Shown here: positions 1 through 64,000 of the stretch, piece by piece
Layout: each line of letters opens with the position of its first letter
How positions within the stretch are numbered: position 1 is the first letter of the stretch
Assembly: GCA_964619835.1 (NCBI GenBank)
Contig: CAZUFP010000002.1
Location: forward strand, 48,716 to 112,715
Source of the DNA: an uncultured Gemmatimonadaceae bacterium
GTDB lineage: Bacteria; Gemmatimonadota; Gemmatimonadetes; Longimicrobiales; RSA9
DNA length: 64,000 nt
Direction: 5' to 3'
The notes under the pieces: generated by a model
What the model was told of the DNA's origin: nothing
Seen by the model: only the letters and a program-made list of their open reading frames with translations
The model's database searches: none
Made by a program: the position numbers and the translations under genes

Positions 1-2
1 CC

Positions 3-734
3 AACGCGGGTCCATGGACCTTCCGCGTCTGCCCCAGCGACCTCGAACACGGGCCGGCCCTGGCGACGTGGGCGGTCAACCATCTGCACGAACGGCGCGC
101 CGTTGTGCTCTACTCCAACGACGACTACGGACGCGGCGTGCTCGTCAGCTTCACCGACGCCTTCAACGCCCTCGGCGGAGAGGTGCTCTCCCAGGACCCG
201 TACCTGCCCTCCATGCTCGCCGGCAACGGCGATCCCGATCCGTACCTGCGCCGCGCCATCCGCAACCACATGAACGTCCTCGTCATCGCCGGCCAGTCGG
301 AGGACGGTGCCGCCATTCTCCGTAAGGCGCGCACCGACGGCTACGACGGCACGGTCATGGGCGCCGATGGGCTGACAGGCCTGAGAGACATGGGCAGTCT
401 GGCGAACGGCGTGTACGTCAGCTCGGCCTGGCTGCCGGACCAGCCTGGCGAGGCCAGCCAGCGGTTCGTACAGGCCTACCATGACCGCTACGGCGCCGAA
501 CCGGACCAGTTCGGCGCCATGACCTACGACGCCGTCCGGCTCGTGGCCCAGGCGATCCGGGAGGTGGGGCCGGACCGGGCCGCCATCCGATCGTACCTCG
601 AGCAGGTGGGGCGGGGCCGTCCGGCGTTCCATGGAGTGTCCGGCGCCATCGCGTTCGATGAGAACGGCGACGTCGTGAACAAGAATGTCGTCGTCGGAGT
701 CATCCGGAACGGGCAGCTGGTGTCGGCCCAGTGA
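3..734 (+). CDS. Periplasmic substrate-binding protein of a branched-chain amino acid type ABC transporter (LivK-like, type I PBP); 5' end cut by the window edge
   Basis: Frame 3 is open from the window start. The translation reads TFRVCPSDLEHGPALATWAVNHL..VVLYSNDDYGRGV...GVSGAIAFDENGDVV, typical of Leu/Ile/Val-binding family proteins. The start at 105 in the ORF track is an internal GTG. Confidence 0.8.
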   Translation, partial: NAGPWTFRVCPSDLEHGPALATWAVNHLHERRAVVLYSNDDYGRGVLVSFTDAFNALGGEVLSQDPYLPSMLAGNGDPDPYLRRAIRNHMNVLVIAGQSEDGAAILRKARTDGYDGTVMGADGLTGLRDMGSLANGVYVSSAWLPDQPGEASQRFVQAYHDRYGAEPDQFGAMTYDAVRLVAQAIREVGPDRAAIRSYLEQVGRGRPAFHGVSGAIAFDENGDVVNKNVVVGVIRNGQLVSAQ

Positions 735-740
735 GGCGTC

Positions 741-1079
741 TCACCGAAGGGTGACGTGCACCACAGACCCGGGGCGCAGGGTCACCGACTTGCGGATCGT
801 CGCCGTCCGGTCTTCGCTCACGGCCGTCACCGTGATCTCCGCGTTGCGCGCGCCCGCCAGCACGAAACGCTCCGTCTGTCCGGCGCCCACCGTGCCGAGC
901 AAACGGGACCCCGTCCCGTCGTCGTACGAGACGACCATGGCGCTGGCCAGCGGGTTCTCTACCGCGATGGCGTAGGTCCGCTCCGGATTCGTCTCCGCAC
1001 GCATGGCGTGACTGCACCCGGCGAGCGCCAACACGAGCGCCAGCGGCGGCGCGACCCGATGTAGCAGAAGTCGACCCAT
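741..1079 (-). CDS. Hypothetical lipoprotein
   Basis: ATG at 1079 is preceded by GGGAGGAG. The N-terminus MGRLLLHRVAPPLALVLALAGC has a signal peptide plus lipobox (LAGC). No recognisable domain. Confidence 0.6.
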   Translation of the reverse strand: MGRLLLHRVAPPLALVLALAGCSHAMRAETNPERTYAIAVENPLASAMVVSYDDGTGSRLLGTVGAGQTERFVLAGARNAEITVTAVSEDRTATIRKSVTLRPGSVVHVTLR

Positions 1080-1118
1080 CTCTCCTCCCGTCTCGTGACC
1101 CCGGCTGGCCTGCACTCC

Positions 1119-1835
1119 CTACGGCCACTCCTGGGCCCGGAATCGTTCCCCCGTCACCTCGGCTGCCTGCCCCGCGAGCCACAGGAACACGCCCGTGACC
1201 TGATCGGGCGCAGGCAACGAATCGGGATCCTCCTCGGGATACGCCGCACGACGCATCGCCGTGCCCATGGCTCCGGGATCCACCGCGTTCACCCGGATGC
1301 CCGCTCCTTCTTCCTCCAGCGCCAGATTGTACGTGAACGCTTCCAACGCCCACTTGCTGACGCCGTACGCGCCCCAACGAGCCCGCGCCACGTTGCCCAC
1401 CCCGGACGTCACGTTGATGATAGAACCTCGGCCCGCCGCCCGCATGCCCGGCAACACGGCCTGCGTCGCCACCAGGGCGCCCGTGACATTCACGTCCAGC
1501 ACACGGCGCCATCCGTCCAGTGGACAGTCCGCCAGGCGGCACCGATCACCCAGCACGGAGGCGTTGTTCACCAGCACCGTGATGGGAGCCACGGCCTCCG
1601 CCTCCGCCATCGCCACCAGTCTGGAAACCGCCGCCGCGTCCGTCACGTCGAGCGTCGCCGCGACCGTGCCAACTCCGCGGTCCCGCAGCGACGCCGCTAC
1701 TTCATGCACGCCCTCCCCTCCAGCGCACAGGACAAGCGACGCGCCCGCGTCACCATACGCCTCCGCCAACGCACGACCCAGACCCCGGGATGCCCCGGTG
1801 ACCATCACCGTCTCGCCACTCAGATCGACGGTCAT
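1119..1835 (-). CDS. Short-chain dehydrogenase/reductase (SDR family oxidoreductase)
   Basis: TGASRGLGRA cofactor-binding motif, NNAS motif, and catalytic YGVSK (YxxxK). Confidence 0.9.
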   Translation of the reverse strand: MTVDLSGETVMVTGASRGLGRALAEAYGDAGASLVLCAGGEGVHEVAASLRDRGVGTVAATLDVTDAAAVSRLVAMAEAEAVAPITVLVNNASVLGDRCRLADCPLDGWRRVLDVNVTGALVATQAVLPGMRAAGRGSIINVTSGVGNVARARWGAYGVSKWALEAFTYNLALEEEGAGIRVNAVDPGAMGTAMRRAAYPEEDPDSLPAPDQVTGVFLWLAGQAAEVTGERFRAQEWP

Positions 1836-1856
1836 CGCACCTCTACAGGATTCATC

Positions 1857-1896
1857 AAAAAGAAAAAACGGCGTGGCCGATTCGCGGCCACGCCGT
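1857..1896 (-). terminator. Rho-independent terminator downstream of the 1920-2339 gene
   Basis: Perfect 12-bp stem (ACGGCGTGGCCG / CGGCCACGCCGT, 1868-1879 and 1885-1896) with a 5-nt loop. On the minus strand it is followed by TTTTTCTTTTT (1857-1867). Confidence 0.7.
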
Positions 1897-1919
1897 CAGA
1901 GCGTTCGTTCGTCGATGCC

Positions 1920-2339
1920 TCAGTCCGGGAAGGATACGGTGCGCGCCGTCTCCATCGTCGGCGGATGACCGGTCATCAGCTCGACCAGCATCGCCATCTC
2001 CCCGGTCAACTCCTGCGCCTTGGCATAGACCGTCAGGATGTTCGCGTAGTCGAAGTACGCGTTCACCGCGTCCTCCGACCCCACGTACTGGTCCAGCACC
2101 AGATCGTCCATCCGGTCCTTCGCGTCGGTCAACAGGTAATCCAGGATCCGATCCAGCCACCATGCCTCGGCCAGCGTCGTCAGATCCATGTCCCCGTCGA
2201 GACGCGGCAGCAGCGCTTCGATCTCTGCCACGATCTCCGGCGGCGCAACCACCCCACCGGCTCCGCCCCTGGCCTCAAGGACGTGCCGCGCCGTGGACTC
2301 CAGCGCCGTCAGTTCTTCGTATGAGCATCGCAGGATCAT
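1920..2339 (-). CDS. Hypothetical protein (about 139 aa, probably helical, no recognised domain)
   Basis: ATG at 2339 is preceded by GGAGAGGG. High third-position GC. A strong terminator follows. No family recognised. Confidence 0.55.
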   Translation of the reverse strand: MILRCSYEELTALESTARHVLEARGGAGGVVAPPEIVAEIEALLPRLDGDMDLTTLAEAWWLDRILDYLLTDAKDRMDDLVLDQYVGSEDAVNAYFDYANILTVYAKAQELTGEMAMLVELMTGHPPTMETARTVSFPD

Positions 2340-2687
2340 GGTTCCCTCTCCTGCTTGCAGGCCAAACGGCCTGCGCCTGCGTCCCAACCCCGCAAACCCC
2401 GTTCCGCACCCTCTCTTCTCTATACGTTCGGCCGATTCCGCCCGTTTCGTAACGGCCGCGAGCGAAAACGCGTGTTCCTTCGCCCGCCAGGCCTCTGTTC
2501 CTTCCTACACCGCGACCCCCTGCCAGGATCGCGCCACGCGCCCGATGGCCGGGGCCCGGGCAGGATACACCCGGCGTCCGGCTACACTTTTCCCGACTCT
2601 GGACCGTTTTTTCCGGGAGCGTCCCCAGGCTCGACTGTACGGGTGTTTCCCGAATATGTCCGGAATGCAAACGACGACGCAACCCCG

Positions 2688-3431
2688 TCAGCGGCGAACC
2701 AGCCAGTTCCCCAGCCACAACCCTCCGATGATGTCGAGAGCGGCGTGGGATGCCATGCCCGGCAGCACCGAGCCGGTGGCGATGAACGGCATGGCGAGCA
2801 GGAAGCCCAGGAGAGAGGCGCGCAACGCCCCGGATGCACCCTGGTAGGAGTGGATCAGGCCGAATGCGAAGGAGCTGAAGGCGACGGCGAGCCACAGGCT
2901 ATCCGTGGCCGCCTGGAGGGCCGGAATGAGGAAGCTCCGGAACACGAGTTCCTCCGCGATGCCGGCGGACAGGGACACGCCCAGGAACAGGAGCTTTTCG
3001 CGGCGCGTCCTGGGAAGCAGGAACAACAGGAGCGCGGTTTCGGGCAGGCGCAGGATCCGACCCAGCACCATGGCGCCCAGGCCTACCGCGGTGGTGAGCA
3101 CCGCGACGAGAAGGAGCCGGCCGGCCGGGTGCACCACAAGCCCCAGAAGGCGGGCCGTGAAGCCGCTGGCCCAGGCCGCGGCCATGGTCAGCGCGGCGAG
3201 GATCCAGATGGTGACGACGGAAGAGACGTAGAGCTCGGTCCGGCGCAGTCCCTCGGGCACCTCGTTGGCCATTCGGCCCTGCACAAGCAACAGACCCGGC
3301 ATGATCACGAGCAGGAACACCGTCATGAGCCGGGCGGGCCAGGCCAGCTCGGGCGAGGCCAGCCAGACGAGGGCGGCGCCGACCGTCACGGCCGTTGCGT
3401 TCAATATCCGTTGCCGTCGTCCTGAATCCAT
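2688..3431 (-). CDS. CPBP family intramembrane glutamic endopeptidase (CAAX protease-like)
   Basis: Multi-pass membrane protein with the CPBP motifs EELVFRSF, FAFGLIH and HAALD. Confidence 0.85.
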   Translation of the reverse strand: MDSGRRQRILNATAVTVGAALVWLASPELAWPARLMTVFLLVIMPGLLLVQGRMANEVPEGLRRTELYVSSVVTIWILAALTMAAAWASGFTARLLGLVVHPAGRLLLVAVLTTAVGLGAMVLGRILRLPETALLLFLLPRTRREKLLFLGVSLSAGIAEELVFRSFLIPALQAATDSLWLAVAFSSFAFGLIHSYQGASGALRASLLGFLLAMPFIATGSVLPGMASHAALDIIGGLWLGNWLVRR

Positions 3432-3452
3432 CGCCTTCTGCGACTCCTGCCC

Positions 3453-4349
3453 TCAGCCCGCTGGCGGCTCCTGCCGCGCCAGCTTCACGTATGCCCGGGG
3501 CGCCACAAGCCCGAGAGCCGTGCCCACCACGGCGCCGGCCACCATGTCCGTTGCATAATGGAAGCCGGAGTACACGGCCCCGACGCAAACGCCGAGCGCC
3601 GCCAACAACAGCACCGGAAAGGCCGGCCGCAGATACCGGTACGCCAGAAACACCTGCACCGTAGCCGCGCTCATGTGGGAAGACGGGAATGCGGCACCGC
3701 GCGCGGACCCGTGTCGCAGAATCCAGTGGCTCAGCCGATTCACCACCCCGTGGTCCAGGGATGCGTCCGGCGCCGGAAACAGATACCGGGGACCCTGAAC
3801 CGGGAAGAAGATGAACGCGACGTAGTTGAGCAGGAGCGTGAGTACCACACCGAACGTCACCACGCGGAACGCGTGGACCCGCCCCATGAGATACAGCACC
3901 AGCGAGGGCACGAAGATGATCAGGTAGTACGACAGGTAGGCAGCGTGAAGAACTTCGGACAGAATCGGATACGGCAGCGCCGCCGCCAACTCACGGCTGG
4001 GCTGCCCGCCAAAAAGGACCGCTTCCACATGTTGGATGGCCGCATCGAAGTAGTGGCCGTTCCAGACTGCCTGGTTCAGGGTGGCCAGCTCCGTGTAGAG
4101 CGCCGGCAGCAGGAGCATCGCGTACCAGTCGTGCACGACACGGCCCAGGCGCGGCCAGGCATGGCTGGCGGCACGGACCGCCTGGCGCACGGGCGGCAGG
4201 TCCATGGCCGCGGCGGCAGCAAGGAGATGCAGGGTAATGAGAGCTGGCCAGGCGCGCGTGTGGTGGGGGAACAGCAGCGCGACAACGCCTACGAGCGCGT
4301 AAGCGGCGAAGACGCGGTCCAGCGGCCGGGGATGGGGGTCAGGCGCCAC
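3453..4349 (-). CDS. PAP2-superfamily integral membrane protein, Aur1/Ipt1-like (PAP2_3-like) subgroup; candidate lipid head-group phosphotransferase
   Basis: Polytopic membrane protein with PSSH and FHYATDMVAG motifs, but no classic KxxxxxxRP motif. I prefer the GTG start at 4349 (AAGGA 7 nt upstream, 11-nt overlap with the upstream gene). The alternative ATG at 4412 gives a 74-nt overlap. Confidence 0.75.
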   Translation of the reverse strand: MAPDPHPRPLDRVFAAYALVGVVALLFPHHTRAWPALITLHLLAAAAAMDLPPVRQAVRAASHAWPRLGRVVHDWYAMLLLPALYTELATLNQAVWNGHYFDAAIQHVEAVLFGGQPSRELAAALPYPILSEVLHAAYLSYYLIIFVPSLVLYLMGRVHAFRVVTFGVVLTLLLNYVAFIFFPVQGPRYLFPAPDASLDHGVVNRLSHWILRHGSARGAAFPSSHMSAATVQVFLAYRYLRPAFPVLLLAALGVCVGAVYSGFHYATDMVAGAVVGTALGLVAPRAYVKLARQEPPAG

Positions 4350-5496
4350 CCGTGTCCTTCTGGTACACACGATACGTCTTGTATACGTAGGCGCCGACCT
4401 TTTCCAGGCCACGCCGCATCTTCCAGTTGTCCTCCAGGATCCACGAGCATTCCCCGCCCTTGTGGCCCAGCTCGCGAGCCGTCATGAAGGCGCGCGTGAA
4501 GAAGACCACGTCGATGCCCATGCCGCGGTACTCGGGCTTGAGGCCCAGTGCGAAAACGCGCGCCCTGTCGATCTTGCGGGCGTACCAAAGCAGCTTGGGA
4601 ATGCCAAACGGCAGCAACCGCCCGTTCACGTGCTTCAGCGCCTGGTTGAAATCCGGAAGCGTGAGGGTGAAGCCGGCCGGGTCGCCGTTGATGAACGCGA
4701 GCAGAGCGTAACGCGGTTCGACGATGGGCTTGAGCTCCTTCGCCAGGTGCTCGATCTCCTTCTCCGTGAGCGGCACGAAGCCCCAGTTCTGCTCCCACGC
4801 GCTGTTGTAGATCTGCTGGATGAGGTCCACTTCCTCGTCCAGCTTCTTCAAGTTGACCGGCCGGATGCTGAACCCGTCGATGGAGCGCTCGATACGCTGA
4901 ACGGCGCGCTCCAGGCGGTCCGGAGTCTGGTTCGAGTCGATCCAGTAGGCCAGCAGGTCCTCGGCCTTTCCGTACCCGGCGCTCTCCACCAGGTCCTGGT
5001 AGTACGGCCGCCCATGGCCCATCAGCACGATGGGCGGCTTGTCGAACCCATCCAGCAGGATGCCCGGGGAGTGCGATTCGTCGTTGGTCGAGAAATTGAA
5101 CGGACCCATGATCCTGCGGGCGCCGTGCTCCTTCACCCAGGCTTCCGCCGCGTCGAGCAACGCGCGGGCGACGGTCCGGTCGTTGATGGATTCGAAAAAC
5201 CCGAAGAAGCCGGTCTGGTCGCCGTGGAACTCGTCATAGCGGTGGTTGATGAACGCGGCGATACGGCCGACCGGATCCGAGCCGCGCCACGCCAGGAAGT
5301 ACTCCACGTCGGCGTGCTCGTGGAACGGATGCTTCGTGCGGTCGAACAGCTTCCGCTGGTCGGAGATGAGCGGCGGCACCCACAGGGGGTCGTCCGCGTA
5401 GATCTGCCACGGGAGCCGGATGAACTGCTTCATGCCGTTGCCCCGCACCGGGGCGACGACCACGTTGGAACCCTGCTCGTGTGCCGGTTGGCTCAT
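4339..5496 (-). CDS. Large GNAT/FemAB-like (BioF2-associated type) acyltransferase-like protein
   Basis: 385-aa soluble protein. The C-terminal half (ALLAFINGDPAGF...YRGMGID...GHKGGECSWILEDN) resembles an acyl-CoA N-acyltransferase fold. GGGAG lies upstream of the ATG at 5496. It sits directly downstream of the alpha-oxoamine synthase. The family assignment is from memory of similar proteins, not a search. Confidence 0.7.
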   Translation of the reverse strand: MSQPAHEQGSNVVVAPVRGNGMKQFIRLPWQIYADDPLWVPPLISDQRKLFDRTKHPFHEHADVEYFLAWRGSDPVGRIAAFINHRYDEFHGDQTGFFGFFESINDRTVARALLDAAEAWVKEHGARRIMGPFNFSTNDESHSPGILLDGFDKPPIVLMGHGRPYYQDLVESAGYGKAEDLLAYWIDSNQTPDRLERAVQRIERSIDGFSIRPVNLKKLDEEVDLIQQIYNSAWEQNWGFVPLTEKEIEHLAKELKPIVEPRYALLAFINGDPAGFTLTLPDFNQALKHVNGRLLPFGIPKLLWYARKIDRARVFALGLKPEYRGMGIDVVFFTRAFMTARELGHKGGECSWILEDNWKMRRGLEKVGAYVYKTYRVYQKDTGGA

Positions 5497-5516
5497 ACGG
5501 CTCCCGTGCCCCGCGT

Positions 5517-6698
5517 TTAGATGACGGCCATCTGCTTTCCGACCTGCGCAAACGCTTCCAGCACGCGGTCGACATGCTCATCGGTGTGCGTCGCCATCAT
5601 GGAGATGCGCAGACGACAGGAGTGGTCCGGCACGGCAGGCGGCGTCACCGGATTGGTGAACACGCCCGCGTCGAACAGCTCCTTCCAGAAGATGAGCATG
5701 GGCTCCAGCTCGCCGATGACCACCGGGATCACGGGAGTGACACTGCGGCCGATGTCGTAGCCGAGGCTCTTCAGCCCCTCCTGCATGCGCCGCGTGTTGT
5801 GCCAGAGCTGATCGCGCCGTTCCGGTTCTTCCTGGATCACGTCCAGTGCGGCCAGGACGGTGGCAACCGCCGAAGGCGGCATACTGGCACTGAAGATCAA
5901 CGCGCGGGAATGGTGTTTCAGGTAGTGGATCACAGTCTCGGGCCCGGCAATGACGCCACCCAACGATGCCAGCGACTTGGAGAACGTGGTCATCACCAGG
6001 TCCACCCGGTCGTCCAGCCCGAAATGCTCCGCGGTGCCGGCGCCCGTCGGCCCCAGCACGCCGAACGCGTGGGCATCATCGACCATCGTGGCCGCACCGT
6101 ACTTCTCCGCCAGCTCCACGATGCCCGGCAGGTTCGCGATGTCGCCTTCCATCGAGAACAGCCCGTCCGTGACGATCAGCTTGCCCGCCTCCGCCGGCGC
6201 CTGGGCCAGCCGCCGCTCCAGGGCCTGCATGTCGTTGTGGGCATACCGCTGCGTGACGCCAAACGCCAGGCGCGCGCCATCCACGATGCTGGCGTGGTTC
6301 AGCTTGTCGAGGAACAGGTAGTCATCGCGCCCGACCAGCGTGGAGATCACGCCCAGATTGGTCTGGAAGCCGGTGCTGAAGACCAGGGCCGCCTCCTTGT
6401 GCAGCTGCTCGGCCAACCGCTGCTCCAGCTGCTCATGGAGGTCCAGCGTGCCGTTCAGAAACCGGCTGCCCGTGCAGCCGCTGCCGTAGCGCTTCAGCGC
6501 TTCGGCCGCCTTCTGCAGCACGTGCGGATGGTGGGTCAGGCCCAGATAGTTGTTGGACCCCACCATGATCTTGCGCTGCCCGTCGATCTCCACCTCGGTG
6601 TCATACGAAGCTTCGATCGCCCGGAAATACGGATAGTATCCCTTCGCCTGCACTTCACGTGCGATCGTATAGCTTTCGCACTTTTCGAAAAGGCTCAT
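5517..6698 (-). CDS. Alpha-oxoamine synthase (PLP-dependent acyltransferase), serine palmitoyltransferase-like
   Basis: Full-length AOS-family architecture: GSNNYLGL, DDAHAFGVLG and the PLP-lysine motif TFSKSLASLGG. The TFSKS form resembles Spt/CqsA-type enzymes more than the BioF or Kbl motifs. Confidence 0.9.
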   Translation of the reverse strand: MSLFEKCESYTIAREVQAKGYYPYFRAIEASYDTEVEIDGQRKIMVGSNNYLGLTHHPHVLQKAAEALKRYGSGCTGSRFLNGTLDLHEQLEQRLAEQLHKEAALVFSTGFQTNLGVISTLVGRDDYLFLDKLNHASIVDGARLAFGVTQRYAHNDMQALERRLAQAPAEAGKLIVTDGLFSMEGDIANLPGIVELAEKYGAATMVDDAHAFGVLGPTGAGTAEHFGLDDRVDLVMTTFSKSLASLGGVIAGPETVIHYLKHHSRALIFSASMPPSAVATVLAALDVIQEEPERRDQLWHNTRRMQEGLKSLGYDIGRSVTPVIPVVIGELEPMLIFWKELFDAGVFTNPVTPPAVPDHSCRLRISMMATHTDEHVDRVLEAFAQVGKQMAVI

Positions 6699-6721
6699 TC
6701 GGCTCTCCGCTCACGGCCCAT

Positions 6722-7717
6722 CTAATCCAGCCAGCCATACGCGCGATACCATGCGGCGGTTTCCTGCAAACCCTCCGCAAGCGGCGTGCGCGCGACGAAA
6801 TCCAGGTCCCGCTTTGCCGTCTCCGTCTCACACAACCACGCGGGCGCCAACAACTCACGCGCTTTGTCCCGCGTGAATATGCTCGGCCGGCCCACGGCGC
6901 GGCCCGCCACCTCGCTCACGGCGGCAGCCGCACGAATCAGACCCGACGGAACCGGGACCCTGTGCCCCGGGCGCCCGACGGCGTCCGACACCAACCTCAG
7001 CACTTCGCTCCACGCATACGCGCGGGTTTCCGCCGTATGGTAGATCCCGGCCGCCGCTTCCGCGACCCCCGCGCGCACGATCGCATCCGCCAGGTCGGCG
7101 GCATGGATCATCTGCAGCCTGCGCAATGGCCCTGACGGAACAGGCAGGATACCATGGCGAGCCAGCCGGAAAAACGGCAGGAGATCGCGGTCCCCCGGAC
7201 CGTAAACGGCCGGCGGGCGAAGCACGACGACTCCGAATGTTTTCTGTGCGGCGAGGCAGAGACGCTCCGCGTCGAGCTTGCTTCTGCCGTATGCAGTCAA
7301 CGGGCGTGGCTCATCATCCGGATGGACCGGCCGCCCGTTCCGTGCAGGACCCACGGCTGCCAGAGAGCTTACAAACACCAGGCGCCGAGGGTGACCGCTC
7401 TGGACCATCGCATCGACGAGGCGCCGCGTGCCCTCGACGTTGACGTCCCTGAACTCAGCTTCATGCCGGGCGCGAGTCAACCCGGCCAGATGCAACACGA
7501 TGTCGATGTCGCGGACGGCGTTTTGCAACGCCGCCGCGTCCTTCAGATCCGCTTCCTCACGCTCGAAGCCCAGGGCATCGAGATGACGCACATCGCTGGT
7601 CGAGCGGACGAGCGCCCGAACCTGGAAGTGGCCTTCCGCCAGCGCTGATGCGAGATGGGAGCCGACAAACCCCGTCGCCCCCGTGATGAGAACGCGTTCG
7701 CCCGCCGTCATCGCCAC
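6722..7717 (-). CDS. NAD(P)-dependent epimerase/dehydratase-family reductase
   Basis: ITGATGFVGSHL Rossmann motif and catalytic YGRSK (YxxxK). 331 aa, extended-SDR type. Confidence 0.9.
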   Translation of the reverse strand: MAMTAGERVLITGATGFVGSHLASALAEGHFQVRALVRSTSDVRHLDALGFEREEADLKDAAALQNAVRDIDIVLHLAGLTRARHEAEFRDVNVEGTRRLVDAMVQSGHPRRLVFVSSLAAVGPARNGRPVHPDDEPRPLTAYGRSKLDAERLCLAAQKTFGVVVLRPPAVYGPGDRDLLPFFRLARHGILPVPSGPLRRLQMIHAADLADAIVRAGVAEAAAGIYHTAETRAYAWSEVLRLVSDAVGRPGHRVPVPSGLIRAAAAVSEVAGRAVGRPSIFTRDKARELLAPAWLCETETAKRDLDFVARTPLAEGLQETAAWYRAYGWLD

Positions 7718-7761
7718 GGCTCAAAGGTGCGGGAGGCAGCCACAAAAGGCAATGGTAAGCC

Positions 7762-9087
7762 TCAGGAAACGGCCGCCAGCACGCGCTCCACGATATGGAG
7801 CGCTCCCAGCAGCTGGGATTCGGTGATCACGAGGGGCGGCGTGAAGGCGAGCACGTCTCCGTCTCCGCCTTCGGGCAGCAGCAGCACGCCGGCCCGCAAC
7901 GCGCCGGCCATGGTCCTCGCCGCGAGCTCGGCCGGGGCCGATCCGCCCGCGTCCCCCAGGCGGACCCCCTGCATGAGGCCCATGCCGCGCAGCTCCCGGA
8001 TGCGAGGCTCCCGCTGCGCCCATCCTTGCAACCATTCACGCAAGGTGGCGCCCAACGTCCCGGCCCGCTCCACCAGGCCCTCTTCTTCGATGACCTCCAG
8101 CTGGGCCAGCGCCGCCGCGCACGCCGTCGGGTTGCCCAGGAACGTGCTCGTGTGAATCGCCTCGCCCTCGGAAACCGGCCAGGCGGCCATGACCTTCGGT
8201 GTTCCGATGGCCGCGCTGAGTGGCAGGGCCCCGGTCAGCGCCTTCCCCACGGTCATGATGTCCGGCGTCACGCCTTCGTGCTGGCACGCGAACCAGCGGC
8301 CGGTGCGGCCGAAACCCGTGTAGATTTCGTCGAAGATGAGCACGATGGAGCGCTCGTCGCACAGGGCGCGCAAGCCGGTGAGGAAGCCCGGAGGCGGCAC
8401 GACGAGGCCGCCGCGACCCTGCACCGGCTCCACGAGCACCGCGCCCACGGGCGTCGCCGATGGGGCCGCTTCGTCGATGATGCGCGCCACCGTCCGCAGG
8501 GCATCCGCCGGGTCGGCGTCGGCTCCCGGATACGGGGCGAACCGAACGCCCGTGAAGAGCTGGTCCAGGAACGGGCGGCGGAACAGCGCGCGCGAGGTGA
8601 CGGACAGTGCGCCGTAGGTCAGCCCGTGGTACGCGCCCTCGAACGCCACGATACCGGGCCGGCCGGTGGCCACGAGCGCCGTCTTGAGAGCCGCTTCCAC
8701 CGCTTCGGCCCCGGCGGAGGCCAGGATGGACACCGACAGGCCGTCGGGCGCGAGCGCTGCAAGCCGTTCCAGCAGCAGCACCTTCACTTCCGTGGGATGC
8801 ACGTCGCCCAGGCCATGGGGCAGCCGTGAAGCCTGCCGGCTTATGGCGCCCGCGACGGCGGGATGGGCGTGGCCCGTGGCCGCCACGGCGAAGCCGGCCG
8901 TCAGGTCCACGTACACATTGCCGTCGGCATCCCGGACGTTTGCGCCGGCCGCCTCTGCCCATACGATGGTGTCGTCCAGGGGCGTGATGTTCGGAGATTC
9001 GACGGCGCGCAGGCGAGCGGCCAGGCTCCGGGACGTTGGCCCCGGCGGCTCCACGGCCATGCGGGGCATGTCGGCGCCGAACGCCAT
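7762..9087 (-). CDS. Class III (omega) PLP aminotransferase, BioA-like in its active-site region
   Basis: Motifs AYHGLTYGALS, DEIYTGFGRTGRWFACQHEGVTPDIMTVGKALTG (PLP lysine) and HTSTFLGNPTACAAA. Start chosen at ATG 9087 (MAFGADMPRM) because the upstream gene ends at 9095. The longer ORF to 9213 would overlap that gene. Confidence 0.9.
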   Translation of the reverse strand: MAFGADMPRMAVEPPGPTSRSLAARLRAVESPNITPLDDTIVWAEAAGANVRDADGNVYVDLTAGFAVAATGHAHPAVAGAISRQASRLPHGLGDVHPTEVKVLLLERLAALAPDGLSVSILASAGAEAVEAALKTALVATGRPGIVAFEGAYHGLTYGALSVTSRALFRRPFLDQLFTGVRFAPYPGADADPADALRTVARIIDEAAPSATPVGAVLVEPVQGRGGLVVPPPGFLTGLRALCDERSIVLIFDEIYTGFGRTGRWFACQHEGVTPDIMTVGKALTGALPLSAAIGTPKVMAAWPVSEGEAIHTSTFLGNPTACAAALAQLEVIEEEGLVERAGTLGATLREWLQGWAQREPRIRELRGMGLMQGVRLGDAGGSAPAELAARTMAGALRAGVLLLPEGGDGDVLAFTPPLVITESQLLGALHIVERVLAAVS

Positions 9088-9094
9088 GCTCAGA

Positions 9095-9505
9095 TCACGA
9101 ACGCCGGCCCAGGAGCCCGATGAGGGCGCCGACCGCCACGCCCGTAAGCACCGCGCCGCCGAGCAGGAGAGCCCGGCTCGCATCCATCGTCGCCAGGTCC
9201 AACGGTGAGCCAACGGATGAAGGAGTGTCGCCTTTGGCTTCGTGGGCCGGCGACGTGCCCGGGTCGGCGTCCATCTCCGCCCCGCACGCGTCGCACACCG
9301 CTTCGCCCCGTTCCCGCGACGTGCGGTTGCGGAATCCCAGATGGGCCCCGCACTCCGGACATGGCAGGTGCGCCGGCGCCGGCTCGATGGCGTCGTAGAG
9401 TGCGCGCCGCGAAATGTCCAGGCGGTCCGCGATGTCTGCCACTGAGGCGTCCGTCCCCCAGTAGAGACGGTTCACTTCCCGTGCGAGCCGTTCGTCGTCC
9501 GTCAT
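9095..9505 (-). CDS. Hypothetical membrane-anchored protein with an N-terminal HTH-like segment and a CxxC...CxxC zinc ribbon
   Basis: ATG at 9505 is preceded by GGGAGGG. Sequence features: ...SVADIADRLDISRRALYDAI (HTH-like), CPECG...CDACG (zinc ribbon), and a C-terminal TM helix ALLLGGAVLTGVAVGALIGLLG. Confidence 0.55.
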   Translation of the reverse strand: MTDDERLAREVNRLYWGTDASVADIADRLDISRRALYDAIEPAPAHLPCPECGAHLGFRNRTSRERGEAVCDACGAEMDADPGTSPAHEAKGDTPSSVGSPLDLATMDASRALLLGGAVLTGVAVGALIGLLGRRS

Positions 9506-9693
9506 GGAGGGCCCTCCCGCCGGCTTGACAGGTGATGGTTCAACATAGGCGGAGGGAGGAGGCGAAGCGACCCCGTAGACCCGGCCGAAGGCCTGGGCGG
9601 GCCGGCGCAACGCGGAACGGCCCACGCCGTCGGTGTGGGGATCGGCCGCGCGGGGTCTGGCGGGCGGCAACGGACGGGGCGAGGTTGGGGGGC

Positions 9694-10623
9694 ATGAAAA
9701 CGACGATTCGCCCGCCCCGGCTACGCAAGGGCGACCGTGTCATGCTCGTGGCACCCGCGGGTCCGGTGCCGGCGGACAAGTTGGAGATCGCGTTGGCGCG
9801 CGCCCGCGTGTTGGGTTTCGAACCGGTGCTGGGCAGCGCCGCGAGGGCGCACACAGGCTATCTGGCGGGTTCGGACGAGGAGAGAGCCGCCGATCTGCAG
9901 CGGGCCATCGACGACCCGGACATCGCGGCGATCTGGGCGCTGCGCGGTGGATACGGCGGCATGCGCACGCTGCGGCACGTGGACCTCGGCGGACTCACGG
10001 AACGGCCCCGCGCGTTCATCGGCTTCAGCGACAACACGGTGATCCACCTGGCGCTGGCACGCCTCGGTCTGACCTCGTTCCACGGACCCCACGCCGGCTC
10101 CGATGCCTTCCCTCCCGCGACGACCGACTGTTTCCGCCGCGTATTGTGGGAAGCGGAGCCGGCGGGCCGGCTGCCCGACCCGGTTAACGGGCCCGAGCGC
10201 TCGACACTCATTGGCGGCGTGGCCGAAGGACCCCTGGCCGGCGGCAACCTCGCCATGCTGGCCGCCGCCTGCGGCACGGCCTGGCAGTTGGATGCCCGGG
10301 GGCGCATCGTCGTCATCGAGGACATCGGCGAGCCCCTCTATCGCATCGACCGCATGCTGCTCCAGCTCCGGCTCGCCGGCGCCCTGGACGGCGCGGCGGG
10401 ATTCGCATTCGGCCGGTTTACGGACCTGCCTGGCGACACCGACGAAAGCGACCCCTCCCTCGCCGACGTCCTGCTGTCCGTCATCGGGCCCCTCGGAGCG
10501 CCCGCCGTCCTGGGCCTGCCGTTCGGCCACGCCGACGAGAACTGGACGTTGCCGCTGGGCGTGCGCGCACGTCTCGACGCGGCGACGCGCACACTCACGA
10601 TCCTGGAGCCGGCCGTCACGTAG
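9694..10623 (+). CDS. LD-carboxypeptidase (peptidase S66, LdcA/MccF-like)
   Basis: N-terminus MKTTIRPPRLRKGDRVMLVAPAGPV, nucleophile motif GFSDNT, overall S66 layout. ATG at 9694. Confidence 0.85.
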   Translation: MKTTIRPPRLRKGDRVMLVAPAGPVPADKLEIALARARVLGFEPVLGSAARAHTGYLAGSDEERAADLQRAIDDPDIAAIWALRGGYGGMRTLRHVDLGGLTERPRAFIGFSDNTVIHLALARLGLTSFHGPHAGSDAFPPATTDCFRRVLWEAEPAGRLPDPVNGPERSTLIGGVAEGPLAGGNLAMLAAACGTAWQLDARGRIVVIEDIGEPLYRIDRMLLQLRLAGALDGAAGFAFGRFTDLPGDTDESDPSLADVLLSVIGPLGAPAVLGLPFGHADENWTLPLGVRARLDAATRTLTILEPAVT

Positions 10624-10656
10624 CGCGCCGGCCCTCCCGCTGATTATCATCGAGTC

Positions 10657-11208
10657 ATGAAGATCTACACGCGAACGGGCGATCAGGGTGAGACGGGACT
10701 GTTCGGCGGCGGACGGGTGTCGAAGGCGCATGTACGCGTGGTGGCGTACGGCGCCGTGGACGAGCTGAACGCGGTGCTGGGTTGGGCGATCACGCAGCTG
10801 GATACGGATCTGGGCGCCCGGCTGCGCACCGTGCAGGGGGATCTGTTCGCCATGGGCGCGCATCTGGCGACGCCGGTCGCGAGCCAGCGGAAGCGTCCCG
10901 CGTTGCCGCCGCTTCCCGACCGCGTACCCGAGCTGGAAGCCTGGATCGATGCGTTGGACGCCGGCCTGCCTGCGCTGCGCTCGTTCATCCTGCCGGGCGG
11001 GTCATCGGGGGCTGCGGCCCTGCATGTGGCGCGGACGGTGTGTCGTCGCGCGGAGCGGGCGGTGGTGGCGCTGGCCCAATCGGATCCGGTGGAGAGCGGG
11101 ATCGTCGTGTACCTGAACCGGCTTTCGGACCTGCTGTTCACGCTCGCGCGGGAGGCGAACCGCGCGGCGGGCGTGGCGGACGCGGAGTGGCACGGTGATT
11201 CGGAGTGA
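10657..11208 (+). CDS. ATP:cob(I)alamin adenosyltransferase, PduO type
   Basis: Characteristic N-terminus MKIYTRTGDQGETGLFGG and the PduO/MMAB-type helical bundle sequence. Confidence 0.9.
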   Translation: MKIYTRTGDQGETGLFGGGRVSKAHVRVVAYGAVDELNAVLGWAITQLDTDLGARLRTVQGDLFAMGAHLATPVASQRKRPALPPLPDRVPELEAWIDALDAGLPALRSFILPGGSSGAAALHVARTVCRRAERAVVALAQSDPVESGIVVYLNRLSDLLFTLAREANRAAGVADAEWHGDSE

Positions 11209-11807
11209 GCGTCCCCACACGAGCTGAACGCATGGCGCGCCGCCTGGAGCGCGAGATGCTGCGGATCGGCGTGGCGGAGGGAGGCGTGTCCCGCGTGTTG
11301 GCCGCCTACCGCCTGGCCATGGAGCCGCGGGTGGCCAGTCTGGACGACCACCATCCCGATTTCCTGCATCCGGCCCGGACGGTGCTGGTGCTGCTGCTGG
11401 ACGGCGGCGTGCGGGCTGAGGCGCTGCTGAGCGCAGCCGCTCTTTGCGAGACCCGCCGGCCTGGCCTGGCGGTGCCCATCGAGGAGGCGGCGCGGCAGGC
11501 GGGCCCTGAGATGGGCCGGTTACTGGCCGCGGTACCGACTCCGGACGGCAGTGGGGACGAGCTGTTGGAAGACCTGGTGTCGTCGCCGGCGGACGTGCTG
11601 CTTCTGGCCGTGGGGGAACGTCTCGACCACGCGCGCCACCTGCACCTGGCCTCCCGGACGGAGTGGCCGTCGTTCCACGCGACGGCGTGCGGCGCGTACG
11701 CCGTCGCAGCGCGCCGGACGGGGCCGCGTCTGGCGGGCCGTTTCGCCTTCTGGTGCCGGAACTTCGCGGAGCGATACCTGGGTCACACCGGGCCGCATCG
11801 CTCTTGA
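11205..11807 (+). CDS. Hypothetical protein with a degenerate RelA/SpoT-type HD-hydrolase-like region
   Basis: GTGA overlap with the upstream stop. [16 protein letters not shown] and [14 protein letters not shown] resemble SpoT hydrolase helices, but the catalytic HD pair position reads CE. This resemblance is weak and judged by eye only. Confidence 0.5.
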
Positions 11808-11874
11808 CGTGCCGTCACGGACATGCACTATTTACGACCCGTTCGAGGATTTTGGTGTCTGGAGGAATGACTGT

Positions 11875-12108
11875 ATGCCATACGTGATCGCGGAGCCGTG
11901 CATCGGGGTGAAGGACGCGAGCTGCGTCGAGGTCTGCCCGGTGGATTGCATCTACGAAGGCGAAGACATGTACTACATCCACCCCGACGAGTGTATCGAC
12001 TGCGGCGCTTGCGAGCCCGAGTGTCCCGTAACGGCCATCTTCCCGGATACGGACGTCCCTCCCGAGTGGACGAACTACATCGAGAAGAACCGCGCCTTCT
12101 TTGAGTAG
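11875..12108 (+). CDS. Ferredoxin (7Fe-type, 3Fe-4S plus 4Fe-4S)
   Basis: 77 aa: [29 protein letters not shown]...[18 protein letters not shown] lies upstream of the ATG at 11875. Confidence 0.9.
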
Positions 12109-12574
12109 ACTCCGCTTCATCCCCGGGCCGCTCCTGGCGCTGGCCCTGGCGGCCGGCTGCGCCCACGTCCCCGCGGCGCGCGTCGGCAACCCGTCGGACC
12201 CCGTCGCCCACATCACCCGGATGTTGAACGCGTCCGCCCGTTCCTGGAACGAGGGGGATCTGGCCGGATACGTGGCCGTCTACGCCGACGACGCGACGTT
12301 CGTCGGCTCGTCGGGCCTGGTTCGCGGCAGGGCGGAGATCGAGAGGCGGTACCGCGCATCGTACTGGGCCAGCGGCCGGCCCGAAGGTGCGCTGCGCTAC
12401 GAGGACCTCGAGGTCACGCTGCTGGGCAACGACTACGCACTCGCCGTCGGCCGGTATGTGCTCTACGACCGGCACAGCGGCGCTACCACCGCCAGCGGGA
12501 TCTTCTCACTCGTGCTGCGTCACACGCCCGACGGTTGGCGCATCATCCACGACCACTCCTCCGCGGCCGGCTGA
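12101..12574 (+). CDS. SnoaL-like/DUF4440 (NTF2-fold) lipoprotein
   Basis: Signal peptide plus lipobox (LALAAGC). [22 protein letters not shown] and DGWRIIHDH are typical of the DUF4440/SnoaL fold. The only available start is TTG at 12101, which overlaps the ferredoxin stop. Confidence 0.7.
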
Positions 12575-12914
12575 GCTCGACTTCGCTACAACCCGGCTTC
12601 CCGGAGCGCGTCCAGCGATACGGCCGGTTTGGCGGGCCGTGGCAGCTTGACGGCATCCGCGATCGGCCGCGGCAGGTGGATGCGGCTGATGAGGATTCCG
12701 GCGACCACGGTCGCCGCGGCCAGCAGGCTGACGTTGAACGTTCGGATATGCCCTCCTCGGCAAAGGTCGGCTGTCGTCCCGGGGATCGCGCGAGCAGGCG
12801 CTGTCGCAGCGTGTCGCAACCCTTCAAAATGTATCGTGTAGCCCGGGTTCATGCGATAGTTTTTCGGCATGTGTACCCGGATCGTTTAGCCTTCGTTACC
12901 GAGTCCTGACGCTT

Positions 12915-14075
12915 ATGGTTCCACCCACGTCCGTGCTCGATCTGGCCCGCGCGCTGGTGGCGGTGCCGTCGGTCAACCCCGACCTGGAACGCGGCGGTTC
13001 CGGCGAACGTGACATCGCCCAACTCACCGCCGGTTGGCTGCGTGACTGGGGCTTCGGCGTGGATGTGACGGAGGCTGCACCCGGCCGGGCCAGCGTGCTT
13101 GCCCGCGCGAGGCGTGGCGCGGGGCCCACGCTGATCCTGAACGGGCATCTCGATACCGTGGGAGTGGACGGCATGTCGGTGGACCCGTTCGCGGCGGACG
13201 TGCGCGACGGGCACCTGTGCGGCCGGGGGGCGTGCGACATGAAGGCGGGCATTGCCGCGCTGCTGGCGGCCGCCCGGGACGCGGTACGAAACGCTTCCTT
13301 CGCCGGCGAGCTCGTCGTGGCGCTGGTGGCGGATGAGGAGAACGCCAGCATCGGCCTCCAATCGCTCCTGGACAACGGCCTCGGCGGCGATGCAGCGGTG
13401 GTATGCGAGCCGACCGACCTGGCCATCATGCCCGCCCACAAAGGGTTCGTCTGGCTCGGGGTGGAGTTCCGGGGGCGGGCGGCGCACGGTTCCCGGCCTG
13501 ATCTGGGCGTGGACGCCATCCGCCACGCGGGGCGGCTCCTGACGAGCCTGGATGCCCTCGAGTCGGAGCTGTCGGCCCGGCGGGAGCACCCGCTCCTGGG
13601 GCACGGCTCGATCCACGCGGGCACCATCGCCGGCGGCACGGCCGCGTCCGTCTACCCCGCGTCATGCCGGTTGACGCTGGAGCGCCGCACGCTGCCCGGC
13701 GAGACGACGGCGGACGTGCGCCGCGAGCTGCAGGCGCTTCTCCGGCGGCTCCGGGCGGACGACCCGGATCTCGAAGCGGAGGTGCGGGTTACGCTGGAAC
13801 GGCCGGGCACGGAAGTGGCAGCGGATGCCCCCGTCGTCCGGGCTCTGGAAGGGGCGCTTCAGGAGGCAGGTGTGAAGCCACGTCAGGAAGGCATGAGCGC
13901 ATGGGTGGATGCTGCACTGTTCAATGTCGCCGGCACGCCGGCGGTCTGTTTCGGGCCGGGCAGCATCGCGCGGGCGCACGCGGCCGATGAATCCGTGCCG
14001 GTGGACCAGCTCGAGGTGGCGCGGCAGACACTGGACGGCATGATCCGCAGGCTTCTTCCCGGAGCACGGTCGTGA
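12915..14075 (+). CDS. M20 family metallopeptidase (ArgE/DapE-type deacylase)
   Basis: LILNGHLDTVGV, GRGACDMKAG and DEE metal/catalytic motifs. 386 aa. Confidence 0.9.
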   Translation: MVPPTSVLDLARALVAVPSVNPDLERGGSGERDIAQLTAGWLRDWGFGVDVTEAAPGRASVLARARRGAGPTLILNGHLDTVGVDGMSVDPFAADVRDGHLCGRGACDMKAGIAALLAAARDAVRNASFAGELVVALVADEENASIGLQSLLDNGLGGDAAVVCEPTDLAIMPAHKGFVWLGVEFRGRAAHGSRPDLGVDAIRHAGRLLTSLDALESELSARREHPLLGHGSIHAGTIAGGTAASVYPASCRLTLERRTLPGETTADVRRELQALLRRLRADDPDLEAEVRVTLERPGTEVAADAPVVRALEGALQEAGVKPRQEGMSAWVDAALFNVAGTPAVCFGPGSIARAHAADESVPVDQLEVARQTLDGMIRRLLPGARS

Positions 14076-15007
14076 GCCCGGTCCGACTGGCCCAGGCGCT
14101 GGAACGAGCCGCCGCGTTCCTTGACCAGCGGGGCGGCGCGGCGGCCCTCATCGCGCGGGCGGAGATGGGCCGTGCCGGAGAGGACGACCACGCGGAAGGG
14201 ACGCGCCTGATCCGGGCCTTTCTGGACCGGCAGTGGGCGGACGGGAGCTTCGACGGGGACCTGGCCCGCACGGCCCGCACGTTGATGGAGATGCGGGAAG
14301 TCTCCGAAGCGGCGGGCCTGGACGACGTGGACCCGGCCGTGGGCCGCGCGCTGGACTGGTTGCGCCGCCGCCAGGGGCAGCCGGGGCGGTGGTCGGACGG
14401 TTGCGACCCGGACCGGCACGCCGCCGGACTGTGCCACCACTTCCTGGGCGGGTTCTTCTCCCCGGCGCCGTCGGAAACCGAGCTGGCGCCCATCGAGCTT
14501 GCTTCGGGCGTCGAAGTGAACGCGGATGGCGATATCCGCTTCATTGGCTCCGGTCTGGCGCTGCGGGCCTTCTGGCGTTGGCGGGCGCACGCACCCGACG
14601 CCGGCCTTCATCTCGACGGCGTGCGCCGGGCCCTGGAGCAGGCGTCGCCACCCGTCGTGCCGCTGTCGCCGGAAGCGGTGCTGGAAGGCCTGGCGACGAT
14701 CCTGGACGCGCCCGACCCGCCCGAGATCGTGCGGGAAACCGCCGTTCGCGGGTTGGAGGACCTGGCGACCCGACAGCTCGGCGACGGCAGTTGGGGCAAC
14801 GTGGACGTGTTCCACGCGCTGGACGTTGTGATGCGGGGCCTGGAACGGGACGTGGCCATCGAGGCCGCGGAGCGGGCCCTGGACCGGGCCGCGCGCCTGC
14901 TCGCCTCCGCCCAGCAGCCGGACGGCAGCTGGGGCAGTGAGGCCGCCGGGCGCAGGGCGCTCGTCGGATGGCGCGCGCTCCGCCGTGCCGCCGATCGGCA
15001 GGGCTAG
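14072..15007 (+). CDS. Prenyltransferase/squalene-oxidase repeat (alpha/alpha-toroid) protein
   Basis: Four QW-like repeats: RQWADGSF, RQGQPGRWSDG, RQLGDGSWG and QQPDGSWG. GTGA start overlap with the M20 gene. Confidence 0.7.
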   Translation: MSPVRLAQALERAAAFLDQRGGAAALIARAEMGRAGEDDHAEGTRLIRAFLDRQWADGSFDGDLARTARTLMEMREVSEAAGLDDVDPAVGRALDWLRRRQGQPGRWSDGCDPDRHAAGLCHHFLGGFFSPAPSETELAPIELASGVEVNADGDIRFIGSGLALRAFWRWRAHAPDAGLHLDGVRRALEQASPPVVPLSPEAVLEGLATILDAPDPPEIVRETAVRGLEDLATRQLGDGSWGNVDVFHALDVVMRGLERDVAIEAAERALDRAARLLASAQQPDGSWGSEAAGRRALVGWRALRRAADRQG

Positions 15008-16635
15008 AGCAACACGTGGGTGATGATCAGCCGGCCGACCAGCAGCAACAGGATGATGGACACGATGTTGAGCCAGATGCCCGCCCGGATCATCTGGCCC
15101 ATGCGGATGTAGCCGGACCCGAAGACGATGGCGTTGGGCGGCGTGGCAACGGGCATCATGTAGGCGGCCGAAGCGGCGAGTGCGCCGGCGGCCATGAAGA
15201 GCATGGGGTTCTGGCCGGTGCCGGTGGCGGCCGCGGCGAGCACGGGCATGGCGAGGGCCGCGATGGCGGTGTTGGATGCCAGCTCGCTCAGCAGCACGAA
15301 CGTGGTGACCACGACCAGGAGCAGGACCCAGCCGGGCAGGCCGGCCAGCCCGCTGACGAGGTGGGCGATGGACAGGGTGAGCCCGCTCGCCTCGAAGGCG
15401 TGCGCCAGCGACAGCCCGCCCCCGAAAAGCAGCAGCACCCCCCACGGCAGGCCCCGGGCCGTACGCCAGTTCATGAGGTACACGCCGCGCCGCCAATCCA
15501 CGGGCAGGATGAACAGGAGCAGAGCGGCGACGATGGCGATGGTCGAGTCGTCGATGCCCGGCCACAGGGCTGTCAGACCGGGAATGTGCAGCGCGCCGAT
15601 CTGCTTGGGCGAGCGCATGATCCAGGCGAGGGCCGTCAGGCAGAAGACCACCAGCACCATCTTCTCCGCGCGGCTCATGGGGCCGAGCGACCGGCGCTCG
15701 GCTTTCAACAGGGCCCCTGCGCCGGCCGGCAGCGTGCCCGGCGGGTACAGCACGAACACCAATAGCACCCACGCGACGGGCAACATGATGAGCGTGACCG
15801 GCACGCCCACGAGCATCCACTCGGCGAAGCCGATGGAGCGGCCGAGGATCTCCTGTGCGGACGCGGCGAAGACGGCGTTGGGCGGAGTGCCGATGAGCGT
15901 CGCCACGCCACCGATGGTGGCGGCGTACGCGATCCCCAGCATCAGGGCCGTGCCGAACGGGAATGCGGCGTGCGGCCCATCGTCGTCCGACAGGTCTCCG
16001 GCCCCTGCCTCGTGCGCCGGCGGCGGACCGAAGGACGCCGCCCCGTCCCCGTCCCCGTCCCCGTCCCCGTCGCCGTCGCCCGCGCCGGGCGCCTGGCGCA
16101 TCAGGGCCGCCAGGGCCAGGCCGATGGGCAGCATCATGGCGGCGGTGGCCGTGTTGGAGATCCACATGCTCAGGAAGGCCGTCGCCACCATGAACCCGCC
16201 GATGAGGCGCCGTGGGCCGGTGCCCACGAGAGCCACGACGGCCAGCGCAATGCGCCGGTGAAGACCCCAGCGTTCCATGCCCAGAGCCAGCACGAACCCG
16301 CCGAGGAACAGGAAGATGACCGAATTCGAGTACGGCTGGGCACTCTCGGCCGGACTGAGGACGCCCAGAGCGGGGAGCAGCGCCAGGGGAAGCAACGACG
16401 TGGCCGCCAGCGGCAACGCCTCGCTCATCCACCAGATGGCCATGAGCAGGGCCACCGCCGACGTCCGGTGCGCGGCCACCGGCACCGACGCCGGGAACGG
16501 AAGCACCAGCAGGAGGGCGAACGCGATGGGGCCCGCGATCAGCCCGACACGCTGGTGCATCGCGCCCCGGCGTTCCCGTTCGGGCCGCTGTTCGACAGGC
16601 GCCTCCTGGACGTGCCCTTCCGCCTTGGATACCAT
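15004..16635 (-). CDS. DASS/SLC13 family anion (di/tricarboxylate or sulfate) symporter
   Basis: Polytopic protein with the two hallmark SNT motifs (WISNTATAAMM and ELASNTAIAAL). The start could also be the internal ATG at 16560. Confidence 0.85.
   Translation of the reverse strand: MVSKAEGHVQEAPVEQRPERERRGAMHQRVGLIAGPIAFALLLVLPFPASVPVAAHRTSAVALLMAIWWMSEALPLAATSLLPLALLPALGVLSPAESAQPYSNSVIFLFLGGFVLALGMERWGLHRRIALAVVALVGTGPRRLIGGFMVATAFLSMWISNTATAAMMLPIGLALAALMRQAPGAGDGDGDGDGDGDGAASFGPPPAHEAGAGDLSDDDGPHAAFPFGTALMLGIAYAATIGGVATLIGTPPNAVFAASAQEILGRSIGFAEWMLVGVPVTLIMLPVAWVLLVFVLYPPGTLPAGAGALLKAERRSLGPMSRAEKMVLVVFCLTALAWIMRSPKQIGALHIPGLTALWPGIDDSTIAIVAALLLFILPVDWRRGVYLMNWRTARGLPWGVLLLFGGGLSLAHAFEASGLTLSIAHLVSGLAGLPGWVLLLVVVTTFVLLSELASNTAIAALAMPVLAAAATGTGQNPMLFMAAGALAASAAYMMPVATPPNAIVFGSGYIRMGQMIRAGIWLNIVSIILLLLVGRLIITHVLL
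16041..16080. repeat. Tandem hexanucleotide repeat: (CCCCGT)5 then two CGCCGT-like units. It encodes (Gly-Asp)6 on the minus strand.
   Basis: Read directly at 16041-16080. It lies in frame inside the central loop of the DASS transporter (APGAGDGDGDGDGDGDGAASF). Confidence 0.9.
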
Positions 16636-16710
16636 GGTTGGCGGTCAAGTTGCGCCCGGCGTGACGCCGGCGTCAAGCGCACGGCCGTTCCCCTACCCCC
16701 GGCACGACCC

Positions 16711-17247
16711 ATGACCGAGCATCGACAGAAGAAAAGCGCCGGCTCCGGCGGCAAACTGGAGGCACGGCCGCCCCGCGCTTCCGAATCCGTCATCAGCGAG
16801 CTCATGATGCCCAACCAGGTGAACGGCCTTGGCCACGTGTTCGGCGGCGTGCTGCTGTCCATGGTGGACCGGGTGGCTGCTGTCGCCGCCATGCGCCACA
16901 CCGGCCGGCCGTGCGTCACCGCGTCCATCGATAGGGTGGACTTCCGGGAGCCCATCTACGCCGGCGAGCTCGTGACCTGCCGCGCTCGGGTCAATTACGT
17001 GGGCCGCACCTCCCTGGAGGTGGGCGTCGCGGCCGAAGCGGAGAACCTGCTCACCGGCACTCGCCGCCACACGAACAGCTGCTACCTCACGTTCGTGGCC
17101 ATCGACGAACAGCACGAGCCCGTCCCCGTACCACCGCTCCGGCCGGAGAACGACGAGGACCGGCGCCGCATGCGCGAAGGCGAGATCCGGCGCCGGAACC
17201 GCCTCAAGCTGCTGGAGCAGCTCGGCGAAACGGAGGAGGGCCGATGA
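16711..17247 (+). CDS. Acyl-CoA thioesterase (hotdog fold, YciA/ACOT-like)
   Basis: MMPNQVNGLGHVFGGVLLSMVD and SIDRVDFREPIYAGELV motifs. ATG at 16711. The upstream part of the 425-aa ORF is antisense to the transporter gene. Confidence 0.85.
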   Translation: MTEHRQKKSAGSGGKLEARPPRASESVISELMMPNQVNGLGHVFGGVLLSMVDRVAAVAAMRHTGRPCVTASIDRVDFREPIYAGELVTCRARVNYVGRTSLEVGVAAEAENLLTGTRRHTNSCYLTFVAIDEQHEPVPVPPLRPENDEDRRRMREGEIRRRNRLKLLEQLGETEEGR

Positions 17248-18224
17248 AGCTCCGGGAAAGCTGGGGGCCGGCCCTGGGCGTGTTGCTCATCCTGGCGACC
17301 ACGACGGGCAGCGACACCGCGCCGCGCCCGAACCACGCCGATTCGGTAGGCCCGGCGGCCACGACGCCGGCGCCGGCCGACTCCCTTCGCACGCACCTCG
17401 TTCTGCTGGGAACGGGCACGCCCAACGCGGATCCGGACCGCTGGGGCCCCGCCTCGGCCGTCGTCGTCGACAGCACGGCCTACCTCGTGGACTGCGGTGT
17501 CGGCGTGGTACGCAGGGCCGCGGCAGCCGAACGGGATGACCACATCCCCGCACTGGCCGCCCACCGCCTCGACCGCGTCTTCATCACGCACCTGCACTCG
17601 GACCACACACTGGGCTGTGCCGACCTGCTGCTGTCCCCATGGGTCCTGGAGCGCCATCGGCCCCTCCAGGTCTGGGGCCCACCCGGCACCGCGCGCATGT
17701 TCCGCCTCATCGAGCAGGCTTACAGCGAAGACATCGCCGTGCGCGTGAACGGCCTCGAGCCCATCGACAGCCTGGGCTGGCGCGCGGAGGTGCACGAGAT
17801 CCTGCCGGGTGTGGTGTATCGGGACAGCCTGGTGACCGTCACGGCCATCGCCGTACAGCACGGATCCTGGAAACACGCCTACGGCTACCGGTTCGACACG
17901 CCCGATCGCAGCATCGTCATCTCCGGCGACACTCGCCCCACGGACACCGTCGTGCGGGCCTGCGACGGCTGCGACATCCTGCTGCACGAAGTCTATTCCG
18001 CGGAGATGTTCAAGCGCCGCAGCCCCGCCTGGCAACGTTACCATGCGGCGTCCCACACCTCCACTACGGAGCTGGCCTCCATCGCGAACCGGGCCCACCC
18101 CGGCCTGCTGGTGCTCTACCACCAGCTGTTCTGGGGCGCCACGCCCGACCAGCTGATCGCGGAGATCCGGAGTGCAGGCTACGAAGGACGCGTCGTGTCC
18201 GGGAAGGATCTGGACGTGTTCTAG
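17244..18224 (+). CDS. MBL-fold metallo-hydrolase (secreted, RNase Z/arylsulfatase-like subgroup)
   Basis: ITHLHSDH metal-binding motif, N-terminal signal-like segment, ATGA overlap with the thioesterase stop. Confidence 0.85.
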   Translation: MKLRESWGPALGVLLILATTTGSDTAPRPNHADSVGPAATTPAPADSLRTHLVLLGTGTPNADPDRWGPASAVVVDSTAYLVDCGVGVVRRAAAAERDDHIPALAAHRLDRVFITHLHSDHTLGCADLLLSPWVLERHRPLQVWGPPGTARMFRLIEQAYSEDIAVRVNGLEPIDSLGWRAEVHEILPGVVYRDSLVTVTAIAVQHGSWKHAYGYRFDTPDRSIVISGDTRPTDTVVRACDGCDILLHEVYSAEMFKRRSPAWQRYHAASHTSTTELASIANRAHPGLLVLYHQLFWGATPDQLIAEIRSAGYEGRVVSGKDLDVF

Positions 18225-18242
18225 AACGAGCAAGAACTCGAG

Positions 18243-19559
18243 TCAGCCCCCTTCCACCACCATGGCAAACCCCAGGCCGCCTGCGGCGCACACGCTGATC
18301 AGGCCAAGTCCGGCGCCCCGGCGCTTCATCTCATTCACCAGCGTGGTGGTGAGACGGCCGCCGGTGCCGCCGAAGGGGTGGCCGATGGCGATGCTGCCGC
18401 CCATGACGTTGATGTGGTCCTCGGGCGGGATGCTCACCTTCGCGGACCGGCCGAGCCGGTCCCGGGCGAACGTGTCGGAATCCAGCGCCTGGAGGTTGGA
18501 CAGGACCTGGGATGCGAACGCTTCGTGCATCTCCCAGATCTCGATGTCCTGCATGGTGACGCCGGCGCGGTCCAGGGCCTTGGGGATGGCGAAAGCGGGG
18601 CCCTGGAGCAACTGGTCCGCGGGATCCAGGGCGGCGTAGGCCCAGGACCGGATGTAGGCACGCGGCTCGTAGCCCAGAGCCCGGGCCGCTTCTTCGCTCA
18701 TGAGCAGGACGGCGGAGGCGCCGTCGGTGAGGGGTGAGGAATTGCCGGCGGTGACGCTGCCGTACCTGCGATCGAAGACGGGCTTCAGGGCCGCGAGCTT
18801 CTCCAGGTTGGTGTCCGTGCGGATGCCGTTGTCCCGGTCCACCACCTCTTCGTAGCGGGGCGGCACGTACGTGGGGACGATCTCCGCCGTGAGCCGGCCG
18901 TCGGTCGTGCCCCGGGCCGCGAGCTCGTGGGACCGGAGCGCCCAACGGTCCTGCTCCGCACGCGGGATCTCGTTCTCCTTGGCCATGCGCTCCGCCGCCT
19001 GGCCCATGCTCTCGCCCGTGGAGTACTCGGCGATGGCCGGCGTGGTGGGCACGAGCTCCTTGGGCCGGAACCCGGCAAACGCCTTCACGCGCTGGCCCAG
19101 GCTCCTGGCCTTGGAAGCTTGAACCAGACGATCGGCCAGGCGCTTCGAAACCAGGATGGGGATGTCGGACAGGGACTCCGCGCCGCCCGCCACAACGACA
19201 TCGCCGTTGCCCAACGCGATCTTCTCGGCTCCCGACGTGATGGCCTGATTGGCGGAGGAGCAGGCGCGGCTCACGGTGAAGGCCGGGATGGTAGGCGGCA
19301 GGCCCGCCTGCAGCGCGACTTCCCGGCCGATGTTGGGCGCCTGCACGTTGTGCACGACAGTCCCGTAAATGACTTCGTCCACGTCACGGCCGTCGAGACC
19401 GGCCCGATTGACAAGCTCCCGCACCGCGATGGTGCCGAGGTCGATGGCGGACAGGTCCTTGAAGACGGTCCCGGACCGGACGAACGGCGTGCGGCAGCCA
19501 TCGACGATGGCGACGCGGCGTCCCATGCGAGTCAGCTGCGGCGACTGCTCTTGGTTCAT
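18243..19559 (-). CDS. Acetyl-CoA C-acyltransferase (thiolase, FadI/FadA-like)
   Basis: Active-site region VSRACSSANQAI and C-terminal motifs GGSIAIGHPFGGTGGRL and SVCAAGGLGFAMVVE. ATG at 19559 (MNQEQSPQLTRMGRRVAIVDGCRTPF). Confidence 0.9.
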   Translation of the reverse strand: MNQEQSPQLTRMGRRVAIVDGCRTPFVRSGTVFKDLSAIDLGTIAVRELVNRAGLDGRDVDEVIYGTVVHNVQAPNIGREVALQAGLPPTIPAFTVSRACSSANQAITSGAEKIALGNGDVVVAGGAESLSDIPILVSKRLADRLVQASKARSLGQRVKAFAGFRPKELVPTTPAIAEYSTGESMGQAAERMAKENEIPRAEQDRWALRSHELAARGTTDGRLTAEIVPTYVPPRYEEVVDRDNGIRTDTNLEKLAALKPVFDRRYGSVTAGNSSPLTDGASAVLLMSEEAARALGYEPRAYIRSWAYAALDPADQLLQGPAFAIPKALDRAGVTMQDIEIWEMHEAFASQVLSNLQALDSDTFARDRLGRSAKVSIPPEDHINVMGGSIAIGHPFGGTGGRLTTTLVNEMKRRGAGLGLISVCAAGGLGFAMVVEGG

Positions 19560-19747
19560 GGCCACCTCCGCGGGGCTCGGTGGGGCGGGGGCATCGGCTC
19601 CCGGGCATGATCGCAACCACCCTGGACGGGGGCAAGGGACGGGCCAGCGCGGTGGATCGTCACTCATCCTATATTCGTCGGGCGAGAGCTGTGTCGATGC
19701 GCCGCCGCGCGCGGCGGCGCGGCAGGCCACCGTGGGAGAGGGGTGCC

Positions 19748-21064
19748 ATGATCCAGATTCGCACCGCGAAGCGCGACGACATCTCCGCGATCGCGGAGCT
19801 GTGGTGCCACGCGTTCCCGGGCCACCGATCCTTCGGGGAACGGGTCCAGCTTCTGGAACAGGGTGGCCGGCACGGGGGCCTGGAAACCGTGGCCGTGGCC
19901 GACGACGATGGGGCGGTCGGCGCCTACAAGCTGCTGCGCCTCACCCAGTACATCACCGGAGTGCCGCTGCCGACGGCGGGTCTCGCCGCAGTGGCCGTCG
20001 CGCCCTCATACCGCCGCCTGGGCCTGGGCCGGCGCCTGTGTGGCCATGCGTTACGCGCCGCGAAAGGACGAGGCGATGTGCTGAGCTCGCTCTATCCGTT
20101 CCGGCCATCGTTCTATCGCGCCCTGGGCTGGGGTCTCGTGACCCACCTGCAGCGGCACCGGTTCCGTACCACCGCCCTTCCGGAGGCCCCCCGGCAGCGG
20201 AGCCACGTCCGGCTCGCCGGACCCGACGACCTCGCCCGCGTCGCCGCCTGCTACGCCCGTGTCGCGGAGCGATCCAACGGACCTTTGCGCCGCGACGAGG
20301 CTCTCTGGCACAACCGGCTCCGGGACGGGACGGCCATCGAGCCGGGCCGGGCTCGGGACGCCCGGGACCCGGCCGCGTGGCGCGCACGGCGCGGTGGCCT
20401 GCACGTCTTCGTCCACGACGACGATGGCGTGGCCGGCTACCTGCTCGCCCGCTACCGCGAAGGTCCTCCGGAGCTGCGGGCGTTGCACGTCGTCGAGCTC
20501 ATCGCGGAACGAGGCGAAGTGTACGCCGAATTGTTGGGGTGGGTGGCCAGCCAGCGGGACCAGTGGCCCGTCACGGTCTACGATGCGCGGCCGGTGGAAA
20601 GGCTGGAGCATCGCCTGGCGCAGCCCCGCTCGCCCGGCGAACGGAACCGCCGCCGGCTGTGGTTTCCCACGGCTTGCACGCTCCACGGCCCCATGCTGCG
20701 CATCGTGGACATCGAAGGGGCGTTCGCCGGCCGCCGCTGGTGGGGCGCCGGTCCCGGCGCTCCCGGCGACGGCCCGCAACGGGGTGCGGTGCGCATCGAG
20801 GTCGACGACCCGGAGCTGCCCGAGAATCGGGGGCCGTGGGAGATCGAGCTGGCGGGCCAGGAGATGGAGATGCGTCCATCCGCGAACGGACGCGTGGATG
20901 CGTCGATGACGCTGGACGCCGCTACGCTGGCGCGCCTCTACGCGGGGGAGCTGACGGCGAGCGAAGCCCGCGCCCTGGGCGGCGCACGCATTGACGGCGA
21001 CGTCGGCCTGCTGGACCGGATGTTCGCCACCTTCGAGAGGCCCTGGCTACTGGACGAGTTCTGA
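19748..21064 (+). CDS. Eis-like GNAT acetyltransferase with a C-terminal SCP2-like domain
   Basis: N-terminal GNAT region (VAPSYRRLGLGRRL), a second GNAT-like region, and a C-terminal tail ending ...FERPWLLDEF as in the Eis family. About 438 aa from the ATG at 19748. Confidence 0.8.
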   Translation: MIQIRTAKRDDISAIAELWCHAFPGHRSFGERVQLLEQGGRHGGLETVAVADDDGAVGAYKLLRLTQYITGVPLPTAGLAAVAVAPSYRRLGLGRRLCGHALRAAKGRGDVLSSLYPFRPSFYRALGWGLVTHLQRHRFRTTALPEAPRQRSHVRLAGPDDLARVAACYARVAERSNGPLRRDEALWHNRLRDGTAIEPGRARDARDPAAWRARRGGLHVFVHDDDGVAGYLLARYREGPPELRALHVVELIAERGEVYAELLGWVASQRDQWPVTVYDARPVERLEHRLAQPRSPGERNRRRLWFPTACTLHGPMLRIVDIEGAFAGRRWWGAGPGAPGDGPQRGAVRIEVDDPELPENRGPWEIELAGQEMEMRPSANGRVDASMTLDAATLARLYAGELTASEARALGGARIDGDVGLLDRMFATFERPWLLDEF

Positions 21065-21181
21065 CAAGGCGGGGCCTGCGGGAGCCGTCAGGTCCGAACG
21101 GGCGGGGAGCCGTGAAACCCGAGTCGGCGGGCAGATCAGGCCTGAGGCAGCGCGTGCCGCGAAGAACGACGCGCTCTCCGG

Positions 21182-21631
21182 TCAGGATCGCGCCTTGACC
21201 GCCTCCTCCAGGGCATTCCAGCCGAGCAGCGCGCACTTCACCCGGGCCGGGAAGCGGCTGACGCCGGCCAGGGCACGGGCGTCCCGGAGACCCTTGTCGC
21301 GGGCGGCGTCCTCGTCGCCGTGCATCATCTCCTTGAAGCGCGCATCCAGAGCCAGGGCCTCGTCGACGGTCTTGCCCCTGAGCAGATCCGTCATCATGGA
21401 GATGGACGCCTGGGAGATGGAGCAGCCCGTGCCCACGAAACGCACGTCCGTGATGACGTCGCCGTCGAGCTGCAGGTAGAGGTGCACTTCGTCGCCGCAG
21501 ACCGGGTTGTTCATGTGCACGTCAGCGGTGGCGTGCTCGAGGGAGCCCTTGTTCCTGGGCCGCTTGTAGTGCTCCAGGATCAACTCCTGGAAGAGCCCGC
21601 CCAGGTCCGGTGTCGTACGGTCTATCGTCAT
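21182..21631 (-). CDS. sufU: SUF-system Fe-S cluster assembly scaffold/sulfur acceptor SufU (NifU/IscU-like)
   Basis: NPVCGDEVHL, GTGCSISQAS and ARVKCALL cysteine motifs. ATG at 21631. Confidence 0.9.
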   Translation of the reverse strand: MTIDRTTPDLGGLFQELILEHYKRPRNKGSLEHATADVHMNNPVCGDEVHLYLQLDGDVITDVRFVGTGCSISQASISMMTDLLRGKTVDEALALDARFKEMMHGDEDAARDKGLRDARALAGVSRFPARVKCALLGWNALEEAVKARS

Positions 21632-21657
21632 GTGGCCACGGGATTCGAGGTCCGGGT

Positions 21658-22923
21658 TCAAGCGAAGATCCTGCGGGCGATCTCGAGGGCATCCGCAAGG
21701 CGGTCGATCTCGTCGACCGTATTGTACAGGTAACAGGACGCCCGTGTCGTCGCCGGCACACCCAGCCGGCGCATGAGTGGCTGCGTACAGTGGTGGCCCG
21801 CGCGCACGGCGACGCCTTCCGCGTCCAGGATCGTCGCCACATCGTGCGGATGCACGCCCTCCAGCTCCAGGGAGAACACCGCCGTGCGGTCCCGGGGATC
21901 CCGCGGACCGAACAGCCGAATGCCCGGTGCGCCCGTCAACCGCTCGAGACCATACTCGGTCAGCGCGTGTTCGTGGGCCTGGATGGCGTCCCGGCCGACA
22001 CCGTCGAGGAACTGCACGGCAGCGGCCATGCCCACCGCACCGGCCACGTTGGGCGTGCCCGCCTCGAACTTGTGAGGCACCTCGGCCCAGGTGGCGTGGT
22101 CCAGGTCCACCGTGTTGATCATCTCGCCGCCCCCCTGATAGGGCGGCATCTCCTCCAGCAGCTCGCGACGCGCCCAGAGCGCGCCGATGCCCATGGGCCC
22201 GCACATCTTGTGGCCCGAAAGGGCGTAGAAATCGCAGCCCAGAGCCTGCACGTCCACGGGCAGGTGCGGCGCGCCCTGCGCGCCGTCCACCAGCACCCGC
22301 GCGCCTGCGGCGTGAGCGCGCTCGACAATCTCCGCGACGGGATTGATGGTGCCCAGCGCGTTGGACACGTGGCCCACCGCCACGAGGCGCGTCCGCTCGT
22401 TGAGCAGTCCGTCCAGCTGGTCGAGGCGAAGGCGGCCTTCGTCATCGATGTCCACGTAGCGCAGCTCTGCGCCCACGCGACGCGCCAGCAGCTGCCACGG
22501 GATGATGTTGGAGTGGTGCTCCAACATGGTCAGGACGATCTCGTCCCCCGCGCCCACGTGGTCCGGGCCCCACGTGCTCGCCACCAGGTTGATGGCCTCC
22601 GTGGTGCCGCGCACCCACACCAACTCTTCCGCCTCGGGGGCGTTCAACGACGCGGCCACCACCCGGCGCGCGTCCTCGTACGCTTCCGTGGCCCGTCGCG
22701 ACAGCTCGTAGATGCCACGGTGCACGTTCGCGTTGTCTCGCCGGTAGAACCCCGACACCGCTTCGATGACCGGCGTCGGCCGCTGCGCCGTGGCCGCGCT
22801 GTCCAGGTACACCATGCGGTGGCCGTTCACGTTCTGGTCCAGGATCGGGAACTGCCTTCGCAACGCATCCGTGTCCAGCGCACCCAACCGGGACGCGCTC
22901 GGAGAAGTGATGACTTCGCTCAT
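21658..22923 (-). CDS. sufS: Cysteine desulfurase SufS (class V aminotransferase, group II)
   Basis: PLP-lysine motif SGHKMCGPMG and catalytic-cysteine motif RAGHHCTQP. Located in the suf cluster. Confidence 0.95.
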   Translation of the reverse strand: MSEVITSPSASRLGALDTDALRRQFPILDQNVNGHRMVYLDSAATAQRPTPVIEAVSGFYRRDNANVHRGIYELSRRATEAYEDARRVVAASLNAPEAEELVWVRGTTEAINLVASTWGPDHVGAGDEIVLTMLEHHSNIIPWQLLARRVGAELRYVDIDDEGRLRLDQLDGLLNERTRLVAVGHVSNALGTINPVAEIVERAHAAGARVLVDGAQGAPHLPVDVQALGCDFYALSGHKMCGPMGIGALWARRELLEEMPPYQGGGEMINTVDLDHATWAEVPHKFEAGTPNVAGAVGMAAAVQFLDGVGRDAIQAHEHALTEYGLERLTGAPGIRLFGPRDPRDRTAVFSLELEGVHPHDVATILDAEGVAVRAGHHCTQPLMRRLGVPATTRASCYLYNTVDEIDRLADALEIARRIFA

Positions 22924-22954
22924 GATCCCACGGTCTCCACGTCGTGTCGGCGCG

Positions 22955-23269
22955 TCAAGAGACGTCGACGAATACCTCGTCCCCTTCCAGCTTGACGGGA
23001 TACGTCTTCACAGGCCGGATCGCCGGCAACGCGAGCGCGCGGCCCGTTGCGAGATCGAAGCGAGCTCCGTGCCAGGCGCACTCGATCTGGCCATCCTCGA
23101 TCTCGCCCTCGGAAAGAGGAAAATCCTCATGCGAACAGTTGTTGCGAAGGGCGTAGAGCGCCCCGTCTTCCGTGACTGCCAGGCAGATCCCCACGCCTCC
23201 GGCTTCGGCCTCGAACGGCTTCCCCGGCTCGAGATCCGAAACCGCCGCCACACGAACCCAGTTCGGCAT
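22955..23269 (-). CDS. Rieske [2Fe-2S] ferredoxin-like protein (non-heme iron oxygenase ferredoxin subunit type)
   Basis: CSHEDFPL ... CAWHGARF (CxH ... CxxH). 104 aa. Confidence 0.9.
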   Translation of the reverse strand: MPNWVRVAAVSDLEPGKPFEAEAGGVGICLAVTEDGALYALRNNCSHEDFPLSEGEIEDGQIECAWHGARFDLATGRALALPAIRPVKTYPVKLEGDEVFVDVS

Positions 23270-23341
23270 CGATCGATTTCGTCGTCGTTTGCGTCTTCGT
23301 GGTCGTCTTCGTCTTCGTTCCGCCGTTCGTCACTCGCACCG

Positions 23342-23380
23342 AAAAACGGCCGGGCTACCACGCGTGCGCGGCGCCCGGCC
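23342..23380 (-). terminator. Candidate intrinsic terminator/attenuator between sufD and the Rieske gene
   Basis: 8-bp GC stem (GGCCGGGC 23348-23355 / GCCCGGCC 23373-23380) with a 17-nt loop, followed on the minus strand by GTTTTTC (23341-23347). The U tract is short. Confidence 0.35.
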
Positions 23381-23496
23381 TGAACATACCGGCGGCTGCC
23401 GGCCCACCACCACCCCGCCCGACGGCAGGCGCGGACGCCGCCCCGATCAGCCACGCCCGAGGTGCGCGGCAAGCGGAGTCGCCCCCGCCCGCGCCC

Positions 23497-24882
23497 TCAC
23501 TGGATCCTGCGCTCGATCTCCGCGCGCAGCTCCTCCACGACGCCCGGAAGCGGCAACCGGTCCAGCACGTCGTTGAAAAAGCCGAAGATGACCAGGCGCT
23601 CCGCATCGCGGTGCGACATGCCGCGGCTCATCAGGTAGAACAGCTCTTCCTCGTCGAGCTGTCCGACCGTCGCGCCATGGGAGCACTTCACGTCGTCCGC
23701 TTCGATCTCCAGGTTCGGCTGCGAATCGGCGCCGGCCTCCGTGGAGAGCAGCAGGTTGCGGTTGGTCTGGTAGGCGTCCGTGCGCTGGGCCCCCGGGAAG
23801 ACCTTGATGATGCCCCGGAACACGGAATGGGCACGGTCGTACAGCGCGCCCTTGTACAGCAGGTCGCTGGTGGCGTGGTCCGCCACGTGGTCCTGCCGCG
23901 TGTTGTGGTCGAAGTGCTGGTCCCCCTGGCCGAAGCACAGGCCCAGCATGTCGCTGCGCGAGCCGGGACCTTCCAGGCGGGCCGCCAGATCCGCGCGCGC
24001 CACGCTGGCACCCAGGTTCACCACCAGCGAGTCCAGGTTGGACCCCCGTTCGGCGAACGTGCGCTGCACCGACAGGTGGCGCACACCACGGCCCAGGAGC
24101 TGTAGCGAAACGTACTGCACGTCCGCGTCGTCCTGGGCGAACACCTCCACGCCGCCGATGCACACCGCCGGCTCGTCGAAGTCCGGCGACGCGTACTCGT
24201 CGACGTACGCCAGGTGGCTGCCTTCGTCCGCGATGACCAGCGCGCGGGGAAACACCGCGATCCCCGGCTTGCTGATCCAGCGGGCCACGCGGATCGGCTT
24301 CTCGATGCGCACGCCCCGGGGCACGTAGACGAACACGCCACCCGTCCACAGCGCCGCGTTCAGCGCCGCGAACTTGCCGGCCTCGGGCGGCAACGCCTTC
24401 GTCGCCAGGTGCTCCCGCACCAGTTCCGGGTGCTCCCGCGCCGCCGTCGCCAGGTCCGTGAGGATGACGCCGCGCTCCCGCAGTTCGTCGTCCAGCCACA
24501 CGTCCACCACCGACGCGTCCACTTGCAGCACCGTGCCCGCCGCTTCCTTGCCTTCGAAGAGAGCGCGCGCTTCCGCCGGGACCGTCTCCGCAGGTTCCGC
24601 GGGACGCACACGGTCCAGCGCCAGCTTCGACACGTCCGTGTAGCGCCACTCCTCCAGCTTGCGCGTGGGCAGCGGCGTCTGCTCGTAGACCTTCCAGGCG
24701 TTTTCCCGCAACGACCGGAGCCACGCCTCGTCCTGCGCCGCGGCACGCTCCAACGCGGCGACGTTGATGTGTTCCGTCACACCTTCAGGCACCGCGACAG
24801 CCGCGCTGCCGTTGGACGATCCGGGCGTCTTCTTCTTCGCCTTCGACAGGTCGATTCTGGGTGCGCCACTCACGTCAGCCAA
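23497..24882 (-). CDS. sufD: Fe-S cluster assembly protein SufD
   Basis: SufBD-family beta-helix sequence (…QNTRNLLLS-like [49 protein letters not shown]). Its start overlaps the sufB stop by 8 nt. Confidence 0.9.
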
Positions 24883-26290
24883 CGCTCCCCTCCATTTCGA
24901 GCTCGATCAGCCGGTTCAGCTCCACCGCGTACTCCAGCGGCAGCTCCTTGGAGATCGGCTCGATGAAGCCGCGCACGATCATGGCGCTGGCCTCGTCCGC
25001 CGACATGCCCCGGCTCATGAGATAGAACAGCTGCTCTTCACCGATCTTCGACACGCTCGCTTCGTGGCCCACGCTGGCCGTGTTGTCGTCGATCTCGATG
25101 TACGGGAACGTGTCCGTGCGCGACGTGTCGTTCAGAAGCAGTGCGTCGCATTCCACGTTCGACTTCGCACGGGTCGCCCCGTCATACACCTTCGCCAGGC
25201 CCCGGTAGCTGGACCGGCCGGTGCCCTTCGAGATCGACTTGGAGATGATCTGCGACGTCGTGTGCGGCGCCGCGTGCACCACCTTGCCGCCCGTGTCCTG
25301 ATGCTGGCCGTTGCCCGCGTAAGCGATGGACAGGATCGACCCGTGCGCACCCTCGCCCACCAGGTAGCACGACGGGTACTTCATCGTCACCTTCGAGCCC
25401 AGGTTGCCGTCGACCCACTCCATGGTGGCGTGCTTGTGCACCATCGCACGCTGCGTCACCAGGTTGTACATGTTGTTCGACCAGTTCTGGATCGTTACAT
25501 ACCGGAACCGGGCATTGTCCTTCACGATGATCTCGATCACCCCCGAGTGGAACGAGTCCGTGGAGTAGACCGGCGCCGTGCAGCCCTCGATGTACTGGGC
25601 GTCCGCCCCCTCCTCCACGATGATCAGCGTCCGCTCGAACTGGCCCATCTGCTCCTGGTTCACCCGGAAGTAGGCCTGCAGCGGCGTGTCGATCTTTACA
25701 CCCTTCGGGATGTAGACGAACGAGCCGCCCGACCAGACCGCCGAGTTCAGGGCCGCGAACGTGTTGTCCGCCGGCGGAATCACCGTGGAGAAGTGCTCGC
25801 GGAAGATGTCCGGGTACAGCCGCAGGCCGTCCTCGATGGACTCGAAGATGATGCCCTTGTCCTCCCACTCCTTCTTCAGCGAGTGGTAGACCATCTCCGA
25901 CTCGTACTGCGCTCCCACGCCTGCCAGTACTTTCTGCTCCGCCTCCGGGATGCCCAGCCGCTGGAACGTCTGCTTGATGTTCTCCGGCACATCGTCCCAC
26001 GAGCGCTCGAGCTTCTCCTGCGGCCGGATATAGAAGTAGATCTGGTCCATGGTCTCCTCGAGACCACTCAGATCCGCGCCCCACGTCGGCCAGGGCTTCT
26101 GGTTGTAGATCTCCAGCGCCTTAAGCCGGAAATTCAGCATCCACTCCGGCTCACCCTTGTTCGCGGAGATCTGCCGGACCACGTCCTCGCTCAGGCCCCG
26201 CTGCGCCTGGAAGAAAGGCTTCTCTTCATCGATGAAGTGGTATTTGTACTCGTCCAACCCGAGGTTGGATGCGGTTTCATCATACGGCAT
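24875..26290 (-). CDS. sufB: Fe-S cluster assembly protein SufB
   Basis: Highly conserved SufB sequence along the full length (e.g. [43 protein letters not shown]). Confidence 0.95.
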
Positions 26291-26392
26291 GCAGCGCCCT
26301 CCGAGATTCGGGGCTCAGGTGGTCTCCGATCCTTGCGGTGGGCCGGCACGGGAACCGGTGCGCCGGCGTGGTTCCACGACGGGGAGCAGGGG

Positions 26393-26436
26393 CGGGGGAA
26401 CAGAGGCTGCGACTTTCCCTCACCTCTGTTCCCCCG
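26393..26436 (-). other. Intercistronic stem-loop between sufC and sufB
   Basis: 14-bp stem (26393-26406 pairs with 26423-26436; core GGGGAACAGAGG / CCTCTGTTCCCC) with a 16-nt loop, inside a 179-nt sufC-sufB spacer. No U tract follows. Confidence 0.5.
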
Positions 26437-26469
26437 GGCCCCGTTGAAGTCGGGGAGAACTCCGCAGCG

Positions 26470-27255
26470 CTACGCGGTCGGCGCCGGCTCAGGCTCGCCA
26501 CGCCACTCCTCATAGCCCTGCTCCTCCAGACGCAATGCAACCTCCGGGCCGCCAGATTCCACGATGCGCCCCTCCACCATCACATGCACCACGTCCGGCT
26601 TGATGTAGTTCAACAGCCGCTGGTAATGCGTGATGAGCAACACCGTCATCTCCGGGTGCTCCTCATGGACCTTGTTCACGCCGTTCGACACCACCTTCAA
26701 CGCATCGATGTCCAGGCCGGAATCGGTCTCGTCCATCACCGCCAACGACGGCTCCAGCATCGCCAGCTGCAGAATCTCGTTCCGCTTCTTCTCCCCACCA
26801 CTGAAGCCCGCATTCACGCTCCGCGACGCAAACGCAGGATCCATATCCAGCAAACGCATCCGGTCCGTCAGCTGCTCCTGGAAATCGAACACGTCCACTT
26901 CCTCGCCCGTCTTCCCCTGCAACGCCGTCCGCAGGAAGTTGGCGATGGACACCCCCGGAATCTCCACCGGGTACTGGAACGCCAGGAATACCCCGGCCCG
27001 CGCCCGCTCGTCCACCTCCAACGACAGCAGGTCCTGGCCCCGATATTCCACGGCGCCCCCCGTCACCTCGTACCCGGGGTGCCCCGCCAATACCTTCGCC
27101 AGCGTGCTCTTGCCCGACCCGTTCGGGCCCATGATCGCGTGAACCTCCCCTTCCGGAACTTCCAGGGTGAGGCCCTTCAATATCTCTCGACCTTCCCCCT
27201 CATCCTGCACGACGCGCGCGCGCAGGCCCTTGATCTTCAGCATCGGATCGCTCAT
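26470..27255 (-). CDS. sufC: Fe-S cluster assembly ATPase SufC
   Basis: Walker A GPNGSGKST, ABC signature FSGGEKKR, Walker B LAVMDETDSGLD. Confidence 0.95.
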   Translation of the reverse strand: MSDPMLKIKGLRARVVQDEGEGREILKGLTLEVPEGEVHAIMGPNGSGKSTLAKVLAGHPGYEVTGGAVEYRGQDLLSLEVDERARAGVFLAFQYPVEIPGVSIANFLRTALQGKTGEEVDVFDFQEQLTDRMRLLDMDPAFASRSVNAGFSGGEKKRNEILQLAMLEPSLAVMDETDSGLDIDALKVVSNGVNKVHEEHPEMTVLLITHYQRLLNYIKPDVVHVMVEGRIVESGGPEVALRLEEQGYEEWRGEPEPAPTA

Positions 27256-27314
27256 CCGCTATGCCTCTCTCGTTCGCCGTCGGTTCTTTCAGGGCTACCC
27301 CCGCGGCTCCGCGG

Positions 27315-27343
27315 AGTAAAACAAGAATGATTCTCCGTTTCAA
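27315..27343 (-). promoter_or_regulatory. Candidate sigma70-type promoter of the suf cluster, with an 11-bp palindromic operator in the spacer
   Basis: On the minus strand: TTGAAA (27343-27338), a 17-nt spacer, then TTTACT (27320-27315), about 60 nt upstream of the sufC ATG. The spacer contains the palindrome AGAATnATTCT (27324-27334). This is the most AT-rich patch in the region. Confidence 0.4.
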
Positions 27344-27548
27344 CTAAAAAAACCTAGTGCGCGTCCCGGCCGGTGTCAAGATGCGCGCCGACCGAAAGAA
27401 CGGCGCCCGGCGCGGCGAGCGGTGGGGATGGCGGCGGGTCGGCGCAGTGGGGCGGAGGGGCCGTCGGGAACGGAACGTGCCGGGTATGGCGCCCGTCGGC
27501 GGGCGGGAGCCCGTCCTGAAACGATCGAGCGTATCGGGGTGCGGACCC

Positions 27549-28349
27549 ATGATACAGGTGAAGGCTGGGGTGCTGGCGCTGCTGCTGGCGGTGCCGTCGG
27601 GCCTCGTGGCGCAGTCCGCCGGTGGTAGTGGGAGCCTGCTGCAGCCGCGGGACGCTGCGTTGCTGGGCGGTTTCGTGGTGGGTGGTGCGGCGCTGTACCA
27701 TTACGATCAGAAGATTGCGAACTGGTGGCAGCGTCCGGGGGTCCAGGATCCGTCGGGCCTTCGGACGGCGATGGACGTGTTTCGCGCGACGGGCGGCATC
27801 GGCCCGGAGATCGCGACGGTGGGCATGTACGTGGGGGGGCGGCTGGGTCATGATCGCCGGTTGACACTGCTGAGCGTGCACGCGGCGGAATCCATCATCG
27901 TGTCGGAGCTGGTGACGTCGACGATCAAGGGGTTGGCGGGTCGTGCGCGTCCGTACATGGGGCTGGGGCCGCGGGACTTCAAGCTGCTGCGGGGGATGCG
28001 GCAAGGCAGCGATTACCAGTCGATGCCCTCGGGGCACACGACGAACGCGTTTGCGTTTGCGTCGCTGATCACGGCGGACGTAGCGCGCTGGTGGCCGAAG
28101 CAGAAATGGGTGGTGGGTCCGGTGGCGTACGGGTTCGCGACCCTGGTGGGCGCATCGCGTGTGTACCACAATGCACACTGGGCGAGTGACGTGGCGGGCG
28201 GCGCGCTGGTGGGCACGTTGGGCGGCATCCTGGTTTCCCGTTACAACGCGATGCACCCGGACAACTGGGTCGAGCGTTGGGGGCTGATGTTCCCGTCCTT
28301 TCCCGGAAATTCGCCGATGCTGACGGTGTCGATTCCGGTTTCGTTCTGA
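27549..28349 (+). CDS. PAP2 family lipid phosphatase (classic acid-phosphatase motifs), secreted/membrane
   Basis: All three PAP2 motifs are present: KGLAGRARP, PSGH and SRVYHNAHWASD. N-terminal signal sequence. ATG at 27549. Confidence 0.85.
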   Translation: MIQVKAGVLALLLAVPSGLVAQSAGGSGSLLQPRDAALLGGFVVGGAALYHYDQKIANWWQRPGVQDPSGLRTAMDVFRATGGIGPEIATVGMYVGGRLGHDRRLTLLSVHAAESIIVSELVTSTIKGLAGRARPYMGLGPRDFKLLRGMRQGSDYQSMPSGHTTNAFAFASLITADVARWWPKQKWVVGPVAYGFATLVGASRVYHNAHWASDVAGGALVGTLGGILVSRYNAMHPDNWVERWGLMFPSFPGNSPMLTVSIPVSF

Positions 28350-28362
28350 GCAAGGGAGGCGC

Positions 28363-29286
28363 ATGGGGCGTGTGATCGTCGTGTTCGGCGGTGGTGGGCT
28401 GAAGGGCCTGGCGCACGTGGGGGCGTGGCGCGCGATCGTGGAATCGGGCCTGGAGGTATCGGAGCTCATCGGCACGAGCATCGGCGCCCTGGTCGCGGCC
28501 TCCATCGCGGGCGGCGTCACCCCGGACGAGCTGGAGCGGCGGGCGCTGGCGTTGGAACGCAGGGACATCGTAGCGTTCAACCGTTGGGCGCTCCTGGTGA
28601 ACGGGGTCAAGCAGCCTTCGTTGTTCCGGGACGAGCCGTTCCGGGAGTACATCGCCGAGGCGCTGCCGGCGAAGCGGTTCGAGGAGCTGAGCCTGCCCAT
28701 GGCGGCGAACGCGGTGGACCTGGAGACGGGCGAGGAGGTGTGGTTCGGGGCGGGTGGTCGGGCGGACGTGCCATTGGCGGACGCAGTGTACGCGTCGTGC
28801 GCGCTGCCGGTGTTCTACCCACCGGCCCAGGTGGATGGCCGGTATTACGTGGACGGCGGCGTGAGGGACACACTGCCGGTGCGGCGCGCGGCGGAGCGGG
28901 GTGCAGACCTGGTCATCGCGGTGGATGTGTCGGCGGGCCAGGCGAAGTCGGCGGAGGAGACCGTCGGCAAGGGGATGATCGCCGTGAGCCACCGGGCGTT
29001 TGACATCATGGCGTTCGCCCGGCGGGAGGAGGTGCACCGCTCCTGGTCAGGTCCGCCGATCGTGCAGGTGCGTCCGCGTCTGAACGGTTACTCGACCTTC
29101 GATTTCGACAACACGCGATATTTCCTGGACGAAGGCTACCGGGCGATGCACGCGGCGTGGAAGGCGTACCGGCACGTGGTGGAGCAGGAGCCACCGGCCG
29201 GGCCGCAGCGTCAGCGGGCGATCCCCGCGTTCCCGGGCCTGCGCGCGCTGGCACGCCGGCTGCGGGGCCGGCCGGGCGGGGACTGA
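28363..29286 (+). CDS. Patatin-like phospholipase
   Basis: Oxyanion motif GGGGLKG, nucleophile elbow GTSIG, and the catalytic Asp in YVDGGV. Confidence 0.9.
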   Translation: MGRVIVVFGGGGLKGLAHVGAWRAIVESGLEVSELIGTSIGALVAASIAGGVTPDELERRALALERRDIVAFNRWALLVNGVKQPSLFRDEPFREYIAEALPAKRFEELSLPMAANAVDLETGEEVWFGAGGRADVPLADAVYASCALPVFYPPAQVDGRYYVDGGVRDTLPVRRAAERGADLVIAVDVSAGQAKSAEETVGKGMIAVSHRAFDIMAFARREEVHRSWSGPPIVQVRPRLNGYSTFDFDNTRYFLDEGYRAMHAAWKAYRHVVEQEPPAGPQRQRAIPAFPGLRALARRLRGRPGGD

Positions 29287-29355
29287 CACACCACCGGGGC
29301 GGTCCAGGGCGCAGACACGCGCCCGAACCGCTCCGCGAATGCGCCGCCGAAGGGG

Positions 29356-29850
29356 TCAGAGACCCGGCGGAATGGTGTCGGGTTGGGCCGCCGCGGGCGT
29401 CGGTTGGGCCGTCGCGGGGGCCGGGCGCGCCGTCGATTCGGCGGGCACGCGCATGGCCGGCGGCGCTTCGCCGCGAATCCGCGCGAACAGACCCGACAGC
29501 ATGTCGGCCGCGTCAGGGTTGGCGCGGGAGAGCGCGGTGATGACGTTGTCGCGCTCGGCCAGGATGGGCTCGAACGGCGTCCGCTGGTCCGGCACCATGG
29601 AGTCGACCGCGGTCTGGAGACCGGTAAAGAAGGAGCTCGCTTCACGGCGGGCCTGCTCGTAGTTCCCCCGCTGGGCCTCGAATGCGGTCTGGCCGAGCTC
29701 CACATACAGGGTCTGCACTTCCAGCTGGGCGCGGGTCGCGGCGAGGTCCTTCCGCAGCTGCAGGACCTTCGTGTACTGCCATCCGTAGCCCACGCCGAAC
29801 GCGATGATGATCGCGAGGATCGCGACCAGCCAGCCTTTTCCACTCTTCAC
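29356..29850 (-). CDS. Hypothetical single-pass membrane protein with a coiled-coil-like region and a Pro/Ala-rich tail
   Basis: The GTG start at 29850 forms a GTGA overlap with the PBP4 stop. N-terminal TM helix WLVAILAIIIAFGVGYGW. Confidence 0.55.
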   Translation of the reverse strand: MKSGKGWLVAILAIIIAFGVGYGWQYTKVLQLRKDLAATRAQLEVQTLYVELGQTAFEAQRGNYEQARREASSFFTGLQTAVDSMVPDQRTPFEPILAERDNVITALSRANPDAADMLSGLFARIRGEAPPAMRVPAESTARPAPATAQPTPAAAQPDTIPPGL

Positions 29851-31520
29851 GGTGCGCTCCTGATCGTGGTCATTGCTTCGACGATCGCGTCGATCGCCGC
29901 TCGCACATCCCCGGACGGGACTCCGGACGCGTTCGTCAGGATGCTGAACGCCAGCCGTCTGCCGTCGGCGGCGGTAAGATACCCGCTGAGGGCGTTAACG
30001 TGCCGGATGGTCCCCGTCTTGGCGTACAGCCGCCCTTCGAGCGCTTCCAACCGGTGCTCGAGGGTGCCCTCCTGTCCGGGCTCCGCCATGCCCTGCCGGT
30101 AGCGCGCGCCCCAGGGCTGCTCATCCACGAACCGCAGGAGCTGCACCACGGCGTTGGGAGTGACGAGGTCCTGGGCGGAAAGACCCGACCCGTCCCGCAG
30201 ATACACGGCGCCGGAATCGACCCCGACGACACCGTACAGGTAATGGTACTCGGCGCGTATGCCGGCCGTCCAGCTACCGTCGCCTTCCAGGCGGGCGCCG
30301 AGGGTCTTGAGCAGCGACTCGGCGATCCAGTTCTGGCTAGGCTTGAGCAGACCGGCGACGATGTCGGCCAGCGGCGGCGATGTCCAGGTGGCGACGCGGA
30401 CGGCCACTCCGCCGCCGGGCAGCTGCACGGTGTCGGGCCATGTGTCGGCGGCCCGTGGATCCGGCAGTGTGATGCAAACCGTGTCCGGCTCGGGTTGCCG
30501 GCGCGTGCGTGGGTCCACCCGGCAGCTCTGGACCGGCGTGCATGGCCCATTGCACACCGGAGTGGGCTGGACGGGGAGCAACGCGGCGGAAGCGGCCGAG
30601 TCGTCGACGACCTCCAGGCTGTCGGCCGGCATGCCGATGGAGTCCAGGGCGGCCTGGAGCTGCAGGCCCAGGTAGCGGGCGGGGTCCGCCACGGCGATCC
30701 AGGAGGTGTCGGGCCCCCGGTCCACGGCGATGGTGCCCGAGAGAGTCAGGGTGTCGGCGCCGAACCGGCGGTTGTAGTCCACATCGCTGCCGGTGCCCGC
30801 GCTGTCGGAGATGACGGAATCGAGGACCACGAGCGCGCCGGCGGGCGCGAGCACATCGACGCTCGCGGCGTCGCCGGGCCGCGCGCCGGGGGTCACGACG
30901 ACGGCGACTGCGCCTTCTCCGGCCTCCGCACCGCGCACCGGCGCGGCATAGGACCAGGGCTCATCGCCGGCTTCCCAGGACGGGTTGTAACCGCGGGCCT
31001 CGAAGTAGCTGGCGTCGATGGCGATGCGCTGGACGTGGCGGATGCCCGCCAGGGCGACGGAGTCCGCGAGCGAGTCGGCCACGGAGAAATCGTCCGGGTT
31101 AAACCGTCCGGAAAACGTCGGGTCGCCCCGCCCGACCAGGACGAGGGTGCGCGCCACGGTGTCGGCGGCCGGGTCGAGCACGGCATAGATGGGCGTATGG
31201 TAGCGCCAGTCGGGCCCCAACGTGCCCATGGACACGGTGGTGACGACGAGCTTGGTGTTGGACGCCGGCACGAAGTGCTTCCGTGCGTTGAGCTGGAAGA
31301 GCGGCCGTTCCGCGTCCAGGTCGTAGACCTCGATGCCCCAGGCGGTGCGCTCGAGGGGCGGCGTGCTCGTGATGGAGTCGACCAGCTCGATGAACTCGGG
31401 CCGGGGCGCCGCCGTCAGGACCGGGGTAGGCATGTGCGGCGCGGGGCCGGCGGGGCCTCCGCCGCATGCCGCGGCCAGCATCGTGGCTCCGGCGAGCGGG
31501 AGAAACGTTCGATGTCGCAT
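29847..31520 (-). CDS. dacB: D-alanyl-D-alanine carboxypeptidase/endopeptidase (PBP4, peptidase S13)
   Basis: SxxK motif in PASNTKL, KTG motif in AKTGTIRHVNALSGY, and a signal/lipobox-like N-terminus (LAAACGG). Confidence 0.85.
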   Translation of the reverse strand: MRHRTFLPLAGATMLAAACGGGPAGPAPHMPTPVLTAAPRPEFIELVDSITSTPPLERTAWGIEVYDLDAERPLFQLNARKHFVPASNTKLVVTTVSMGTLGPDWRYHTPIYAVLDPAADTVARTLVLVGRGDPTFSGRFNPDDFSVADSLADSVALAGIRHVQRIAIDASYFEARGYNPSWEAGDEPWSYAAPVRGAEAGEGAVAVVVTPGARPGDAASVDVLAPAGALVVLDSVISDSAGTGSDVDYNRRFGADTLTLSGTIAVDRGPDTSWIAVADPARYLGLQLQAALDSIGMPADSLEVVDDSAASAALLPVQPTPVCNGPCTPVQSCRVDPRTRRQPEPDTVCITLPDPRAADTWPDTVQLPGGGVAVRVATWTSPPLADIVAGLLKPSQNWIAESLLKTLGARLEGDGSWTAGIRAEYHYLYGVVGVDSGAVYLRDGSGLSAQDLVTPNAVVQLLRFVDEQPWGARYRQGMAEPGQEGTLEHRLEALEGRLYAKTGTIRHVNALSGYLTAADGRRLAFSILTNASGVPSGDVRAAIDAIVEAMTTIRSAP

Positions 31521-31643
31521 GGCTTCTTCGTGAAGGAACGGGGCGGATCTGCCGGAGAAGATGCGCGCTGCGGGGTCGTCGCGCCAACCCCCGTTCGTCC
31601 CTTATCTTGCGCGGGACCCGTTCCTCGATCCGGAGGCGAGCGC

Positions 31644-33479
31644 ATGCAAACCCTGGAGCCCCGCGCCACAGCGCGCAGATTGACTCGTGCGCCGGCGTTC
31701 TCCGTTCCCGCCGCCGTTTCCATCGCGGCGGGCTCGCTGGTGGGCGCCCTGGCGGCATTGCTGGCGCGGGCGAGCGCGACGCCTCCGCACATCGTGTCCC
31801 GCCTCGGCGTGGAGCCCATCCCCGGGGCCGACTGGGGATCGCACTGGACCGCCGGTGCCGTTTCGCCGGCAGCCCAGCAGGCGAGCCACCTGAACGCCCT
31901 GACGGTGACGCTGCTGGCCACGGCGGCGTTGGTGCTGGGCATCGCAACCCTCAATCTGCTGGTGCTCATGGGCGGGCGGGCGTCCTCGCGCCGGCGTGAA
32001 ATGGCAGTTCGGTTCGCACTGGGCCCCTCGGGCCTCCGCCTGCTGGCCCCGCTCGTCATGGAGGGCGTGCTGCTGGCAGGCCTGGGGGCCGCTCTCGCGG
32101 CCGCCGGTGCGTCTCTGGCCCTGCCTGCGTTGCAGCACAGCATGCCGTCCGGCCTGCATGCGGCGCTCCCCGCCGACCTCTGGCTGGCGCTGGGCCTGGT
32201 GGGCGCGCCGCTACTGCTGACGGGCCTTCTTGCGCTTCTTCCGGTCCTGGACGTGCTGACGCTGCCCATGGCGCCGCAGCTCGCGGCCGGCGGCCGGGCC
32301 ACCACCGGCCGGGGGACGGGTCTCCTGCGCGACGCCCTCGTCATCGCCCAGTTGATGGGCGCCGTTGTGCTGCTCTTCGGCGCCGGCCTGCTGTTACGCA
32401 AGACGGACGCGGCACGGACGGCGTCCGCGATGGGGGTGGATGGGGAGCACGTGTTGGTGGCGATGGTGGAGCCGAAGGCGGCCGGCAACGTGTTGGCCCG
32501 GCGGGCGGAGGTCGAGCGGGTGCTGAGCCGGGTCCGTGCGGCGCCGGGCGTGGAGGCGGCCGGGCTGGGGAGCATGGGGGCGGTCCTGGGCGTCGGCACG
32601 CGTGACGTCGTGATCACCGACTGCCAGTGTTCACTCGGCGGGTTGCCCACGCCATTCGCCACCGCGGAAGTCGAGATCCACGGGGTAACGCCGGGCTTCT
32701 TCGACACGCTGGGCGTGCAGCCCCTGGAGGGCGCCGATGCGCCTCTGGCGGCCAGCCCGGACGGGCCCACGGTCATCGTCAATCGGGCGCTGCTGGAAAG
32801 CCGCATACTCGGCTCCCACGAGCTCACGAAACATATCCAGCTGGGGGGCCCGCTGGGGGCCTGGTACCGCGTTGCGGGTGTCGTAGAGAACGTCGAAGCG
32901 CCGGGCGTCGGCAACGGCCCGACGCCCGCGCCGGCGGCCTACGTGTCCGCGCTGCAGGACCCGCCACGCGCACTGCGGGTGGTCGTGCGCACCACCACCC
33001 CTGCGGAGGCTGCGGCGACAGTCGTGGAATCGGTGTTGCAGGCCGCAGCCCCGCGCGCCCGTGTCGACGCGGAGCCGTTGCTGGCCCTGCTGCGCCGGTT
33101 CGCGGCGCCACTCCGCTGGTTCGGCTGGCTCGCCATGGTGCTGGGGCTCGGCGCCGGGTTCCTGGCCGGCTACGGGGTCTTCTCGGTCTCCGGCTACGCG
33201 GTCGCGCTGCGGCGGCGTGAGCTGGGCATCCGCATGGCGCTGGGCGCCCGCGGCCGCCGTGTTGCCTAGCTGGTCATCGGACGCATGCTGCGCCTCGCCC
33301 TCATCGGCGGCGCCGCCGGCCTGGCCGTTACGGTGTCGGTCATGCGCGGCGTCAACGTCGGCGACCCCGCTCTGCTGTCCGCCATCCTGGGAACACTGGT
33401 CGTGACCGCGACGGCGGGCGCCGCGCTGCCCGCCTGGCGCGCCACGCGTGTGGACCCCGCCGACGTGCTCCGGGAATGA
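31644..33479 (+). pseudogene. Duplicated FtsX-domain (ADOP/MacB-like) orphan permease, interrupted by an in-frame TAG at 33267-33269
   Basis: There are two FtsX-type modules. The second one reads ...ELGIRMALGARGRRVA*LVIGRMLRLALIGGAAGL...RATRVDPADVLRE, with the stop inside the conserved post-TM2 segment. The downstream 64-codon ORF (33285-33479) is in the same frame. No ABC ATPase gene is adjacent. Confidence 0.7.
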
Positions 33480-33522
33480 CGCATTTCTTCAACGACAACC
33501 CTCGAATGAAGCGATAGAGACC

Positions 33523-34992
33523 ATGACTCGCGAGATTCTCCCCCCCGGCAGCGCCGACATGGCGCCCGAAGAGTTCCGACGCCACGGCTACGCCGTGGTG
33601 GACCGCATCGCCGAATACCTGGCGCACCCCGAGCGGTGGAACGTGCTCGCGCAGATTCAACCGGGCGACGTCACCCGCGAGATTCCCGGCTCGCCGCCCG
33701 AGGAAGCGCAGGCGATGGAGGCCATCCTCGCCGACTACGACCGCGTCATAGTGCCGGGCACCACGCACTGGAACCACCCGGGCTTCTTCGCCTACTTCGG
33801 CATCACGGCCTCAGGCCCGGGCATCCTGGGCGAGATGCTGGCCGCGTCGCTCAACGTGAACGCCATGCTCTGGCGGTCCGGCCCCGCGGAGACGGAGCTG
33901 GAGGACGCCGTGCTGGACTGGCTCCGCCAGATCCTGGGCCTGCCCGAAGGTCTGGATGGCACCATCAACGACACCGCCTCGTCCAGCACCATGTACGCTC
34001 TGGCCGCCGCGCGGGAGCGGGCCGGAGACCTGGGCATCCGCCAGCAGGGCCTGGCCGGCCGCGACGACGTGCCGCCGCTGCGGGTCTACTGCTCCGAAGA
34101 GGCGCACTCCAGCGTGGACAAGGCGGTCATCACGCTCGGTCTGGGCCTGGACAACGTCGTGCGCCTGCCCAGCGACTCCGAGTTCCGCATGGTGCCCGAG
34201 GTGCTCCAGCGGGCCATCAGCCAGGACCGAGCGCAGGGCCGGCGCCCGCTGGCCGTGGTGGCCACGGTGGGCACCACCGGCGTCACGGCGGTGGATCCGG
34301 TGCCGGAGATCGCCGACATCTGCCAGCGCGAAGGCCTGTGGTTGCACGTGGACGCCGCGTACGGCGGCTCCGCGGCCGCCATTCCCGAGATGCGCTGGGT
34401 GCTGGATGGCTGCGACCGGGCGGACTCCCTCGTGGTGAACCCGCACAAGTGGATGTTCACGCCCATCGACTGCTCCGTCCTCTACACGCGCCACCCGCAC
34501 CTGCTGCGCGGGGCGTTCAGCCTGACACCGGAGTACCTGAAGACGGCGGAGCAGGACCGCGTGAAGAACCTGATGGACTACGGCGTGGCCCTGGGCCGCC
34601 GCTTCCGCGCCCTCAAGCTCTGGTTCGTGCTGCGCTACTTCGGCGCCAACGGCATTGCAGACCGGCTGCGGGAGCACCTGCGCATGGCAAAGGAACTCCA
34701 GGGTTGGGTGGACGAGGCCGACGACTGGGACCGCCTTGCTCCGGTGCTCTTCTCCGTCGTGGCGTTCCGCTACCACCCCGCGGGCGTGGACGATGAGCAG
34801 GAGCTGGAGCGGCTCAACGCGGCCGTGCTGGACCGTGTCAACGCGACGGGCGAGGTGTTCATGTCCCACACGAAGGTACGGGGCCGCTACGCCATCCGCA
34901 TCGCCATCGGCAACCTGCGGACGACCCAAGCGCACGTCCGGCGCGCGTGGGAGCTGCTGGGCCGGGCAGCGCAGGAAATCCGGGGCGCGTAG
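33523..34992 (+). CDS. Group II PLP-dependent decarboxylase (aromatic-L-amino-acid decarboxylase-like)
   Basis: HWNHPGFFAYF, the PLP-lysine motif NPHKWMFTPIDCS, and overall AADC-like length (489 aa). Confidence 0.9.
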   Translation: MTREILPPGSADMAPEEFRRHGYAVVDRIAEYLAHPERWNVLAQIQPGDVTREIPGSPPEEAQAMEAILADYDRVIVPGTTHWNHPGFFAYFGITASGPGILGEMLAASLNVNAMLWRSGPAETELEDAVLDWLRQILGLPEGLDGTINDTASSSTMYALAAARERAGDLGIRQQGLAGRDDVPPLRVYCSEEAHSSVDKAVITLGLGLDNVVRLPSDSEFRMVPEVLQRAISQDRAQGRRPLAVVATVGTTGVTAVDPVPEIADICQREGLWLHVDAAYGGSAAAIPEMRWVLDGCDRADSLVVNPHKWMFTPIDCSVLYTRHPHLLRGAFSLTPEYLKTAEQDRVKNLMDYGVALGRRFRALKLWFVLRYFGANGIADRLREHLRMAKELQGWVDEADDWDRLAPVLFSVVAFRYHPAGVDDEQELERLNAAVLDRVNATGEVFMSHTKVRGRYAIRIAIGNLRTTQAHVRRAWELLGRAAQEIRGA

Positions 34993-35216
34993 GTGCCCCG
35001 CTTGCAGAGCCCGGCGAAGGGAGAGCGGACAACGCAAAGCGGGATCGGATTCACCTTGAACGGCATGGCGGGTACCCCGTCCGCGCCGATGCCCGGCGCG
35101 CGGGGACCGGGAAGCCGGCGAAGCCCGGGACGCAGATCCGATCCCCATTTCCGCTTTCCGGTTCCCGCCGACCAGCGCCCGGGCACGGCGCCCTCACCCC
35201 AAAGGCCGGGCCACCC

Positions 35217-35645
35217 ATGGCACCTGAAATACGAATCCACTCCCGGCTGACGATCCCGGAATCGGAGCTGCATTTCCGCGCTTCGCGCTCGGGCGGGCCG
35301 GGCGGCCAGCACGTGAACACGTCCTCGACGAAGGTGGAGCTGTCGTGGGACGTGGCGGGCTCGCCGTCGCTCTCGGAACCGCAGCGTGCCCGCGTGCTCA
35401 AACGGCTGGCCAACCGGATCGATGGGAACGGCGTTCTGCACCTGACGGAAGGCGGCAGCCGCAGCCAGCACCGGAACCGGGAAACGGTGACGGAGCGGTT
35501 CGTGTTGCTGGTGCGCAACGCTGTGCGCAGGCAGAAACGGCGCATTCCCACGAAGCCGACGAAGGCCTCGAAGGAGCGACGGTTGGAGTCAAAGAAACAG
35601 CAGTCCCGCAAGAAGAAGCTGCGGAAGCCGCCGGAGCCCGACTAG
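35217..35645 (+). CDS. arfB: Alternative ribosome-rescue factor ArfB (peptidyl-tRNA hydrolase, RF-1 domain)
   Basis: GGQ motif (SGGPGGQHVNT) and a lysine/arginine-rich C-terminal tail. About 142 aa. Confidence 0.9.
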   Translation: MAPEIRIHSRLTIPESELHFRASRSGGPGGQHVNTSSTKVELSWDVAGSPSLSEPQRARVLKRLANRIDGNGVLHLTEGGSRSQHRNRETVTERFVLLVRNAVRRQKRRIPTKPTKASKERRLESKKQQSRKKKLRKPPEPD

Positions 35646-36751
35646 CTGAATTCCCGGAACGACTCCTGGATCTCCTCCAGGAAGGCCGTGTCGACGTCCA
35701 CGCCGAGGCCGGGGCCCGTGGGCACGCTCACGGTGCCGTCGTCGTTCAACGTGAACTCCGGCCGCACGACATCCCGCGCCCAGTACCGGCGGCTGGCGGA
35801 CGTGTCCCCGGGCAACAACACGTTGGGAAGGCTGGCCAGCGCGACGTTGTGGGCCCGCCCGATTCCCGATTCCAGCATGCCACCGATCCACACCGGCCAG
35901 CCGGCGTCGCGGCAGAGGTCGTGGATGGCCAGGGACGCGGCGTGGCCGCCGACGCGGCCGGGCTTGATGTTCACCATGCGGCCGGCCCGTAGCGCGATGG
36001 CTTCCCGGCAACGAGCCGCACTCGTGATGGATTCGTCGAGACAGACCGGTGTGTCGATGCGGCGCTGCAGCTCCGCGTGCAACAACAGGTCGTCCTCGGG
36101 GAACGGCTGTTCGATCAACAGCAGGCCCAGGGCATCCAGCCCGCACAGCCGGTCCAGGTCGGCGGCCCCGTACGCCGCATTGGCATCCACCGTCAGCGGC
36201 AGGTCGGGGAACTCGTGGCGCACGGCACGCACCATGTCCACGTCGTGGCCCGGCGCGATCTTGAGTTTGACCCGCTGGTAGCCGTCATCGACGAACTGCC
36301 CGATCCGGTGAAACAGCGTGGCCAGGTCCGGCTGGAGGCCGATGCTGACGCCCGTAGGGACACGCGTCCGCTCGCCGCCCAGAGTCCGGGCCAGCGGCTC
36401 GCCCCGCTCCCGCGCCACGGCATCCCACGCCGCCATCTCGATGGCGGCCTTCGCCATGTTGTGGCCGCGGGCCGCGCCGTCGAGCGCCGCCGCGATTTCC
36501 ACGGGCTCCTCAAAGTCCAGGCCCAGGACGGCCGGTATGAGCCACGCCTCGAGTGCCCAGGCAGCGGTCTCGTTCGTCTCGTACGAGTAGTTTGGCGCCT
36601 CACCGGCCACGCATTCGGCGTGGGCCGTGGTTCCATCCGTGTCCATGGACAGCAGGAGGATCCGGCGATGGAACGTCTCGCCGGACGAGATGCGGAACGG
36701 CTCCGTGAGCCGCAACCGCACTGTTCGCAGGCTGATCCGCTCGATGCGCAT
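35642..36751 (-). CDS. Enolase-superfamily enzyme, MenC subgroup (o-succinylbenzoate synthase / N-acylamino acid racemase-like)
   Basis: KLKI (KxK), DANAAY, IEQP, LDES and NIKPGRVGG catalytic/metal motifs. Confidence 0.85.
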   Translation of the reverse strand: MRIERISLRTVRLRLTEPFRISSGETFHRRILLLSMDTDGTTAHAECVAGEAPNYSYETNETAAWALEAWLIPAVLGLDFEEPVEIAAALDGAARGHNMAKAAIEMAAWDAVARERGEPLARTLGGERTRVPTGVSIGLQPDLATLFHRIGQFVDDGYQRVKLKIAPGHDVDMVRAVRHEFPDLPLTVDANAAYGAADLDRLCGLDALGLLLIEQPFPEDDLLLHAELQRRIDTPVCLDESITSAARCREAIALRAGRMVNIKPGRVGGHAASLAIHDLCRDAGWPVWIGGMLESGIGRAHNVALASLPNVLLPGDTSASRRYWARDVVRPEFTLNDDGTVSVPTGPGLGVDVDTAFLEEIQESFREFS

Positions 36752-36870
36752 GTCGTTTCAAGTCTTGAAGGTGCGGAAAACAGCGTGTAATTTGCGGGGC
36801 AGACCTTCCGCGTGCCAGGTGCCGTTTCCTCTCCCGGCCTGGCGCCAGGCGTTCCGAGGCCGTCGACAGG

Positions 36871-38859
36871 GTGTCCGAATCCATGACACGAGCGAAGCAC
36901 GCTCAGGAAACCGGGTTCGGGAGCGTACGCGCGCTCCTGCCCGCATCAGCGTGGGTGGCGACCGGTGTGTTCGCCGCGCTCTCGCTGTACCTGATCGTGC
37001 CGCTGGCACCGACCGGCCGCCACGTCCTGGGCGCCGTGCTGCTGACGCTGCTGCCGCTGGCCTCGGCCGTGGCGGCCAGCGTGGCGGCGCGCCGGGCGGC
37101 GGCGGATGCGCGCGCGGCCTGGCTGCTGTTCGCGGGCGCCGCGCTGCTGGTCTTCGCGGGTCAGGTGGCATGGGCCGCCGAGGTGGGTGCCGGCCTCGGC
37201 ACCAACACCTTCCCCCGCTCCGCGCTCGTGCTGCTGCCGTTGTTCCACCCGGTGTTCGTCGCAGGTGTCATCTACGCCCTGCGTTGGGACCGCATGCGGC
37301 GCTTCGGCACGGAGATCGCCCTGGACGGCGTCCTGATTTTCCTGGCCGGCCTCATCCTCGTGATGCGGGTGGTCGTCGAGCCGTCGAGCACCGTGGCCCC
37401 GGGACGCCTGGTGCTCATGGCGGCCATCGTGATGCTGTCCATCGTCTCTCTTCTCGCGGCGGCGTTGATGGTCGTGTGGCGCACCCCATCCATCTCGGCG
37501 CAGGCGGCCTCCGGGATGTTCCTGGCCACCGTGTTCTTCGCCGCGGGCAACGTGCTGTCGGCGGCGGGGTTCGATCCGGCGCCCGTGTGGCCGGGCGACG
37601 CCTTCGATCTGATATGGCTGGCCGGATGGGCGGCGTTCGCATGGGCCGGACTCGCGGGCTCCACCCTCGCCTCGCCGAAGGTCGTGGGCGGCGCGGAAGG
37701 GCGGGCGGTGGCGCGGTTCGGCCGCTCCATCGTGCCGGGCATCGCTGTGTTCCTGGCCATCATCGTGGTCGACGGCTCCATCGGGCGCCCCATGCGGCCG
37801 GCAACCGGACTGCTGGCCGGCCTGTTGTGCGCCGCGCTCGCCGTGCGCATCACCCACGCGTTGAGCGTGGCGGACCGCCGGGCGCAGGAGGAACGGCGGT
37901 ACGAGCATGGCCAGGTGCTCATCGACGTGAGCCACCTGCTGGCGGGCGCGATGGATGTGGGCCGCGTGCTGTCGCTCATCTCGGACGCCGCCCGGCGGGT
38001 TTTGGCGGCGAAAGCCGCGGGCATCGAACTGTTGTCGGACGACGGTTTGACGCTGGTCACCCGCACGGCCCTGGGCCTTCCCGACGAGATCCTGGGCCTC
38101 CAGTTCCCCGTAGACGGGAGCTTCACCGGCTGGGTCGTGCAGCACGCCGAGCCGCGGGCCACCGTCGACCCCCAGACGGACCCGTACATCCAGCCGCAGA
38201 GCCGCCGCTACCTGGGCCGCTCTCCCGTCGCGGCGGCGCCGCTTCGCTTCGGTGCTCGCACGTTCGGCGTGTTGTACGGGATCCGGGACCGTCCGTTCAC
38301 GCCGGAGGAGCTGGAGCTTCTGGGCGCCCTGGGCGAGCAGGCGGCCGTGGCCATGGAGAACGCCCGCCTGTTCGAGCAGGTCACTGCCATGTCCCTCACC
38401 GACGCGCTCACCGGCCTGGCCAACCGCCGGCAGCTGGAGCGGGACCTGGCCCGGGAGTTCGCAGCGGCACGGCGCGGCCGCCCGCTCACAGCCGTCATGT
38501 TCGACATCGACGACTTCAAGGACTACAACGACCGCTACGGACACCTGGCGGGCGACGACGCCCTGAAGGCGCTGGCCACGGCGCTCAGGGTGGAGACGCG
38601 GGCCATGAACCTGGCCGCGCGTTACGGAGGCGACGAGTTTGTCGTATTGCTGTCCGACGCGGATGACACGGGCGCACGCCTGTTCGTGGAGCGCGTGGCC
38701 CAGCGCTTCACCCAGGAGGTGCTGGCGCTGGGTCGCGGCAGTCTCACCGTCAGCGCCGGCCATGCCTGCTACGACGGCGAGATGGCGGACTGGCTCCAGC
38801 TGCTCGAAGCCGCGGACCGGGCGCTCTACCGGGCCAAACCCCCGCGAGCCAGGACGTAG
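36871..38859 (+). CDS. Membrane sensor diguanylate cyclase (multi-TM N-terminus, GAF, GGDEF)
   Basis: About 8 TM helices, a GAF-like region, and the active-site motif RYGGDEFVVLL. An RxxD-type segment lies upstream. The start is GTG 36871 or ATG 36883. Confidence 0.9.
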   Translation: MSESMTRAKHAQETGFGSVRALLPASAWVATGVFAALSLYLIVPLAPTGRHVLGAVLLTLLPLASAVAASVAARRAAADARAAWLLFAGAALLVFAGQVAWAAEVGAGLGTNTFPRSALVLLPLFHPVFVAGVIYALRWDRMRRFGTEIALDGVLIFLAGLILVMRVVVEPSSTVAPGRLVLMAAIVMLSIVSLLAAALMVVWRTPSISAQAASGMFLATVFFAAGNVLSAAGFDPAPVWPGDAFDLIWLAGWAAFAWAGLAGSTLASPKVVGGAEGRAVARFGRSIVPGIAVFLAIIVVDGSIGRPMRPATGLLAGLLCAALAVRITHALSVADRRAQEERRYEHGQVLIDVSHLLAGAMDVGRVLSLISDAARRVLAAKAAGIELLSDDGLTLVTRTALGLPDEILGLQFPVDGSFTGWVVQHAEPRATVDPQTDPYIQPQSRRYLGRSPVAAAPLRFGARTFGVLYGIRDRPFTPEELELLGALGEQAAVAMENARLFEQVTAMSLTDALTGLANRRQLERDLAREFAAARRGRPLTAVMFDIDDFKDYNDRYGHLAGDDALKALATALRVETRAMNLAARYGGDEFVVLLSDADDTGARLFVERVAQRFTQEVLALGRGSLTVSAGHACYDGEMADWLQLLEAADRALYRAKPPRART

Positions 38860-39659
38860 CAGCTGCGCGACGCTTCCCTCACCAGCTCCGTGACGACGTA
38901 GCCCCGCGCCAGGTACCCTTCCAGCGCCGAACGCACCTTCCCCCGCCAGTCCAGGGCCCGCTCCGGCATCCGCTCCTTCAGATCCTGGATGTCCAGCGGG
39001 ATGGCGACGCGTACACGCTTCGCGTCCAGCTCCAGGTCCGGCTCCTCGCACGCCAGGATTGCCGCGTCGCCGGACGTGGGATTCACGACGGGAACGTCCG
39101 CCACATCGCCGGGAGTAGGCGCCCGTTCGTCGCCGCTCAACCGCCGCCGGACCCGGTCCGAAGCGATGGCCCAGTCCACGACGAGGCGGTCCGTGCCGAG
39201 GCCACGGTGCAGCGGCGAGTCCGGCGCACCGTACAGGTCCCGCCGGTACTCCCGGCAGACGGCGCCCAGGCGGGCGAAGTTCAGGTGAGCGTTGCGCGAT
39301 TCCAACGGCTCGAACGTCCAGTGCACTGTGTAGACGCCCAGGGCCAGAAGACGATCGCGCTGGTTCAGCTTGAGCGCCCGGCCCACGCCTCGGTCCCGCG
39401 CCTCCGGCACCACCGCGAGCATGTCCGACCAGTGCACCAGCCGGCCGTCCCGCAGGCCCGTCATGCCAAAGACGAACCCCACCAGGCGATCGCCCAGCCA
39501 GGCTCCGCTGGCCATGCCGCTCAACTCCTGCGCGACCAGCAGGATGGACGGCGGAACCCGGTCCCGGAAGCCGCGTCCCCAGATTTCTTCCTGCAGCTCG
39601 ACAGCCGTCTCGAACTCCGAGTAGCCGTCCAGCGGCCGGATCACGATGTCGTCGGTCAT
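38826..39659 (-). CDS. GNAT-superfamily protein (about 277 aa, uncharacterised subgroup)
   Basis: MLAVVPEARDRGVGRALK (acetyl-CoA-binding Q/RxxGxG/A-type motif). ATG at 39659, 7 nt downstream of the M20 gene. The 3' end overlaps the convergent GGDEF gene by 34 nt. Confidence 0.65.
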   Translation of the reverse strand: MTDDIVIRPLDGYSEFETAVELQEEIWGRGFRDRVPPSILLVAQELSGMASGAWLGDRLVGFVFGMTGLRDGRLVHWSDMLAVVPEARDRGVGRALKLNQRDRLLALGVYTVHWTFEPLESRNAHLNFARLGAVCREYRRDLYGAPDSPLHRGLGTDRLVVDWAIASDRVRRRLSGDERAPTPGDVADVPVVNPTSGDAAILACEEPDLELDAKRVRVAIPLDIQDLKERMPERALDWRGKVRSALEGYLARGYVVTELVREASRSCYVLARGGLAR

Positions 39660-39666
39660 GGCGCCG

Positions 39667-40812
39667 TCAGAGAGTCTGGAACAGTCGCCCGAAGAGCGCG
39701 ACCCGCCGCGGCAGGTCGTCGACGACGACGTGCTCGTGCAACGCATGGGCACCGTCACCCTGCACGCCCAGGCCGTCGAGGGTGGGTACGCCCAGAGCCG
39801 CGGTAAAACAGCCGTCGCTCGCACCGCCGGTGCCGCCTTCGGGCAGGGCGAAACCCAGCTCTTCCGCCAGGGCGCGTGCTTGCTCGTACAATGCGGCTAC
39901 GGCGGCCGTACGCTCCAGCGGCGGTCGGTTGATCCCACCCTCCAGCCACAGGCCGGCGCCAGGCACAGCCGGCTCCAGAGCGCGAAGCGCAGCGTCCACG
40001 CGCTCCCCTTCCTCCAGGGTGCAGAAACGGACATCGATCTCGAGGCGCGCGGCGGCCGGCACCACGTTGGACGCCGTGCCGCCGTGGATCACGCCGGCGT
40101 TCAGCGTGGTGCCTCGTTCCGGGTCCGCCAGCGCCGGCAGGCCCAGGATCTGGTGGGCAAGCTCCACGATGGCGTTCACGCCGCCACCACTGTCGATGCC
40201 CGCATGCACCGCCACGCCCGAGGCGCGCAAGGTATACACGCCCACGCCCTTGCGGGACGTCTTGGCGCCGCCGTCCGGACGGCACGGTTCGGGCACCAGG
40301 ACGCACGCCGCCTGCCGCGCACCGTCCTCGATGAGGGGCCGCGACGAGTGGGAACCGATCTCCTCGTCGCACGTGGCGAGCAGGTGCACCGGCCGCCGGG
40401 GACGCTCCCCCACCCCGTGCAGCAGGGCCAGCGCTTCCAGCACCACGGCCAACCCCGCCTTCATGTCGTAGGTGCCGGGGCCCCACGCGCGGCCATCCTC
40501 GACGCGGAACGGCCGTTCCGCTAGCGAGCCGACGGGATGGACGGTGTCCAGGTGGGCCAGCACCAGGACCGGCTCGAGATCGGCGGAGGCGCCCGGGAAC
40601 CGGGCAAGCACGTGCGTGCCCAGGTCCGGTGCGGGGATGGCGGAGGCGGTAGCGCCGATGGCGGTCAGCTCGGCGATGAGCGCGGCGGCCAGGACATCGA
40701 TGCGCGCCGCGTCCCCGCTGGGCGTCTCGTGGGCGACCAGGCGCTCGAGACGTTCCAGCACCCGGTCGGTGAGGGAGGGGTCCTTCTGCGCCGCCCGGAA
40801 ATCGGCCGCCAT
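39667..40812 (-). CDS. M20 family metallopeptidase (carboxypeptidase G2 / N-acyl-amino acid hydrolase-like)
   Basis: ETPSGD, LAHLDTVHP, TCDEEIGS and GGTASNVVP motifs. ATG at 40812, 5 nt after the glcF stop. Confidence 0.85.
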   Translation of the reverse strand: MAADFRAAQKDPSLTDRVLERLERLVAHETPSGDAARIDVLAAALIAELTAIGATASAIPAPDLGTHVLARFPGASADLEPVLVLAHLDTVHPVGSLAERPFRVEDGRAWGPGTYDMKAGLAVVLEALALLHGVGERPRRPVHLLATCDEEIGSHSSRPLIEDGARQAACVLVPEPCRPDGGAKTSRKGVGVYTLRASGVAVHAGIDSGGGVNAIVELAHQILGLPALADPERGTTLNAGVIHGGTASNVVPAAARLEIDVRFCTLEEGERVDAALRALEPAVPGAGLWLEGGINRPPLERTAAVAALYEQARALAEELGFALPEGGTGGASDGCFTAALGVPTLDGLGVQGDGAHALHEHVVVDDLPRRVALFGRLFQTL

Positions 40813-40817
40813 GGCCG

Positions 40818-42158
40818 TCACGCGGCGCCCCGGCGATAGCTTTCCGCCAGCAGCTCCACCGGGTGCATCACCACCCGCTCGTCCCCCGCCAGGGTCAGGC
40901 CGGCCCCGATCTGCATCATGCAGCCCGGGTTGGGCGTCACCACGACCGCAGCGCCCGTGGAGCGGATCGCCTCCAGCTTGTCGCCCAGGATGCGCCCCCC
41001 CAGCTCGGGGTGCGTCATGCCGTAGATGCCCGCACCGCCGCAGCATTCGTCCGCGTCGGGCAAGGGCACGAGTTCCAGGCCCGGGATGGTCCGCAGCACA
41101 TCCAGCGGCGCTTCCGTGATACCCTGGCCATGGTGGAGATGGCACGGCGCGTCGTACGTCACGCGGAGCGGCACCGCCCCACCCCGCACCGGCCCCAGCT
41201 CCGCCAGCAGCTCAAACAGGTCGCGCACACGACTGGCCAGAGCCCCTGCGTCGCCCGCCAGCGGGTCGTCCGCCAACAGCTCGCCGTAGTCCTTCATCAT
41301 GGCGCCGCATCCCGCCGCGTTCACGACGACGTACTCCACACCCGCGTCCTGGAACGCACGCACGTTCCGCCGCGCCAACGACCGCGCGCCGTCCAGCGCG
41401 CCGTTGTGCGCATGCAAGGCTCCACAACACACCTGCCCCGGCACGTCCACGATCTCACACCCGTTCGCCTCCAGCACGGCCCGCGTTGCGTCGTTCACCC
41501 GCCGGAACAGGCCGTCCTGCACACAGCCCGTCAGCATGGCGACGCGATGCGACCGTCGACCGTCGACCGCCCTGGAGGCAGCGCTCCCCCCTTCTCCCGG
41601 TCTCCCCCTCTCCCTATCGGGGCGCAGGCGGGGAAGGGCGGTCTCCCCGTCGGGGTAGGGGCGGCGCGGGGCGGTGGCCGCCACCATGGCCAGGGCGAAG
41701 CGGGTGCGGCCGAAGCGCCGGGGCAGGGCGCGCGCCAGGCCGCGCGCCAGGCCGCCGGCCCGCAGGAGGCGCCCCAAGGCGGACACAGCGCGCGTGAGCC
41801 GCCGACTTCCGAAAACGTGCAGGGAGGACCGGGCCAGGAAACCGGTGCCCGTTTCCCGGGCGACCAGGTCGCGGGCGCGTTCCAGCAGAAAGCCGTAGCG
41901 CACGCCGGACGGGCACACCGGTTCGCAGGCGCGGCAGCCGAGGCAGCGGTCGAGGTGGGTGGTGACGGCGTCGTCGCCGGGCGTGAGCCGCCCCTCGACG
42001 ACGGCGCGCATGAGGTAGAGCCGGCCGCGGGGCGAATCGTTCTCGTCTCCGAGACGCCTGTACGTGGGGCAGGCAGGCAGGCAGAACCCGCAATGCACGC
42101 AGGTCAGCAGCTTGTCTTCTTGCGCGGCCAGCGCGGACGCGAGCACGTCAATCGGCAT
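40818..42158 (-). CDS. glcF: Glycolate oxidase iron-sulfur subunit GlcF ((Fe-S)-binding protein with CCG domains)
   Basis: CVHCGFCLPACP and CLGCRACEPVCP ferredoxin motifs, plus C-terminal CCG-type cysteine motifs (VCCGA, ECCGGAG). Confidence 0.85.
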   Translation of the reverse strand: MPIDVLASALAAQEDKLLTCVHCGFCLPACPTYRRLGDENDSPRGRLYLMRAVVEGRLTPGDDAVTTHLDRCLGCRACEPVCPSGVRYGFLLERARDLVARETGTGFLARSSLHVFGSRRLTRAVSALGRLLRAGGLARGLARALPRRFGRTRFALAMVAATAPRRPYPDGETALPRLRPDRERGRPGEGGSAASRAVDGRRSHRVAMLTGCVQDGLFRRVNDATRAVLEANGCEIVDVPGQVCCGALHAHNGALDGARSLARRNVRAFQDAGVEYVVVNAAGCGAMMKDYGELLADDPLAGDAGALASRVRDLFELLAELGPVRGGAVPLRVTYDAPCHLHHGQGITEAPLDVLRTIPGLELVPLPDADECCGGAGIYGMTHPELGGRILGDKLEAIRSTGAAVVVTPNPGCMMQIGAGLTLAGDERVVMHPVELLAESYRRGAA

Positions 42159-43434
42159 CGAAGATGAACCGGCCGGGGGAGAGGACGCCTGCGGGGTCGA
42201 ACGTTCGCTTCAGTCCCTGCATGAGCCGGCGCGCCGGGCCCGGATCGCCGAACGGGTCGAAACGGGTGGCAAGCTCCGGCGGCGCACTGCCCAGCACGAC
42301 ACTGCCGCGATGCCCCGACAGGGCGTCCCGGGCCGCGTTGAGGCGATCCGACAGGCGGTCGGCATCCAGCGCGGACACGGCCGCGGCATCGAACATCACA
42401 CGGACGATGCCGTCGGCGTGGGCGGCCAGCATCACGCCGTCATCCGCCAGGGCGCCTGCGCGCGCGACGGTGGCTGCCAGGGCGGCCGGCCGATCGGCCA
42501 GGCGCACGACCAGGGGCGATCCGGCCTCGAAATCGGCCAGGCGCGCCCAGGCGCCTTCATCCGCGTCCAAGTCCGCCCCGACGTCGTGGTCGGCACAGAG
42601 CGCATCGACGACGTCCAACGTGCCGGCGACGGCGTCGGCGTTGCCCTGGGCCCGCGCCAGCAGCAGCCAGGCCGGGGGGCCGTCGGGCAGCACGTGCGTG
42701 CTTGCCCGCGGGTCCACCAGCTCGAGAGCCACCAGGTCCACTTGCCGCTCGCGGACATCCCGGATCATGGCCAGCAATGCCGCTCCGTCCGGCGCACGCA
42801 CCACGCGGGTCGCGTCCCGTTCCGGCAACGGGTGCAGCCGGAAATTCACGCGCGTGATGACCGCGAGCGTGCCCCGGCTCCCCACCAGCAGGCGAGTCAG
42901 ATCGTAGCCCGCCACGTTCTTCACGACCCGGCCGCCGAACCGCAGCCTGCGGCCATCGCCCGCCACCACGTCCACGCCCAGCACGTGGTCTCGGGGCGTG
43001 CCGTAGCCGTGGCGCAGAGGCCCGGCGGCGGCCGTCGCCACCAGCGCGCCGATGGTGCCTCGCCGGCCGCCGGGGGGATCCAGAGGCAGCCACTGGCCCT
43101 GCCGGGCGAGGATGGCCTGGAGGTCTCCCAGGGTGGTGCCCGCGTCCACGGCCACCGTCAGGTCGTCCGGCGCGTGGTCCGGCGCACGTGCGATGGAGTG
43201 GGTCGACAGCACCAGGTCCAGCCGGCGAGGCGGCCGCCCGGAGTCCAGCCAGCTTCCGGCACCGGCGGGCTCCACGGCCCACCCCGCGGCGGTCGCCGCT
43301 TCCAGGGTGTGAGCCACCTCGTCCGTGTTCGTCGCCTCCACCACCGCTTCCGGCTCAGCGCCCTGCACCGCCCAGTCCTCCGGGGCGCCTTTGCGCTCGG
43401 GCAACAGGCCGGCCAGGGGCGTCGTCGTGGTCAC
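42148..43434 (-). CDS. glcE: Glycolate oxidase FAD-binding subunit GlcE
   Basis: FAD-binding PCMH-type domain. Positioned between glcD and glcF with overlaps at both ends (GTGA at 43431-43434). The alternative ATG at 43452 cannot be excluded. Confidence 0.8.
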   Translation of the reverse strand: MTTTTPLAGLLPERKGAPEDWAVQGAEPEAVVEATNTDEVAHTLEAATAAGWAVEPAGAGSWLDSGRPPRRLDLVLSTHSIARAPDHAPDDLTVAVDAGTTLGDLQAILARQGQWLPLDPPGGRRGTIGALVATAAAGPLRHGYGTPRDHVLGVDVVAGDGRRLRFGGRVVKNVAGYDLTRLLVGSRGTLAVITRVNFRLHPLPERDATRVVRAPDGAALLAMIRDVRERQVDLVALELVDPRASTHVLPDGPPAWLLLARAQGNADAVAGTLDVVDALCADHDVGADLDADEGAWARLADFEAGSPLVVRLADRPAALAATVARAGALADDGVMLAAHADGIVRVMFDAAAVSALDADRLSDRLNAARDALSGHRGSVVLGSAPPELATRFDPFGDPGPARRLMQGLKRTFDPAGVLSPGRFIFDAD

Positions 43435-44867
43435 GAAACCTCCCCTTTGCACACGTCTTCCGGCAGGATCTTGCCGGGGTTGGCCAGGCCGCGCGGGTCG
43501 AACACGTTCCGAACGGAGCAGAGCACGTCCATCTCCGCCGGCCCGAAGACCAGATGCATGTAATGACGCTTGTCCAGGCCGACACCGTGCTCGCCCGTGA
43601 TGGTGCCGCCGGCTTCGACGCAGGCCGTCATGATCTCCTTGGACGCCGCCTGTACCCGTGCCAGCTCGTCCGCGTTGCGCCGGTCGAAGACGAGGTTCGG
43701 GTGCAGATTGCCGTCGCCGGCGTGAAACACGTTGGCCACGCGAAGGTCGTAGCGCTCACAGATGCCGTAGATGCGCGCCAGCACCGAGGGGAGCCGACTG
43801 CGCGGGACCGTGGCGTCCTGCACCAGCAGGTCCGGCGCCAGGCGGCCCATGGCCCCGAACGCCTTCTTCCGGCCCTGCCACAGACCGAGCCGCTCCGCCT
43901 CGGTCTTCGCCCGCCGCACTTCCCGGGCACCCGACGCTTCGCAGATCTGCTGCGCCCGCGCCGCGTCGGCAGCCGTCTCCGCCGGCGCACCGTCCATCTC
44001 CACCACCAGCGCCGCCGCCGCATCCGTCGGGTAGCCGGCGGCGTAGATGCTTTCCTCCACGGCCTTGATGGTGTTGTGGTCGATCATCTCCATGGCCGCC
44101 GGGATAAGCCCCGCGGCGATGATCGCGCTCACCGCCCGGCCGGCTTCCTCGATGTCGTCGTAGATGGCCAGCAGCGTCGCCACAGCCCTGGGCTTGGGCG
44201 ACAGCCGGATCTCCACCTCCGTGGCGATGCCGAAGGTGCCTTCGCTGCCCACGAACAGGCCTACCAGATCGTAGCCGGCGGTTTCCCCTGCCCCCCCGCC
44301 CAGCTCGAGCACTTCCCCATCGGGCAGCACCACGGTCAGGCCGGTGATGTGGTTCGTCGTGACGCCGTACTTCAGGCAGTGGGGGCCGCCGGAGTTCTCC
44401 GCCACGTTGCCGCCGATGGTGCAGGCGCTCTGGGAGCTGGGGTCCGGTGCGTAGTACAGCCCGTGGGGCTCCGCCGCCTTGCTGATCCGCACGTTCACCA
44501 CGCCCGCCTCCACCCGCGCCCGTCGATTCCCCGGGTCCATCTCCAGGATGCGGGTCATGCGGGCCGTGCTCAGCACGACGGCGTCATGCAGCGGCACGGC
44601 CCCTCCGGACAGTCCTGTGCCGGAGCCCCGGGCCACGAACGGGACGCCGGCATCGGCAAGCAGCCGCACGGCCGCCGCGACCTGGTCGGTGGAGCGAGGA
44701 AGAAGCACCGCGCGGGGCAAGTGACGGTGCGAAGTGAGCCCGTCCGACTCGTAGGTCACGAGTCGACCCGGGTCGGTGATGAGGCCGTCCCGGCCTACGA
44801 TCCGGCGCAGCCCGGCGGCCAGGTCGGCGCCGAGCCGTTCCGTTTCGGGTGCGATGGTCGAAGGCAT
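43431..44867 (-). CDS. glcD: Glycolate oxidase subunit GlcD (FAD-linked oxidase)
   Basis: VARGSGTGLSGGAVP FAD-binding motif and a C-terminal FAD-oxidase domain (GTITGEHGVGLDK). Confidence 0.9.
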   Translation of the reverse strand: MPSTIAPETERLGADLAAGLRRIVGRDGLITDPGRLVTYESDGLTSHRHLPRAVLLPRSTDQVAAAVRLLADAGVPFVARGSGTGLSGGAVPLHDAVVLSTARMTRILEMDPGNRRARVEAGVVNVRISKAAEPHGLYYAPDPSSQSACTIGGNVAENSGGPHCLKYGVTTNHITGLTVVLPDGEVLELGGGAGETAGYDLVGLFVGSEGTFGIATEVEIRLSPKPRAVATLLAIYDDIEEAGRAVSAIIAAGLIPAAMEMIDHNTIKAVEESIYAAGYPTDAAAALVVEMDGAPAETAADAARAQQICEASGAREVRRAKTEAERLGLWQGRKKAFGAMGRLAPDLLVQDATVPRSRLPSVLARIYGICERYDLRVANVFHAGDGNLHPNLVFDRRNADELARVQAASKEIMTACVEAGGTITGEHGVGLDKRHYMHLVFGPAEMDVLCSVRNVFDPRGLANPGKILPEDVCKGEVS

Positions 44868-44951
44868 GTGGCTCCTGGGTTCCCAGCCGGCATCGGAAGG
44901 TAGGGTGGACCCGGCCGCCCGCTCAAGGTGCGCCGGCCGAACCAGCGCCCG

Positions 44952-45719
44952 TCAGGGGATCAGCGCCCAAGCCCCGTTCGTCGGTACCACCACATCCTGC
45001 TCCTGCAGGTGCCGCAGGTACGCATGGGTCGCGCCACGGGCAGCGTCCCGAAGCCGCGCGTCCAGTGCGCGACCGTACACCGCGTCCACCAGGGCATCCA
45101 CCGAAAGGGGACCTTCCTGCAACGCTGCCACGACTCGTGCCTCCCGCTCCCGACGATGCGCGATGTAGGCAGCCACCGCCGCTTCGCCGTCCGGGAATGG
45201 CGGGCCGTGGGACGGATAAAGGACGTGCGCACCCAACCCCCTTACGCGCTCCAGGGATGCCAGGTACGCGCCCAGGTCGCCCTCCGGCGGCGCCACCAGC
45301 GTCGTGTTCTGGCCGCCCATCATGAGGTCGCCGACGAACACCGCGTCCCCGTCGGGCCAGTGGAAAGCGAAATGGTCAGGAGTATGACCGGGTGTTGCCA
45401 GGGCCGTGAGTTCGCCGGCGTCCGTCGTGAACGTCCGCCCCTCCGTGACTCCCGAGCCCGCCGAACGGATCGGAGCACCCAACCGCTCCGCCAGCGCCAA
45501 CGCCCCCGCCGCGTGATCCGGATGGCCGTGGGTCAGCAGGATCTCCGCCGATCCGTCACCCACGGCTTCCACCACCGCGTCCCGGTGTGCCGGCAAGGCC
45601 GGGCCGGGATCGATCACCACGACCCGGCCACGCCCCACCAGGTAGGTTTGCGTGCCGTCCAGCGTCATGGGCGACGGGTTCGCCGCCGTGACGACGCGGG
45701 GCACGCCGGCCTGCGTCAT
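44952..45719 (-). CDS. MBL-fold metallo-hydrolase (glyoxalase II-like with a C-terminal helical extension)
   Basis: LLTHGHPDHAAGA motif with downstream His/Asp ligands (TPGHTPDH). Confidence 0.85.
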   Translation of the reverse strand: MTQAGVPRVVTAANPSPMTLDGTQTYLVGRGRVVVIDPGPALPAHRDAVVEAVGDGSAEILLTHGHPDHAAGALALAERLGAPIRSAGSGVTEGRTFTTDAGELTALATPGHTPDHFAFHWPDGDAVFVGDLMMGGQNTTLVAPPEGDLGAYLASLERVRGLGAHVLYPSHGPPFPDGEAAVAAYIAHRREREARVVAALQEGPLSVDALVDAVYGRALDARLRDAARGATHAYLRHLQEQDVVVPTNGAWALIP

Positions 45720-45723
45720 GCCG

Positions 45724-46191
45724 CTACTGCCGGCGCTCCGCCATCAGGACTTCCGCCAGCTTGTCCGCCACCAGCTGGACCTGTTGCTCGTCCTCGTCCG
45801 AGAACGCAGCCTTCCGGTCACTGTCCACGTCGATCTGGCCCAGGATCGCGTCGCCCGCCCGGATCAGCACGACCATCTCCGACTGCGTGTCCGGGCTGCA
45901 CGCCATGTAGTCCTCCGACTGGCTCACGTCCGGCACGTTGGCGTTCTCACCCTTCGCCACCGCCTGCCCGCACACCCCCATGCCCACTTCGATCAGCGCA
46001 TGCTCCGTCGGTCGGCCAACGTAGTTGTGCAGCCAGAGGCGGTTCTTCTCATCGTCCACCAGGTAGACGCCCACCCAGTCGAAATGATCCTCCTTCGACA
46101 GGTCGCGAACCACTCGCCGCATGATCGGGTCCGACAGATGTCCCGATTCCCGCATCTGCTGAATTCCCTTCACCAGCTCCGTCGTGTCCAT
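45724..46191 (-). CDS. GAF domain protein (free methionine-R-sulfoxide reductase/YebR-like)
   Basis: Single-GAF protein, about 155 aa, with WVGVYLV...GVCGQAV...QIDVDS as in the fRMsr-type family. Confidence 0.8.
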   Translation of the reverse strand: MDTTELVKGIQQMRESGHLSDPIMRRVVRDLSKEDHFDWVGVYLVDDEKNRLWLHNYVGRPTEHALIEVGMGVCGQAVAKGENANVPDVSQSEDYMACSPDTQSEMVVLIRAGDAILGQIDVDSDRKAAFSDEDEQQVQLVADKLAEVLMAERRQ

Positions 46192-46308
46192 TTTACCTCG
46201 TTCTTCCCGGGTTCATCGTCCTTGGACGGATCGCGGGCTGTTCCGCGTCCGCGGCGCCCGTATGATTTCGTGGAGCGTGGACCGTGAAGCGTGACGACGC
46301 CCCACCTT

Positions 46309-46962
46309 TCACGGTTCACGCTTCGCGTTTCCCGCTGTTCCTTCCTCGGCGACAAGGACCGCACGCAGCGGTGCGCTGTCCGCGTCCACCAGCCGCAACG
46401 GCAGGCCGATGAACGTGTAGCGGCCCGGTGCCACATCGTCCAGCACCAGGTTCTCCACGTTCACGACGCCGCCTTCGGCCAGGATGTGGTGGGCATCCAG
46501 GGCCGTGGAATCCACCGGGTCGACCGACGGCGCATCGGTGCCCACCAGCTTGACCCCCATCTCTACCAGCCTTCGCGCCAGGCGCGTGGACAGCGCCGCG
46601 AAACGCTCCGGGAACGAGCCGGGGTCGGTCCGCTCCCGCGTACGGAACAACACGCGGGGGGCGCCTTCGAGATCCACGCCGTCCAACGTGTCGGCGTCCA
46701 GCTCCCCGCGGCCGCGCGCGTCCACGACGACGGCGGGCCCCACGAACGTCGCCAGCGGCAACGACCCGGCACCCGCGCCCTCGTCGCTCACGTGCCGCGG
46801 CCCATCGGCATGGGTCCCGGCATGAACGCTCAGGGACACGGCCGCGACGTTCACGCTGTCCCCGTTCCGCCGGCGCAGGGTCCACTCCAGCGCCACCGGC
46901 CGGTCGCCGGGCCAGACGGCCGTGTCCGGACCCAGCGGCTGCGAGATGTCGATGAGCCTCAT
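46309..46962 (-). CDS. Cyclase-family protein (kynurenine formamidase/arylformamidase-like)
   Basis: HAGTHADGPRH metal-binding motif. ATGA overlap with the upstream M42 gene. Confidence 0.85.
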   Translation of the reverse strand: MRLIDISQPLGPDTAVWPGDRPVALEWTLRRRNGDSVNVAAVSLSVHAGTHADGPRHVSDEGAGAGSLPLATFVGPAVVVDARGRGELDADTLDGVDLEGAPRVLFRTRERTDPGSFPERFAALSTRLARRLVEMGVKLVGTDAPSVDPVDSTALDAHHILAEGGVVNVENLVLDDVAPGRYTFIGLPLRLVDADSAPLRAVLVAEEGTAGNAKREP

Positions 46963-48029
46963 CGCGGAACGAGGTCCGTGTCCGGACCCAGCTCTCGCAC
47001 GAACGCCGCGATCAAGCGCGCCGCCTGTTCCACATCGTGGAGGTCCACCATCTCCACCGGCGAATGCATGTACCGGTTCGGCACGGAGATGAGGCCCGTG
47101 GCCACACCCGCGCGCGACAGGTGGATCGCGTCGGCGTCCGTCGCCGTGTAGCGTGGCGAGGCCGCGATGGTGTGCGGGATGCCTGCCCGTTCCGCCGCAG
47201 CAACCAGCCGATCGAACACCACCGGGTGCACCGCGGAACCCCGGCTCAACACCGGTCCGCCGCCGAGCTTGTGGTCCCCCAGCTCCTTTTTCTCCATGCC
47301 CGGCGCATCCGTGGCGAACGTGACGTCCACCACCAACGCGATGTCCGGCTCCACCGTGAACGCGCTCGTGCGCGCGCCGCCGCCCTGGTACCCGATCTCC
47401 TCCTGCGACGTCGCCACCGCCGTTACCGATGCCGCCGGCCTGTCGGCGGCCAGCAGCCGCAAGGCCTCCAGGACCACGAACGCGCCGATGCGGTTGTCCA
47501 CCGCACGACTCGCGATCACGCCGTCGCCCAGGTCGACGACGTCCGCGTCGATCACCCCCGGATCGCCCACCCGCACGCCTCGCTTCTCCACGGCCGCCCG
47601 GCCTCGGGCGCCGATGTCGACCCACAGGTCCCGGATCTTCGCCGCCTTGTCCTTCTCGTCCTCGCGGAGGAGATGGATCGGCTTGCGGCCGATCACGCCG
47701 AGCACCACACCCGATTTCGTGAGAAGGCGTACCCGTTGGCCCACCAGTACCTGTGGGTCCCAGCCGCCGATGCCTTCGAAATAGAGGAAGCCATCGTCGT
47801 CCACGTGGGTCACCATGAGGCCGATCTCGTCGATGTGGCCGGCAAGCATGACGCGCGGCGAGCCGGTGGCGTTCACCGTGGCCAGCGAATTGCCGCTCAC
47901 ATCCGCCCGCACCTCGTCGGCGAACCGCTCGGCTTCTTCGCGCCATGCCGCCGCGACACCCGCCTCGAAGCCGCTCGGACCCGTCGTGTCGAGCAACCGT
48001 TTCAGGAACTTTTCCGACTTCTTGTCCAC
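46959..48029 (-). CDS. M42 family aminopeptidase (glutamyl aminopeptidase/FrvX-like)
   Basis: GHIDEIGLMV, AVDNRIG and SQEEIG motifs. GTG start at 48029 (VDKKSEKFLKRLL). The upstream part of the ORF has no homology-like sequence. Confidence 0.85.
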   Translation of the reverse strand: MDKKSEKFLKRLLDTTGPSGFEAGVAAAWREEAERFADEVRADVSGNSLATVNATGSPRVMLAGHIDEIGLMVTHVDDDGFLYFEGIGGWDPQVLVGQRVRLLTKSGVVLGVIGRKPIHLLREDEKDKAAKIRDLWVDIGARGRAAVEKRGVRVGDPGVIDADVVDLGDGVIASRAVDNRIGAFVVLEALRLLAADRPAASVTAVATSQEEIGYQGGGARTSAFTVEPDIALVVDVTFATDAPGMEKKELGDHKLGGGPVLSRGSAVHPVVFDRLVAAAERAGIPHTIAASPRYTATDADAIHLSRAGVATGLISVPNRYMHSPVEMVDLHDVEQAARLIAAFVRELGPDTDLVPR

Positions 48030-48178
48030 GAAGCCTCCCGGGACGTGATCATCGAAGCCCGGTAAGATAAGACGGAACGCCTGCCGGTTCCAGCCATCGG
48101 GCCGCTGTCCGCTTGCGCCCGGGGCGTGCGTTCTTCTACTGTGCACGCCCGTCTGTCTTCAACCCGAGCCGCACACGC

Positions 48179-48964
48179 ATGACCTGGTTCTGGCGTTCCC
48201 TCTTCGGGCCGGCCCCGGCTCTCGTGCTGGCGCTCGCCGCCGCCGCCGGCACCGCCGCTCAGACCGCAATTCCTCAATCCGCCGTCCGGTTCGAGCTGGG
48301 CGCGGCAGTGCGTGGTCAGACCGACCTGATGGCGTCACCGCTGGCCTACCGCGGTGTCGGCACGCACGTGGCCATGGCGTACGAACAGCGCAGGCATGGA
48401 CGGCAGTTCACCGTGGAAGGCAGCGTTGCCAGGGCGCGCCTCACGTCCCGCATATCCGACGGCGCGGACCATACGGAGAGCACCTTCGTGGCAAACGTGT
48501 CCGTCCGTTCGCTACACGACGTGGGCGCGGCGAAGTCCGGGCGCCTTCATTTCTATGCCGGCGGGCAGCTGGACCTTCGCGTGCCGGTCCGCTCCCATGC
48601 CTATGTGGAAGGGATGACGGAATACTACGCCGACATCTTCCTGCCCCTGCAGGCCGCGGGCGGCTGGGAAGCGGCGTTGGGCCCCGTCGTGGTGTCGGAG
48701 CGGCTGGCGCTGCCGCTGCTGGCCATCGTCGGCCGCTGTCCCTACACAGGGCTCCGGTACACGCCGGTCTTCTCCGTGGCCCCGCCGGGCCGCCTTCTGG
48801 GGTTCGACCACGCCCTTGCCGTGGAGCGGCCGGCGGGCGGCCGTATGGCGGTGCGCCTGGAGTGGCGCACCACGCTGGTGCGCTATCCGGTGCCGCGCAC
48901 GTTGTCCATGGTGTCCCACCGCGTGGGGTTGTCGGTGGCGCTGAGCGGGCGGGGGTTCCCGTGA
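48179..48964 (+). CDS. Hypothetical secreted protein, possibly an outer-membrane beta-barrel
   Basis: Signal peptide (ALVLALAAAAGTAAQ). Alternating hydrophobic pattern through the whole length. No recognised domain. Confidence 0.55.
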   Translation: MTWFWRSLFGPAPALVLALAAAAGTAAQTAIPQSAVRFELGAAVRGQTDLMASPLAYRGVGTHVAMAYEQRRHGRQFTVEGSVARARLTSRISDGADHTESTFVANVSVRSLHDVGAAKSGRLHFYAGGQLDLRVPVRSHAYVEGMTEYYADIFLPLQAAGGWEAALGPVVVSERLALPLLAIVGRCPYTGLRYTPVFSVAPPGRLLGFDHALAVERPAGGRMAVRLEWRTTLVRYPVPRTLSMVSHRVGLSVALSGRGFP

Positions 48965-50085
48965 GCCGGCCGCGGCGGTGGGTGTTGCCGGCGTTGGTGG
49001 CGTTGTCGACGCTCCTCACGGCTTGCATGGACCTCTTCATGCCGTCGCAGCCGGCGGAGGACCCGGTGACCGTGTTCGATGCCTTCTGGCACGAATTCGA
49101 CGCGCATTACGCCTTCTTCGGCCTGAGGGGCATCGACTGGGATTCGGTCTACGCCGAGTATCGCCCGCAGATCACATCGGACATGGGAGAGTCGGCCCTG
49201 GCGCACACGCTGGGTACCATCACCAGGAACCTGAAGGACGGGCACGCGGACCTGGTCACGCCGTACGGCGTTTTCGGCTACCATGGCTGGTACGCCGACT
49301 TTCCGGAGAATTTCAACGCCGCCCGGGTGTTCGAACGGTACGTGCATTCCGGCCCGCCCTCCGAAGCGCCCGTCGGGACATTGCAGGCCGAAGGCCTCCG
49401 TTACGGGTGGGTGAGCGACCGGATCGGCTACATCTACATCGGCACGTTCTCCGATGACGGGGTCCGCCGCGGCATCGACAAGGCGCTGGCCGACCTCATG
49501 AGCCGCGGAATGGACGGGATCGTCGTGGACATACGCGGCAACGGCGGCGGCAACGAACGGAACGCGGACGCGGTGGCCGGGCGCCTCATGGATCGGCGAC
49601 GCCTGTACCGGCACTACAAGTACCGGAACGGCCCGCGCCACGACGATTTCACGGCGCCTTTCGACGGCTACATCGAGCCGGCGGGCGACCGCCGGTTCCT
49701 GGGGCCCGTGGCCTTGCTGACCAATCGCGGGGTGTTCAGCGCCGCCGAGACGTTCGTGCTGGCCATGCACGTGCGTCCCAACACCGTCGTGGTGGGGGAC
49801 ACGACGGGGGGCGGATCGGGCAACCCGCTCTGGCGGGAGCTGCCCAACGGCTGGACGTTCCGGGTGCCTCGCTGGATCGAGTGGGGTGTCCGCGACAGCG
49901 TCTACGAAGGCGTCGGCCTGGGACCGGACACGCTGGTCCAGTTCACGGCCACCAGCGACGTGCTGGACACGGACCCCATTCTGGGCACGGCCGTGGACCT
50001 GCTTCGCCACTTCACGTTCCCGCAGGGAATTGGCGACCGGGCCGGAGACGGGCCAACCCTGAACCGCCGGGACGGCCGGGCGTAG
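48961..50085 (+). CDS. S41 family peptidase (tail-specific protease-like) lipoprotein
   Basis: GTGA-coupled GTG start at 48961, lipobox LLTAC, and DIRGNGGGN and GVFSAAE motifs. Confidence 0.8.
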   Translation: MSRPRRWVLPALVALSTLLTACMDLFMPSQPAEDPVTVFDAFWHEFDAHYAFFGLRGIDWDSVYAEYRPQITSDMGESALAHTLGTITRNLKDGHADLVTPYGVFGYHGWYADFPENFNAARVFERYVHSGPPSEAPVGTLQAEGLRYGWVSDRIGYIYIGTFSDDGVRRGIDKALADLMSRGMDGIVVDIRGNGGGNERNADAVAGRLMDRRRLYRHYKYRNGPRHDDFTAPFDGYIEPAGDRRFLGPVALLTNRGVFSAAETFVLAMHVRPNTVVVGDTTGGGSGNPLWRELPNGWTFRVPRWIEWGVRDSVYEGVGLGPDTLVQFTATSDVLDTDPILGTAVDLLRHFTFPQGIGDRAGDGPTLNRRDGRA

Positions 50086-50204
50086 CTCTAGCGATCGCTG
50101 CGACGCGGCGACTTCACGTTGCCGCTCCGTTCGCACGGGCTTTGCATCCTCTTCTCCAGAGCCGCCCGCTCGGCGGCCATCCACCAACTGACGGGAGGAC
50201 GTTC

Positions 50205-50690
50205 ATGCGCATCCCATTCCTGCAGGCGGCCGTGGGCGCCGGTCTGGCGTTCGGGCTCGTGGCGTGCGGAGGCGGGGGCAACCAGGCGGCGACACAGGGA
50301 TCCAGTGCTGCCCAGCCCGCGGCCCAACCCTCCGCGAGCCAGGCGTCGACGGGCAAGCAGATCCCACTGGTCCCGCTGAACGACTCGGGGGTGAACGGGT
50401 CCGTCACCCTCACGCCGCAAGGAGATTCCCTCGTAGTGGCGGTCAACGTGACCGGCCTGCCCGACGGGGCCGGCGCCTACCCCTCGCACATCCACGAAGG
50501 CACGTGCGCCAATCCCGGCACCGTGGTCCAACCCCTCAACAGCGTGCAGGCGGACAGCACGGGCGTCGGTCACGCGACGACCACGGTGGCCGCGTCGGTG
50601 CTCGCGCAGGGCCAGCAGCACCTGGTCATGGTCCATCGCAAGGACGGTTCGATGGCTTCCTGCGCCGAGCTTCCCGCGAGCGGAATGTGA
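50205..50690 (+). CDS. CHRD-like domain lipoprotein
   Basis: GGGAGG upstream of the ATG at 50205, and lipobox LVAC. SHIHEGTCANPGTVVQPL resembles the CHRD HIHxGxxGxxGxV motif, judged by eye only. Confidence 0.6.
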   Translation: MRIPFLQAAVGAGLAFGLVACGGGGNQAATQGSSAAQPAAQPSASQASTGKQIPLVPLNDSGVNGSVTLTPQGDSLVVAVNVTGLPDGAGAYPSHIHEGTCANPGTVVQPLNSVQADSTGVGHATTTVAASVLAQGQQHLVMVHRKDGSMASCAELPASGM

Positions 50691-50731
50691 GATGAACCGG
50701 GACCGACCGCGCAGACCGGGCCCGCGGGCCT

Positions 50732-51742
50732 TCAGAGGACCCGGGTAAGCTCGTCGGCTTCGAAACGGGGGAAAGGCAGGTCCGAATCCGTACCGGCGCG
50801 GATGCCGTAGGCTGAAGGCTCGACGCTGCCGATGCGGGTCGCGTCGATGCCTGCGCCCCGAAGCGCCTCCAGAATAGCCGGCGCGTCGGCTTCCGGCGCA
50901 GCGATCAGCAGCGCGCCCGACGCGATCAGCCCGAGGGGATCCAGGCCGAAGGCTCGCGTCAGAGCCACGGTTTCCGGAAGAACGGGAACGGCGTCCAGGT
51001 CAATGTGAGCCCCCACGCCGCTGGCCTGACACAACTCGTAGATCCCGCCCGCGATGCCGCCCTCCGTAGGGTCGTGCAGCGCGTGCACCGCGCCCGCCTG
51101 CACCGCCACGGCGGCGTCGGCCACCACGCTGATGCCGGGCGTCACCAGGAGGTCCCTGGCCCGGCGCAGCATCGCTTCGTCGACACGCCCCCCGACCCGG
51201 TGCGCGGCTTCCCGCGCCAGGATGGACGTCCCCTCGATGGCGACCCCTTTGGTGAGCAGCAGAGCGTCCCCCGGTTCGGCGCCGCCGGCGGAGATCCAGT
51301 GGTCCGTCACGCCCAGCATGGTACCGGCGACGACCGTGTGGTCGAGGCCCGGCGTGACCTCGGTGTGCCCGCCCACCAGCCCGGCACCGATCTCCCCGCA
51401 CGCCCGGTCGATCTGGTCGAACACGGCTTCCGCATCCCGCTCCCTGGCCCCCTCGGGCAGCAGGATCGTCGCCAGGAACCAGCGCGGCCGCGCCCCCATG
51501 CACGCCACGTCGTTCGCGTTCACGTGCACCGCGTACCAACCCACCTCGTCCGCCGCGAACGTCACGGGATCCGACGCCGCCACCAGGAACCGCGCGGCGA
51601 CGTCCGCGACGTCCAGGACCGCACCATCCCGGCCCAGACCCGGGCCCAGCACGGCCCCCGCCGGCGACGACGACCTCGCCAGCAGTCGCTCGATCACCTC
51701 CGCCGGCACCTTGCCCACACGCAATGACCTGTCGTGTTTCAT
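50732..51742 (-). CDS. AIR synthase-related (PurM/HypE/ThiL-fold) protein
   Basis: SDPVTF..., VNANDVACMGARP, GGHTEV and DPTEGG motifs of the PurM-like fold. ATG at 51742. Confidence 0.8.
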   Translation of the reverse strand: MKHDRSLRVGKVPAEVIERLLARSSSPAGAVLGPGLGRDGAVLDVADVAARFLVAASDPVTFAADEVGWYAVHVNANDVACMGARPRWFLATILLPEGARERDAEAVFDQIDRACGEIGAGLVGGHTEVTPGLDHTVVAGTMLGVTDHWISAGGAEPGDALLLTKGVAIEGTSILAREAAHRVGGRVDEAMLRRARDLLVTPGISVVADAAVAVQAGAVHALHDPTEGGIAGGIYELCQASGVGAHIDLDAVPVLPETVALTRAFGLDPLGLIASGALLIAAPEADAPAILEALRGAGIDATRIGSVEPSAYGIRAGTDSDLPFPRFEADELTRVL

Positions 51743-51869
51743 GCGCGGATGATAGGCTGAGCGGCGACGTCCCGACAGAACGCACCGGCGCCCGTGATGA
51801 AACGAGTCCCCCGGCCGAGGGTACTGTCGACCGTCGACCTCGAACGCAGCCGAACCGACCGCGGAACGC

Positions 51870-53102
51870 ATGCCGCTCACGAACGACAACAACGGGACCT
51901 ATTTCCGCCGCGGCCTGGGCCTCAAGCAGGAGGTCCAGCCGGTGCTCGACGCCGAGTACCACAGCGCACTGGTGGCACAGATCAAGGCCGGCGGACAGAG
52001 CCTCACCGTCGGCGACGTCACCCTCCGCCTCGCCGAGGAGTTCGGCTTCTGCTACGGCGTCGACCGCGCCGTCGACTACGCCTACCAGACCGCCATGAAG
52101 TTCCCGAACCGGCGCATCTTCCTGGTGGGTGAGATCATCCACAACCCCCACGTCAACCAGCGCATGCGGGAGATGGGCATCACATTCATCTACCCGGAGG
52201 ACGGCGGCGTCTTCGACTTCTCCGTCGTCACGCCCGACGACGTGGTGATCATGCCCGCGTTCGGCGTCACGCTTCACGACTTCCAGACCCTGCGCGACGT
52301 CGGCTGCGTCCTCATCGACACCACCTGCGGCTCCGTGCTCAACGTGTGGAAGCGGGTGGACGCGTACGCCAAGGACGGCTTCACCGCCATCATCCACGGC
52401 AAGTACAGGCACGAAGAGACCCGGGCCACCGCAAGCCAGGTCAACCGGCACGGCGGCGAGTACATCGTGGTGCGCAACATGGAGGAAGCGCGCCTCGTCA
52501 TGGATTACATCGAACAGAACGGCGACGCCCTCTCCCGTGACGCGTTCATCGAACATTTCCGCGCCAAGGCATCGCCCGGCTTCGATCCGGATCGCCATCT
52601 CGCCCGTGTCGGCGCCGCCAACCAGACCACCATGCTGGCCACCGAGTCCCTGGCCATTGCCAGCGCCATCGGGGACAGCATCGCGCGACGTTACGGCGAG
52701 GCGCACAAGGCCGAGCATTTCCGTTCCTTCGACACCATCTGCTCCGCCACGCAGGAGCGGCAGGACGCGGTCAAGAAAATGATGGAAAACCCGCCCGACG
52801 TGATGATCGTCATCGGCGGCTACAACTCGTCCAACACCAACCACCTGGCGCATCTGTGCCGGGAATACACGACGACGTTCCACATCGCCGACGCGACCTG
52901 TATCGACCCGGATGCCGGGACCATCCGCCACAAACCGGAGCTCGACCCCGACACCCCGGAAGCGTCCACGGAAGGCTGGCTGCCCGTCGGGCCCGTTTCC
53001 ATCGGATTCACCGCCGGCGCCTCCACGCCCAACAACAAAATCGGCCAGACCATCGAACGCGTGCTGGCGCTGCGCGGCCTGCCCGTGCCGGAGCTCGTGT
53101 AG
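51870..53102 (+). CDS. ispH: 4-hydroxy-3-methylbut-2-enyl diphosphate reductase IspH (long form)
   Basis: EFGFCYGVDRAV, DTTCGSVLNVW and NSSNTNHL motifs carrying the three cluster cysteine regions. 410 aa with an N-terminal extension. Confidence 0.9.
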   Translation: MPLTNDNNGTYFRRGLGLKQEVQPVLDAEYHSALVAQIKAGGQSLTVGDVTLRLAEEFGFCYGVDRAVDYAYQTAMKFPNRRIFLVGEIIHNPHVNQRMREMGITFIYPEDGGVFDFSVVTPDDVVIMPAFGVTLHDFQTLRDVGCVLIDTTCGSVLNVWKRVDAYAKDGFTAIIHGKYRHEETRATASQVNRHGGEYIVVRNMEEARLVMDYIEQNGDALSRDAFIEHFRAKASPGFDPDRHLARVGAANQTTMLATESLAIASAIGDSIARRYGEAHKAEHFRSFDTICSATQERQDAVKKMMENPPDVMIVIGGYNSSNTNHLAHLCREYTTTFHIADATCIDPDAGTIRHKPELDPDTPEASTEGWLPVGPVSIGFTAGASTPNNKIGQTIERVLALRGLPVPELV

Positions 53103-53147
53103 GCCGAAAGCCCTCCCCGCCCGGCGACGAAGGCCCTCACGCATTTA

Positions 53148-53177
53148 TTGACATCCCCATCCCACCGCGGATATCTT
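53148..53177 (+). promoter_or_regulatory. Candidate sigma70-type promoter for the 53233 gene
   Basis: Perfect TTGACA (53148-53153), an 18-nt spacer, then TATCTT (53172-53177), about 55 nt upstream of the ATG. A perfect -35 hexamer is unusual in this GC-rich context. Confidence 0.35.
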
Positions 53178-53232
53178 GTGGCGATCCCAATGTGTTGCGG
53201 CAAGGCCGCTTCCGGATTGCCGAGGCCGGTGA

Positions 53233-55878
53233 ATGGCGGACCCAAACCGCGATGAAATCGCGAGGCTGGAGTTGCTCCACCGTGCGCATCCCGACGGCCT
53301 CATCTTCCCGCATCTCGCCGAGGCCTATCGCCGCGATGGGCAGCTAGACAGGGCAGAAGATGTTCTGTTGCAAGGACTTTCGCGCCAACGCGACAACTCC
53401 AGCGCGCACGTCGTGCTGGGGCGCGTTCGCCTCGACAAGGGCGAAACGGAAGCCGCACAGACGTCGTTCCGCCGAGTCCTCCAACTCGATCCGGACAACT
53501 CCGTGGCGTTGCGCGCCCTCGGCGACCTCGCCCTGCGAACCGGCCAGTTCGGCGACGCCGTGAACCACTACCGCCACCTGCAGAGGCTCTATCCGCTCGA
53601 TGAGGAGCTGGCGGCCCGCCTGGCGGAAGCCGAGCGGCAGGCGCAGGGCGGCGGGCCATCGTCGCAGGCTCCGTCGAACGTCCCGCGCAGGACGCCCCCC
53701 GTGCGGGCGCGTGCGGTCCAACGGCTGGGCCTGGGAAGCGGAGTCGTAGGAGGAATCGGAACGCACGGTCCGACAACGAGTTCCACCCACGGCGGCCGCG
53801 AGCCCGACGAGGTCTACACGGAGACGATGGCCGAGCTGTACCAGCGGCAGGGGCTGCACGAACGGGCGGTGCGGATTTACCGCCGCCTGCTGCGCGCACA
53901 CCCCGGCGATCGACGGCTGGAGGCTCGTCTGGAGGAAGCGGAGATCTCCCGGCGGTTGGCAGCTCAGAGGGACAAAGCGGCGGAGCCGGCGCCGCGCCAG
54001 GCGGAGCCCCGGCCGCACCCGACCGCGCCGCAGACACGCCAGGCCGAGCGGCGGCCGGAGACGGCCGAAACGCGGCCGGACCAGGGCGCGGCACAACTGC
54101 GTCGAGCCGAGCCCGAAGCCCGAGCCGCCGTACCGCCCACGCCTCCATCCGGGCCGACCGCCCGCTCCTACCTGAAAGACCTGTTGGCCTGGAGGAACGG
54201 CCGGCACCAGCCCGCTGGCAACGGCGGTCAGCCGCCCGGCACCCCGGTGGCGCCGGCACCGCCGCCTGCGCCCACAGTAGCGGAGCGGGACGAGCCATGG
54301 CCCTGGGAAGAGCCGGTCGCGCCAGCGAACCCTCCGACGAAAGCGGCGGAAACGAACGCGTCCAGGGCTGCGGGCCCCCGTTGGCCATCGCCGGCCCCGC
54401 CGCTGGTTGAGCCGATTCGCTCTGTGGGGGAACCGGTTGCGGGCTCGTTCGAGCCGCTGCCCGACGCGGTGCCTGCGCTGGCCGCCCAGGCCCCGGCGCC
54501 GCGGGCGCATCCGGACGCCGAAGCCGTGCTGGCCATCACGGACCTCCTCGTCGGGCTGTTGGAGTACCGGGACCCGTTCTTCCGGGGCGGCAGCAGCCTC
54601 ACGCGCCTGCTGGCGGCGGCCGTGGGACGGGAGATGGGCCTGGCGGAGCCGAACGTGCACAACCTGGCGCTGGCGGCGGTGCTGCGGGACCTGGGCCGGC
54701 TGGCGTTGGGCGGCAAGCTCGTGACGCAGCCGCAGGCGGCGAGGACACCGGAAGCCCGTCGCCGCATTGAACGGCATGTGGACCTGGCTCTTCACCTGAT
54801 GGAAGGGATCAATCTGCCGGCCTCGGTGCGGTACGCCGTTCGGCATCACCACGAGCGTTGGGACGGACGCGGCTACCCCGACGGCCTCGCCGGGGCGGAA
54901 ATCCCGCTCTCCGCCCGCATCCTGGCCGTGGTGGACTCGTTCGCCGCCATGGTCGCGGCACGCCCCTACCGCCTGCCGCGCAAGGTGCCGGAAGCCGCCG
55001 CCGAGCTGCAGTCGGAAGCGGGAACGCGCTACGATCCGGACGTGGTGGCTGCGCTCATGCGGGTCCTGTCGCGGAGGGACCAGCCCGGCCTCGGCTTCGT
55101 CCTTCGCCACCACATCCTCATCGTCAGCCCGGACCAACCCGGCGCCACCGTCACAGCCGCGAAGCTCTGCTCGGCCGGATACCTGGCCGAGGTTGCTCCG
55201 GACATGGCCACGGCGCAGGACCGGCTGCGGCGGGTCCCCGTGGCCGCGGTCATGGTCGGTGCCGAGCTGATGAACGGCGATGCCGTCCGCTTCATCCGCG
55301 AGCTCCGCTCGGATCCCATGCTGGGGCAGCTCCCCATCGTCGTCATCGATGCGCCTCGTGTCGACGACCGTGTCGAGCTGCTGGAGAACGGCGCGGACGT
55401 CTGCTTCGCACCCGACGCCTCCTATTCCGAGCTCCACGGCACGCTCGGCGCCCTGATCCGGCGCGCGTTCCGCCAACGGTCCGGCGACGACGAAGGAGCC
55501 GGCACGGAGAACAGCGCATCCCCCTGGCTGGCCTTGCAAGGAGACATCCAGGACTTCCCCCTCACCTGGCTGCTCCAGGTCATGAAGTACGACGGCCGCA
55601 CCGCCGCCATCGGTATCCGCACTACGCAGGAGCTGGGCGTCATCTACCTGGAACAGGGCGACGCCCGACACGCCCAGATCCGCGGCGGCGTCAAGGGCGA
55701 ACCGGCGCTCCGCCAGATGCTCAGTTGGCGCAAAGGCCACTTCACCGTGGAACCCGATGCGCACCCCCCGGAGCGCACAATCACCACGTCCATCACCCAC
55801 CTCCTGCTGGACCAGGCAGTGGCGGAGGACCACGCCGCCGCAGGCCAGATCTTCGGCGCCGTCAAGGCGGACCAGTAG
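53233..55878 (+). CDS. Multidomain signalling protein: N-terminal TPR repeats, a long Pro/Ala/Arg-rich linker, an HD-GYP domain, a receiver-like domain and a C-terminal DUF4388/PATAN-like domain
   Basis: TPR-like repeats in aa 1-140. HHHERWDGRGYPDG lies at about 54841-54885. The receiver-like segment starts at HILIVSPDQPG. The C-terminus has LQGDIQDFPLTWLLQVMKYDGRTAAIGI. Confidence 0.85.
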   Translation: MADPNRDEIARLELLHRAHPDGLIFPHLAEAYRRDGQLDRAEDVLLQGLSRQRDNSSAHVVLGRVRLDKGETEAAQTSFRRVLQLDPDNSVALRALGDLALRTGQFGDAVNHYRHLQRLYPLDEELAARLAEAERQAQGGGPSSQAPSNVPRRTPPVRARAVQRLGLGSGVVGGIGTHGPTTSSTHGGREPDEVYTETMAELYQRQGLHERAVRIYRRLLRAHPGDRRLEARLEEAEISRRLAAQRDKAAEPAPRQAEPRPHPTAPQTRQAERRPETAETRPDQGAAQLRRAEPEARAAVPPTPPSGPTARSYLKDLLAWRNGRHQPAGNGGQPPGTPVAPAPPPAPTVAERDEPWPWEEPVAPANPPTKAAETNASRAAGPRWPSPAPPLVEPIRSVGEPVAGSFEPLPDAVPALAAQAPAPRAHPDAEAVLAITDLLVGLLEYRDPFFRGGSSLTRLLAAAVGREMGLAEPNVHNLALAAVLRDLGRLALGGKLVTQPQAARTPEARRRIERHVDLALHLMEGINLPASVRYAVRHHHERWDGRGYPDGLAGAEIPLSARILAVVDSFAAMVAARPYRLPRKVPEAAAELQSEAGTRYDPDVVAALMRVLSRRDQPGLGFVLRHHILIVSPDQPGATVTAAKLCSAGYLAEVAPDMATAQDRLRRVPVAAVMVGAELMNGDAVRFIRELRSDPMLGQLPIVVIDAPRVDDRVELLENGADVCFAPDASYSELHGTLGALIRRAFRQRSGDDEGAGTENSASPWLALQGDIQDFPLTWLLQVMKYDGRTAAIGIRTTQELGVIYLEQGDARHAQIRGGVKGEPALRQMLSWRKGHFTVEPDAHPPERTITTSITHLLLDQAVAEDHAAAGQIFGAVKADQ

Positions 55879-55951
55879 CCACGCCCGGGGCACCGGGCGC
55901 CCCCCTGACCTTCCTCACGAATATTCTTGCGTCTGTGGCGCCTGGGCGGGC

Positions 55952-56368
55952 TCAGCGGGACTCGTGGTCGTTTCTCCGGGCATCGAGCGAGTACGCATCC
56001 TCGTCCACGTGCCAGAGCAGGAAGAAAAGGGCGAGAGCGACGAGCAGGCTGTACGTGGCGGCGCCCGTGTCGGGCTCCATGACGGCGCCGTACGTGACCG
56101 CCACCATGACGAGGCCGGCCAGCGGCAGGACGCGGCGCGTGAACAGGCCGATGGCCAGGAGCAGCCCGACGGCGGTTTCGATGAAGGGCAGGGCGTACGC
56201 GAACGGCACAACGTAGAAGGATGGCAGCGTCCCGGCGAAGCGATCCGCCATGCCAGCGACGTGCGCGGCGAGACCCCTCGTCAGCGTGCCGAGTCCCGTG
56301 AACATGAACAGCACGCCGACCGTGACACGGAGCAGGAGGTAGGCGACCCGGCGCGAATTGCCCATCAT
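55952..56368 (-). CDS. DoxX family membrane protein
   Basis: About 138 aa with four TM helices. N-terminus AYLLLRVTVGVLFMFTGLGTL is typical of DoxX. Confidence 0.75.
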   Translation of the reverse strand: MMGNSRRVAYLLLRVTVGVLFMFTGLGTLTRGLAAHVAGMADRFAGTLPSFYVVPFAYALPFIETAVGLLLAIGLFTRRVLPLAGLVMVAVTYGAVMEPDTGAATYSLLVALALFFLLWHVDEDAYSLDARRNDHESR

Positions 56369-56383
56369 CCCTCCAGCAGGGCG

Positions 56384-56818
56384 TCAGTGAACCTGTGAAG
56401 GCCGCGGTCGCTCGATGCGCACCACGTGGACGGGCGAACGTGCAATGACCGTGTCGTCCACCACGAGATGGAACTCGTAGACGCCGAACTCCGGGAACGT
56501 CACGGCGCCCAGCTGGACGATGATCTGCCCGCGCAGCCGCCCGGCCCCGGTCCGCATCATCCGGATGGGGTTGGAAGGGCTCAAGGGAACGATCTCACGG
56601 CCGTCTTCCATGAAGAGCCCGAGGCGGAACTGGTGTTCCTCCAGCTCTTCGGCGTCACCCGCCTCCAGACGTGCCACGAGGAACACCGGCGCGTGGGTGA
56701 CGGGCGCGGCGGGGGCGGCGATGGTGTCGAACTCGCCCACGATGACCAGCTTGCCTTCGCGCGTCTCCGTCACATGGTCCGCCAGCAGGGCGAATTTAAG
56801 CTCCATGGCCTGGCTCAT
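56384..56818 (-). CDS. Hypothetical protein (about 144 aa, probably all-beta)
   Basis: ATGA overlap with the upstream GNAT stop. The start reads MSQAMELKFALLADHVTETREGKLVIVGEF. No recognised domain. Confidence 0.55.
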   Translation of the reverse strand: MSQAMELKFALLADHVTETREGKLVIVGEFDTIAAPAAPVTHAPVFLVARLEAGDAEELEEHQFRLGLFMEDGREIVPLSPSNPIRMMRTGAGRLRGQIIVQLGAVTFPEFGVYEFHLVVDDTVIARSPVHVVRIERPRPSQVH

Positions 56819-57337
56819 GTCTGGAGTCCCAACCGGTACTCCATCTCGATCTCCGGGGCCCAGATGGTTGCGGGCAGGCGTTTGAAGCCCGCCTTCTGAT
56901 AGGAGCGGATGGCCGCCCGGTTGGACGGCTCCACGCTCAGCCACAACCGATCATAGCCTGCCGCACGCGCCAGGTCGACCAGCGCTCCGTTCAGCGCCGT
57001 GCCGATGCCACGGTTGCGGATGGACTGGTGCAGGAAATTCGCCAGCTCCACCGTGCCATCGTAGGGGAGCAGCATGCCGTGACCGAGCAGCGTGTCGTCC
57101 ACGATCACGATGGCGTGCAACCCCTGGCCCAGGATGGCCGCCAACCAGGCCTGGCGGGCCACGGTGTCCTGGGGCGGCAGGCCCTGCGCGATTCGCTTCG
57201 GCTCGAACGCATCGTACATCGACGCCAGCCCGGCCAGGTCATCCGGCGTCTGGCGCCGGATGGTGAACGGGTGACCTCCCTTGTCGAGAAGCGTGACGGG
57301 AAGCTCTACGGGACTCGTCAGAACCCTAACCCCCAAC
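56815..57337 (-). CDS. GNAT family N-acetyltransferase
   Basis: LHQSIRNRGIGTAL acetyl-CoA-binding motif and C-terminal AIRSYQKAGFK. The start is uncertain: TTG at 57337 would overlap the HDAC stop by 20 nt, and the longer ORF to 57498 is unlikely. Confidence 0.75.
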
Positions 57338-58526
57338 CGGTGATGATGGGCATTACCTTTCGCCGCAGGGACCGCACCGTGCGGTCGTTCACGACATCGC
57401 GCTCGGGCTGGCCCGGTGTCGGCGCCACGATTCCGGCGGAATCGCGCAACGTGGCCGGCAACGCCTGTCCCGCCTCGGCCTGCACCGATGCCAGCCACGC
57501 CGGCGGGATCTCGTCCGGCGCCTCACCGCCGCACAACGCCGCCCACGTCAGGGTCCAGGCCCTAGGCACCACGTCATACACCGCGTAGCCGCCACCGCCG
57601 GTGGCGATGATGCGTCCGCCGCAGTGCTCGTCTGCCACCGCCCCTACGACGCGCACCAGCTTTTCGAAGAGGCCGGTCGTACAGCGCAGGTGCGTCAACG
57701 GGTCCCATACGTGGGCATCACAGCCCGTCTGCAGCATGATGACGTCGGGCTGGAACGCCGAAGCCAGCTCCGGCACAAGCGCCTCGAACGCCGCCAGGAA
57801 AGAGTCGTCCCCCGTGTGCGCTTCGAGGGGCACGTTGGCGCTGTACCCGTAGCCCTCGCCCTCGCCCAGCTCCTCGATGAAGCCCGTGGCCGGGAACAGG
57901 TACAGGCCGCTCTCGTGGAACGACACCGTGAGCACGTCCGGGTCGTCGTAGAAGACCCGCTGGACACCGTCCCCGTGGTGCGCATCGTAGTCGATGTACA
58001 TCACGCGGGCGCCGTAATGCCGCTGGATCCAGCGGATGGCCACGGCCAGGTCGTTGTACACGCAGAACCCCGAAGCGCGGTCGGGCATGGCGTGGTGCAG
58101 GCCGCCGGCCAGACTGTACGCCCGCACGGCTTCACCTTCCATGACCACCTCCGCCGCCCGCAGCGTGGCACCCACGATCGCGCGAGCAGCGGCGTGCATC
58201 TCCTCCACGATGGGCACGTCGTCCGTACCCAGCCCGTAGTGCAACAGCCCCGGATCGGCAACGGCGCCCCGGCGCGACGCGCGGCGCACGGCTACCAGGT
58301 ACTCATCCGAGTGCACGCGCAGGAGATCCCGATCCGAGGCGCGGCCCGGGGAGAGGATCGGCCGACGCGCATCGCCAGCCAGGCCCAGTGCCCGAATGAG
58401 GGACACGGTGAGCTCGAGGCGGCGCGGATCCATGGGATGCCCGGGTCGGAAACGGTATCTCGCCAGGGCATCGTCCCAGATGAGAGCGGTCTGATGCACT
58501 GCCGTACGATACCCGCGCCGCGGCAC
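57318..58526 (-). CDS. Histone deacetylase-family protein (AcuC/acetylpolyamine amidohydrolase-like)
   Basis: GGLHHAM, DYDAHHGDGVQ and GGGGY motifs. GTG start at 58526. Confidence 0.9.
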   Translation of the reverse strand: MPRRGYRTAVHQTALIWDDALARYRFRPGHPMDPRRLELTVSLIRALGLAGDARRPILSPGRASDRDLLRVHSDEYLVAVRRASRRGAVADPGLLHYGLGTDDVPIVEEMHAAARAIVGATLRAAEVVMEGEAVRAYSLAGGLHHAMPDRASGFCVYNDLAVAIRWIQRHYGARVMYIDYDAHHGDGVQRVFYDDPDVLTVSFHESGLYLFPATGFIEELGEGEGYGYSANVPLEAHTGDDSFLAAFEALVPELASAFQPDVIMLQTGCDAHVWDPLTHLRCTTGLFEKLVRVVGAVADEHCGGRIIATGGGGYAVYDVVPRAWTLTWAALCGGEAPDEIPPAWLASVQAEAGQALPATLRDSAGIVAPTPGQPERDVVNDRTVRSLRRKVMPIITGWGLGF

Positions 58527-58641
58527 GGCGGCAACCGCCTGCCGTCACCAAAGACCGCGCGAAAACGTTGGGGATTGACGCGGCCGCTCCAGCGACCGAG
58601 CATCCCTGTCAGTACCTGCGACCTCTGCGGGAGGCATCCTC

Positions 58642-60423
58642 TTGAAGTACTCTCGTCCCTTCGCGCCTGTGCTCGTGTTGGTGGCGCTCGTGAGCGCATG
58701 CCGCCCTGCTTCCCCACCGCGGGAGCCTCCGCCGCAAGCGTACCAGTACGAGCCGACGCCGCAGGAGAAGCGGCTGGCGACCCAGGATTTCGACGCCTAC
58801 GCGCGCAAGTTCCTGGACTGGTACTACGCCGCTCACCCCGTGCGGGCCACCGAGCTGGGCGTCCACGAGGGCGACGGCCTGCTGCCCGATCTCAGCCGAG
58901 AGGGCGTGCAGGGCCGGATCAGCACCCTGCTGGACTGGCTCCAGAAGCAGGAAGACCTGGAACCGGGCATGCTGGAAATGCCCGACCAGATCGACTTCCG
59001 CATCATCGAATACGGCATCCGCGCGGAGCTGTTGGACCTGGAAGAGATCCGCGCCTGGGAGCACCAGCCGAGCTTCTACCTGGACGTCGTGGCTCGCGGC
59101 GTCGCGAGCCTCGCGCCGGAAGACTCCGCTTCGCGCGCCGCTCGTATGCGCAACGTCGCGGCGCGATTGGAGGACGTGCCGGACCTGCTCACCGCGGCCC
59201 GGCGCAACCTGGTCAGCGTGCCACCCCCCTGGGCGCGCGCCGGTACCAGCGAAGCCCGAGCGCTGGCCACGTACCTGCGCGGACGGGTGAGTAGCCTGTT
59301 CGACCCGGATCACGACGCCGGCCCGTTGTTGAGGAGCCAGTTCGACGGCGCCCTGGACCGTGCCGCGACTGCGCTGGACGCGTACGGGGACTGGCTGGCC
59401 AAACCCGCGTCGACGCGCGCTTCGGCGGACTACCACCTGGGGCGCTACATCTTCCTGCGCGACATCCAGTACAGGGAGCACGCCCAGCTGTCCGCGGAAG
59501 AGCTGGACCGGTTGAGCGCCGAGACCGTGGACGCCCTCCGGTCTCAGGTCCAGAAGGTTGCGGCGGAGATCGACCCGGGCCGCACGCCACGGGAACTCCT
59601 GGACTCTCTGGCCCGGGACACCCTGGGCTCCGATGAAGCGGTGGCGGCGGCGCAGGAGGACCTGGCGGCGGCGTACGATTTCGTCACCGGCAAGGACCTG
59701 GTGCCCCTGCCCTCGCTGCGGCTACCCACGGTCCGCGGCCTGCCCGCCGACATCCCGGCATCGTACGCGCCTCTGCAGATGACCGGCCCGCTCGACTCCA
59801 CGGACCTGCCCGCCTATTTCGATGTGCCGCTGCGCACAGACCGCGAAGCCCTCCGCCTGCTCGTCGTCCGGACGGTCATGCCGGGCGCGTTCGTGCAACG
59901 TTCCTACGCGGCTGCCGTGAAGTCGGAAGTCCGGCGCGCCTTCCAGCCGCGCAGCTTGCGGGGGGGATGGGGGGACTACGCCGCGCAATTGATGATGGAA
60001 GAAGGCTTCGCCACGGACGACCCCGGGCTCCGCCTGTTGCAGCTGCACCAAGCTCTGGAACGCCAGGCGGGTTGGCGTGCCGCCGTGCGCATTCACGCGT
60101 TCAATGCATCCGTGGAAGAGATGGCGGACAGCGTGGCTGCCATGGCGTACGTCAGCCCGGACACCGCCCGGTGGCTGGCAACGCGCGCCACGTACGGCCC
60201 GATCAGCTTCTCGGACGCCCTCGGTGGGCTTCAGGTGGTCGAGCTGCGCCAGGCTTATCGGGCCTACCTGGATAAGGACGACGAGACCCGTGGCACGTTC
60301 ACGCTGTCGGGCTTCCACAAGGCGTTCCTCGAGCTCGCCCTGCCCGCCCCGTTGGCGCGCCTGCTGCTCATGCCCGAACGACGGCGCACCACGCCGGACC
60401 CGGGACAGCGCCCGCGCCGGTAA
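58642..60423 (+). CDS. DUF885 family lipoprotein
   Basis: TTG start with GGGAGG 8 nt upstream, and lipobox LVSAC. The length and sequence pattern (…FLDWYYAAHPVRATELGVH…, HEAxPGH-like region MPGAF) are typical of DUF885. Confidence 0.8.
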   Translation: MKYSRPFAPVLVLVALVSACRPASPPREPPPQAYQYEPTPQEKRLATQDFDAYARKFLDWYYAAHPVRATELGVHEGDGLLPDLSREGVQGRISTLLDWLQKQEDLEPGMLEMPDQIDFRIIEYGIRAELLDLEEIRAWEHQPSFYLDVVARGVASLAPEDSASRAARMRNVAARLEDVPDLLTAARRNLVSVPPPWARAGTSEARALATYLRGRVSSLFDPDHDAGPLLRSQFDGALDRAATALDAYGDWLAKPASTRASADYHLGRYIFLRDIQYREHAQLSAEELDRLSAETVDALRSQVQKVAAEIDPGRTPRELLDSLARDTLGSDEAVAAAQEDLAAAYDFVTGKDLVPLPSLRLPTVRGLPADIPASYAPLQMTGPLDSTDLPAYFDVPLRTDREALRLLVVRTVMPGAFVQRSYAAAVKSEVRRAFQPRSLRGGWGDYAAQLMMEEGFATDDPGLRLLQLHQALERQAGWRAAVRIHAFNASVEEMADSVAAMAYVSPDTARWLATRATYGPISFSDALGGLQVVELRQAYRAYLDKDDETRGTFTLSGFHKAFLELALPAPLARLLLMPERRRTTPDPGQRPRR

Positions 60424-60542
60424 TCGCCGTCGGCCGCCCGGTCCAGGGAGGGCCCCTCCGGCTTGCATCCGGGGGGGCCTCGTCGTCTATTCGACGAAGC
60501 GCGCCACCGGCGCTTCCCCCTTCCGCCATCCGTGAGAGATTC

Positions 60543-61520
60543 ATGCAGACGAAGCGACCTGTCAGCCCCGCGGCCGAAGAGATCCTGGGCGGGTATTTCC
60601 CCGTCCTGGACCACGGATTCGTGGCCCTCGTCGACTACATGGGCAGCGACGAGGACATCGAGCGGGCTGCACGCGTCAGCTACGGATACGGCACACGCAA
60701 GGTAAGCCAGACGCGCGGGCTGATCCGCTACCTGCGCCGCCACATGCACACCACACCCAGCGAGATGGTGGAGCTCAAGTTCCACTGTTGCATGCCCATC
60801 TTCGTGGCACGCCAGTGGATCCGGCACCGGACCGCCAACGTCAACGAGTACAGCGGCCGCTACAGCCTCATGCCGCTGCTGTTCTACACGCCCGACACGG
60901 ACCACTTCTCCCTGCAAAGCGAATCGAACCGGCAGGGCCGGGCCGCGCAGCCGGCCGGCGACGCTCTGTACCGCGACGCCCTCGAGCGCTGGGAGGAGGT
61001 GCGCCGGCAGTCTGCGGAGACATACGGCTGGCTGGTGCAACAGGACGTCGCCCGGGAGATCGCGCGCATCGACCTGCCGTTGTCCACGTTTACGCAGTGG
61101 TACTGGAAGATCGATCTGCACAACCTGCTGCATTTCCTGACCCTGCGCGTCGACCCGCACGCCCAGTGGGAGATCCAGGCCTACGCCCGGGTCATGGCCG
61201 GCATGCTGAAACGCGTCGCCCCTCTCTCCTACGAGGCCTGGCTCGACTACAACCTTTCCGGCGAACGCCTGTCGTTCGCCGAGATGCAGGTCATCCGCAA
61301 CCTTCTGATCGCGGACGACACCGGCATCCGCATACGCCCCGACAGCGCTTCCCTCGACGCCGACGCCCTCACGGCCGCAGGCCTGTCAAAGCGCGAGATC
61401 GCCGAGCTCATCGAAAAGCTCCAACCGGCCCGGCGGCCCGATTTCGAGCTGGACCTGTCGCGTATGCAGAGCGCTGAAGAGATCGGCGCCAGGATGGAAG
61501 AGGCGACGCCGACGCTCTGA
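60543..61520 (+). CDS. thyX: FAD-dependent thymidylate synthase ThyX with a C-terminal extension of about 85 aa
   Basis: ThyX signature RHRTANVNEYSGRYS. 325 aa. Confidence 0.9.
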   Translation: MQTKRPVSPAAEEILGGYFPVLDHGFVALVDYMGSDEDIERAARVSYGYGTRKVSQTRGLIRYLRRHMHTTPSEMVELKFHCCMPIFVARQWIRHRTANVNEYSGRYSLMPLLFYTPDTDHFSLQSESNRQGRAAQPAGDALYRDALERWEEVRRQSAETYGWLVQQDVAREIARIDLPLSTFTQWYWKIDLHNLLHFLTLRVDPHAQWEIQAYARVMAGMLKRVAPLSYEAWLDYNLSGERLSFAEMQVIRNLLIADDTGIRIRPDSASLDADALTAAGLSKREIAELIEKLQPARRPDFELDLSRMQSAEEIGARMEEATPTL

Positions 61521-61623
61521 GCGGCCACATCCCTTGCTCTCCGACCTGCCACCCGGCGTTGCCGCATCTGCACGGCGCGAGGCCGGCTACGTGCCGGGTT
61601 GCGAACCGCGCTGCGCTCCCGGG

Positions 61624-63222
61624 TCACGCCGGGGGAGCGGAACGGGAAGCGGGGCGGCTCCCCCCATCGGGATGGCGATGCGAAGGAGCGGTCTGCGCCT
61701 TGATCTGGAGCTCGTGTGGCGCGGCGAAGGGGCGCTCCCGGGGAAGGTTCTCGTCCTCGTAGAGGCGGTGCTCCCGCCGCCGTGCGACGCCCAGAGGGTA
61801 CCGCCAGTAACGCCACGGCTGAGACAACAGCTTCCGGGCGGCCAGGGGGGCGATGAGCTCGGGCAGGTCGCCCAGCACGTCGACGCCCGTTTCCATGCGG
61901 ATTCGCTCCAGGGCCCGCATGGCCGGGCGGGTCTGTTCATCCGCGACCCGCTTCCACACGGAGCTCAGGACGTGGCGGATGCCCTGCACGGGAATGCCCT
62001 CCGTGTCCTGCTGGAAGCTCAGGGCGCGGAAGATGGGGTAGTGGAAGACGAGGTCGGCGTCCGTCTCCACCACCCAGACCCCCGGCTCGCCGTTCGCAGC
62101 AGCCTCCAGCGCGTCCGTCCTGGCGCGCTGGAGGGAGGAACGGCTGCCGAACGATTCGTACGGGATCCAGAGCTCCCGGTAATGCAGGTCGGTGACGACC
62201 CACTCCAGCGTGCCGGCTTCGGGTCCGTCGGCCCGGATCCAGAGCTCGACGCGCTCCCAGTCCCGTTCCCAGAATTTGTTCAACTCAGCGGGGCTGAGGA
62301 GGAGGTAGCGCCACACCCAGTACGTCCCGCCTTCCAACCAGTAGGGCGCGTCGCCGTCCCGGTCGTACGGGCGCCCCTCCCCGCTCGCGGTGTAGAGCAG
62401 CAACGCCGGCGGCACGGGCCGCGGCATGAAGAACCAGTCCGCCAGCAGGTAGAGGAGGTACAGCACAGCCAGGGACCAGAAGAACGCGGCCCAACCGCCG
62501 TTGCCGGACGGGCCCACCAGGCCCCAGAGGTAGCGGCCGACCGCCACGGGCAGCGCGCCGAGGATGGCGGTTGACCATTCCCGGTACACGGCGAGCATGA
62601 GGAGCACCAGGCCCGGGAATGCCAGCAGCACCCAGAAGTCCAGCGTGAGGTCCAGCAGATGGGTGGCGTGCAGCACGGGTGTGGTGATGCCCACCAGCAG
62701 AATGGCGGAGAAGGAGGCAAGGGGCAGCTTGTTGGCGGCCCAGAACAAGCTGGAATAGCCGGAAACCAGGTACGGGTCGAGGATGTTCGTGGCGAAGGTC
62801 GTGTCCCGGAGGCGGACATCCACACGGCCCTTGCCGGCGGGGCGAAGATCCAGGCGGAAGCGCTCGAGCGTTTCCTGCACCTGCTGTGCCCGGGGGCTGC
62901 CGAAGCCCAGGCGGTACTGGCCGAGGCGCCGGAAGAAGCGGAATGCCACCAGAAACGGCCCGACGAGGAAGAGGAAAACGTATGAGCGGAGTCGGGGGAT
63001 CTCGAGGTCGGGCCGGTCGACGCCCAGCCGGAACAGCGGCAGGTCAATGAAGCCGCGAGCGGAATGTCGTTCCGGCACGACGCCCTCGAGGCCCAGCACG
63101 TTCGCCCAGTAGTCGACGAACAGGTAAGGCCCCCGCAGCAGGTTCTGCTGGCGCAGCCAACCAACCAACGCACCGCCGCGCCGCGGCGCCTCATGCCGTT
63201 CGCTCATGCGGCGTCGCTCCAT
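61624..63222 (-). CDS. Hypothetical large membrane protein (about 530 aa; N-terminal multi-TM region plus a Trp/Tyr-rich C-terminal soluble domain)
   Basis: Several TM helices (e.g. SYVFLFLVGPFLVAFRFF, FWVLLAFPGLVLLMLAVY, AAFFWSLAVLYLLYLLADWFF). It starts 22 nt (ATG 63222) or 37 nt (ATG 63207) downstream of the HD-GYP gene stop. No recognised domain. Confidence 0.6.
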   Translation of the reverse strand: MERRRMSERHEAPRRGGALVGWLRQQNLLRGPYLFVDYWANVLGLEGVVPERHSARGFIDLPLFRLGVDRPDLEIPRLRSYVFLFLVGPFLVAFRFFRRLGQYRLGFGSPRAQQVQETLERFRLDLRPAGKGRVDVRLRDTTFATNILDPYLVSGYSSLFWAANKLPLASFSAILLVGITTPVLHATHLLDLTLDFWVLLAFPGLVLLMLAVYREWSTAILGALPVAVGRYLWGLVGPSGNGGWAAFFWSLAVLYLLYLLADWFFMPRPVPPALLLYTASGEGRPYDRDGDAPYWLEGGTYWVWRYLLLSPAELNKFWERDWERVELWIRADGPEAGTLEWVVTDLHYRELWIPYESFGSRSSLQRARTDALEAAANGEPGVWVVETDADLVFHYPIFRALSFQQDTEGIPVQGIRHVLSSVWKRVADEQTRPAMRALERIRMETGVDVLGDLPELIAPLAARKLLSQPWRYWRYPLGVARRREHRLYEDENLPRERPFAAPHELQIKAQTAPSHRHPDGGSRPASRSAPPA

Positions 63223-63244
63223 GCCGGGCGCGGAGCGTGCCGGT

Positions 63245-64000
63245 TCATCGGCCCAGCAGCAGCCGTTCCTCGACCCTTCCGAATGCGGTGATGACGGCCG
63301 GGTCGTAGCGGCTCCCCGCGCCCTCGGCGATCTCGTCCACCGCTTCCGACCAGAGCAGTGCCTTGCGGAACGCACGGGCCGACGTCAGCGCGTCGAGGGA
63401 ATCCGCGACCGTGACGATCCGCGCCTCAATCGGGATGGCCTGGCCTTCCAGGCCGTCCGGGTAACCTCCGCCGTCCCACCGCTCGTGGTGATGGCGGGCC
63501 ACCCCGAGGATCGTCTCGTTGTCGAACAGGTTCCGGAGCATCTCCCAGCTGCGGACCGGATGGCTCCTCACGACCTTGAACTCCTCGTCGGTCAGGCGAT
63601 CCGTTTTGTTCAGGATGGCCTGCGGAATGGAGATCTTGCCCACGTCGTGGACGCGCCCGGCCAGCCGGATCAGCTCTTCGTCCGCGCCAGGCACTTCACT
63701 GGCGATGATGCCGGCAAACAACGCCACCCGGTCCGCCCGGCCACGCGTGTAGGCATCCTTGAGCTCCACCGCGCGCACCATCTCGATCGTGGCCTTCAGC
63801 AGGTGGCGGGCCATGGACTCGTCGTCGCCCACCAGCGAGGCACGCGCGGCACGCTGCGCCAGCGCGTCATCAAACGCCGCGTCCAGCTTCCCCGGCTCGA
63901 CGGGCTCCTTGAGGACGTGGCGGCAGTCCATGCGCACCAGCTCCGGCTCCGTGCGGTCCTTCGCCACCGACAGGCCCACGAGCTCCAGCAGCGGATCATC
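63245..64000 (-). CDS. HD-GYP domain protein (c-di-GMP phosphodiesterase type); 5' end beyond the window
   Basis: HDVGKISIP and HHHERWDGGGYPDG motifs. The reading frame is still open at position 64000, and the track start at 63979 is an internal GTG. Confidence 0.85.
   Translation of the reverse strand, partial: DDPLLELVGLSVAKDRTEPELVRMDCRHVLKEPVEPGKLDAAFDDALAQRAARASLVGDDESMARHLLKATIEMVRAVELKDAYTRGRADRVALFAGIIASEVPGADEELIRLAGRVHDVGKISIPQAILNKTDRLTDEEFKVVRSHPVRSWEMLRNLFDNETILGVARHHHERWDGGGYPDGLEGQAIPIEARIVTVADSLDALTSARAFRKALLWSEAVDEIAEGAGSRYDPAVITAFGRVEERLLLGR

Follow-up and report, generated by a model that had tools for sequence, protein, structure and literature searches.

The 881-aa protein encoded at positions 53233–55878 of the window (the whole 64,000-nucleotide stretch of DNA that was analysed) is named "HD domain-containing phosphohydrolase" by NCBI and "c-di-GMP phosphodiesterase class II" by JGI, and the locus raises the question of whether this protein degrades c-di-GMP or instead reads it. 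The initial annotation had described one ORF that joins N-terminal TPR repeats, about 300 residues of low-complexity sequence, a canonical HD-GYP domain, a receiver-like domain and a C-terminal DUF4388/PATAN domain. The features that we assign to the locus are as follows.

53148–53177, + strand: sigma-70-like promoter candidate (TTGACA, 18 nt, TATCTT; 10/12 matches)
53222–53225, + strand: GAGG, candidate ribosome-binding site 7 nt 5′ of the ATG, from reading of the sequence
53233–55878, + strand: whole gene, 881 aa plus stop codon, covered 100% by full-length orthologues
53242–53643, + strand: N-terminal TPR domain (aa 4–137; Pfam TPR models, Foldseek)
53644–53805, + strand: disordered stretch 1 (aa 138–191), rich in Gly, Pro, Ser and Arg, pLDDT 29–44
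53806–53982, + strand: extra TPR-like helical unit (aa 192–250), absent from the initial annotation
53983–54153, + strand: disordered stretch 2 (aa 251–307), rich in Pro, Ala, Arg and Glu, pLDDT 36–54
54154–54195, + strand: conserved short helix or linear motif (aa 308–321), consensus [IV]R.[YH][LF]..[LVI]L.[WF]
54196–54510, + strand: disordered stretch 3 (aa 322–426), rich in Pro and Ala, pLDDT 30–39
54511–55077, + strand: stalk helix and degenerate HD-GYP domain (aa 427–615; Pfam HD_5, PDB alignments, Foldseek)
55090–55485, + strand: pseudo-receiver (aa 620–751; (beta-alpha)5 fold, PhoB/CheY alignment)
55531–55848, + strand: PATAN / DUF4388 (PatA_N) domain, compact form (aa 767–872; Pfam PF14332)

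The ORF on the + strand is a real, single gene, as originally proposed, with a GC3 of 0.84 and approximately 60 full-length orthologues that share its layout at 40–77% identity. All orthologues that carry a taxon name are from Gemmatimonadota/Longimicrobiales, and the five-part architecture is a vertically inherited family of ∼60 sequence clusters in that group. The architecture had been called unusual; it is uncharacterised, but it is not a one-off, and its C-terminal trio of domains is also found elsewhere. This conservation bears directly on the possibility that the protein is an artefact, in which a frameshift or misassembly joined two or more genes across a GC-rich low-complexity region, or the product of a decaying pseudogene. 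The region does have 72–77% GC with long antisense ORFs, and the catalytic motifs are degenerate, but the same uninterrupted architecture is present at 100% coverage in ∼60 independent clusters (NCBI, JGI, ENA, Logan), synteny is conserved, and every folded domain shows strong column conservation and a confident AF2 model. We reject the artefact on this conservation and regard it as effectively refuted. The orthologues share the N-terminal consensus MASxxRDEISRLELL, in register with residue 1 of the 881-aa protein, which supports the start codon at 53233. Upstream of it, the TTGACA that had been pointed out earlier lies at 53148–53153 and is followed by an 18-nt spacer and TATCTT; this candidate is the only promoter-like site in the 3.6 kb of 52900–56500, where shuffles give 0.1. 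No terminator-like site was found at the gene, and an Rfam search of 52800–56500 returned no riboswitch or other RNA.

To what extent the protein can be an enzyme depends on its HD-GYP domain. Pfam matches this domain with HD_5 (E 2.6e-39, aa 439–604) and HD (E 2e-8), PDB sequence matches comprise V-cGAP3, DvhD, PA4781 and PmGH, and the best Foldseek match is DvhD with c-di-GMP (9rbz; 33% identity, E 2e-9, target-normalised TM-score 0.80). The HD-GYP fold is present, and so is the string at 538–551 (HHHERWDGRGYPDG), but the domain is not canonical as had been proposed: its HD dyad reads R485-D486, and G453 stands where the first metal-ligand His is expected. Alignment to PmGH pairs G453 with H189, R485 with H221, F449 with E185 and A571 with the stabilising Asp D308. 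S455 was considered for the position of the first His and rejected, as the PDB alignments place that His at G453. The substitutions are a property of the family: the dyad His position holds Arg in 57 of 61 members and Gln in the other 4, and the first-His position is Ser in most orthologues, with no His at 453–455 in any member. Since the domain is degenerate in this way, with RD for HD and the first His lost, calling it a c-di-GMP protein in the phosphodiesterase sense is unsafe.

The remainder of the site is largely retained. The domain keeps H515, HHHE at 538–541, DGRGYP at 544–549, D568 and R577-P-Y579-R580, an instance of the RxY[K/R] motif; in the family, conservation reaches 90% or more at H515, H539, H540, E541, D568 and G547-Y548-P549. 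Five of the eight PmGH metal ligands (D486, H515, H539, H540, D568) are near-invariant, as is the putative catalytic D447. Of the eight ligands, two or three have been lost, which is less than in DvhD. Conservation does not extend to the KPG loop, which reads QPQ here and varies across the family. In studied HD-GYP domains, the RxY[K/R] motif sets c-di-GMP specificity and the KPG loop contacts the second guanine (bioRxiv 2021.11.05.467447).

These retained ligands are the basis for an alternative in which the metal centre has been remodelled and the protein still hydrolyses c-di-GMP as a phosphodiesterase, or else hydrolyses pGpG or cGAMP. A single metal would sit in the D486, H515, H539, H540 site, Arg485 would supply the charge of the missing second metal, and TPR and PATAN would place a local c-di-GMP sink at a specific machine. 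Consistent with this, D447, D486, H515, HHHE, D568, GYP and RxYR are strictly conserved across ∼50 members at 40–60% identity, and the five near-invariant metal ligands argue against a pure receptor, which would not obviously need them. The R/Q-D dyad also recurs in unrelated architectures (P0172, P0201, P0244, P0216, P0228) that keep HHE and GYP, suggesting a functional subtype and not decay, and active-site arrangements of HD-GYP domains are known to be plastic (bioRxiv 2021.11.05.467447). Against it, the HD-GYP enzymes studied typically need two metal ions (same source), and H189A, H221A and D308A each essentially abolish the activity of PmGH (PMC4159591). The first-His loss alone decides nothing and weighs less than the HD dyad, because RpfG also lacks that His (PMC4159591). 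The dyad variants tested so far are all inactive: YN in PA2572, SE in HnoD, SQ in DvhD and HT in ECA3548. For P. aeruginosa PA2572, no phosphodiesterase activity was detectable (PMC3411652). PA2572 (REC plus YN-GYP), HnoD and ECA3548 resemble the 881-aa protein in having an altered dyad with GYP retained, and each is regulatory despite showing no detectable c-di-GMP hydrolysis; they differ in the dyad itself (RD in our protein) and in having neither PATAN nor TPR, and the receiver of PA2572 is N-terminal and thought to be regulatory. Finally, several sub-branches of the family (P0054-57, P0128, P0143-145 and others) have lost HHE and GYP as well while keeping the fold and the pseudo-receiver, and most of these still have PATAN. 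We read this loss as a sign of relaxed constraint on catalysis. We consider an active enzyme unlikely, though it deserves serious weight, and the NCBI and JGI names probably overstate the enzymology of this protein.

A protein that binds the nucleotide with little or no hydrolysis is suggested by the comparison with DvhD of Desulfovibrio vulgaris (PDB 9RBZ, 9RC0), the solved structure closest to our HD-GYP domain, which binds c-di-GMP without metal and does not hydrolyse it. Both proteins have lost the HD dyad, both have GYP, RxY and most nucleotide contacts, and both have a helical stalk before the HD-GYP domain. Numbered against the contact residues named in PMC13090378, six of the eight canonical-site contacts of DvhD are kept or conservatively replaced in the 881-aa protein.

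DvhD Y621: Y548, kept
DvhD M646: M573, kept
DvhD R650: R577, kept
DvhD Y652: Y579, kept
DvhD K582: R509, conservative
DvhD Y523: F449, conservative
DvhD E668: E595, partly conserved across the family
DvhD L577: R504, not kept, variable

We infer binding without hydrolysis because the nucleotide-contact residues are kept while three residues that build one catalytic metal site are lost. The two proteins also differ: the HH pair that is lost in DvhD (MN) is retained here, and DvhD sits in the membrane, with a periplasmic domain, PAS and HD-GYP, belongs to a Lap-like adhesin system and has no TPR, pseudo-receiver or PATAN.

The domain that follows, at aa 620–751, adopts a (beta-alpha)5 fold in the AF2 model and matches the PhoB receiver (E 2e-8 to 3e-8) and many other receiver structures, in agreement with the receiver-like call, with a Pfam Response_reg score of 14.4 bits, below the cut-off of 30.2. 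The initial annotation had placed IVSPDQ at the acidic pocket and MVGAEL at the acceptor site, and alignment to PhoB and CheY confirms both placements. All five catalytic positions are substituted relative to CheY: S632 for D12, P633 for D13, G676 for D57, D706 for T87 and P727 for K109. The acceptor position 676, Gly here, is Ser in 48 of 62 sequences. Judged by these residues, the pseudo-receiver cannot be phosphorylated. Kinship with the FrzS-like pseudo-receiver was considered and rejected, the match reaching only E 0.28.

This places the protein outside the RpfG family, which has an N-terminal phosphorylatable REC and a C-terminal HD-GYP. RpfG likewise combines HD-GYP with a receiver fold, but there the receiver comes before HD-GYP, whereas in the 881-aa protein it comes after and lacks every phosphorylation residue. 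Reportedly, according to Ryan et al., GYP-dependent protein interactions of RpfG are tied to pilus motility. Such interactions lead to a further alternative, in which the protein is a nucleotide-blind scaffold whose HD-GYP domain serves as a protein-interaction surface, for instance through the GYP-mediated GGDEF contact reported for RpfG. Inactive HD-GYP proteins can regulate via protein–protein interactions, the KPG loop is not conserved, and a GAF-GGDEF protein is encoded nearby, here as a cyclase at 36871–38859 of the window and also in the vicinity of one orthologue. However, RxYR, the motif for c-di-GMP specificity, is conserved, as are most of the residues by which DvhD contacts the nucleotide, and a role in protein contacts only leaves the conserved metal ligands unexplained. 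We therefore find a scaffold of this kind improbable, and return to a nucleotide-binding HD-GYP domain in what follows.

The C-terminal domain, called DUF4388/PATAN from the start, is matched by PF14332 at aa 769–865 with 51.7 bits against a cut-off of 25, and orthologues carry the same PF14332 (PatA_N) annotation. A separate AF2 model of this domain reaches pLDDT ∼90 over its core. Foldseek of that model against the PDB gave no match at E <= 0.001, GHKL ATPase fragments (E ∼0.09, TM ∼0.3) being taken as noise, and a sequence search of the pseudo-receiver plus PATAN segment against the PDB returned receiver domains only. Binding to PilB or PilC, and polar or membrane localisation, are known only for cyanobacterial PatA-type proteins, in which PATAN by itself is sufficient to bind PilB1 and PilC and to reach the membrane (bioRxiv 2021.06.11.447907). 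These regulators (PixG, PixE, LsiR, PatA) resemble the 881-aa protein in placing PATAN beside a receiver fold, and in them PATAN is the output domain that binds PilB and PilC. The defining PatA-type arrangement, an N-terminal PATAN followed by a phosphorylatable REC, is not found in our protein, in which the order is reversed (receiver fold, then PATAN), the receiver is predicted to be non-phosphorylatable, PATAN is compact (∼100 aa), and HD-GYP and TPR are added.

At the other end of the protein, the TPR repeats that had been recognised at the N-terminus extend over aa ∼4–137 (Pfam TPR_2 E 4e-15, plus many other TPR models). The tandem 34-residue helix-turn-helix feature of TPRs is present, with several Pfam TPR models above their cut-offs, and the domain is modelled as seven or eight helices with pLDDT >90 (94–98). 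Foldseek matches it to designed TPR proteins (TM-scores 0.78–0.87), OGT and MamA. The linker that had been described as ∼300 aa of low-complexity sequence is indeed long and disordered, but it is not one block: ∼218 disordered residues fall into three stretches, interrupted by a confidently modelled TPR-like unit (aa 192–250) and a conserved helix (aa 310–320). Residues 143–191, 256–299 and 321–424 have pLDDT <50, and the disordered parts consist of 22% Pro, 16% Ala, 10% Gly, 10% Arg and 7% Glu. Tandem Repeats Finder detected only weak micro-repeats, and no strong tandem repeats, in the linker DNA. The lengths of the disordered stretches differ widely among orthologues, with 0–218 aa for the first, which is also poorly conserved, 1 to 132 aa for the second and 15 to 364 aa for the third. 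The TPR-like unit is conserved among orthologues; its helices (197–205, 209–222, 227–250) have pLDDT 84–98, and aa 198–232 are matched by Pfam TPR_14, TPR_7 and TPR_6. The motif at aa 308–321, within which a helix is modelled at 310–318 (pLDDT ∼74), is conserved, with I in 41, R in 39, Y in 36, L in 44, L in 46 and W in 45 of 61 sequences at its successive consensus columns.

Apart from the domains themselves, we compared their combination with known proteins. In agreement with the earlier impression, there is no characterised protein among those found with the TPR, linker, HD-GYP, pseudo-receiver and PATAN architecture, and PATAN, DUF4388, TPR and Gemmatimonadota are all missing from the main text of a census of HD-GYP architectures. 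The HD-GYP–REC–PATAN trio does occur in other, uncharacterised proteins, some with an intact HD dyad, and the REC-then-PATAN tandem alone is widespread (2365 representative matches). MshEN–HD-GYP–REC–PATAN (P0096, P0234) and REC–HD-GYP–REC–PATAN (P0172) proteins share the C-terminal trio, with its order unchanged, and are homologous over it, with 27% identity over 49% of the query. They differ at the N-terminus, where MshEN, a c-di-GMP-binding domain of pilus and secretion ATPases, or REC takes the place of TPR and linker. P0096 and P0234, unlike the 881-aa protein, also retain the HD dyad and the first His, and their receivers keep Lys109 with Glu at the acceptor position; across the receivers of other trio proteins, Lys109 is kept and the acceptor position is mostly Glu or Ala, not Asp.

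Genomic context was a further source of evidence on partners. The same neighbourhood, running from ispH to GNAT/deacetylase, surrounds the gene at all four orthologous loci examined, and the genes conserved there have housekeeping roles: ispH together with YkuD-family, GNAT, AcuC-like deacetylase and CBS-domain genes. No conserved pilus, chemotaxis or polarity gene neighbours the gene at these loci, which counts against a pilus or polarity partner, and the neighbourhoods of P0234, P0096 and P0172 contain no pilus or chemotaxis genes. Two genes, a pilin-like N_methyl gene (L088) and one for a BcsA-PilZ cellulose synthase (L089), were each seen ∼3 kb away and each in a single genome only; we did not count these as linkage. 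Within the window, a second HD-GYP protein, with an intact HD dyad, is encoded at 63248–64000; it and the GAF-GGDEF cyclase are candidate turnover enzymes close to the gene, which we count in favour of a non-catalytic role for the 881-aa protein. A scan of the genome contigs with the family alignment was dominated by generic HD-GYP domains (HERWDGxGY) and returned no true orthologues.

Taken as a whole, we favour a reading in which the protein is a cytoplasmic multivalent signalling adaptor of Gemmatimonadota that senses c-di-GMP and docks via PATAN and TPR, and we give this reading a probability of roughly one half. The HD-GYP domain would bind c-di-GMP with little or no hydrolysis, like DvhD, and the pseudo-receiver could act as a fixed adaptor or dimerisation module that couples this nucleotide-binding domain to PATAN. 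PATAN may in turn be the part that docks on a pilus or polarity machine, a partner that is extrapolated from cyanobacteria; Gemmatimonadota genomes of every environment other than marine have been reported to carry type IV pilus genes (PMC10581226). The TPR domain, carried on a flexible tether of ∼220 residues that bears the conserved short helix, would either recruit a further partner or be auto-inhibited by one.

A broader proposal, which we put forward tentatively as a possible extension, is that "RD-GYP" domains (an Arg/Gln dyad with HHE, GYP and RxYR kept) form a distinct, recurrent and unrecognised class of metal-poor c-di-GMP receptors. In Gemmatimonadota these might be wired through the pseudo-receiver and PATAN to type IV pilus or polarity machinery, with the tethered TPR as a second docking arm, and HD-GYP–REC–PATAN might be an overlooked signalling module that senses through HD-GYP and has PATAN for its output.

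Many bacteria have plenty of enzymes for c-di-GMP turnover but few known receptors (PMC12448109), and degenerate HD-GYP receptors have only recently been shown structurally, with DvhD (2026). Were the protein an ordinary localised phosphodiesterase, the value of the finding would be limited to annotation. As a sensor, the family would offer a second and different HD-GYP-based route to this function, with half of the metal centre retained, Arg in place of the dyad His, and a fusion to PATAN. If the protein is the adaptor that we favour, it would be a test case for what the retained half of the metal site does in an HD-GYP domain, and it would provide a direct physical link between c-di-GMP and the pilus or polarity machinery in Gemmatimonadota, a phylum common in soils whose signalling has hardly been studied by experiment.

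An ORF scan of the window gave a single open reading frame at 53233–55878 (+) that runs from ATG to stop and encodes 881 residues. The region has a GC content of 65–77%, of which the long antisense ORFs here are a usual by-product, and the plus-strand frame has a GC3 of 0.84. An identical copy of the protein is found in the database on an NCBI contig of 156,834 bp, and about 60 more clusters share the full-length layout (identity 40–77%, coverage up to 100%), their named sources being "Gemmatimonadota bacterium", "Gemmatimonadetes bacterium" or "Longimicrobiales bacterium". Since the N-termini of these orthologues align with the target from residue 1, and GAGG lies 7 nt 5′ of the ATG, the start codon is credible. 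The ORF proposed in the initial annotation is thus largely real, and we give next to no weight to the protein being an artefact. The TTGACA element described upstream of it is present at 53148–53153, followed after an 18-nt spacer by TATCTT (10/12 matches); as the sole promoter-like site in the 3.6 kb searched, versus 0.1 expected from shuffles, this consensus match is a candidate promoter. No Rfam RNA was found in or around the gene.

Domains were mapped with Pfam and NCBIfam scans and an AlphaFold2 model built from 61 aligned homologues (mean pLDDT 76; 438 residues at or above 90). Its sequence assigns the protein to three domain families, HD-GYP, TPR and PATAN; residues 620–751 are placed in the receiver superfamily on fold alone.

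Domain map of the protein (residues)
4–137: TPR domain, pLDDT 94–98
138–191: disordered stretch, pLDDT 29–44
192–250: extra TPR-like unit of three helices (Pfam TPR_14/7/6), pLDDT 84–98
251–307: disordered stretch, pLDDT 36–54
308–321: conserved short helix, from column counts in the family alignment
322–426: disordered stretch, pLDDT 30–39
427–615: stalk helix and HD-GYP, HD_5 E 2.6e-39
620–751: receiver-fold domain, match to the PhoB receiver
767–872: PATAN/DUF4388, 51.7 bits against a cut-off of 25

The low-complexity linker, initially described as about 300 residues long, is indeed disordered but is not a single block: some 218 disordered residues (22% Pro, 16% Ala, 10% Gly, 10% Arg, 7% Glu) fall into three stretches, broken up by two conserved structured islands, the TPR-like unit and the short helix. 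The helix follows the consensus [IV]R.[YH][LF]..[LVI]L.[WF], with W320 being Trp in 45/61 sequences and Phe in 7/61. Among orthologues the total linker span ranges from 73 to 604 residues, and no significant tandem repeats were found in the linker DNA.

The HD-GYP domain had been called canonical on the strength of the string HHHERWDGRGYPDG, which is present; residue-level alignment to HD-GYP proteins of solved structure overturns this description, as both the dyad His and the first metal-ligand His are replaced.

Active-site positions of PmGH, an HD-GYP protein of solved structure, and their equivalents in the target
H221 (HD dyad, metal ligand): R485
D222 (HD dyad, metal ligand): D486, kept
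H189 (first metal ligand): G453
D308 (holds H189 in place): A571
E185 (ligand of third metal): F449
D183 (putative catalytic): D447, kept
K225 (stabilises centre): R489, conservative
H250 (metal ligand): H515, kept
H276, H277 (metal ligands): H539, H540, kept
D305 (metal ligand): D568, kept
Y285 (GYP, substrate contact): Y548, kept
R314, K317 (substrate contacts): R577, R580, kept

With Phe at position 449, the domain falls into the "binuclear" HD-GYP subgroup. Across the family, position 485 is Arg in 57/61 and Gln in 4/61, and no aligned member has a His at 453–455; from these alignments, loss of the two histidines is a family trait and not a private mutation. In PmGH, H189A, H221A and D308A each essentially abolish activity (PMC4159591), the HD-GYP enzymes studied typically need two metal ions (bioRxiv 2021.11.05.467447), and the HD-dyad variants examined to date lack activity: PA2572 (YN; PMC3411652), HnoD (SE), ECA3548 (HT) and DvhD (SQ). 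Loss of the first His alone is not decisive, because RpfG, the HD-GYP paradigm, naturally lacks the H189 equivalent (PMC4159591). The main rival to a non-catalytic role is a remodelled but active phosphodiesterase that would use the intact half-site of D486, H515, H539 and H540, with Arg485 replacing the second metal; the near-invariance of these ligands is the best argument for this enzyme, which we nonetheless consider unlikely. Several side branches of the family also lack HHE and GYP (e.g. HTNH and DGDGA in proteins P0054–57) while keeping the fold and pseudo-receiver and, in most, PATAN, so their role cannot depend on catalysis.

Whether the domain could still bind nucleotide was judged against DvhD, a non-catalytic, metal-free c-di-GMP receptor (PMC13090378). 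Residue numbers given in that publication were used to number the alignment, whose register is secure because the letters match at K520, Y523, P567, R569, L577, K582, Y621, M646, R650, Y652 and E668.

Canonical-site c-di-GMP contacts of DvhD and their equivalents in the target
Y621: Y548, conserved in family
M646: M573, Met in 55/62
R650: R577, conserved in family
Y652: Y579, conserved in family
K582: R509, Arg in 58/62
Y523: F449, aromatic kept
E668: E595, Glu in 31/62
L577: R504, variable

Six of the eight contacts are kept or conservatively replaced, and this pattern of residues supports retained nucleotide binding. The RxY[K/R] motif, described as the main determinant of c-di-GMP specificity (bioRxiv 2021.11.05.467447), reads R577-P-Y-R580. 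Counting against binding, the KPG loop, which makes the contact to the second guanine, lacks conservation and is QPQ in the target. A scaffold blind to nucleotide would agree with this loss, and we regard it as improbable, more so than the active enzyme.

The receiver region scores 14.4 bits against Pfam Response_reg, below the cut-off of 30.2, but aligns with the PhoB receiver (E 2.4e-8) and is modelled in (beta-alpha)5 order. Alignments to PhoB and E. coli CheY agreed on the register; they bear out the two substitutions first noticed, at the acidic pocket and the acceptor, and the remaining three catalytic positions are also lost.

CheY catalytic positions and their equivalents in the target
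D12: S632, family D/N/S/H
D13: P633, Pro in 48/62
D57 (acceptor): G676, family Ser 48, Ala 8, Gly 4
T87: D706
K109: P727, Pro in 42/62

With all five positions substituted, phosphorylation of this domain is ruled out. Matches of this segment include the adaptor receiver of PleD, the second of its two, which would fit an adaptor or dimerisation module. Membership of the RpfG family and of the PatA family was rejected, as domain order and phospho-acceptor both disagree in each case.

The DUF4388/PATAN assignment is secure. A separate model of residues 760–881 (pLDDT ~90 over the core) runs helix, three strands, helix, strand, long helix; no PDB entry is significantly similar to it in structure, and a PDB sequence search returned no solved structure for the segment. 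[quoted passage not shown] According to the same study, PATAN is also found together with GspE_N/MshEN domains, and social motility in M. xanthus requires SgnC.

A phmmer search of residues 615–881 against 1.84 billion cluster representatives gave 2365 matches at E <= 1e-3 and 112 at E <= 1e-10. Family-built HMMs were used to class the 142 newly retrieved proteins among the best 150 of the 2365.

Architectures among these 142 proteins
REC–PATAN only: 61
HD-GYP–REC–PATAN, TPR undetected: 20
TPR–HD-GYP–REC–PATAN: 9
MshEN–HD-GYP–REC–PATAN: 1
REC–HD-GYP–REC–PATAN: 1

Because the C-terminal HD-GYP–REC–PATAN trio occurs in relatives with other N-termini, it is an older module; specific to the Gemmatimonadota family is the N-terminal TPR and tether together with a fully degenerate receiver. 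In proteins P0096 and P0234, MshEN (Pfam E 4e-14), a receiver (58 bits) and PATAN accompany an HD-GYP domain whose HD dyad and first His are both intact. Phosphorylation-independent receivers beside PATAN are not rare, since many have Glu at the acceptor (LIISE, LIVSE, IILSE) with Lys109 kept (P0096, P0234, P0160, P0185, P0189, P0223). PATAN-adjoining receivers with the canonical DD...D...S/T...K pattern were also seen (P0175, P0195, P0206). Distant TPR-less proteins have RD (P0172, P0201, P0244) or QD (P0216, P0228) dyads with HHE and GYP kept in all, and RD/QD-GYP may represent a subtype that recurs, not a product of random decay. A REC–RD-GYP–REC–PATAN example adjoins STAS-domain genes in two loci (L086, L087). 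Separately, a related TPR set (the P0148 cluster, P0149–151, P0159, P0166, P0168, P0210, P0230; ~380 to 1108 aa) has a pseudo-receiver and a far more degenerate HD-GYP, with dyads such as SD, GA and SA, GYP often lost and PATAN undetected; it includes the ~502-aa Longimicrobium P0148 cluster (e.g. WP_331022470.1, Longimicrobium sp.) and may be a paralogue or truncated lineage variant.

Genes around the target and c-di-GMP genes in the window
36871–38859 (+): GAF-GGDEF protein, 662 aa, ~14 kb upstream
Upstream: S41 peptidase, AIR-synthase-like gene (−), ispH/LytB (51870–53102)
55955–56368 (−): small DoxX-family membrane protein, directly downstream, convergent
56387–56944 (−): DUF6941 protein (E 1e-26), convergent
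Further downstream (−): GNAT, AcuC-like deacetylase; then DUF885, ThyX
63248–64000 (−): second HD-GYP protein (Pfam HD_5 E 1.9e-37), N-terminal part beyond the window end

Four orthologous loci (41–63% identity) share the order ispH, sometimes YkuD, target, a small unannotated minus-strand ORF where the window has DoxX/DUF6941, GNAT and deacetylase. This conserved order shows that the gene has been inherited vertically and has kept its place in the chromosome among housekeeping genes; the neighbourhood is not a functional operon. The GAF-GGDEF protein is likely a diguanylate cyclase (a 665-aa GAF-GGDEF gene lies ~7 kb upstream of the orthologue in locus L002), and the second HD-GYP has an intact HD dyad (VHDVGK), HHE, GYP and DxxD, with Arg at the first metal-ligand His (YTRGRADRV); the organism therefore runs c-di-GMP signalling. 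The window also holds a stand-alone GAF protein at 45727–46191 (−), and ordinary housekeeping genes in a SUF iron-sulfur assembly cluster at 23500–27255 (−; SufB/SufD paralogues, SufC ABC ATPase), after which comes a SufS-like class-V aminotransferase at 21661–22923. Type IV pilus genes have been reported for Gemmatimonadota genomes of every environment but the marine one, and soil genomes rarely encode flagella (PMC10581226); no pilus gene is a conserved neighbour of the target. About 3 kb downstream of the target, one orthologous locus has a BcsA-like cellulose synthase with PilZ (L089:12650–15019, −), then DUF3131 and a GH6 gene, and another has a 185-aa protein whose pilin N-methylation motif is weak (L088:12623–13180, −); neither is conserved across the loci.

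Domain identities, substitutions and their conservation, disorder and synteny are direct observations, and from them we propose, at roughly even odds for the model as a whole, a c-di-GMP-binding RD-GYP protein. Its RD-GYP domain would bind c-di-GMP and hydrolyse it little or not at all, a dimeric arrangement would be transmitted or fixed by the stalk and pseudo-receiver, and PATAN would dock onto a pilus-motor or polarity complex; the long-tethered TPR may recruit a second partner, or the 308–321 helix may occupy it in cis. We likened this to degenerate HD-GYP receptors (DvhD, PA2572) combined with the PATAN docking output of PatA-type regulators. A dedicated census of HD-GYP architectures finds the domain typically as a C-terminal output; its main text mentions neither PATAN, DUF4388, TPR nor Gemmatimonadota, and a literature search found no description of the target's combination, in keeping with the initial remark that no characterised protein of this kind was known to its author. 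Each part is a known type of domain, and there is precedent for degenerate HD-GYP sensors; uncharacterised are the way the domains are combined, the RD-GYP signature conserved in the family and the wiring HD-GYP–pseudoREC–PATAN. By itself the protein opens no long-standing question; it would correct current annotations and be of interest to c-di-GMP and type IV pilus specialists.
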